From: Floridaenema evergladense BLCC-F167
GTDB lineage: Bacteria > Cyanobacteriota > Cyanobacteriia > Cyanobacteriales > Aerosakkonemataceae
Length of the DNA stretch: 32,000 nt
NCBI RefSeq assembly: GCF_041929205.1
Contig: NZ_JBHFNT010000101.1
Direction: 5' to 3' (one strand)
Shown: piece by piece, positions 1 to 32,000 of the stretch
Layout of the letters: each line of letters starts with the position of its first letter
Position numbering within the stretch: position 1 is the stretch's first letter
Notes under the pieces: model-generated
What the model saw: the letters and a program-made list of their open reading frames with translations, nothing else
Told to the model about the DNA's origin: nothing
Database searches by the model: none
Translations under genes and position numbers: made by a program

Positions 1-479
1 GCTGGGTTAAAACTAGATGCCCCATTGGGATTTGCGCCTGCTGCAATCAGCTTGAGAGCTATGTCGGTATGTCCGTGTTCGATCGCGTCTTGTAGCGGAG
101 TACTAATACTACTCCCAGCATCCACATCGGCTCCAGCCGCAATCAGTAATTCAACAATTTCTGTATATCCTTGACGTGCTGCTGCTTGAATCGGTGTACC
201 TGAATAGGTAGAAACGTTGACATCAGCCCCTTTTTCAATCAAAACGCGAACTGTTTCTACTCTACCTGTAAAAATTACCCACACTAAGGCGTGTTTCAGT
301 TCGGGGTCTTCCGCTCCAGCTTCAATGAGGGCACATTTGATATTATCAGCGCCGTGAGGGACGAGTTGGTAAGCAGTCCGATCGCCTTTTTTCGCATTAG
401 GATTAGCTCCAGCAGCCAGCAGTTCTTCAACCCGCTGAAAGTTTTTAGCTTCGATCGCAGCTATCAGTTGCTCATCCAT
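1..479 (-). CDS. Ankyrin-repeat protein (N-terminal part; the C-terminus runs off the left edge of the window)
   Basis: Absent from the ORF track because no stop codon lies in the window. The reverse complement from ATG (479-477) reads MDEQLIAAIEAKNFQRVEELLAAGANPNAKK...VETVRVLIEKGADVNVSTYSGTPIQAAARQGYTEIVELLIAAGADVDA...TPLQDAIEHGHTDIALKLIAAGANPN. This is the repeated ANK consensus (TPLxxAaxxGhxxivelLixaGAdvN). Confidence 0.8.
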   Translation of the reverse strand, partial: MDEQLIAAIEAKNFQRVEELLAAGANPNAKKGDRTAYQLVPHGADNIKCALIEAGAEDPELKHALVWVIFTGRVETVRVLIEKGADVNVSTYSGTPIQAAARQGYTEIVELLIAAGADVDAGSSISTPLQDAIEHGHTDIALKLIAAGANPNGASSFNP

Positions 480-509
480 ACATCATTAATTGAAATTGGG
501 TTGGTGTTT

Positions 510-647
510 TTAGTGTAATTGATGCGATCGGTTTGTATAATTAAATATTTCTAAATCTTTGCAAATATGAATGGTAGGTTTTTTACCTTCATGAAGAAAC
601 AAGCAGCCGTTTAATTCTAAATATTGAATGAGTTCTCTTCGTTTCAC
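510..647 (-). pseudogene. hicA-like toxin remnant (45 codons, internally deleted)
   Basis: The GTG at 647-645 overlaps the hicB-like stop. It translates to VKRRELIQYLELNGCLFLHEGKKPTIHICKDLEIFNYTNRSHQLH*. The N-terminus (KRRELIxxLExxGC..EG) and the ICKDLxI tail match HicA/YcfA toxins. The central segment of about 20 aa with the conserved His is missing. Confidence 0.5.
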
Positions 648-868
648 TAAATATTCACCTTGATCTGTTCGCGGATTACATCTTTACCAGAAAGTTCTCT
701 TTCAGCTAGTTCGCGGTTAGATATTAGGATTAATTCTATAGCTTCTTGTAAACTTTCTCTTGCTTCTTCCAAGGTTTTTTCCTGTACATTGGCACCGCAT
801 AACTCTTCAACATAGCCAATATACCAGTCGTTTACTTTTTCAAAGATTGCAGTAAATGTGTTTGACAT
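647..868 (-). CDS. HicB-family (UPF0150-like) antitoxin
   Basis: Part of tracked ORF 647..973. The likely start is ATG 868-866 (MSNTFTAIFEKVNDWYIGYVEELCGANVQEKTLEEARESLQEAIELIL...). This is the typical HicB N-terminal fold signature (xxYxaxvpelpGcxtqGxTleEaxxnxxEAi). The 35 codons upstream in the track run across the vapC remnant. Confidence 0.65.
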   Translation of the reverse strand: MSNTFTAIFEKVNDWYIGYVEELCGANVQEKTLEEARESLQEAIELILISNRELAERELSGKDVIREQIKVNI

Positions 869-878
869 AATTTTGATT

Positions 879-1004
879 AATTTAAATCGGATAATTACTG
901 GGAACAAAGATAGCTTCAGCTTCCGCGTAGTATTGCTGAACTGAAGCGTCTCCTTGAAGTAAAGCAATGACAATATTTGTATCTAACAGGAATCTACTAC
1001 TCAT
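879..1004 (-). pseudogene. vapC (PIN-domain toxin) 5' remnant, 41 codons then stop
   Basis: The ATG overlaps the upstream antitoxin stop (ATGA at 1004-1001). It translates to MSSRFLLDTNIVIALLQGDASVQQYYAEAEAIFVPSNYPI*. The FLLDTNIVI motif is the first acidic motif of PIN/VapC. The remaining roughly 90 aa of a PIN domain are absent. Confidence 0.6.
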
Positions 1005-1237
1005 TCACACCAACTTTTCAAATCTGCCTGTCCCCAGTTTTCCTCTGCTGCCTCTAACATAATTTTTGCATCTTCATGGGAAATAGTACCTGCAAATTTC
1101 AGCAACTCTTTACCTGGTACGCCAACTGGATTTTTCATCGCTAAAAATCGCGCAAAGTCCAGCACTTGCTGTTGTTGTTCATCACTCAATTTATTAAGTT
1201 GAGCCATAAGTTCTTTTTCTAGTAATGGATTAATCAT
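1001..1237 (-). CDS. Small antitoxin-like protein (DUF2281-like VapB-type partner)
   Basis: Tracked ORF, 78 aa. LNKLSDEQQQQVLDFARFLAMK resembles the DUF2281 antitoxin motif. Its stop overlaps the start of the vapC remnant by 4 nt, a typical TA arrangement. Confidence 0.55.
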   Translation of the reverse strand: MINPLLEKELMAQLNKLSDEQQQQVLDFARFLAMKNPVGVPGKELLKFAGTISHEDAKIMLEAAEENWGQADLKSWCE

Positions 1238-1255
1238 CGTTCAATTTCCTCCAAA

Positions 1256-4200
1256 TCAAACTGTAACACCTTCCAATTCTTCATCTGTCAATTCATACAA
1301 CTCCCGCAATTTTTGCAATTTATCTTTACTTGGTTGCCAAAAACCACGCCCATTTGCTTCTAACATTCTGCCGATAATATTGCGGAAAGCTTCGGGATTT
1401 GCTTTGCGTAATTTCTCTGCCATTTCTGCATCTAAAGCATAAGTTTCCGCAGCTTGATCGTAAACCCAATCATCAGTAAAATCAGCAGTACCACCCCAAC
1501 CAATTAACGCTGTCATCCGTTGGGAAATTTCATAAGCGCCACCACTACCTTGATCTGCCATTGCTTCTGCCCATTTGGGATTTAATAATTTTGTGCGATA
1601 CTCCATTCGCAGCAAATCTTCTAAATTGCGGGGAGTTGTATCTTTAGAAAAACTTTCCACAAAACTCGCACTAACCTTTTTTCCTCGTTGTTTTTCTGCC
1701 GCTTTTTTCAATCCGCCAGTGTTAGCGTAATATTCCTGAATGTCAGTTAAACCATATTCAACGGAATCGATTTGTTGCACAACTCTTTCGGTTGTTTGTA
1801 GCAATTGGTTGAGGATTTCGGTTCGCGCTTCTCCTTTATCTTTTCTGCCAAAACTGAAAGCATTTCGCCCTTGCCAAGTGTTCGCTAATTCATCGCCTGT
1901 TTCCCAATTTGAAGCAGTAACTTGGTCATTTACTAAGGAACCATAATCACCCGCAGGATTAGAAAATAAGCGTGCAGTGGCATTTTCTACACCTTGTTTT
2001 TTCAATGCTAAAGCGTGTTTGCGGATAAAGTTTTGCTCTTCTGGTTCATCCGCATCAGCTGCACGTTGAAACAAATCATCTAAAAGTTCGATAATGTTAA
2101 CAAAACTATCGCGGAAAATACCGGAAAGATTTGCTAACACATCAATTCTAGGATGTCCGACTTCTGCTAATGGTTTTAATTCGTAACGAACAATTCGCCC
2201 AGTACCTTCTTTGATTGGTTCAGCACCTACTAATTCTAAGAGAATTCCCAGAGATTCACCTTTAGTTTTAATGGCATCTAATCCCCACAACATTACCGCT
2301 ATTGTTTCGGGATATTGTCCGTTTTCTTTGAGGTTTTGGGCGATGATTTTTTGACCAATTTCTCGCCCTCTTTCGTAAGCAGCAGGTGAAGGCATTCTAT
2401 AAGGATCTAAAGCATGAATATTTCTCCCAGTTGGCAAAACTCCCGCACCATCTCTTAATAAATCACCTCCGGGCGCAGGGGGAATATATTCGCCATTTAA
2501 TCCCCGCAATAAATTAGTTAATTCATCGGTTGTTTGCATCAACAAATTACGAATTTGATTTGTGTCTGTTGTGAGGACTTCAGTCCTCTCCTCCCCAAAA
2601 TAAGCATTTAGGTAAGATGCCATTTCTTCTTCGTTTGGTGGTTCTCCTAAAACGTGCAAACCGGAAGAAAAGAGACGATTTTCCAAAACTTGCAGGTATT
2701 CGTAAAGCTTCACCAAGTAATTATTAAAAACATCAGCGCTAAACATTCTGACGTTTTCAGGAGTGAAGTCAATTCCTAATTTTCTTGCTTCTTCTAATGG
2801 GCAATCTGCATCTAAACCAGTATCGACAATCTTTTTACAAATTGCTTCTTTGAGGACATAGTTCTTTTGCGGATCTTCCCGATATTCTGAAATTAAATCG
2901 CGCAAAGTTACTAATTCTTTGTACAATCCTGCACGCCCGTAAGGGGGGACGTTGTGAGAAATTAGTACGCCGTAACCACGCCGTTTTGCTAACATTGATT
3001 CGGAGGGATTGTTGGCGGCATAAATATACAAGTTTGGGAGATTTCCTAAGAGAATATCTGACCAAGAATAACCTGTATTTCCTAATGGCGATCCGGGCAA
3101 CCATTCTACTGTTCCGTGCATTCCGAAATGTACGATCGCATCCCCCTCAAACTCATTCTGCAACCACTTATAAAAAGCTGCATATTGCGGATGTGGCGTT
3201 AAATCTTTCTCAAACATTAACCGCATTGGATCGCCCGAAATCCCTAAAGGTGGTTGTACGCCAATCCAAATATTTCCTAATTGGATTCCGCCAATTTGGT
3301 ATTCATCTTCATAAGTTTTAATTCCTGTGTCGGTGAGCGACTTCCATTGTTTTTCGATACGATTTGTTAATAAATATCCCAACCATTTCTCTAAAGTGTG
3401 GACATGAACTTTATTAACCTCATTAAATTCTTCCCTACTTACCTTTTCTGCATCTGCTTCTTTCACTAAGCGAATTAATTCTTCGCCATCTTCGGGAATT
3501 TCTCCGACTTTGTAACCTTGTTCTTTGAGTGCGTTTAGGAAGTTAATTAAACTTTTGGGAACGTTCAATAAAGCAGCGGTTCCTACTGCGCCATATCCGG
3601 GCGGGAAACCATATAAAATAATGGCGATTTTCCGTTCTGCTGGGGGTTTTTGGCGTAAGTTAATCCATTTTTTCAATCTTCCGGTGAGGCGTTTTACTCT
3701 TTCGGGAATTAGGTAAATGTCTTCTCCGACTAAACCGCCAAGGGGTACGGGATCGATCGCCCCATCCAACTCAGGAAGCGCGTACAAAACTACACTTTGT
3801 AACCCACCAATGCCTTGACGAGTCCAAGAATGAATGTCTTGAATTAACAATGGTGCTGATACAATATAAGGTACATTCTTCGCAGTTAAAATGCGTTTTG
3901 CTACCTCTACTTGTCTTCCTGCTTCCATTGAACCAGCAGGCCCACCAACTAACGGAAACCCGATAGTAGAAACAATCGCATCGACTTCTACTGCTTCATC
4001 CGATAAGGAAGGAGTTTCGATTTTTCCCTGCTTTCTTTGCGCGGTTTCATAAGCGGTAGTCATCCAATCTCTAACCGCAACATGACCTTCTACGCCGTTA
4101 ATAAAAATTGGTAAAGGTGTTAATCCTGCTTTTTCAAATTCACGAATTAATTGAGGAATGTAAGGTTGTTTGGTAATAACGTGCTTGCGATAAAGTAGAA

Positions 4201-4936
4201 TTCCTACTGTTGGGGACTGGGGACTGGGGACTGGGGACTGGGGATTGGGTAAGGTTTTGATTTTTTGTTGATACCAGTCAAGATATTTTTGAGGTGATTC
4301 AAAATATCCTTGAAAATCTGGGTGTAATAAACCCATGTTGGGGGTTTCTATTGGTGGGGGGATTTCGCCAACTTTTAACCCTAAATATTTTTCTGCTATT
4401 GTCCAGAACATTGCGGAAACATTTTCGGTTCCGCCAGCGTTCCAGTATCCGTAAATAATTAACCAGTTGCGTAAGTCTTGGACTTTCTGTACTGGGACAA
4501 ATTTTAATAATTTTGGCCCTACTTTCAAAAAGCTGATGTAACCTGCAAGTTTATCTTCTTCTCTGCCGTTGCTGAATTTGTCTAAAATAAATTTAACTGG
4601 TTTGGGCATTCCTTTGGGTTTGTCGCCAATTTTGAAAGCGCCAATTTGAGTTAAACTCATTAATTCTAATGCTGACTCGAAAACTAAGCGAATGGGTATG
4701 TTTTTAACTCTTTCTTGTAACCATAAAACTTGGTCATAATCAAATAGTAAACTACCAAAAAAGACATCTGCGCCTTGTAATGCTGCTTCTACTTTATCGG
4801 GTTCGGTGGCGATCGCGCGATCGCTAAACACCCGAATGTCCAACTCAGGACAGCGTACTACAGCTAACTCCGCCGCTTTGCGGTACAATTGGGCGTTGAA
4901 AGATTCAAATCCAGCAATCAGAACTATGCGTTTCAT
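1256..4936 (-). CDS. Mg-chelatase subunit H family protein (ChlH/BchH-type paralog of the CobN/Mg-chelatase superfamily)
   Basis: 1226-aa ORF with length and conserved blocks typical of the ChlH/CobN family (HFGMHGTVEWLPG, YIYAANNPSE, VLPTGRNIHALDP, LWGLDAIKTKGE). The C-terminal end (GRGFWQPSKDKLQKLRELY) is ChlH-like. It is shorter than canonical ChlH (about 1330 aa), so it is probably a paralog. Confidence 0.75.
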   Translation of the reverse strand: MKRIVLIAGFESFNAQLYRKAAELAVVRCPELDIRVFSDRAIATEPDKVEAALQGADVFFGSLLFDYDQVLWLQERVKNIPIRLVFESALELMSLTQIGAFKIGDKPKGMPKPVKFILDKFSNGREEDKLAGYISFLKVGPKLLKFVPVQKVQDLRNWLIIYGYWNAGGTENVSAMFWTIAEKYLGLKVGEIPPPIETPNMGLLHPDFQGYFESPQKYLDWYQQKIKTLPNPQSPVPSPQSPTVGILLYRKHVITKQPYIPQLIREFEKAGLTPLPIFINGVEGHVAVRDWMTTAYETAQRKQGKIETPSLSDEAVEVDAIVSTIGFPLVGGPAGSMEAGRQVEVAKRILTAKNVPYIVSAPLLIQDIHSWTRQGIGGLQSVVLYALPELDGAIDPVPLGGLVGEDIYLIPERVKRLTGRLKKWINLRQKPPAERKIAIILYGFPPGYGAVGTAALLNVPKSLINFLNALKEQGYKVGEIPEDGEELIRLVKEADAEKVSREEFNEVNKVHVHTLEKWLGYLLTNRIEKQWKSLTDTGIKTYEDEYQIGGIQLGNIWIGVQPPLGISGDPMRLMFEKDLTPHPQYAAFYKWLQNEFEGDAIVHFGMHGTVEWLPGSPLGNTGYSWSDILLGNLPNLYIYAANNPSESMLAKRRGYGVLISHNVPPYGRAGLYKELVTLRDLISEYREDPQKNYVLKEAICKKIVDTGLDADCPLEEARKLGIDFTPENVRMFSADVFNNYLVKLYEYLQVLENRLFSSGLHVLGEPPNEEEMASYLNAYFGEERTEVLTTDTNQIRNLLMQTTDELTNLLRGLNGEYIPPAPGGDLLRDGAGVLPTGRNIHALDPYRMPSPAAYERGREIGQKIIAQNLKENGQYPETIAVMLWGLDAIKTKGESLGILLELVGAEPIKEGTGRIVRYELKPLAEVGHPRIDVLANLSGIFRDSFVNIIELLDDLFQRAADADEPEEQNFIRKHALALKKQGVENATARLFSNPAGDYGSLVNDQVTASNWETGDELANTWQGRNAFSFGRKDKGEARTEILNQLLQTTERVVQQIDSVEYGLTDIQEYYANTGGLKKAAEKQRGKKVSASFVESFSKDTTPRNLEDLLRMEYRTKLLNPKWAEAMADQGSGGAYEISQRMTALIGWGGTADFTDDWVYDQAAETYALDAEMAEKLRKANPEAFRNIIGRMLEANGRGFWQPSKDKLQKLRELYELTDEELEGVTV
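4211..4252. repeat. Heptanucleotide tandem repeat (TGGGGAC)x4 plus 2 degenerate units, inside the chelatase CDS
   Basis: Directly visible as tggggac tggggac tggggac tggggac tggggat tgggtaa. On the coding strand it encodes the PNPQSPVPSPQSPT insert. A related repeat lies at 14894-14921. Confidence 0.9.
4809..4824. repeat. Two back-to-back HIP1 palindromes (GCGATCGC GCGATCGC)
   Basis: Directly visible. GCGATCGC recurs many times across the window, a cyanobacterial genome signature. Confidence 0.9.
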
Positions 4937-5130
4937 GACTTAAGCTAAAAAACTTTCTCCTTCTTTCGATCATAAAGCGATCGTCCGGTAAATTTAAAAT
5001 ACTTCCTGATTATGAAAAAAAACCAGGAAAAATGGTTCAAACAGGTAGAACTGTGGGAATACTATTGTAAGCTGGAAAATTAATCAATTAACAGCTACTC
5101 GATCTTTTGCTCATCCAATTTGCCAAACTT

Positions 5131-5664
5131 ATGGAATCAATGACAATCATGCAATTTGTCAAAATTAGCCTACCCACAGCGATTCTCACTTCGTTAGCAC
5201 TAATTTCTAGCTGTTCTTCAATTAATAACTCTGAAAAAGTAAAAGCTCAAACATCGCCAACTGCAACTCCAACAATCTTAGCAGTAACTAAATCTATTCC
5301 TACTAAAAAATCTGTATCTCTATTACCATCTGCCAATTCTAATGTGATTCCAGAAGTTGCTTTAGCGAATCATTTAAAAAAAATAAATGCCAAAATGTAC
5401 GCTACTTTTTGGTGTACAGTTTGTAATTGGCAAGAGCGACAATTTGGCACTGAAGCGGACAAAATTATTAAAGAAAGTATTCGCATTGAATGCGATCCTC
5501 GCGGAAAAAACCCGCAAACAGAACTTTGTGACAAAACCAATATTAGAGCTTTACCTACCTGGCAAATTAATGGCAAATTATATGAAGGTGGTATTCCTTT
5601 AAAAGAACTTGCTAATATTTCTGGTTATTCTGGCCCTAGTAATTTTAAAAATTCAGGAAATTAA
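5131..5664 (+). CDS. Thioredoxin-like lipoprotein (similar to the Trx-like domain of cyanobacterial VKOR), CxxC = CTVC
   Basis: Tracked ORF 5107..5664, which uses a TTG start. ATG at 5131 or 5149 is more likely. It has a signal peptide and lipobox (LALISSC). The C-terminal part is KMYATFWCTVCNWQERQFG...ECDPRGKNPQTELCDKTNIRALPTWQINGKLYEGGIPLKELANISGY. Confidence 0.6.
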   Translation: MESMTIMQFVKISLPTAILTSLALISSCSSINNSEKVKAQTSPTATPTILAVTKSIPTKKSVSLLPSANSNVIPEVALANHLKKINAKMYATFWCTVCNWQERQFGTEADKIIKESIRIECDPRGKNPQTELCDKTNIRALPTWQINGKLYEGGIPLKELANISGYSGPSNFKNSGN

Positions 5665-5667
5665 TAT

Positions 5668-6528
5668 ATGACTCTTAGTAAATGGTTTGCAGAAAAATTA
5701 ACTAAGCCTAAATTTTCTAATTGGTTCTTTTTTGGCTCGTTATTTGGGGCGACAATTTTAGTAATCTTAGTCAGTAAATATTTCATTGCAAATAGTATAT
5801 CAGAAGCGATCGACAATTTTGTTTTGGGAATAGGCGATCGCTATCAGCAATGGTTCTCCGAACAAAACACAAATAATCCCCTAGTTTTATTTTCTCTCTC
5901 ATTTGCTGGCGGTTTAATTGCCAGTATTTCTCCTTGTATTCTGTCTTTACTTCCTATCAATCTCAGCTACATTGGTACTCGTGAAATTACCTCTCGCTGG
6001 GATGCTTTTACCAAAGCTGGAGCATTTGTTTTAGGTGTAGTAACAATGCTCAGTTTATTTGGGATATTATCTTCTTTTGCCACAATTATTTTACTTAAAT
6101 ATCGAGGTTTTGTTCAGCTAATTGTCGGCATAATCATTATTTTAATGGCACTTTCCCTATTAGGAATTATCCGTTTACCTCTGCCCAAAACTAACTTTAA
6201 AATTCCCATTTTTGGAGCTTATGGTGTGGGTTTAACTTTCGCTTTAGTCAGTTCTCCTTGCACGAGTCCAATTATGTTTGCGGTGTTAGCTGCTTCCTCT
6301 ACGACAGGTTCACAATTGCAAACTACTTTAGCAATGGTTTTTTATGCGATCGGTTACACAGCAGTAATTTTTCTTGCTAGTTTGTTCGCAGGTTTAGCTA
6401 AACAAACTCGCGGTTTATTGAAATATTCCGAAAAAATTACTCACCTTGGTAGTTTGGCTTTAATATTAATTGGCTCATACTATTTAATTGATGGTATTAG
6501 TTGGATTGTTTCAACGATTAAGTTCTGA
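5668..6528 (+). CDS. ccdA: Cytochrome c biogenesis / thiol:disulfide electron transporter, CcdA/DsbD transmembrane family
   Basis: Polytopic membrane ORF with the two conserved Cys motifs of CcdA/DsbD-beta (ASISPCILSLLP and VSSPCTSPIM). It starts 4 nt after the Trx-like gene. Confidence 0.75.
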   Translation: MTLSKWFAEKLTKPKFSNWFFFGSLFGATILVILVSKYFIANSISEAIDNFVLGIGDRYQQWFSEQNTNNPLVLFSLSFAGGLIASISPCILSLLPINLSYIGTREITSRWDAFTKAGAFVLGVVTMLSLFGILSSFATIILLKYRGFVQLIVGIIIILMALSLLGIIRLPLPKTNFKIPIFGAYGVGLTFALVSSPCTSPIMFAVLAASSTTGSQLQTTLAMVFYAIGYTAVIFLASLFAGLAKQTRGLLKYSEKITHLGSLALILIGSYYLIDGISWIVSTIKF

Positions 6529-6915
6529 CCAATTAGCCAATTCTCTATCCATAGGTTGATAAAGTAAAAACTGGTAATCGTTAACCTGAAACATAGCTGA
6601 GAAAGCAGAATTTTACATCGGATGGGAGTTTTATCGCTGTGTCCCATTGTTGTGCATCGAAGGAGAGCGACGGCAGATGTATAAACGGTGTAAAAATGCC
6701 AAAGATTAAAGAGCGGTGTGGAGTTTTTGTCGCTTCCTCCACTTAGTTATTACTGGCGAGGAAATTAAAGTTTCCCTCAGAGCGATCGCAGGTAGTAAAC
6801 GCATTATTAAACAATCTCAGTTGCCATTATTTCCAAAGTTTGAAAAGCACAATTTTACAATTGGGTTGCTGTCAATTTCGGGTGCAGTTTTTTGAAGATT
6901 CTCCAGTAAAATATT

Positions 6916-7776
6916 ATGCCATCAAAGCAACAGTTACAACCACCTCAAAAGCAAGAAAAACAACCTGGTATTGAGTCAGAAATGACTCCCAAACCAAAAT
7001 CAGATGATGCTCAATATCAGGGTAGTGGAAAGTTACGGAATAAGGTAGCTTTAATTACTGGTGGTGATAGTGGAATTGGTCGCGCAGTGGCGGTCTTTTT
7101 TGCTAAAGAAGATGCAGATGTGGCGATCGCCTATTTAAACGAACATGATGATGCAAAAGAAACAAAAAGATTAGTAGAACAAGAAGGTCGTAAATGTATT
7201 ACGATCGCAGGTGATATAGGTGACGAAAACTTTTGCCAAGAAGCAGTAGAAAAGACAGTTAATGAGTTAGGAAAGCTCGATATTCTGGTTAACAATGCTG
7301 CGGAACAACATCCTCAACCAAGCATAGAAGATATTACCGCCGAACAGTTAGAACGTACTTTCCGCACCAATATTTTCTCAATGTTTTTCTTAACTAAAGC
7401 TGCACTTAAACATTTGAAAGAAGGCAGCACAATTGTTAACACTACCTCAGTTACAGCTTATAAAGGTAATCAACAATTGCTGGATTACTCTTCAACTAAA
7501 GGAGCAATTGTTGCCTTTACGCGATCGCTCTCCCAATCCCTAACTGAAAAGAAAATTCGCGTTAACGGTGTCGCACCTGGCCCTATTTGGACACCTTTAA
7601 TTCCCGCAACTTTCCCAGAAGATAAAGTTGCCACCTTTGGAAAACAAGTACCAATGCAACGTCCCGGACAGCCAGAAGAAATTGCACCTTGCTATGTATT
7701 TTTAGCATCAGATGATTCTTCTTATATGTCAGGTCAAATTTTGCATCCCAATGGCGGCGAAGTCGTCAACGCTTAA
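6916..7776 (+). CDS. Short-chain dehydrogenase/reductase (general-stress YdaD/YhxC-like SDR)
   Basis: Motifs TGGDSGIGRA (TGxxxGIG), NNAA and YSSTKGA (YxxxK), with a hydrophilic N-terminal extension as in general stress protein 39-type SDRs. Confidence 0.85.
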   Translation: MPSKQQLQPPQKQEKQPGIESEMTPKPKSDDAQYQGSGKLRNKVALITGGDSGIGRAVAVFFAKEDADVAIAYLNEHDDAKETKRLVEQEGRKCITIAGDIGDENFCQEAVEKTVNELGKLDILVNNAAEQHPQPSIEDITAEQLERTFRTNIFSMFFLTKAALKHLKEGSTIVNTTSVTAYKGNQQLLDYSSTKGAIVAFTRSLSQSLTEKKIRVNGVAPGPIWTPLIPATFPEDKVATFGKQVPMQRPGQPEEIAPCYVFLASDDSSYMSGQILHPNGGEVVNA

Positions 7777-7818
7777 ACAGATTTGAGAGTTATTCTCTCT
7801 TACTTGTTGATAGTTGTA

Positions 7819-7856
7819 GGGTGCGTTAGCGAAAGCGTAACGCACCATTTTTTACT
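7819..7856 (+). terminator. Hairpin plus T-run after the SDR gene
   Basis: ggtgcgttagc-gaaa-gcgtaacgcacc followed by atttttt. Confidence 0.55.
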
Positions 7857-7869
7857 TAATAACCCTTGA

Positions 7870-8322
7870 TTAACTAGAAGCAGAAATCTCTTTTTCTAAC
7901 TTGCTTTTAGCCTCTTGAAACTCCTTAGCAAGTTCCTTCATTTCTTGTTCATCCATGCTATCACTTACAGAAGGTAAAATTTCGCTTTCTTCTTCTTCAA
8001 CGTGATGCTGAACAGCATCTTTTAATTCCTCAATTGTAGCCATGAATTCAGAATCGCTAGGACGCATAGATTTAAGTTCTTCTAGCAGTTCCTTAACTTC
8101 AGTATGTTCCTCTTCAGCTTCCTCTACCATGTCATGAGTTTCATCGTAGTTCCGCATAGTTGGGTAGATGGTTAACTCTTCAACCTTCGCGTGTAAAGTT
8201 AACTCAGTATAGATTTCATCAAACAATTTTTGCATTTTTTTGGGGTCTTTAGCTTTCTCCATTTCTGAAAACAAAGACTCGACTTTGCGATGGTCGGATT
8301 TAATTAATTCGATAACATTCAT
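7870..8322 (-). CDS. Hemerythrin (HHE cation-binding) domain protein
   Basis: Tracked ORF 7870..8370. The likely start is ATG 8322, preceded by GGAGAA. The H/E pattern is SDHRKV...LHAKVEE..YP...EEEHTEVKELL...VQHHVEEEESEILP. Confidence 0.75.
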   Translation of the reverse strand: MNVIELIKSDHRKVESLFSEMEKAKDPKKMQKLFDEIYTELTLHAKVEELTIYPTMRNYDETHDMVEEAEEEHTEVKELLEELKSMRPSDSEFMATIEELKDAVQHHVEEEESEILPSVSDSMDEQEMKELAKEFQEAKSKLEKEISASS

Positions 8323-8410
8323 TGCGGTTTCTCCAAGAAAAATATTAACAAAAATCCCACCACCTGACAAAGAAATGGTGGGAAAGCCAAGTTGTTAAAT
8401 GAGCAATTAA

Positions 8411-9454
8411 TTACTTCATGGAAGCAGCCATTTGATCTTGAATCTGGCTTTTAGCTGATTTGAATTCGCTAGCTAACTGTTCGCGTTGTTGTTCGTTACA
8501 GTTGTTACCGATCGCAGCGAACATAGTGCTTTCTTCTTGACGAATGTGATCGCCAACTACATCCATCAGTTGCTTAATTCTTTCTTTGAACTGAGAATTA
8601 GCAGGATCGATCGACTTAATTTCATTCAACATCCGCTCCATTTCTGCTTGTTCATCAAACAGTTCTTGGGTGTTATCATCACCGTAGAAAGGGCGAACTT
8701 TTGGATAAACAACTTGTTCTTCCGCTTTGGCGTGTACTAACAAATCTTTGTACATTTGACCGAATAATTCTTCCAGTTTGGAAACATCTTCAGTCGCGCC
8801 CATTTCGGTGTAAATTGTGTTCACTTTATTGTGATCCAATCTGATTAAATCGCGAATATCCATGTCTTGTTTATCAGTGTTTTGGGTAGCAGCACTACCA
8901 AACACACCTGATAAAGCGGCGACTGCATCTTGCACTCTTCCCCAAAGTCCTTGTTCAGGGTCTTTGCCAGTTAATTCACGAGTTCCAAGAAGCTCAATTA
9001 CTCCTTTGAGTTGTTCTTGATGAGCGCGATTTTCAAAGTTAATGGTGTTTAAAGGTGCGATCGCAACTGCAACATCAGCACCCACAACTTGAGAGCATTT
9101 ATGAATTAAAAGCCCAGCCATTACTTGCTTATGCTTTAATAGTTCGTGCTGTCCTACTTTTTGGAATAATTTTAATTCCGAACCTTGCATTAATTGTTGA
9201 ACTTGCTCAATCATTTGCTTGGTGACATCGCGAGGTTCCGCCTTGACACCATACTGCACCATTACAGTTTCTAAAACACCCATATTCTTTCGATCGTCAT
9301 CCAACATCTTTTGAAAGCGATCGCGAACATCAGAGTCAGAAATTTCGGAAATAAACTGTTGCTCATTAGCAATTAACAACTTTTGAAGTTCTGCCATATC
9401 TGCCAATTCCATAGCAATAGCAGAACGTTTTACATCATCTAAACTTTTTACCAT
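8411..9454 (-). CDS. Two-domain protein: N-terminal helical (ferritin-like?) domain plus C-terminal hemerythrin HHE domain
   Basis: 347 aa. The C-terminal half carries LDHNKV...VHAKAEEQVVYP...GDHIRQEESTMF. It is a paralog of the next gene. Confidence 0.65.
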   Translation of the reverse strand: MVKSLDDVKRSAIAMELADMAELQKLLIANEQQFISEISDSDVRDRFQKMLDDDRKNMGVLETVMVQYGVKAEPRDVTKQMIEQVQQLMQGSELKLFQKVGQHELLKHKQVMAGLLIHKCSQVVGADVAVAIAPLNTINFENRAHQEQLKGVIELLGTRELTGKDPEQGLWGRVQDAVAALSGVFGSAATQNTDKQDMDIRDLIRLDHNKVNTIYTEMGATEDVSKLEELFGQMYKDLLVHAKAEEQVVYPKVRPFYGDDNTQELFDEQAEMERMLNEIKSIDPANSQFKERIKQLMDVVGDHIRQEESTMFAAIGNNCNEQQREQLASEFKSAKSQIQDQMAASMK

Positions 9455-9674
9455 CTCGTGTTTCCTTTCTCATGAATTATGGAATTAGTCCATACTTTGA
9501 GAATGTCATACAATTTACAGTTAATTCATCCTTCTCTCGACCGATAAAAAAGACTCTAAAAAGAAAATAAATCTTTCCAAATTAGTAAAAAGAACAATTA
9601 CAAAACTCCAGAAAAATCTAGGGGCTACAGTTAAGCTCCCTAGATTTAACTTGCTTGTTGTGTAGCTGTTAAGC

Positions 9675-10709
9675 TTATTTCATAGCAGCCATTTGGTCTT
9701 GCAATTTGCTCTTAGCAGCTTTGAACTCGCTCGCCATTTGTTGCTGTTGCGCGTTGCTGAAATTATCCCGAATTTTGGGGAACATTTCATTTTCTTCTTG
9801 ATTAATGTGATGCTGAGTCATCTGTGCTAACTGCTTAACTTGCTCTTTGAATTCAGCAGAACCAGGACTCATAGACATAATTTGATTGAGCATTCTTTCT
9901 TGTTCAGCTTGCTCTTGATACAAATCTGATGTCTTTGAGTAATAAGGACGTACTGCGGGATAAACAACTTGTTCTTCCGCCTTAGCGTGTGCTGTCAAAT
10001 CTTTGTAAAGTTGACCAAAGAATTCTTGTGCTTTTAATGGATCGTTCGCAGCTTCAATTTCCATGAACAAGGTGTTAGCTTTAGCATGATCCATGCGAAT
10101 AATTTGCTCAATTGTCATATCAGACATACCAGAATTTTGGGTGAGCACGCTACCAGCAACTCCAGAGAAAGCAGCGATCGCATCTTGAACTCTCGCCCAA
10201 ATACCTTGATCGGGATCTTTTCCAGTCAGTTCCCGCACGCCTAAAATTTCTAAAATACCTTTCAATTGTTCTTGATGTGCCCGATTTTCAAAATTGATGG
10301 TATTTAAAGGAGTAATTGCAGCTTCAATATCAGCACCCACAACTTGTGCAGCTTTATGAACTAACAATCCTTTCATTACTTGAGCGTGTTTCAAAAGTTC
10401 ATGTTGAGAGAACTTTTCAAATAAAGTTAACTCAGAACTTTGCATCATTTTTTGAGCTTTCTCAATCATTTCTTGAGTCGTTTGTTTTGGCTCTGCTTTG
10501 ACACCATATTGGACGATTACTGTGTCTAATACGCCCAGGTTTTTCTGGTCATCATTCAGCATTTCCCGCACTCGATCGCAGATTTCTCGATCTCCGCAAG
10601 CATTCAACAGCATTTGCTCATTGCTGATGATTAAGTTTTGGATAGCTTTCATGTCTGCTAATTTGGTAGCAATAGCAATGCGCTTGGTGTCGTCAAGAGT
10701 CGATACCAT
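9675..10709 (-). CDS. Tandem paralog of 8411..9454 (helical domain plus hemerythrin HHE domain)
   Basis: 344 aa and collinear with the 347-aa protein over its full length (for example NTINFENRAHQEQLKG, AHAKAEEQVVYP). By eye, about two thirds of positions are identical. Confidence 0.65.
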   Translation of the reverse strand: MVSTLDDTKRIAIATKLADMKAIQNLIISNEQMLLNACGDREICDRVREMLNDDQKNLGVLDTVIVQYGVKAEPKQTTQEMIEKAQKMMQSSELTLFEKFSQHELLKHAQVMKGLLVHKAAQVVGADIEAAITPLNTINFENRAHQEQLKGILEILGVRELTGKDPDQGIWARVQDAIAAFSGVAGSVLTQNSGMSDMTIEQIIRMDHAKANTLFMEIEAANDPLKAQEFFGQLYKDLTAHAKAEEQVVYPAVRPYYSKTSDLYQEQAEQERMLNQIMSMSPGSAEFKEQVKQLAQMTQHHINQEENEMFPKIRDNFSNAQQQQMASEFKAAKSKLQDQMAAMK

Positions 10710-11149
10710 GTTGTTCTCCTCTGTGTTTATTCTCTTAATATCGCCAAAGTTATCTAGTCTTATCCTGCAATAGGAATCCAGTAATTACCTCTCTCTTTTG
10801 ACGGAGTTAAAACCCTTAAATTCTCTTCAATTAGTATTAAATAATCTTGATGTTTTTCAGATTACATTTGAGGTCTAACTCAGAAAAAACGCTAATATTT
10901 TCTTGAAATTCTACTCTCAGATAGATAAATTTTTCTATCATATACTTCGTGGGATAGATACGCTTTGTTTACTACTGATATAAATTAAATTTGTAGGATT
11001 CTCTGTGAATAATAGTATAATAACCTAAGAAAGATAATCCTCAGAAAATTTGCAACTGAGATATGTTGTCTTGCCAAAGCAATTTCTGATAGTCAAAGTT
11101 TTGACTGTCAAAAAACTAAATTAGGCGAACCAAACAACTTAAGAGGAAT

Positions 11150-11671
11150 ATGACACAAACTCCAAATCTTCCCCCATTAATTGAAAGCCATCAATCAGAA
11201 TATCAAGATAGCGGTGTCACTAGTACAGTAGCGATCGCAGGACATCCCATTCACCCCGCAATTGTTACTTTACCAATTGCCTTTTTGGTTGCTGCACCAG
11301 TCTGCGATCTACTCTATTTTTGGACAAAAGATTTGTTTTGGGCAAGAGGCGCTTTCTGGTTAATAGTTGCTGGAATAGTAACTGGTTTATTAGCAGCAGC
11401 TACCGGATTAATGGACTTTTTGGGCATAGAAAGAGTCCGCAAACGTACCGCAGGTTGGGCACACATGATCCTCAATGTTGCAGCTTTAACCCTAACAATT
11501 GTTAACTTAGTATTGCGTTGGGGAAAAATCGCTGGCGCAATTGTACCCACAGGATTAATTATCTCGATTATTGTGGCATTGCTTCTCGGTCTTTCTGGTT
11601 GGTATGGTGGTGAATTAGTATATCGACACAAAATAGCTGTCATTGGCTATACCGATCGCAATCAATCATAA
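11150..11671 (+). CDS. DUF2231-like integral membrane protein
   Basis: 173 aa with four predicted TM helices. GHPIHPAIVTLPIAFLVAA matches the HP(l/i)HP..v.fPia motif of DUF2231. Confidence 0.55.
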   Translation: MTQTPNLPPLIESHQSEYQDSGVTSTVAIAGHPIHPAIVTLPIAFLVAAPVCDLLYFWTKDLFWARGAFWLIVAGIVTGLLAAATGLMDFLGIERVRKRTAGWAHMILNVAALTLTIVNLVLRWGKIAGAIVPTGLIISIIVALLLGLSGWYGGELVYRHKIAVIGYTDRNQS

Positions 11672-11785
11672 TAAAACCCAAACTTCTCACCAGTACAATT
11701 TGCCTCTCAAAAAACTTACCTATCTGAGAGATAATTTAGCTCAGATAGGTTTTTGTGTATCTAGATTCACTTGTAGAGGTAAAAA

Positions 11786-12205
11786 TTGAGTCACAACAAA
11801 AGCAAAATTCGTAAATTAACTCTAATTTCACTACTAATTGTTACACCACTCGGATTTTTAACTAAATTTTATCACGGCCCCGCTCAATCCTGGATCGACA
11901 ATTATGCTGGCGATATTCTTTACCAAATCTTTTGGTGTTTAATACTCTTTCTCTTCTTTCCTACTTATCCAGCAATCAAACAAATTCCCATTTGGGTTTT
12001 TATTTTTAATAGTATAATAGAATTTTTGCAACTTTGGAAACCACCATTTTTAGAAGGATTTCGTTATACATTTTGGGGAAGAATGACGCTAGGAACTCAC
12101 TTTGATTGGCAAGACCTTGTTTATTATTTAATAGGTTGTTTCTTCGGTTGGTTCTGGTTGCGTCAACTTTGGCGAAAAGGAAAAGAGCATGAAAAAACAA
12201 GTTAA
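11786..12205 (+). CDS. DUF2809-like small membrane protein
   Basis: 139 aa with a TTG start in the track. Hydrophobic, with [10 protein letters not shown] and DLVYYLIGC motifs reminiscent of DUF2809. Confidence 0.45.
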
Positions 12206-12416
12206 AGTTAAACCCAATTCTAAACAGCAAAATATTCAAGAAGAAGCCGACGGTAGTTTAATTGTACATTTAAAATCACCACCAGTTGACGGCAAAGCAA
12301 ATGAAGAGTTGATTAAACTATTAGCAGAAAAGTTTAACGTTTCCAAATCTCAAATTACTATTAAATCAGGTTTATCCTCCAGAACAAAATTAGTAGAAAT
12401 AGACACTGATGTTTAA
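12189..12416 (+). CDS. DUF167 / YggU-family protein
   Basis: 75 aa. [44 protein letters not shown] is the YggU signature (PxxGKAN..l...la..l.v......i..G..sr.K.v.i). Confidence 0.75.
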
Positions 12417-12428
12417 AGATAATTTTTG

Positions 12429-13034
12429 CTATACTTGTTGTGTGATGCTAATATGTTTTGGCTGGGCTTGTACTCGCTTTATCCAAGCTTGAATAGCCGG
12501 AAATTTCGATAAATCAAAACCTCCTTCATCAGCCACATGAGTATAAGCAAACAAAGCAATATCAGCAATAGTATAACGATCGCCAACAAAAAATTGATGC
12601 TCAGTTAAATGCTGTTCCATTACTTTTAATGCAGCCACACCCCCGGCTCTTTTTTGGTTGAGTGCCTCCCGGTTTTCTTCCGCTTTTCCAGTAGTAATCC
12701 AAAATCGAGAAGTGGCAATATAAGGTTCGTGGCTGTACTGTTCAAAAAATAACCATTGCAGCACTTGTGCCTTTTCAAAAGAGTCTGTTGGCAAAAAATC
12801 TGTTCCCTCGCTCAAATAAAAAAGGATGGCATTTGATTCCGCTAAAAATTTCCCAGTCTCAATTTCTAAAACTGGAGTTCTCCCATTAGGATTTTTAAGT
12901 AAAAACTCAGGAGTTCGACTTTCCCCTTTCAGAATATTAACTTCTATTCTTTGAAAAGGGATATTTAATTGAGTTAACAAAAGCCTGAGTTTGTAGCAGT
13001 TACCAGAAGCAAAAAATTCGTATAATTTATACAT
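12429..13034 (-). CDS. Glutathione S-transferase family protein
   Basis: Tracked ORF 12429..13103. The likely start is ATG 13034, preceded by GGAGG. It has a GST N-domain (SGNCYKLRLLL..., RTPVLE..., ESNAILFYL) and an alpha-helical C-domain. Confidence 0.8.
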   Translation of the reverse strand: MYKLYEFFASGNCYKLRLLLTQLNIPFQRIEVNILKGESRTPEFLLKNPNGRTPVLEIETGKFLAESNAILFYLSEGTDFLPTDSFEKAQVLQWLFFEQYSHEPYIATSRFWITTGKAEENREALNQKRAGGVAALKVMEQHLTEHQFFVGDRYTIADIALFAYTHVADEGGFDLSKFPAIQAWIKRVQAQPKHISITQQV

Positions 13035-13053
13035 CAGCAATCCTCCAAATTTT

Positions 13054-13722
13054 ATGTGTGGCAGATACAGTTTTACCCAAGTAGCAGAAGCTATAGCTGA
13101 CAAGTTTCAAGTTAAAGAAGTTCCTGAAATTTCTCCTAGATACAACATCGCACCAACTCAACAAATAGCAACAGTTTTAGTAAATTCGGAAAGTTCAGAA
13201 CGTCAGTTTAAAATGTTGCGTTGGGGTTTAATTCCCAGTTGGGCAAAAGATGCGAAAATGGGCGCAAAACTAATTAATGCTAGAGGCGAAACAGTTGCCG
13301 AAAAACCTGCTTTTCGTGCTGCTTTTAAAAAGCGTCGCTGTTTAATTTTGGCTGATGGTTTTTATGAATGGCATACTCAAGATGGGGAAAAACAACCCTT
13401 TTATTTTCGCTTAGAAAATGGCGAACCTTTTGCTTTTGCGGGTTTGTGGGAACATTGGGAAAAAGGGGAGGGTGAGTCGATCGAATCTTGTACAATTATT
13501 ACCACAGAAGCCAATGAATTAATGCGTCCTGTTCATGACAGAATGCCAGTAATTATTGATTCTAAAAATTACGAACAATGGTTAGATCCAGAAGTTAAGA
13601 AAACTGAATTGTTACAATCGTTGCTGCAACCCTACCCTACAGAAGAAATGACCGCTTTTCCTGTTAGTACAAAAGTGAATAGCCCGAAAAACGATCGCCC
13701 TGAATGTATCCAACCTATCTAA
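13054..13722 (+). CDS. SOS-response-associated peptidase (SRAP / YedK-HMCES family, abasic-site processing)
   Basis: The invariant N-terminus MCGRY (catalytic Cys2), plus YNIAPTQ, RWGLIPSW, INARGET, PADGFYEW-like (ADGFYEW) and HDRMPVI. Confidence 0.9.
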   Translation: MCGRYSFTQVAEAIADKFQVKEVPEISPRYNIAPTQQIATVLVNSESSERQFKMLRWGLIPSWAKDAKMGAKLINARGETVAEKPAFRAAFKKRRCLILADGFYEWHTQDGEKQPFYFRLENGEPFAFAGLWEHWEKGEGESIESCTIITTEANELMRPVHDRMPVIIDSKNYEQWLDPEVKKTELLQSLLQPYPTEEMTAFPVSTKVNSPKNDRPECIQPI

Positions 13723-14275
13723 GTTGATGACCGCATCGCCCACAAAATTTATCTTGTTCAGTTATTGGATTACCACATTGAGTGCAAAAACCACCTTTTG
13801 CTGGCGTTCCTGTGGCGATCGACGGCATTTTTAACTCCATACTTCCCATTCGCATTTGCATTGTGGGCGACATTTGCATTTCCATATTTCCCATTCGCAT
13901 CGGTTCCATTGGTTTCATTGGTTCCATTGCTTGTATCGGTGGCATGGGAGGCATTGCCGATATGGGATTTTTTTCTGTTTGTTGTAGGGGAATATTTTCT
14001 GCATTACTCAAAGAAGGAGTTTCATTTAGAGTACTCATTCCATTAGTTTGTAGACTTACAAAATGATTACCTGATTGAGTTTCAATTTGCAAAATTGCCC
14101 CAGATGCAGTGCGAAACAAAGCTGGCGGTTTTACCCAAGAACCTGTGGTAAAACTGTTGCTTTGACTTTGTTGTTGTCCTGGACTGCTGCTAAAAAGCGT
14201 GACGATCGTTTGCGTTCCCTGATTCTCAACGTAAACCTGTTGTCCACTACCCAGGTTGCCTAAGTAAGTATTCAT
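13715..14275 (-). CDS. Hypothetical protein with a Met-rich segment and a C-terminal zinc-ribbon (CxxC-x13-CxxC)
   Basis: Tracked ORF 13715..14287. ATG at 14275 is the likely start. The C-terminus is FCTQCGNPITEQDKFCGRCGHQL. Its 3' end overlaps the convergent SRAP gene by 8 nt. Confidence 0.5.
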   Translation of the reverse strand: MNTYLGNLGSGQQVYVENQGTQTIVTLFSSSPGQQQSQSNSFTTGSWVKPPALFRTASGAILQIETQSGNHFVSLQTNGMSTLNETPSLSNAENIPLQQTEKNPISAMPPMPPIQAMEPMKPMEPMRMGNMEMQMSPTMQMRMGSMELKMPSIATGTPAKGGFCTQCGNPITEQDKFCGRCGHQLR

Positions 14276-14600
14276 ATTTGCAAGCAAAATACTGATTAAT
14301 ATTATATAGTTTAAAGCATTTTTCTACTTAATTCCTTAGCCCTATTTCTTTACAAAAATACATTATTTGAAATAACTAATAATGTTGCTAAATAACATAT
14401 TTCTGTGCCAGTTGTGAAAGTGTCTCCATTTTTAGCAACAAACTCACTGATAAAATCCGAATTTACAACTAACAAACATTAATTTGTTGCACCCAGTTAA
14501 TAAACTGTCACTTACTGCCCATTAGCGATAAAAAGTAAATAGAAAATTGTAACATAAAGCAAATCAACAAATAGTTTCCTCCTCCCTTAAGGTGATATTT

Positions 14601-14882
14601 ATGAAACAATCAATTCATAATCAAAAAGATACTACAGCTTGGATTATTCAAGTTTGGCTCTCTTTTATTCTTTCCGTTTCTGCCACCTCCGTCGGGATAT
14701 TTTATCTACCTGTAGATGGTTGGGTAAAAGGTTATATGGGAATGGGTTTACTTTTTTCAATTGGTTCTACTTTTACTTTAGCTAAAACCGTTAGAGATAA
14801 TCATGAAGCGACAAAACTAACAGCTAGAATTGACGAAGCAAGAGTCGAAAAAATTTTAACTGAACATCATCCTTTGAAGTAA
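14601..14882 (+). CDS. YiaA/YiaB-like small inner-membrane protein
   Basis: Tracked ORF 14592..14882, which uses a GTG start. ATG 14601 is more likely. It has two TM helices, and WIIQVWLSF...GYMGMGLLFSIGSTFTLAKTVRDNHEA resembles the YiaAB two-helix domain. Confidence 0.45.
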   Translation: MKQSIHNQKDTTAWIIQVWLSFILSVSATSVGIFYLPVDGWVKGYMGMGLLFSIGSTFTLAKTVRDNHEATKLTARIDEARVEKILTEHHPLK

Positions 14883-14893
14883 TTATAGGGAAC

Positions 14894-14921
14894 TGGGGAT
14901 TGGGGATTGGGGACTGGGAAA
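14894..14921. repeat. Heptanucleotide tandem repeat (TGGGGAT/TGGGGAC), intergenic
   Basis: tggggat tggggat tggggac tgggaaa. It belongs to the same repeat family as 4211-4252. Confidence 0.85.
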
Positions 14922-14960
14922 TTAATTTTAATATTAGTTTCTCGATACCTATTATCCTAA

Positions 14961-16100
14961 TTACCCAGATACTTTTCGGAAACCTCGTAACCAACGATAG
15001 GGGTAATAAAAAGGAATAAGTAAAGGATGGGAAATTTGGTAACGATGCTGCATATAGGCGCGACTAGGAAATAGTGTATCCCAAGCGATATGTAAACGAG
15101 TCAACCAATCTTTTGCACCTGCTAAATCATCAAATAAACGTAAAACCATTGTTTGATTTTGCCAAGAATAGGCTCTAACTTCTTCCCAAGATGGTTTTAA
15201 AATAGCTAATTGCGATCGCACATTTCCCGGAATTTCCGCTTTCCATTCATCAGCTACTCGCAGCAAAATTTGTTGAACTGATAATACTAATTTGTAATTT
15301 TGGGCTTTGGTAATCACTAAATCCCAATCTATTTCTGTGGGGGAAAAAGCGATCGCCTCAGCAATATCATGCAACCAAAGTAAACTATTTCCTCCATGAT
15401 GTAACATTAAATGAGCGCATAGATAAACAATTTGTGCTTCATTACCTAAAATAAAAGCTGGAGAATCACTAATTTTAGTTAGTATTGCCGTTTCCCAAAA
15501 CCAATCAGTTAAAAAAGTCCGTTGATAATAAACCGGACTAACTAATTTCCAATGTAAATCTAAATTAACATTTACTAATCCCTGCTTACAATGAATTTCC
15601 TCATTGCGAAACTCTTCATTAAACCCAGATTGCATTTCCACACCTGCAAGCTGATAACCCAAATTTGCTAGAACTTCTCTCACAATTGCTAAATCTTCTG
15701 GGTGAATTAGTAAATCCAAATCTACCATCTGTCTAACAGCAATATCACGATATACTTTTTCTGCTAAAGCTGCACCTTTAAGGACAATTACATCTACTCC
15801 AACATCTGCCAATCTTTGCAACACCTTACCCAAATCTCGTAGCAACAAAGTATTGCGACAAGCATTTTGATAATAGGCATTGCGCCATTCTACTTGTACA
15901 TTTTCTGGCAACCAATCTTCGTTTCGCAAAATTCGATAAAGCAAGGGAGTCAAAGCTTCAATATATACAAATTCGCATAAATTATCCCAATCTAAATCAC
16001 TATTTTTCGCTATTTCTTGCGCCACTTTTAACGCTGTTTTATCCCATCTTCCCCGTAAAATTAAGGTTATTAATGATTGGTTTTCTTTTAGGTTGTTCAT
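14961..16100 (-). CDS. Nucleotidyltransferase-family protein (NTP_transf_5 type), last gene of the lasso cluster
   Basis: 379 aa. VIVLKGAALAEKVY...QMVDLDLLIHPED is the G-x-a...DhDhLh nucleotidyltransferase core seen in the 'uncharacterised nucleotidyltransferase' family that co-occurs with PqqD/HprK-like genes. It starts 6 nt after the ABC gene. Confidence 0.65.
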   Translation of the reverse strand: MNNLKENQSLITLILRGRWDKTALKVAQEIAKNSDLDWDNLCEFVYIEALTPLLYRILRNEDWLPENVQVEWRNAYYQNACRNTLLLRDLGKVLQRLADVGVDVIVLKGAALAEKVYRDIAVRQMVDLDLLIHPEDLAIVREVLANLGYQLAGVEMQSGFNEEFRNEEIHCKQGLVNVNLDLHWKLVSPVYYQRTFLTDWFWETAILTKISDSPAFILGNEAQIVYLCAHLMLHHGGNSLLWLHDIAEAIAFSPTEIDWDLVITKAQNYKLVLSVQQILLRVADEWKAEIPGNVRSQLAILKPSWEEVRAYSWQNQTMVLRLFDDLAGAKDWLTRLHIAWDTLFPSRAYMQHRYQISHPLLIPFYYPYRWLRGFRKVSG

Positions 16101-16106
16101 TAACTT

Positions 16107-17933
16107 TTAGTTTACCTGCATTTGAGTTTTCCACGATCGAGCATAACGACTATTAAGAGCTAATAAATCATCGTGGCACCCCGATTCTACAATTTCACCA
16201 TCTGACATAACATGAATGATATCAGCACGTCTAGCAATAGTAAAACGATGAGTGATTATAATAGCTGTTCTCCCTTTAGCTAAGTGACAAAATCGCTCTA
16301 ACCAATCTGCTTCAGCCCAAGAATCCATTGCGCTAGTTGGTTCATCTAAAATAATTAAAGGAGCTTGACGCAAAAAAGCCCTTGCTAAAGCTATTCTTTG
16401 CCATTCACCACCGCTAAGTTCCACGCCACCTGTAAATAATTTACCCAAAAGTGTATTGTAATTATCAGGTAAACGAGCAATTATTTCTGTTGCTCCCGCA
16501 GCTTCAGCAGCATTAGTTATTTCTGGCAATTTGGCAGTAGCTAATAAGTCACCAAGAGCTATATTTTCAGCAACAGAAGTATTATAATCAACTGGTTGTT
16601 GAAATAAAACAGTAATCAATCTTCGTAGGTTTTGAATTGGCAAATCACGTAAGTCAATGCCATCCCAAGTTATTTTTCCTTGTTGCGGATCGTACAAGCG
16701 ACAAAGCAATTTAAGCAAGGTACTTTTACCCGCGCCATTTGCGCCGACAATGGCTATAATTTTGCCTGCTGGAATAGTTAAATTAAAGTTTTCTAAAGCG
16801 GCTTTGTTGCTACCTGGATAACAGAAAGAAACGTTTTCAAAATTAATTCCTTGAGTTAAGTTTGTTGGTGTTAAATTTGGTGTTTGCGGATCTATGATTT
16901 GGGGGAATAATTCTAAAAACTCAAAAAGATTGCCTAAAAATAGCATATTACTGTAAACTTGACCTAAGTTTTGGAGCAAACTTCGCATCAATGTTTGACC
17001 TTGGTTAAAAGCTTGGTAAAATAATGCTAAATCTCCTAAAGTTACCCGTTTTTGTAAAACTTGCCATACCATCCAAGTTAAGGCAAAGGCGGTAATGGAA
17101 AGAGCGATCGCACCTGCACCCAAATTCGCCAAACTCTCATTCTTCGCCAACTTAACTTTTTCTGTACGTAACTTGCGCCGCAAACTCTGATAAGCAGATC
17201 GAAAATAATCGCCTAATTCAAAAATTCTTAATTCTGCTGCCGATTCTTTTTCTGTGAGTAACCAATGGTAATACCAGCTACGTCTTTCATCAGCTGTTGC
17301 TTTTAACCACCAATCATAATTTTGTTTACTGTAATTTAAAATTACCAAAAAAGCGGGTAAAGTACTAATTAATAATGCCGCAGGTATCCAAATACCAAAT
17401 TGGGTTAAAACTGCTGCCATTGCGATTAAAGTAATGCTATTTTGTACTAAACTTCCGCTATTTTCTAACAAGGCTGTTGGACGAAAAAGCGCATCTTGTC
17501 CGGCGCGATGTAGGCGATCGTAATATTCCGCTGACTCATAAAAAGCAAAATCCACTGACATTGCCTTTTTATGAATTAAACCACTAATATAATCCTTAAC
17601 TAATTCTGATTGAACTGTACGCACCCAAGTTAAGAAACTTCCCAATATTTGAGTTAATAATAAAACTCCTCCCATTAAAACAACTAAAATTAAAATTGGA
17701 ATCACCTTTTCCCTAGAAATGCCCACATTTAAAGTAACTACCAACCTATCAACTATTTGCTGAGTTAAATAAACTGTAGCAACTGGTAATAAACCCTGAA
17801 TAATTAGCAAAATTGCCCAAATAACAGTCCATTTTTTCGCAGCTTGCCAAACTAAATCAAAAGCTTTTACTAAATAAGGAAGCTGATTCAAACCATTTTT
17901 TAATTTCTGCTCTAAAAAAGTTAAATTTCTCAT
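16107..17933 (-). CDS. ABC transporter, fused permease/ATPase (lasso-peptide exporter, D-type)
   Basis: 608 aa with an N-terminal six-TM domain, Walker A GANGAGKST, signature LSGGEWQRIALARA and Walker B LIILDEPTSAMD. Confidence 0.85.
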   Translation of the reverse strand: MRNLTFLEQKLKNGLNQLPYLVKAFDLVWQAAKKWTVIWAILLIIQGLLPVATVYLTQQIVDRLVVTLNVGISREKVIPILILVVLMGGVLLLTQILGSFLTWVRTVQSELVKDYISGLIHKKAMSVDFAFYESAEYYDRLHRAGQDALFRPTALLENSGSLVQNSITLIAMAAVLTQFGIWIPAALLISTLPAFLVILNYSKQNYDWWLKATADERRSWYYHWLLTEKESAAELRIFELGDYFRSAYQSLRRKLRTEKVKLAKNESLANLGAGAIALSITAFALTWMVWQVLQKRVTLGDLALFYQAFNQGQTLMRSLLQNLGQVYSNMLFLGNLFEFLELFPQIIDPQTPNLTPTNLTQGINFENVSFCYPGSNKAALENFNLTIPAGKIIAIVGANGAGKSTLLKLLCRLYDPQQGKITWDGIDLRDLPIQNLRRLITVLFQQPVDYNTSVAENIALGDLLATAKLPEITNAAEAAGATEIIARLPDNYNTLLGKLFTGGVELSGGEWQRIALARAFLRQAPLIILDEPTSAMDSWAEADWLERFCHLAKGRTAIIITHRFTIARRADIIHVMSDGEIVESGCHDDLLALNSRYARSWKTQMQVN

Positions 17934-17963
17934 ATTACAATATTAGGTTTGTTGTAACAACTT

Positions 17964-18065
17964 TTCAGATTTTGCAGTAGGGGAAGTAGAACCTCCCCAT
18001 ACTCGTTCCCAGGTTCAACCTGGGAACGAGAAACAGAGGCTCCGCCTCTTGGTACAAGATCTGAG
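17964..18065 (+). mobile_element. MITE-like hairpin element (copy A)
   Basis: About 102 bp with terminal inverted repeats (tcagattttgc...ggtacaagatctga). It has a 12-bp perfect internal stem ctcgttcccagg-ttcaa-cctgggaacgag and two smaller hairpins. A second copy in opposite orientation lies at 23049-23151. Confidence 0.75.
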
Positions 18066-18073
18066 TAAAAATA

Positions 18074-19222
18074 TTATTTACTATATTTCTGAGCCAGATT
18101 TCCCACTCTAGTTAAAGCATCTTGCCAATTAGGGAAGCAAGTAGGAAATTTCTCCTGAATTTGAGTGGCGATATCACCCAACATTATACCGTTGCTCATT
18201 AATTCTAAAATTAAGCGATCGATCTGTCCATCTTCATTCAAACTCGGTAAATAAGCAGAACTACTCTTACGCAATTTTACTGGAGAAAGCGGCGTTGCGA
18301 AAAAAGTTGATTGCTGAAAATTCGCCTTAACTTGACTTAAATCACCCTGATGTAAAATGCAAGTATTCCATTGCCAAATATAATCATTACCAACTAAATT
18401 AGCTTGCAAATTTACCGAAATTTTATCACCAACTGCTAAAAAAACAGGCTTTAACCAAGGAAGAAAACCATTACCATAAACAAGTTCTGGCATCCCAGGC
18501 GCAGTAGAAAAACCGCTCCCTTCTGCCAATATTGCATCAAACCAAATACTTACTCCATAACCAGTTCCACTCCGCGCTACAGTCCAACTTAATTCGGCTC
18601 TAACATCAGGATTTTCTATAGTAGGATAATCTAAGATCGCCCAATATTGCGGCATAGTTAAAAGTTGCGCTGGTGCTATCCAACCTTTACCCCAATTATT
18701 AACTACAATTTGTCGTGCCGCTGTCATATTTAAACCACAAATATTGTGTTCCCAAACATTGACGATGCGATCGTACAAATGCGGCACTTCCACTACTGCT
18801 GCCCACAAGATATCACGCTGCGGAATTAGAATACCATCCTCAGTAAGCAACCGCTTTCTGGCATCAATAATTGTTGGAATATGTTGCCCAAATAATGGCA
18901 ACATTCCGCGAATATCGGAAACAATTACATCAGCAAGTTCGGGAATTTTTACGTTATTTGAAACATCTTGAATAAAAATAATGCGATCGCCATTTCCATT
19001 TTTTCTGGCAATTTCTTTTGCTACTTGGATAGCATCGCTAGGTTCGATCGCGTAAACTTTCCTCGCCCCAAACTGACAGGCAAGCAACGCAAAAATTCCC
19101 GTACCAGTTCCGATATCTACTACTATAGAATCAGGTTTTACTGTTTGACGCAGCGCTTTAACATAAGCATCCATGCGCCCTTTGTCAGCAATCATGCTGC
19201 CATATCCAGAAATGCTATACAT
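18074..19222 (-). CDS. Class I SAM-dependent methyltransferase with PRMT-like (protein arginine N-methyltransferase-like) architecture
   Basis: 382 aa. MIADKGRMDAY..., VVDIGTGTGIFALLACQFGARKVYAIEPS...AKEIARKNG...IIFIQDVS...ADVIVSD parallels PRMT motifs I/post-I/II (VLDVGxGTGILsmfAakaGAkkVyaiE...vDiivSE). It is followed by a beta-rich C-terminal domain of about 230 aa. Its start overlaps the kinase gene stop by 8 nt. Confidence 0.6.
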   Translation of the reverse strand: MYSISGYGSMIADKGRMDAYVKALRQTVKPDSIVVDIGTGTGIFALLACQFGARKVYAIEPSDAIQVAKEIARKNGNGDRIIFIQDVSNNVKIPELADVIVSDIRGMLPLFGQHIPTIIDARKRLLTEDGILIPQRDILWAAVVEVPHLYDRIVNVWEHNICGLNMTAARQIVVNNWGKGWIAPAQLLTMPQYWAILDYPTIENPDVRAELSWTVARSGTGYGVSIWFDAILAEGSGFSTAPGMPELVYGNGFLPWLKPVFLAVGDKISVNLQANLVGNDYIWQWNTCILHQGDLSQVKANFQQSTFFATPLSPVKLRKSSSAYLPSLNEDGQIDRLILELMSNGIMLGDIATQIQEKFPTCFPNWQDALTRVGNLAQKYSK

Positions 19223-20210
19223 TATTACTTAATTTGTGAAAATCCTCTAAAATTACATCACATAGTTTAGAAATATTTTCTGAATCTGCATGAGGTGTGA
19301 CTCTTCGCAAAGGAACTTTAGCTAATACCCGACTCAACAAATCGAATTCAGTAGCACGCATTTTTTTATCTAACAAATTGTTAGCGTAGGTGTTAGAAAT
19401 TAAGCTAATTAAACCATTGTTACTGGGTATTCTTTCCAAGAAAGGGGCTGATGGGGAAGTAGTGCGATCGCTCAAAATATAAATAACACCTAAAGGTAAA
19501 GGTAACTCCTGAAATTTATATTTTGGTTGAGTAAGATCTAGAAACCGTTTATCCCAATTTGGTGTCAAACAAGGCAAAGCATCCTCTTCACCGTACAAAG
19601 CTTTTACCGATGTAGGCCACAATCTTAAACGGGGATAAGCAGGTTGTACTAAAAAGTGATTATCCCTCTCTAAAATTGGGACAATATCATCAGATAATAT
19701 AGCAAAACCAGCTTGAGCAAAAGCTGCCGCTGTGGTAGATTTTCCCGCACCTGCTGGGCCAAGAATTGCGATCGATTTATCCTCTATTGCCACAGCAGAA
19801 GCGTGTAAACAAACAACGCCTCGCAACCGCAATACAAAGCCAAAAATTGGCCCCAGCAAATATGTAACAGTATCTTCTAAGGTCAAATTGTTAGGCCAAT
19901 TAGCCCAAATTTGAGTACCTTTTCGATCGATAATAAACTCAGTGCGATCGCCATATTCCCACCGCCAATAATCGCCATTTTCTAGTTGCCAAATTGTTAC
20001 CAGAGGGCGATCGTTTTCATCTTTATAACGACTCACCCACCAGATTTTTTGCTTTAACTCAATATTTGTCTGTAAAGCAGGAGGAAATTCATTAAAACTT
20101 ACCTGTACGTCTACTTTCGATACACTTGGTAAAACTATTAAGCCTGGTATGGCTAAATTAGAATTTAGATAGAGGCCGAAAATAGAATAAAAAAATGGTG
20201 CAGGTGTCAT
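19215..20210 (-). CDS. HPr-kinase-related (HprK-like) peptide kinase
   Basis: 331 aa. CLHASAVAIEDKSIAILGPAGAGKSTTAAAFAQAGFAILSDDIV matches the HprK C-terminal P-loop core (hHa..v...g.gvLi.G.sG.GKS.la..L...G..lvaDD). Confidence 0.7.
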   Translation of the reverse strand: MTPAPFFYSIFGLYLNSNLAIPGLIVLPSVSKVDVQVSFNEFPPALQTNIELKQKIWWVSRYKDENDRPLVTIWQLENGDYWRWEYGDRTEFIIDRKGTQIWANWPNNLTLEDTVTYLLGPIFGFVLRLRGVVCLHASAVAIEDKSIAILGPAGAGKSTTAAAFAQAGFAILSDDIVPILERDNHFLVQPAYPRLRLWPTSVKALYGEEDALPCLTPNWDKRFLDLTQPKYKFQELPLPLGVIYILSDRTTSPSAPFLERIPSNNGLISLISNTYANNLLDKKMRATEFDLLSRVLAKVPLRRVTPHADSENISKLCDVILEDFHKLSNNV

Positions 20211-20252
20211 GTTTTAATGTAATTAGCCTCCAGCTTGCAGCAATTACGACGA

Positions 20253-20417
20253 TTAAGCTACTGACTTATTTTGATTAGGAAGAGTGGGAGGCTGAGAAGG
20301 ATTATCACCTATAGAAGTAGGAATACTTTGACCTCTCGTTAGTTCCCGAATATCACCATAAACGAATAATTTGGGGCTTTGATATGGTGTTTTAGATAAT
20401 TTGTTAGGGGAGTGCAT
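20253..20417 (-). CDS. Lasso-peptide precursor (A gene), 54 aa, below the ORF-track size cut-off
   Basis: Hand translation gives MHSPNKLSKTPYQSPKLFVYGDIRELTR|GQSIPTSIGDNPSQPPTLPNQNKSVA*. The leader fits the lasso recognition motif YxxPxLxxxGxxxxxTx followed by Gly1 of the core. AAGGAA lies about 10 nt upstream. The ATG is the first start after an in-frame stop (20432-20430). It overlaps the 3' end of the cyclase gene by 14 nt. Confidence 0.7.
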   Translation of the reverse strand: MHSPNKLSKTPYQSPKLFVYGDIRELTRGQSIPTSIGDNPSQPPTLPNQNKSVA

Positions 20418-22242
20418 AGTATTGTTCCTTTACTATTTTATAACTGTGTTCTAACCAATAGTTGAGATTCAATGGTTGCAAATTAATGCAAACTTCATTA
20501 ATATCTTGTTCTGTTCCAGAAAGTAGGGGTATCGCATTTCGATCGACATATTTAGCCAAGTTTGGTACAGGTGTAAAACGATCGATCCCTGACGACTTAG
20601 CTTGCTGCAAAAGTGCAGTTATCGGATTACCCAACATTGGGGTTTTCGGACGCTGACGCACCAACTCCGGTAAAATGCCTCTCATTGCCACCCGCATTAG
20701 TTCTTTATGTAAGCACCAAGGCACTGGTGGAATTGCCAATAAGTAATTTACCAGACGCAGGTCAAAAAAGGGATACCGTACTTCCACAGGCAAACCTGTT
20801 ACTCCTGAATCGTAATTTTCAAACAGACAAGGCCAACCTGAACTGGTAAGCTGTTGATATGCCTCTGGTCGAATTGGATGAATTAGCGGTTTTTCCCGAT
20901 AAAACTGTTCCCATCTTCCAGGCAAGTCCAATTTAGCGGAAAAATCCGAGTTGATCCAGTTGGGATAAGCGGGTACTGGGGGACGAATACCTAACAATCG
21001 TTTCAAACGCGATCGCACTCCCGGTTGGGGTAATCTTTTATGAGAGACAACATACTCAACTGTATCTCTAATTAGGCGATCGAATTGCCAGTTTTTCATT
21101 AGATAAGTAAAATAAAAATAAGCGCCCCAAGAAGCAAAAACTGGATCGCCCCCATTACCATCTAACAAAACTCGGCTATGGGTAGCAATTTGTTTGAAGC
21201 GATCGGCAACAATTGCTAACAAAGAAAAACTGCTAGGTTCGGGACGTTGTAACAATGGTTGCTCTACTTTTGCAAACAAAGTATAACTGTCAGCAGCCAA
21301 GTAGTGAATTGGAATTCCCAAAGTTTCTGCTACTAATCCCGAATAGTAACGTTCTCGATCTGGAATCAATTGATCGTAGATAACGGTGAACGCTCTTAAA
21401 TCAAAATTATCACCTTTTTTACGAAAAAATTCGCAAGCTGTAGCCGCTATAGTTGTGGAGTCCATTCCTCCACTCATCGAGACAGCAATTTGATTTGTTC
21501 GCAGTCGGTCACTAACCGCTTTTTCCATTAATTCTTGAAAATTTTCTATGTAATCTTCTGCACGTTTATATCTAATAAAACCATCTGTAGGTAACGTCCA
21601 GTAACGTTTGATTTGAAGTCTTTCTCTTGACAAACTTAAATAATGTGATGGTGGTAAACGTTGGATATCGGCAAAAGTAGTTGTAGTAGGTTCTTGGTTA
21701 TAACCAAATAGTAAAAAATCTGCGATCGCCAAATCATTCAACTCATCTGAAACATCAGGATGAATCCTCACACAATTCAGCGTATTACTAAAAATAAAAC
21801 AATTCCCAACTTCTGCATAATAAAAAGGTTTCACCCCAAAATGATCTCTGGCGCAGAATAACTTTTGCTCTCTTTCATCCCAAATAGCAAAAGCAAAATC
21901 ACCCAACAAATATTGAACGCAATCTTCCCCCCAAACAAGATAAGCACGCAAAATTAATTCCGCATCTGTTCCCGCATTAATCTTTAACTTTTCAATTAAC
22001 TCCTCTCGCCCATCAATTCTCGCATCAGCAGTAATCCAAATCCCATCTAAATTAAAAGGTTGTTTCTCCTCTAAAGACTCTCTAGTAGTTTGCAACATTG
22101 TATGACCAAAACCAACATTACCATCTAACCAAATCTGTTGATAATCTGGCCCTCGATAGCTCATGAAATCGGTCATTTTCTGCAATAGATCGGGGTTAAT
22201 TGGTTGACCATTTCGATTAATTATCCCGACAATACCGCTCAT
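20404..22242 (-). CDS. Lasso-peptide macrolactam synthetase (asparagine-synthetase-B-like, C protein)
   Basis: 612 aa with an AsnB-like N-terminal domain (MSGIVGI..., no Cys2 nucleophile) and the ATP-pyrophosphatase motif VSMSGGMDST. It sits directly after B1/B2. Confidence 0.85.
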   Translation of the reverse strand: MSGIVGIINRNGQPINPDLLQKMTDFMSYRGPDYQQIWLDGNVGFGHTMLQTTRESLEEKQPFNLDGIWITADARIDGREELIEKLKINAGTDAELILRAYLVWGEDCVQYLLGDFAFAIWDEREQKLFCARDHFGVKPFYYAEVGNCFIFSNTLNCVRIHPDVSDELNDLAIADFLLFGYNQEPTTTTFADIQRLPPSHYLSLSRERLQIKRYWTLPTDGFIRYKRAEDYIENFQELMEKAVSDRLRTNQIAVSMSGGMDSTTIAATACEFFRKKGDNFDLRAFTVIYDQLIPDRERYYSGLVAETLGIPIHYLAADSYTLFAKVEQPLLQRPEPSSFSLLAIVADRFKQIATHSRVLLDGNGGDPVFASWGAYFYFTYLMKNWQFDRLIRDTVEYVVSHKRLPQPGVRSRLKRLLGIRPPVPAYPNWINSDFSAKLDLPGRWEQFYREKPLIHPIRPEAYQQLTSSGWPCLFENYDSGVTGLPVEVRYPFFDLRLVNYLLAIPPVPWCLHKELMRVAMRGILPELVRQRPKTPMLGNPITALLQQAKSSGIDRFTPVPNLAKYVDRNAIPLLSGTEQDINEVCINLQPLNLNYWLEHSYKIVKEQYYALP

Positions 22243-22706
22243 TATATTTTTACCTCGACTGGCAGAATTGCCTCAGCAAAAGGCGCAAAAAGTTGGTTAA
22301 CATCGCTGCGATCGTTCAAAATACAACCCTGATATTCTACCCAAGCATGAGCTTCTAAAAGTTCTTCTTTTTTACGTACACCAATTCGCAATTCACTTTC
22401 CATACCTTGTTGTCGCAACAACCAGCAAAGCAGCAATGATTTTTGTAAACAATTAGGTTTATATATACCATATCTACTAGCAATTTCTACTAATTTTGCG
22501 ATCGCCCTAGCTTCCTTAATTCCCTCCCTCGCTTGCACAACATATTTCCTGCGGTTAAGGTTAGCTATTTTCCCATAAAAGCTTCTAAACCCAAAACACT
22601 TTATTCCCAAAGCTACCAATGGCAGCAATAAAAATGCTTGTATCAGCAGCATTAGTTCTGACCAAGAAAGTTTTTTTAACTTACGCCAATTATTAACTGC
22701 TGACAT
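22242..22706 (-). CDS. Lasso-peptide leader peptidase B2 (transglutaminase-like Cys protease)
   Basis: 154 aa with an N-terminal TM helix, catalytic Cys context KPNCLQKSLLLCWLL and His context EAHAWVE. Its stop overlaps the cyclase ATG (TAATG). Confidence 0.8.
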   Translation of the reverse strand: MSAVNNWRKLKKLSWSELMLLIQAFLLLPLVALGIKCFGFRSFYGKIANLNRRKYVVQAREGIKEARAIAKLVEIASRYGIYKPNCLQKSLLLCWLLRQQGMESELRIGVRKKEELLEAHAWVEYQGCILNDRSDVNQLFAPFAEAILPVEVKI

Positions 22707-22974
22707 TAATCAACCCATGCTGTATCAGTTGTTGAAGTAAATTATACAAATCACTTTCTAACTGTTCGGGAACTACATCATATTCTGATAATAAAGTTTG
22801 GTATGCAGATGCGATCGTCTCCGAAGTAGAAAGCACTTCCCACATTCGAGTTCCCACCTCATCCAAACCAAAATAACGTTCGCTCTTCAGGTTTAGAATC
22901 ACCGACTCCCCATCTAATTCCCGAATTAAAACATCTTCTGGTACAGAAACTCGCATTTCAAAAGTAATACTCAT
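22693..22974 (-). CDS. Lasso-peptide B1 / PqqD-family RiPP recognition element
   Basis: 93 aa. VLIRELDGESVILNLKSERYFGLDEVGTRMWEVL...TIASAYQTLLSEYDV...LESDLYNLLQQLIQHGLI is a typical PqqD/RRE winged-helix pattern. It overlaps B2 by 14 nt. Confidence 0.8.
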   Translation of the reverse strand: MSITFEMRVSVPEDVLIRELDGESVILNLKSERYFGLDEVGTRMWEVLSTSETIASAYQTLLSEYDVVPEQLESDLYNLLQQLIQHGLINVSS

Positions 22975-22976
22975 TC

Positions 22977-23008
22977 GATTTTAGATTTTAGATTTTAGAT
23001 TTTAGACT
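22977..23008. repeat. Heptanucleotide tandem repeat (GATTTTA)x4, just upstream of the B1 gene
   Basis: gatttta gatttta gatttta gatttta gac, directly visible. Confidence 0.85.
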
Positions 23009-23048
23009 TTGACTATTGCCAAAAATATCTTATACCAAATTCCTCAAA

Positions 23049-23151
23049 CTCAGATCTTGCACCACGAAGCAGAGCCTCGGTTTCTCGTTCCCAGGTTGAA
23101 CCTGGGAACGAGGATCTGGGAGGTTCTACCTCCATTGCTGTAAAATCTGAG
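23049..23151 (-). mobile_element. MITE-like hairpin element (copy B, inverted relative to copy A)
   Basis: The reverse complement aligns end to end with 17964-18065 (about 85% identity by eye). It has the same core ctcgttcccaggttcaacctgggaacgag and the same termini (ctcagat(t/c)tt...aagatctgag). Confidence 0.75.
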
Positions 23152-23186
23152 TTTAACCTTCTGCCTTTCTTCCCTTCTTCCTTCAA

Positions 23187-23210
23187 CAAAAAAGGCTGTT
23201 CAAAACAGCC
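23187..23210 (-). terminator. Rho-independent terminator after the ferredoxin-like gene
   Basis: On the minus strand, ggctgtt-ttga-acagcc is followed by ttttttg. Confidence 0.6.
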
Positions 23211-23254
23211 CTAATTTCTATAATTTGCAACCAAGAAAGCATGGAAAACCAAAT

Positions 23255-23707
23255 TCAGTGCTTTTTTGACCTGCGCTTATGTTGACGGCTTCTGGCAGTA
23301 GCCATTACCGAATCTACTGGGAACCCAGGTATGGGAATTACCTGGTATTGGCGTTCTGCTTCCAGTTTTTTCAACTCTGTGTAGTCTACCCAGTGAATAC
23401 AATCAACAGGACAGGTATCAATTGCTTCTTGAATTAACTCTTCCGAGTCGCCATCCTGCCGAACTACTCGCGATCGACCATAATCAGGTTCTATATAGAA
23501 GGTATTACGCGCAACGTGAGCGCAATGCTTACAACCAATGCAGGTAATCTCATCTACATAAACACCTTTTTGCCGGAGTGAACCACCAAGTTCTGGCTCA
23601 AAACCAGAGCGTTCGGGATCGTTTCTGAGAAAACCACCTAACTCTGGTTCTAGACCCGATCGAGCTACGCCGCCATTATCTCCTGATACGGGAGAAAAGT
23701 CGGACAT
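23255..23707 (-). CDS. 4Fe-4S ferredoxin-domain protein
   Basis: 150 aa with CIGCKHCAHVA...CPVDCI (a CxxCxxC...CP cluster motif). The N-terminus contains a duplicated RSG(L/F)EPELGG(F/S)LR unit. Its ATG abuts the upstream gene's stop (ATGTAA-type junction at 23707). Confidence 0.75.
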   Translation of the reverse strand: MSDFSPVSGDNGGVARSGLEPELGGFLRNDPERSGFEPELGGSLRQKGVYVDEITCIGCKHCAHVARNTFYIEPDYGRSRVVRQDGDSEELIQEAIDTCPVDCIHWVDYTELKKLEAERQYQVIPIPGFPVDSVMATARSRQHKRRSKKH

Positions 23708-24093
23708 TAGCCCCTCCAGCGTTGTACAACTAGGCGAATTGAACCATCTTCATTTTTTTGTTGTTCGGCAACTTGGAAACCTTGTTTAGCGGTTTCATTT
23801 AATACAGTTTGGAAAGCATAACGCTGAGTGATTTTATTTAAAAATCTATCTACAGTGATGGGTTGCTGCCAATACTGTAAGTCGGCAACTAATTCATATT
23901 CGTTGCCGTTCCATCTAAAGCCAATGTCGTAACCATTTTCCTGCTCGATCGCAATTTCAGCATTAATGGTTTGACCGCGATAACCGCGCACTGGACAAGG
24001 GCCAGATTTCCAATCAATCCCTAAGTCTGTCAAAGCAGTTTGCAGGGAGACAAGGTTACGGAGTTGAGTTTTGATTTGGCTAAAGTGTGACAT
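23707..24093 (-). CDS. DUF1257-like protein (conserved in cyanobacteria and plastid-bearing lineages)
   Basis: 128 aa. MSHFSQIKTQLRNL..L..AL.DLG...RGY.G......I......YDIGF....EYELVAD..YW is recognisable as the DUF1257 pattern. Confidence 0.55.
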   Translation of the reverse strand: MSHFSQIKTQLRNLVSLQTALTDLGIDWKSGPCPVRGYRGQTINAEIAIEQENGYDIGFRWNGNEYELVADLQYWQQPITVDRFLNKITQRYAFQTVLNETAKQGFQVAEQQKNEDGSIRLVVQRWRG

Positions 24094-24137
24094 AGTTTCT
24101 GATGATTAAAACAAAGTAAAATTTTTGAAAAAACAAC

Positions 24138-24362
24138 TTACCATTCACTAAAAGTCGCTTGGGTTGTGGCTGCGTTTGATTGCTCTAATACTTGAGCAAA
24201 ATACTCAGAAGTTTCCTCCTGACTAAGTACTTGTCCAAGTTGAGCTTCAATTGCAGCCGTAACCTCAGCACAGGAATTCCCTATGATGCCAGTAACTTTT
24301 TCTTTGACTCGCCCATCGGGATAGATGATAAACTCTAGTGTTTCCATGCTTTTGGTTGTCAC
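24138..24362 (-). CDS. DUF2997-like small protein
   Basis: 74 aa. LEFIIYPDGRVKEKVTGIIGNSCAEVTAAIEAQLG is the DUF2997 pattern, and it has the usual neighbourhood with DUF1257 plus a ferredoxin. Confidence 0.55.
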   Translation of the reverse strand: MTTKSMETLEFIIYPDGRVKEKVTGIIGNSCAEVTAAIEAQLGQVLSQEETSEYFAQVLEQSNAATTQATFSEW

Positions 24363-24825
24363 CTATATACTCATTGAACTTAGCGATTCTCAAAAGTAAG
24401 AGCTACGCGGAAGCGCACTTAACAGTGCGATCGCAGCTTCTCGATCGAGATGCTAACAATTTTGTCTTTAATTCACTTTACCTAATGTGGCAAATCGAAT
24501 CAAAGCGCAACACAACTTATTATTTACGCGATTAAGCCCTCAATTATTTGTCAGTTTCGCTTAACTTGCCCCAGCAGTCAAGATACCCCTGGACATAGCT
24601 ACAAGCCTTACAAGCATTGATATATCTCATCACATCACAGCAGTCTTTTTTCCTATCCATGTTTTAGCCACTATATATAGTGTGTTTACTTCAGTCAAAA
24701 CACTATATAAATGATAAGATTTGTAACATAGACAACTAAGATGGTATTAATAAACTTTTTCAATAACTCTGACTTTAGCTAAATCATTCCATAATTAAAG
24801 GTTGTCTTAAAATTTCAGGTTAAGA

Positions 24826-25830
24826 ATGATGAATCTAACACAACTCACAAATCCCATTCCTGTAGGAGTGCTGGGTTTTGGAGGGTTAGGACAAGCAGCC
24901 GCTAGAATACTTGCGCCGAAGCAAGAAATGATTTGGGTAGCAGCTGCGGATAAAAAAGGTTATGCTTACGACGCTAGAGGCTTAAATCCCGATACTTGCA
25001 TCACGACCTACCAAGCTCAAGGTTCTCTCGGCTACTTGGAAGCAGGCGGTACTTTAAGCAACAACAGCATTTCTGATTTAATCAGCCAAGCAGATGTAGA
25101 GGGGTACTTCCTCGCCTTACCTAATCTACCGAATACCTTTATGGCTTCTGTAGTCAAGGAAATCATTCAATCTGGTTGGCGTGGAGTTTTAGTTGATGCT
25201 CTCAAGCGTACCAGTGCCGTCGAACAAATGCTGCAATTAAGAGATAGTTTACAAGCAGCAGGGATTACTTACATGACTGGATGTGGTGCAACTCCAGGGT
25301 TATTAACCGCAGCAGCAGCTTTAGCAGCACAAAGTTATGCAGAGATTCATTCAGTAAAGATAACCTTTGGTGTGGGAATTGCTAATTGGGAAGCTTATCG
25401 GGCGACAATTCGGGAAGATATTGCCCATATCCCAGGTTACAGCGTAGAGAAAGCGGTAGCCATGAGCGATGCCGAAGTCGAAGCATTATTAGATAAAACA
25501 AACGGCATTTTAGCTCTGGAAAATATGGAACACGCTGATGATATCATGCTGGAATTGGCGGGAATTTGTCCGCGCGATCGCGTCACAGTCGGCGGAGTCG
25601 TCGATACCCGCAACCCGAAAAAACCCTTGAGCACCAACGTTCAAATAACTGGTAGAACCTTTGAAGGCAAAATTTCCACCCATACCTTCACTTTAGGCGA
25701 TGAAACCAGCATGGCAGCCAATGTTTGTGGTCCCGCCTTCGGTTATCTAAAAGCTGGAATAGCCTTAAATCAAAGAGGTATTTACGGCTTATTCACCGCT
25801 GCGGAAATTATGCCTCAATTTGTCAAGTAG
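24826..25830 (+). CDS. NAD(P)-binding Rossmann-fold oxidoreductase (saccharopine-dehydrogenase-like)
   Basis: 334 aa with N-terminal [17 protein letters not shown] (GxGxxG). The family assignment beyond the Rossmann fold is from memory of cyanobacterial homologs. Confidence 0.5.
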
Positions 25831-25834
25831 ATCG

Positions 25835-25874
25835 GTACGTTGTTGCGCTTCAGCGCTAAAGCGCAACAACGTAC
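25835..25874. terminator. 14-bp perfect inverted repeat between convergent genes (possible bidirectional terminator)
   Basis: gtacgttgttgcgc-ttcagcgctaaa-gcgcaacaacgtac. There is no clear T-run, and the right arm touches the stop of the DUF2227-like gene. Confidence 0.45.
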
Positions 25875-26482
25875 TACGAACTGCTTCTTTTACTTCGTGT
25901 TCTTCGTGTCTTCGTGGTTTGTTTCCCTGTTGTTTGGTTGGGGAGTTTAGTAGTCGATCGCTTTTGTACTCTAGCTTTACCACTTTTGAGGCGTTTGATA
26001 GCTGAACCACTCCAATCAGATAAAGAATGGCTCATTGCTCCTAATTCTAATCCCACAAGTAAAGCGATTCCTTCAGCTTTATGTTGTGTTACAGAGGTTA
26101 AGGCTAATTTAGTGCTAGTTTTCCAATCAGTAGTTTCCACTCCCAACAAATCAGCAATTAAGATTACCATTCCGCCTAAGATGACGATCCAAAGGGTGAG
26201 GTAGAGCGATCGCAACGCCGTCCCAATAATCGGTCCATGTGATAAAAATGACCTATGGCGCAGACTTTTTTGATAAGGAATCCATATCCAGCGCAAAAAG
26301 CCCCAACGCTGGTATTGACGCGAGTAAATATCTAAATCTGGCCCAAACATCAGCCCGCCAAACAAAAAACCCCCGGAGACTAGCAAGGTGAGAGAACCAC
26401 TTTGGGTCTGTCCGAACGTCAGAACAGCCACTACAGGTAAAATCCATAAAGTTATGCGATCGTGCGTCCTACCACTTGGCAT
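25874..26482 (-). CDS. DUF2227-like putative metal-binding membrane protein with a basic C-terminal tail
   Basis: 202 aa. The N-terminus MPSGRTHDRITLW is characteristic of DUF2227. It has several TM helices and a tail of KARVQKRSTTKLPNQTTGKQTTKTRRTRSKRSSS. Confidence 0.55.
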   Translation of the reverse strand: MPSGRTHDRITLWILPVVAVLTFGQTQSGSLTLLVSGGFLFGGLMFGPDLDIYSRQYQRWGFLRWIWIPYQKSLRHRSFLSHGPIIGTALRSLYLTLWIVILGGMVILIADLLGVETTDWKTSTKLALTSVTQHKAEGIALLVGLELGAMSHSLSDWSGSAIKRLKSGKARVQKRSTTKLPNQTTGKQTTKTRRTRSKRSSS

Positions 26483-26523
26483 TTTTTTGAATGTCTGTTA
26501 TATTGGATAAGCGTGAGAAACAC

Positions 26524-26596
26524 GGGCGGTTAGCTCAGTTGGTAGAGCGCTTGCCTTACAAGCAAGATGTCACTGGTTCGAGTCCAGTACTGCCCA
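26524..26596 (+). tRNA. tRNA-Val (anticodon UAC)
   Basis: Hand-folded cloverleaf. Acceptor stem GGGCGGT/ACTGCCC (one G-U pair), D stem GCTC/GAGC, anticodon stem CTTGC/GCAAG with loop CTTACAA, T stem ACTGG/CCAGT with loop TTCGAGT, discriminator A. CCA is not encoded. Confidence 0.9.
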
Positions 26597-26614
26597 TACA
26601 ATACATGAAAAATA

Positions 26615-26649
26615 GGTACGGATTGGCACAAAAATCTGTACCTTTTTTT
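26615..26649 (+). terminator. Hairpin plus T7 run after the tRNA
   Basis: ggtacgg-...-ctgtacc followed by ttttttt. Confidence 0.5.
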
Positions 26650-26673
26650 ATATAGATTGAGTTTAAATGATTT

Positions 26674-26720
26674 AGTCCGCGAAGGCGGACTTCGTTTGTG
26701 TAGATGCGGTTTCAACCGCC
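26674..26720. repeat. Two short GC-rich hairpins typical of cyanobacterial dispersed repeats
   Basis: agtccgc-gaag-gcggact and gcggt-ttca-accgc, 14 nt apart. Confidence 0.5.
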
Positions 26721-26901
26721 CAATCTTCTCGTCTAACTCACAAGTTTTTTAATGGGGAGATTAGCGATCGCAATTTTCAATTAACTGCCAAATTAATTCT
26801 TAATAATTTCTGTAATTTATTCTGCGAGAGTGCGATCGAGTTGTCAAACGTTAAATGGATCGGCTAAAAATAAATTAAAATCTATCTTTGAGTAGTAACC
26901 G

Positions 26902-27330
26902 ATGGAACCTGTATCCTTGACGGCTGGCGCGATCGCATCTTTGGCTTTTGCCAAGGTATTTGAAACTACTATAGAAAAGTTTACAGAAAAGGCTTTGGAA
27001 AAAATCGATCGCCTGCGTGAGAAAATTTGGAATAAGTTGCGAGGTACAAAAGCAGAAAGCGCATTGGCGGAGGTTGAAAAAGGTTCAAAAGTAGATTTAG
27101 ATAAGGTTGCTCTTTATTTACAAGTGGTGATGACTGAAGAACCGGAGTTTGCTAAAGAAATAGAAACTCTGGCGAAAGAGATTCAGCAAGAAATTAATAT
27201 CGAAAATCAGAAAGGTCAAAATATTCAGAATGTTTATGGTGGAGAAGCTGAACAAAATAATGCAATTGGTACTAATGCGCCAGTGATTCAAGGTGGCAGC
27301 GGTCATAATATAACATTCAACCAATACTGA
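26902..27330 (+). CDS. N-terminal helical (HeLo/Bell-like?) module with a Q/N/G-rich tail; in frame with the downstream NB-ARC-TPR ORF
   Basis: 142 aa with a small-residue hydrophobic N-terminal helix (VSLTAGAIASLAFAKVF), then amphipathic helices, then NQKGQNIQNVYGGEAEQNNAIGTNAPVIQGGSGHNITFNQY. It ends at TGA 27328-27330, the same frame as 27466..29697. Confidence 0.6.
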   Translation: MEPVSLTAGAIASLAFAKVFETTIEKFTEKALEKIDRLREKIWNKLRGTKAESALAEVEKGSKVDLDKVALYLQVVMTEEPEFAKEIETLAKEIQQEINIENQKGQNIQNVYGGEAEQNNAIGTNAPVIQGGSGHNITFNQY

Positions 27331-27465
27331 CAGCGATCGTCGGGAAGGGAACCGATAAAGTTAAATCCCCCTTTTGAAAATATTCCTCCTAGTAATTCCA
27401 TCGCCTTTGTCGGAAGAGACAAACAACTAACAGAATTACACCAACTTTTACAAAAAAATAGCCAA

Positions 27466-29697
27466 GTGGTAATTGCGGCGATTAATGGGATGGGGGGAGT
27501 GGGGAAAACTGAGTTGGCGATTCAATATGCGACACAACATTTATTAGATTATCCCGGTGGGATTTGTTGGGTAAACGCGCAGGGACTTTTGGCGGGACTG
27601 CAAATTCTCAGATTTGCGGAAATTCAATTTAATATTGTTCCTCCTGATGATTGGGAATTAGCAGATAAGTTGCAGTATTGTTGGCAAAAATGGCAGCCGG
27701 GGAATGTGCTGTTTATTTTTGATGATGTGTTTAATTACAAACAACAAGTTAAACCTTTTTTGCCAAATCAATCTCGGTTTAAGGTGTTGCTGACGACGCG
27801 ATTTCAGTTTGATTCGACTTTGCAGCAGTTACGGTTGGATGTGCTGAAACCTTTGGCGGCGATGCGGTTATTAAAATCCATTGTTGGTAGAGAAAGACTG
27901 AAACAAGAACCAAAGATTGCCAGAAGTCTTTGTCAGTTTTTGGGATATTTGCCTTTGGCGTTGGAATTGGTGGGACGTTATCTCGATTTACAGCCGAATT
28001 TGTCTTTGGCTAGGTTGTTGCGGCGATTGGAAAAACAGCGATTAGAACATGCGGCTTTAATCGCGGCGAATCCTTTGATGCGGTATGAGTTTGGGGTGGA
28101 AGAGGCGATTAATTTAAGTTGGGAACAGTTGGATGAAAATGCGAAAAATGTCGGTTGTTATTTGAGTTTGTTTGCTTTGGCGGCGATTCCTTTTTCAACT
28201 GATGGGATAGAAGATGAAGATGAACAGGAAGCATGGGAAAAGGCGCTGCGGGATTTGCAACATTGGCATTTGCTTCAGGAAGTGCGTCAGGAAACCTATC
28301 GTTTACATCCTTTGATTCGGCAATTTTTGCAAAAGCGGTTGGATGAGTTGACTCAAGCAGAGGAAATGAAACGAAATTTTGCTGCACAAATCGTGGCAGT
28401 CGCAAAGCAAATTAAATATGACACTACTCGTGATGATATCATTAAGTTCAGCCCTTGGATTCCTCACTTGGAAGAATTGATGAATCTGGATAGCGATTTG
28501 ATTCAATATCTCAAAGATGAGGATATAATTAAGCCTTTCACAGGCTTAGGCTGGTTTTATGAAGGTCAAAGTTTCTATCAGCAGGCAGAAGTTTGGCTTC
28601 ATCAATGTGTAGAGGTGGCTAAACGAAGATTGGGTGAAAAACATAGCGATTTCTCCGACATCCTCAACAACTTAGCTAATCTTTACTGTTCCCAAGGACG
28701 ATACAGCGAAGCCGAACCATTATATAAGCAAGCTTTGGAAATCGATAGCCAAAGTTTGCAATCACATCATCTCCATTTAGCAAGACACCTCAACAACTTA
28801 GCCGCACTTTACTCTTCTCAAGGCCGTTACAGCGAAGCCGAACCATTATATAAGCAAGCTTTGGAAATCGATAGCCAAAGTTTGCCAGAAAATCATTCCC
28901 AGTTAGCTATTTACCTCAACAACTTAGCCAATCTTTACTATTTCCAAGGCCGGTACAGCGAAGCCGAACCATTATATAAGCAAGCTTTGGAAATCGATCG
29001 CCAGAGTTTGCCAGAAAATCATCCCAGTATAGCTACCCACCTCAACAACTTAGCCGGACTTTACGAATCCCAAGGCAGATACAGCGAAGCGGAACCATTA
29101 TATCTGCAAGCTTTGTCAATCCATCGCCAGAGTTTGCCAGAAAATCATCCCAGTTTAGCTACCCACCTCAACAACTTAGCCGGACTTTACGAATCCCAAG
29201 GCAGATACAGCGAAGCGGAACCATTATATCTGCAAGCTTTGTCAATCGATCGCCAGAGTTTGCCAGAAAATCATCCCGAATTAGCTGCCCACCTCAACAA
29301 CTTAGCCGAACTTTACCGTTCCCAAGGCAGATACAGCGAAGCGGAACCATTATATCTGCAAGCTTTGTCAATCGATCGCCAGAGTTTGCCAGAAAATCAT
29401 CCCAGTATAGCTACCCACCTCAACAACTTAGCCGAACTTTACCGTTCCCAAGGCAGATACAGCGAAGCGGAACCATTATATACAGAGTCATTAAACATTT
29501 GTGAATCCCAATTAGGAGTAGCTCATCGTGATACAATCACAGTTCGAGGAAATTATGCAGAGTTTTTGAGAGATTATGCAACCTTTTTGAAACAAAAGCT
29601 TGTTGAAAGTGGCGCTGATTTAGAAGTGTTGCAAAAGAACCCTTTGTTTTTGGAAATTATGAGGGAATTTCTCCCCGAAAATCTCCCAAATGAATAA
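27466..29697 (+). CDS. STAND NTPase: NB-ARC domain plus TPR array (NLR-like). Homology continues upstream to 27331 with no start codon
   Basis: Walker A GMGGVGKT, Walker B VLFIFDDV, KVLLTTR and the GYLPLALELVG (GLPLA) motif, followed by seven 42-aa TPR units. The codons at 27331-27465 read QRSSGREPIKLNPPFENIPPSNSIAFVGRDKQLTELHQLLQKNSQ. This is the usual pre-P-loop FVGRexEL helix, but it contains no ATG, GTG or TTG. Confidence 0.8.
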   Translation: MVIAAINGMGGVGKTELAIQYATQHLLDYPGGICWVNAQGLLAGLQILRFAEIQFNIVPPDDWELADKLQYCWQKWQPGNVLFIFDDVFNYKQQVKPFLPNQSRFKVLLTTRFQFDSTLQQLRLDVLKPLAAMRLLKSIVGRERLKQEPKIARSLCQFLGYLPLALELVGRYLDLQPNLSLARLLRRLEKQRLEHAALIAANPLMRYEFGVEEAINLSWEQLDENAKNVGCYLSLFALAAIPFSTDGIEDEDEQEAWEKALRDLQHWHLLQEVRQETYRLHPLIRQFLQKRLDELTQAEEMKRNFAAQIVAVAKQIKYDTTRDDIIKFSPWIPHLEELMNLDSDLIQYLKDEDIIKPFTGLGWFYEGQSFYQQAEVWLHQCVEVAKRRLGEKHSDFSDILNNLANLYCSQGRYSEAEPLYKQALEIDSQSLQSHHLHLARHLNNLAALYSSQGRYSEAEPLYKQALEIDSQSLPENHSQLAIYLNNLANLYYFQGRYSEAEPLYKQALEIDRQSLPENHPSIATHLNNLAGLYESQGRYSEAEPLYLQALSIHRQSLPENHPSLATHLNNLAGLYESQGRYSEAEPLYLQALSIDRQSLPENHPELAAHLNNLAELYRSQGRYSEAEPLYLQALSIDRQSLPENHPSIATHLNNLAELYRSQGRYSEAEPLYTESLNICESQLGVAHRDTITVRGNYAEFLRDYATFLKQKLVESGADLEVLQKNPLFLEIMREFLPENLPNE
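28663..29490 (+). repeat. Tandem 126-bp (42-aa) coding repeats, about 6.5 units, encoding the TPR array
   Basis: ctcaacaacttagc recurs at 28663, 28789, 28915, 29041, 29167, 29293 and 29419, with an exact 126-nt period. Adjacent units differ at only a handful of bases. Confidence 0.9.
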
Positions 29698-29731
29698 ACA
29701 AAATTGGCATAGCCCAATACTTTAACGTGAA

Positions 29732-29839
29732 TTATACAACAAACCAGTTCTCTACTTTCAAGTTTTGAAAATCGGCATAGTCTGAAACATTATTAGTTAC
29801 CAGCGTCAGATTATTTACCTGTGCAGTTGCGGCGATTGT
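29732..29839 (-). pseudogene. vapC (PIN toxin) 3' remnant
   Basis: Hand translation gives (stop)TIAATAQVNNLTLVTNNVSDYADFQNLKVENWFVV*. It matches the C-terminal PIN motif (iAAtA...l.LvT.N..DF). Confidence 0.5.
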
Positions 29840-29945
29840 TCATGGGTGGTTTGTCGGTAAACCAATCTACCTAAATTCATGTTATAGCAATCTATTATAT
29901 ATGCTGTATAATAAAAATTATCAATATTTTTTCAAAATTTAAGCT

Positions 29946-30158
29946 ATGTTTGCCATAGAATTCCAAGCCAATATTAAAAATGGATTTATCGAAATCCCCG
30001 AAGAATACAAACATCAATTTCAGCAAGAAAAAAGCATCAAAGTTATTCTGCTTAAAGATGAACAATCACCAAATCGAGATATGATAGCACACCTTCTCGA
30101 TCATCCCATTCAGGTGAATGAATTTACCCCAATGAAACGGGATGAAATTTATGAGTGA
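29946..30158 (+). CDS. Putative antitoxin of the adjacent PIN toxin
   Basis: 70 aa with the NGFIEIPEEYK motif (AbrB/SpoVT-like half-site). It overlaps the toxin gene start. Confidence 0.5.
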   Translation: MFAIEFQANIKNGFIEIPEEYKHQFQQEKSIKVILLKDEQSPNRDMIAHLLDHPIQVNEFTPMKRDEIYE

Positions 30159-30582
30159 AGCTACCAAATATTCTTGCTTTGTAGATTCTAACATCTGGCT
30201 TTATGCCATGATCAAAACCTCTGCACCAGATAGCAGACAAGCAAAAGCAAAATCTTTGCTATCCAGTCAAGAGGATGTAATAGTAATCAGTACGCAAATA
30301 GTAAATGAAGTTTGCGTCAATCTGATTAAGAAATCTCTGCTGGATGAACAGCAAATCGAAGACTTAATCAAATCTTTTTACAAAAAGTATCGTGTCATAG
30401 AGATAAATTTGCCCATATTGTTAAAAGCTTCTCAATTACGAAAACAATATAGTTTTTCATTTTGGGATAGTTTGATTGTGGCTAGTGCTTTGCACGCAGA
30501 TACTAAAATTATTTACTCTGAAGATATGCAAGATGGGTTAAAAGTTTTGGATAAAGTTGAAATAGTTAATCCCTTTAATTGA
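30142..30582 (+). CDS. PIN-domain toxin (VapC-like)
   Basis: 146 aa with acidic residues in the PIN positions: FVDSNIW, NEVCVNL, FWDSLIVASA and YSEDMQDG. Confidence 0.7.
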   Translation: MKFMSEATKYSCFVDSNIWLYAMIKTSAPDSRQAKAKSLLSSQEDVIVISTQIVNEVCVNLIKKSLLDEQQIEDLIKSFYKKYRVIEINLPILLKASQLRKQYSFSFWDSLIVASALHADTKIIYSEDMQDGLKVLDKVEIVNPFN

Positions 30583-30584
30583 TA

Positions 30585-30773
30585 TTAATTTAATTTATTT
30601 CCTCTTTCTTGACGACGACGGTTAAGAGAACTGTTTCTAATATGTGCTTCTGCACTAGCAATAGCTTCATCTAATGTCATATTTAGTGCATCAAACATCA
30701 AACAAACTTCCCGCAAACGCGCCACAGACTTTGCGCGTGTCTCAGCATCCGGTATTTTGGGATTTGTGTTCAT
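30585..30773 (-). CDS. Hypothetical small protein (62 aa)
   Basis: Tracked ORF 30585..30785. ATG 30773 is the likely start. It is the third gene of a tightly packed minus-strand trio, and I recognise no family. Confidence 0.35.
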   Translation of the reverse strand: MNTNPKIPDAETRAKSVARLREVCLMFDALNMTLDEAIASAEAHIRNSSLNRRRQERGNKLN

Positions 30774-30803
30774 GGTAAATTCCAATTTATTACCTACCTA
30801 ATT

Positions 30804-30974
30804 CTAATTCGTTTCACCGACTTTTTGTTTTGCAGCAGGGTTTTTTGGTAGGCGTTGTTCCCACTTTTTCGCTATTTTGTCGGCAAATTCTGCCATTTCT
30901 CTAGCTTTCTGTTCGGCAATTTCGATCTCTTTAAGAATTTCAGCTTGTCTCTTTGCGTTTGGTAACTGTTTCAC
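30804..30974 (-). CDS. Hypothetical small coiled-coil protein (56 aa), not in the ORF track
   Basis: The GTG at 30974-30972 overlaps the upstream gene's TGA (GTGA). It translates to VKQLPNAKRQAEILKEIEIAEQKAREMAEFADKIAKKWEQRLPKNPAAKQKVGETN*. Confidence 0.35.
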   Translation of the reverse strand: MKQLPNAKRQAEILKEIEIAEQKAREMAEFADKIAKKWEQRLPKNPAAKQKVGETN

Positions 30975-31318
30975 GGTAATTCCTCCAAAGTATTCATAAT
31001 ACGTCTGACACCCATTTTAGCTTCTATTACCCGACCTAGTTGTTCTCCCAAATCTTCGCCTGCTTCCTGAATTAACTCCTCTTTTATATCTTCTGGTTCA
31101 ATTGTTTCAATTGTAGCTTGTATCCGTCTTCTAGAGCTATCTATAAAAAATAGCACATTATTAAAGTAACTGAAATAGCCCATCAACAGATTGTTGTTTG
31201 GAAAAATAGACAATAAAGGTCTAACTCTGTTGAGTCCACTGATTAATTCTTGTTCGGTTTCGTTTAGTTCTTGATTCAGGCGATCGACTAGTTCTAATAT
31301 TTCTGAAGGAATCGTCAT
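30971..31318 (-). CDS. Hypothetical protein (115 aa)
   Basis: Tracked ORF, predicted helical, with no recognisable family. Confidence 0.4.
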   Translation of the reverse strand: MTIPSEILELVDRLNQELNETEQELISGLNRVRPLLSIFPNNNLLMGYFSYFNNVLFFIDSSRRRIQATIETIEPEDIKEELIQEAGEDLGEQLGRVIEAKMGVRRIMNTLEELP

Positions 31319-31423
31319 TGATAGGAAAAATTGTTAATTTATTATCATAAATATACTGTAAATAATGCTAAAATAAGCAAATATCCAAGAAACAATTGAA
31401 CTTTACCTTGAATCAACAGAACA

Positions 31424-31657
31424 ATGAAACTGCGACAAAACATAAATGCCTTTATCCGTCTTGGCGAACAGAAAGGCTATGTAGCTGAGTGCTTAGAAAT
31501 TTCTGTGGTAACACAGGGAGATACATTAGATGAAGTGGCAACAAATATCGTTGAAGCTGTTACTCTACATTTGGAAGATGAAGATCCGGCTGAATTTGGA
31601 TTAGTGGCTAAACCGACAATTATATTAACTTTTGAATTACAACCAGAATATGCCTAA
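31424..31657 (+). CDS. HicB-family antitoxin
   Basis: 77 aa. GYVAECLEISVVTQGDTLDEVATNIVEAVTLHLE is the HicB N-domain pattern. It overlaps the hicA start by 8 nt. Confidence 0.7.
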   Translation: MKLRQNINAFIRLGEQKGYVAECLEISVVTQGDTLDEVATNIVEAVTLHLEDEDPAEFGLVAKPTIILTFELQPEYA

Positions 31658-32000
31658 ACTCAAAATATTATCGGGTGCAGAAGTAGTTGATATTTTCGCT
31701 AATTTTGGCTTTCAGATACACAGCCAAAAAGGGAGTCACATCAAACTGCGTCGCCAAGGAATTGCGGAAAAGGAAACTCTTACACTACCTAATCATGCAG
31801 AGTTAGATACGGGAACTTGTAAAGCAATTTTCAGACAGGCAAGCAAATATATTCCAGAGTCAGCAGCAATTCTCATTTTGAAAGAAAATCAGAGAAAATT
31901 CCCTTACTTAAATAGAGAACTTCTGTCGAAGCATTGTTTTTTGACAGATAATTATCATCCGATGCTGAAGATAGACAGATTTTCAGAAATTTGTCCATAA
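31650..32000 (+). CDS. HicA-family mRNA-interferase toxin with a C-terminal extension
   Basis: Tracked ORF 31632..32000. ATG 31650 gives MPKLKILSGAEVVDIFANFGFQIHSQKGSHIKLRR...LTLPNHAELDTGTCKAIFRQASKYIPES, a complete HicA/YcfA pattern with the GSH motif. About 45 further codons follow before the TAA at the very end of the window. Confidence 0.7.
   Translation: MPKLKILSGAEVVDIFANFGFQIHSQKGSHIKLRRQGIAEKETLTLPNHAELDTGTCKAIFRQASKYIPESAAILILKENQRKFPYLNRELLSKHCFLTDNYHPMLKIDRFSEICP

Follow-up and report, generated by a model that had tools for sequence, protein, structure and literature searches.

A probable lasso-peptide operon with kinase, PRMT-fold methyltransferase and nucleotidyltransferase genes in the cyanobacterium Floridanema evergladense

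Layout of the locus and its lasso core enzymes

Within the window, the 32,000-nt stretch of Floridanema evergladense DNA that was analysed, positions 14961-22974 carry eight co-directional open reading frames on the minus strand, all of them present as given in the preliminary description. In the order B1-B2-C-A-K-MT-ABC-NT, these comprise three lasso core enzymes, the precursor (A), a kinase (K), a methyltransferase (MT), an ABC exporter and a nucleotidyltransferase-family protein (NT), with a MITE-like repeat of about 100 nt lying in the MT-ABC spacer.

23192-23212: terminator-like hairpin of the upstream gene
22693..22974, minus: B1, discrete RiPP recognition element (RRE; PqqD family), 93 aa (Pfam PqqD, E 7.5e-17)
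22242..22706, minus: B2, transglutaminase-like leader peptidase, 154 aa (Transglut_core3, E 1.8e-20)
20404..22242, minus: C, Asn-synthetase-like macrolactam synthetase, 612 aa (Pfam Asn_synthase and GATase_7)
20253..20417, minus: A, precursor, 54 aa (NF033521 lasso_leader_L3, 25.8 bits; cutoff 19)
19215..20210, minus: K, HprK-like peptide kinase, 331 aa (Hpr_kinase_C, 3.6e-5; HprK_rel_A, 7.8e-9)
18293..19222, minus: MT catalytic part, residues 1-310, Rossmann domain and beta-barrel, predicted type-I PRMT fold
18077..18250, minus: MT C-terminal three-helix domain, residues ~325-382 (helices 330-343, 348-358, 366-381)
16107..17933, minus: D, MsbA/McjD-type ABC exporter, 608 aa (ABC_tran, E 7.8e-35)
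14961..16100, minus: NT, NTP_transf_5 nucleotidyltransferase-fold protein (PsmN family type), 379 aa (PF14907, E 5e-51, 174 bits)

The genes overlap by 14 nt (B1/B2), 1 nt (B2/C), 14 nt (C/A) and 8 nt (K/MT), or are separated by 42 nt (A-K), 140 nt (MT-ABC) and 6 nt (ABC-NT). This tight spacing, together with the terminator-like hairpin upstream, fits a single operon, and the neighbouring genes on both flanks, being housekeeping-like or otherwise unrelated, indicate that the cluster boundaries are right. Each of the eight frames runs to its full length, as is typical for the family, and its catalytic motifs are intact. Taken jointly with the pathway proposed below, the locus is probably an intact lasso-peptide biosynthetic operon.

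Every gene assignment of the preliminary description was reproduced by Pfam and NCBIfam profile searches, which also placed B1, B2 and C in lasso families. B1 further matched NCBIfam lasso_PqqD_Bac (E 3.5e-17) and, in the PDB, TbiB1 (E 6.7e-9). B2 scored 87.8 bits against NCBIfam lasso_biosyn_B2 (cutoff 33), and its motifs NCLQKS, AHAWV and LNDRSD point to a candidate triad of Cys86/His120/Asp132. C matched NCBIfam lass_lactam_cya at E 7.6e-125 and 418 bits, under that subfamily's 525-bit cutoff, and carries the PP-loop SGGMDS at residues 257-262. The exporter has MsbA-like NCBIfam matches (E 1e-82). A split B1/B2, an Asn-synthetase-like cyclase, a YxxPxL...Tx leader, an HprK-like kinase and an ABC exporter are all shared with the paeninodin-type clusters (pade, thco, syan), whose gene order is nevertheless unlike that of the present cluster.

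The precursor and its predicted ring

The precursor, with AAGGAA 7 nt 5' of its ATG, has the same sequence (100% identity) as an F. evergladense protein listed at NCBI as 'lasso RiPP family leader peptide-containing protein', and is the one leader-motif ORF within 14-24 kb. Its leader residues, Y12-Q-S-P-K-L...G21...T27-R28, are of the YxxPxL...T(-2) type.

20334-20417, minus: precursor leader, residues 1-28, pattern Y12xxPxLxxxGxxxxxT27x
20256-20333, minus: predicted core GQSIPTSIGDNPSQPPTLPNQNKSVA
20304..20306, minus: codon of core Asp10, predicted isopeptide acceptor, read from the sequence

Asp10 is the sole acidic residue of the core, and the acceptor likewise falls at position 10 in the closest relatives (P0122, P0123, L001). 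Cleavage by the Thr(-2) rule would thus give a predicted 10-residue ring. The Asp or Glu acceptor looked for at core positions 7-9 of a lasso peptide was not found under such cleavage, Asp10 occurring instead. Natural lasso rings range from 7 to 9 residues, the largest named in a 2026 review being 9 aa, and the predicted ring would be one residue larger than any of these.

One tentative alternative is that the threonine lies at -3, with a cut one residue later, a core starting from Gln2 and an ordinary 9-residue Gln1-Asp9 lactam; only with such a cut would the acceptor fall at position 9. Predicted family rings under Thr(-2) comprise 8-10 residues, plus one of 7 and one of 11, and the one-residue shift would bring most of them into the canonical 7-9 range; moreover, the E8 subgroup has Gly as its second residue nearly always. 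Against this, the Thr(-2) rule is near-universal, the sole validated exception in the literature examined being Ile(-2). Cores from clusters with the methyltransferase (MT+) also limit the +1 residue to small or polar N, T, S, A and G, whereas V, I, K, Q, N and others all occur at the highly variable +2 position, a pattern that fits +1 as the residue read by the enzymes. Furthermore, locus L027 encodes both D9 and D10 cores, each with Asn first. Cleavage after Thr27-Arg28, giving the larger ring, is the preferred reading.

The kinase, methyltransferase and nucleotidyltransferase

K scored 23.8 bits against Hpr_kinase_C (cutoff 33.3), its NCBIfam match also being sub-cutoff, and its probable identity as an HprK-like kinase is drawn from motifs and context. 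K keeps an intact P-loop (residues 151-159, GPAGAGKST) and an intact LSDD metal-site motif (172-175; SDD 173-175), LHAS occupies residues 135-138, and the protein aligns with a PDB HPr kinase across the P-loop and DD. The P-loop, LHAS and SDD are invariant in the family alignment. Previous work has shown that HprK-like kinases phosphorylate lasso precursors ahead of cyclisation and that B1 speeds up the phosphorylation.

In paeninodin-type systems the kinase targets a hydroxyl residue close to the C-terminus; their substrates have a C-terminal Ser and 9-residue rings, whereas the acceptor suggested here lies three residues from the end. Phosphorylation of a C-terminal Ser, as in the paeninodin precedent cited earlier for this DNA, does not fit the present precursor, where no Ser was found at the C-terminus (...N-K-S-V-A). 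Core Ser24, within a [KR][ST] motif, is instead the likely phospho-acceptor.

20262..20267, minus: core Lys23-Ser24 codons, local instance of the C-terminal [KR][ST] motif shared across the family

Family members end in [KR][ST]x0-3, an ending found in 44/48 MT+ precursors and in 15/18 precursors lacking the methyltransferase (MT-) beside related kinases, which shows that the motif tracks the kinase. The phosphate could also go to another Ser or Thr, such as core Ser3, since BsfK and LppK use Ser3 and the present core has one as well. The Bradymonas bsf and Bacillota LPP systems likewise combine an HprK-like kinase with an NTP transferase and an RRE, and work on them has shown that such kinases can use the non-C-terminal site Ser3 and depend on the RRE. 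Neither has a methyltransferase; bsf differs further in its Ile(-2) and Ser3 site, while LPP is not a lasso peptide and has a signal-peptidase-like leader peptidase.

In Pfam, MT matched PrmA (44 bits) and, weakly, PRMT_C, and its profile matches to PRMT2/1/6/8/CARM1 ranged from E 1e-38 to 1e-31. Its AF2 model (pLDDT 88) resembles PRMTs in Foldseek comparisons (E ~1e-30, TM 0.76-0.86), and the predicted fold is clearly that of a type-I PRMT. Shared with eukaryotic type-I PRMTs (PRMT1, 2, 6, 8 and CARM1) are the Rossmann domain and beta-barrel, Asp13/Arg16 of the N-terminal helix, motif I (VDIGTGTG) and post-I Glu60, the SAM motifs being intact. Where those enzymes have SEWMG...E and THW, however, the clade of the present MT has SD[LI]RG...H and PEL[IV]Y. 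The double-E loop here reads S-D103-I-R105-G...H114, with near-invariant Asp103 for the first Glu, a variable position (Gly112 here) for the second and an invariant His114. The THW loop is replaced by P245-E-L-V-Y249 (P-E-L-[IV]-Y-G across the lasso-linked clade). Non-lasso homologues (L069-L075, L080) keep SEW[LM]G..[DE]E, and distant ones keep THW. An identity as arginine methyltransferase is not favoured, because both of these arginine-recognition loops are replaced; the earlier term 'PRMT-like' thus holds for the fold but not for the residues that recognise arginine.

PRMTs are without the C-terminal three-helix domain of MT, which is possibly derived from an RRE. Signals linking it to lasso B1 are weak (hhalign, P = 0.005; Pfam PqqD in a homologue, E = 0.11), as is the Foldseek match to 6jx3_B, a lasso B1 with leader (rmsd 1.2 A over 48 columns, E = 5.4). 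The MT family is not strictly lasso-dedicated, since homologues L007, L031 and L032 have no lasso genes nearby, L031 and L032 adjoining a SHOCT-domain gene.

It is conceivable, if doubtful, that MT still functions as an N-methyltransferase, descended from PRMT/PrmA enzymes, and methylates the basic residue of the motif (Lys23) independently of the phosphate. This would suit the type-I PRMT fold, the best Pfam match (PrmA is a Lys and N-terminal amine methylase), the acidic Asp103 retained at the first double-E position, and the preference for Lys over Arg in MT+ motifs (39 K/5 R) versus MT- motifs (9 K/6 R). Yet the second double-E Glu and the THW loop are gone throughout the lasso-linked clade while neighbouring non-lasso homologues keep both, the new invariant Arg105 and His114 would suit an anionic or hydroxyl substrate more than a cationic one, and MT-less clusters have the basic residue equally. 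Action of MT at or immediately around the phospho-site is favoured only as a proposal.

SAM-dependent tailoring of lasso peptides, as proposed here, also occurs with StspM/LasF (C-terminal methyl ester) and with the PIMT homologues of cellulonodin-2 and lihuanodin. StspM/LasF is described as an O-methyltransferase, its model being based on mitomycin 7-O-methyltransferase, whereas the present MT pairs the type-I PRMT fold with an additional helical domain at the C-terminus, features that set it apart from the PIMT homologues too. The literature searched gave no report of a methyltransferase in the pade, thco or syan clusters and, in agreement with the preliminary description, no lasso pathway that has been characterised and uses a methyltransferase of PRMT fold.

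NT carries LKGAA (107-111) and DLD (DxD, 127-129); no related solved structure was found by sequence. A kinase together with an uncharacterised nucleotidyltransferase-family protein (here PF14907) is also found in the pseudomycoidin (psm) cluster of Bacillus pseudomycoides, where addition of hexose to the phosphate requires PsmN, an NTP transferase described as uncharacterised. The similarity of NT to PsmN is at the family level only, and pseudomycoidin differs in having no methyltransferase, a 9-residue A1-D9 ring, a C-terminal Ser and a Firmicute source. The paeninodin (pade) cluster is without a psmN-like gene.

MT and NT co-occur as an add-on module. Of 26 kinase loci from metagenomes whose downstream flank was at least 4.5 kb long, 14 had both genes, 2 had MT without NT, 3 had NT without MT and 7 had neither (Fisher p = 0.0085, relatedness uncorrected). 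K-MT spacing in the family is usually <100 nt. A bulky residue after the motif is rarer in MT+ tails (11/44 vs 9/15; p = 0.025, non-independent sequences); like the MT-NT trend, this one is weak and comes from related sequences. Many family tails are Gly-rich, e.g. DGGGGAAAGPKTG.

As to which residue is modified, in what order the steps occur and what MT and NT catalyse, we infer a pathway in which B1 would bind the YxxPxL leader and K, probably with the linear precursor as its substrate, would phosphorylate Ser24 in the C-terminal Lys-Ser/Thr motif. The NTP_transf_5 protein and MT would then elaborate the phospho-site or its immediate surroundings, B2 would cut the leader, C would close the Gly1-Asp10 ring, and the product would be exported via the ABC transporter. 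Since the tail is without aromatic or other large plug residues, the composite C-terminal modification may act as a steric lock that keeps it in the large ring. A bulky C-terminal group was proposed as a lock by the authors of the pseudomycoidin work, where the tail otherwise slips from the ring. A methyl group adds little bulk, which counts against this reading.

The MITE-like repeat and the wider cluster family

The repeat, claimed earlier as a MITE, is a real element with two copies in the window and a strongly structured multi-hairpin fold (z = -6.4).

17965..18066, plus: copy 1 of the structured MITE-like repeat, within the MT-ABC spacer
23048..23150, minus: copy 2, in the opposite orientation to copy 1, between the 23192-23212 hairpin and B1

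The copies, ~100 nt each, match at 85-91%, and their ends, TCAGATTTTG...CAAGATCTGA, form an imperfect inversion. The 25-nt core has no further occurrence in the window (chance expectation 0), and the repeat was absent from 160 fetched loci. Lying within the operon, it could hamper exporter and NT expression. That the cluster is silent or decaying through this insertion and makes no product is nonetheless improbable: a structured repeat with a terminator-like hairpin does lie inside the operon, but it is intergenic, and the eight frames retain full, family-typical lengths and intact catalytic motifs. Least credible of all is that K, MT, ABC and NT constitute a RiPP module of their own, co-localised with the lasso genes but leaving the lasso peptide untailored, for although a Bacillota set of RRE, HprK-like kinase, NTP transferase, MsbA-like exporter and SpI peptidase makes a distinct RiPP (LPP) and often adjoins paeninodin-like lasso clusters, the window has one RRE, no signal-peptidase-like gene and a single leader-motif ORF in 14-24 kb, K begins 42 nt past the lasso precursor gene, and the K-linked motif sits inside the lasso cores themselves.

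One lasso operon, with its tailoring enzymes acting on the lasso precursor, is the preferred reading. MT representatives at 50% identity number 1,249 (E<=1e-30), among which canonical PRMT-like proteins may be included, and the genome loci counted below span Acidobacteriota, Cyanobacteriota, Gemmatimonadota, Proteobacteria and others. The gene order, previously called atypical, proved to be family-typical, B1-B2-C-A-K-MT being kept in most loci; the eight genes recur in unchanged order in an Aerosakkonema locus (L001), where identities are 55-73%. In line with the preliminary description, no characterised cyanobacterial lasso peptide was found in the literature searched, nor was a characterised product for the cluster family; bioinformatic work of 2019 had already pointed out a lasso cluster with a PsmK homologue in a cyanobacterium. 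The tailoring set, described as unusual, is so relative to characterised systems but not in genomes. Among 33 informative species-level genome loci (MT at least 40% identical, enough flank), MT was accompanied by C in 29, by K in 29, by NT in 25 and by all three in 24. The combination of K, MT and NT is the standard kit of a large, cross-phylum family of lasso clusters.

The lasso cluster and its surroundings

The lasso cluster in the window is real and intact. Eight closely packed ORFs share the minus strand at 14961-22974, and the compact, co-directional arrangement reported in the preliminary description was reproduced down to its overlaps (B1/B2 14 nt, B2/C 1 nt, C/A 14 nt, K/MT 8 nt) and gaps (A-K 42 nt, MT-ABC 140 nt, ABC-NT 6 nt). 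Profile searches also put all of the proteins in the classes originally proposed, including B1, B2 and C, which were matched by PqqD, lasso_biosyn_B2 and lass_lactam_cya, respectively. The last of these is the nearest NCBIfam model for the cyclase (E = 7.6e-125), at a score under the model's own cutoff. PDB sequence searches with B2 and NT returned no solved relatives. For the precursor, an exact counterpart (100% identity) exists among the NCBI proteins of Floridanema evergladense (Aerosakkonemataceae).

Genes of the cluster (14961-22974, minus strand, in order of transcription)
B1, RRE: PqqD (Pfam, E = 7.5e-17); PDB match to the lasso RRE TbiB1 (E = 6.7e-9)
B2, leader peptidase: Transglut_core3; NCBIfam lasso_biosyn_B2, 87.8 bits against a cutoff of 33
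C, macrolactam cyclase: Asn_synthase and GATase domains; PP-loop SGGMDS
A, precursor: 54-aa ORF, above the cutoff of NF033521 lasso_leader_L3
K, HprK-like kinase: family scores sub-threshold; P-loop GPAGAGKST, LHAS and SDD align with HPr kinase
MT, PRMT-fold methyltransferase: Pfam matches to PrmA and PRMT_C
ABC, exporter: seventh gene, MsbA-type
NT, nucleotidyltransferase: NTP_transf_5, 174 bits

Other features of the window
8411-9454 and 9675-10709: two tandem paralogues of about 345 aa with C-terminal hemerythrin domains; as DNA repeats spaced 1255 nt apart they match at 71-76%
17965-18066: repeat element of about 100 nt, copy 1, in the 140-nt MT-ABC spacer
22977-23007: heptamer TCTAAAA (minus-strand reading), four in tandem, directly upstream of the B1 start codon
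23048-23150: repeat element, copy 2, inverted, shortly upstream of B1
23192-23212: terminator-like hairpin setting the cluster apart from the upstream gene
27466-29697: gene for an NB-ARC and TPR protein; at least seven tandem 126-nt repeats (65-85% identity) at 28536-29591, corresponding to TPR units of 42 aa each

The flanking genes (a CobN/Mg-chelatase-family gene, the hemerythrin-domain paralogues, SRAP, YiaAB, ferredoxin and DUF1257) look like housekeeping or otherwise unrelated functions. No obvious Shine-Dalgarno sequence was seen at the B1 start, beside the heptamers.

The earlier reading of a MITE within the cluster stands in part. The two copies of the element match at 85-91%. It has three hairpins between its imperfect terminal inverted repeats and folds with an energy of -54.6 kcal/mol versus -30.4 for shuffled sequences (z = -6.4), and no chance occurrence would be expected for the 25-nt core. 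That core was found in none of the 160 fetched loci. With only two copies seen, it is reasonable to call the repeat MITE-like. The inverted copies flank exactly B1-B2-C-A-K-MT (about 5 kb) and leave the exporter and NT outside, which may point to mobility of this block or be coincidental.

Distribution of the tailoring set

Full-text literature searches turned up no PRMT-type lasso methyltransferase and no product for such a cluster, in line with the original remark that no characterised pathway of this kind was known, although an earlier bioinformatic mention is possible. The same searches found no characterised cyanobacterial lasso peptide, again in line with that remark. As early as 2019, bioinformatic work had noted a PsmK homologue in a lasso cluster of a cyanobacterium. 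Reviews from 2021 and 2022 and a 2026 JACS perspective describe phosphorylation, phospho-glycosylation, C-terminal methyl esters and PIMT-made aspartimides; no PRMT-type tailoring is listed in them.

In genomes, by contrast, the tailoring set is not unusual. The MT had 2,887 matches at E<=1e-5 in a 90%-clustered protein database and 1,249 representatives at E<=1e-30 in a 50%-clustered library, some of which may be canonical PRMT-like proteins. Among the best 150 of these 1,249, nearly all are about 380 aa long and align over almost their full length. A genome scan with the MT-family alignment as query, limited to one genome per species, yielded 80 loci that were then searched with the eight window proteins. 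In an Aerosakkonema locus (L001), all eight genes were recovered in identical order at 55-73% identity. Thirty-three of the loci were informative, having an MT of at least 40% identity and sufficient flank, and beside the MT these encode the cyclase (29/33), the kinase (29/33), NTP_transf_5 (25/33) or all three (24/33). Going by record titles, most of these loci belong to Acidobacteriota and the rest to Cyanobacteriota, Gemmatimonadota, Proteobacteria, Deinococcota, Binatia and others. The tailoring combination is thus one for which no characterised example was found, yet it is common in genomes. Nor does the gene order merit the label "atypical": B1-B2-C-A-K-MT is the commonest order among related loci, and the mid-cluster precursor is therefore the family norm.

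Some loci depart from this plan. An extra, shorter MT paralogue with 28-31% identity to the window MT occurs in three Acidobacteriota loci (L006:4520-5359, L008:11548-12366 and L109:2354-3193), two precursor genes with differing cores are found in L003, L015, L019, L027, L030, L041, L053 and L159, and B1 is duplicated in L038 and L039.

The methyltransferase

The designation "PRMT-like" holds for the fold and gives way at the arginine-recognition loops. A profile of the MT family matches PRMT2, PRMT1, PRMT6, PRMT8 and CARM1 with E values of 1e-38 to 1e-31 over positions 9-277, and the AlphaFold2 model (pLDDT 88) retrieves the same PRMT structures in Foldseek with E ~1e-30 and TM scores of 0.76-0.86. 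SAM-binding elements are kept, namely Asp13/Arg16 of the N-terminal helix, motif I VDIGTGTG and Glu60. In place of the double-E loop SEWMG...E, however, is S-D103-[LI]-R105-G...H114, with the second Glu position variable (Gly112 in the window MT), and P-E-L-[IV]-Y stands in place of THW. In distant homologues from the same scan that have no lasso genes close by (L069-L075, L080), both loops are canonical (SEW[LM]G..[DE]E and THW). Since the two arginine-recognition loops are replaced, the lasso-linked clade keeps the PRMT fold but falls outside the arginine methyltransferases on the membership criteria tested.

What the enzyme methylates instead can be narrowed only tentatively. O-methylation of a phosphate, sugar or C-terminal carboxylate is possible, if some way short of probable; loss of the Arg clamp, the newly invariant Arg105/His114 and the fusion of one homologue to a PhyH-type dioxygenase all speak for it. 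N-methylation of the conserved Lys is a rather doubtful alternative. Covariation between MT active-site residues and K/R in the precursor motif was looked for and not found. Some other acceptor takes up the remaining probability. The C-terminal precursor motif was rejected as evidence for the MT target because MT-less clusters keep it as well.

The fused homologue, P0160 (633 aa), has the MT catalytic part at 1-317, and in it a PhyH-type Fe/2OG dioxygenase domain takes the downstream place of the helical domain. Such an arrangement may be a hint that the oxygen methylated by the MT is one put in by a partner enzyme.

The model of the window MT also shows three additional helices that form a C-terminal domain (residues ~325-382). 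Three independent comparisons, by hhalign with lasso B1 (P = 0.005, probability 7%), by Pfam PqqD on a homologue (E = 0.11) and by Foldseek of a separate domain model against the lasso B1 structure 6jx3_B (rmsd 1.2 A, 48 columns, E = 5.4), all point to the helical half of lasso B1, none of them significantly. A leader-binding role for this domain would be a lead only.

MT homologues that are 46-53% identical also occur in Chloroflexota-labelled MAGs, where they adjoin an ORF of about 150 aa and no lasso genes (L031:9448-9906, L032:9310-9786, L033:8928-9383, and also L025 and L046). A SHOCT domain was confirmed in the ORFs of L031-L033, and the helical domain at the C-terminus is missing from several MT homologues of this group. 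Lasso clusters are thus not the sole setting in which the MT clade occurs.

Precursor tail, ring size and proposed pathway

Precursors were collected as leader-motif ORFs from the genome loci and from a metagenome-contig scan seeded by the kinase alignment, which gave 52 kinase loci with at least 1.3 kb downstream of K (MT present in 33, absent from 19). In nearly all cores the C-terminus consists of [KR][ST] with 0-3 further residues behind it (44/48 with MT, 15/18 without). Occurring in both groups, the motif tracks the kinase, which makes Ser24 the most likely phospho-acceptor in the window core (...N-K-S-V-A). Such a site would set the peptide apart both from the paeninodin type, with its strictly C-terminal Ser, and from the targets of BsfK and LppK, where Ser3 is used.

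A second co-occurrence pattern was observed between MT and NT, which tend to travel together: among 26 metagenome kinase loci with at least 4.5 kb downstream, both were present in 14, MT alone in 2, NT alone in 3 and neither in 7 (p = 0.0085, relatedness ignored). Bulky residues after the motif are also rarer in tails from MT-containing loci (11/44 vs 9/15; p = 0.025, relatedness ignored), and many tails are nearly pure Gly/Ala. Work on pseudomycoidin first proposed that bulky C-terminal modifications lock the lasso where the tail is without plug residues, and both trends would be consistent with that idea.

The sole acidic residue of the window core, GQSIPTSIGDNPSQPPTLPNQNKSVA (20256-20333), is Asp10 (codon 20304-20306) when counted from the usual Thr(-2) leader cleavage rule, and a 10-residue ring is therefore implied. 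The three closest relatives (P0122, P0123 and L001) likewise have the acceptor at position 10, in a conserved GDNPSQ or FDN context. On the same rule, the acceptor falls at position 9 in 25, position 10 in 20 and position 11 in one (L124) of 48 cores with MT, and at positions 9 and 10 in 16 and 2 cores without. D9 and D10 cores lie side by side in L027, with Asn first in both. In the L124 core, ASKTGIKSFTDSKFTFRTG (precursor motif start 1445), the first acidic residue is at position 11, further still from the canonical range. Natural lasso rings span 7-9 residues in the literature consulted, with 10 reached only in engineered fusilassin, and the full-text search found no natural 10-residue ring. 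Cleavage of the leader one residue later would give a conventional 9-residue ring; we consider this less likely than not because +1 is limited to small or polar residues and +2 is highly variable.

In the most likely pathway, B1 would bind the leader, the kinase would phosphorylate the linear precursor at Ser24, and NT and MT would then elaborate the phospho-site. B2 would cleave after Thr27-Arg28, C would join Gly1 to Asp10, and the ABC protein would export the product. What the analysis shows directly are the gene identities, the integrity of the motifs, the synteny and both co-occurrence patterns; the acceptor residue, the sequence of steps, what NT and MT do chemically and the lock are inferred from these. 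Taken jointly, a 10-residue Gly1-Asp10 ring and a plug-less tail held by a composite Lys23-Ser24 modification (a phosphate from the kinase, worked on further by the NTP_transf_5 protein and the MT) make up a speculative reading that we would not expect to hold in full; within it, the MT would have abandoned arginine in favour of another acceptor, e.g., a phosphate, sugar or carboxylate oxygen. That K, MT, ABC and NT instead form a separate LPP-like module is unlikely, given one RRE, one precursor and no signal-peptidase-like gene. A dead cluster is likewise unlikely, as every ORF and motif is intact.

Lasso peptides are valued as very stable scaffolds, and new tailoring reactions broaden what can be made. 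The main value of the window lies in its PRMT-fold enzyme, the MT-NT coupling and a possible 10-residue ring, in a clean cyanobacterial example of a family with abundant members in soil Acidobacteriota and several further phyla. The pairings of MT with NT and of [KR][ST] with the kinase provide concrete, testable assignments. One solved member would give function to an MT clade with about 1,250 50%-identity representatives, clarify the role of NTP_transf_5 proteins in RiPP pathways, test whether modifications substitute for bulky plug residues in the lasso lock, and settle whether 10-residue rings exist in nature. If the joint reading is true, the ring would exceed every recorded natural ring in size, and hundreds of clusters across Acidobacteriota and other phyla would follow the same logic.
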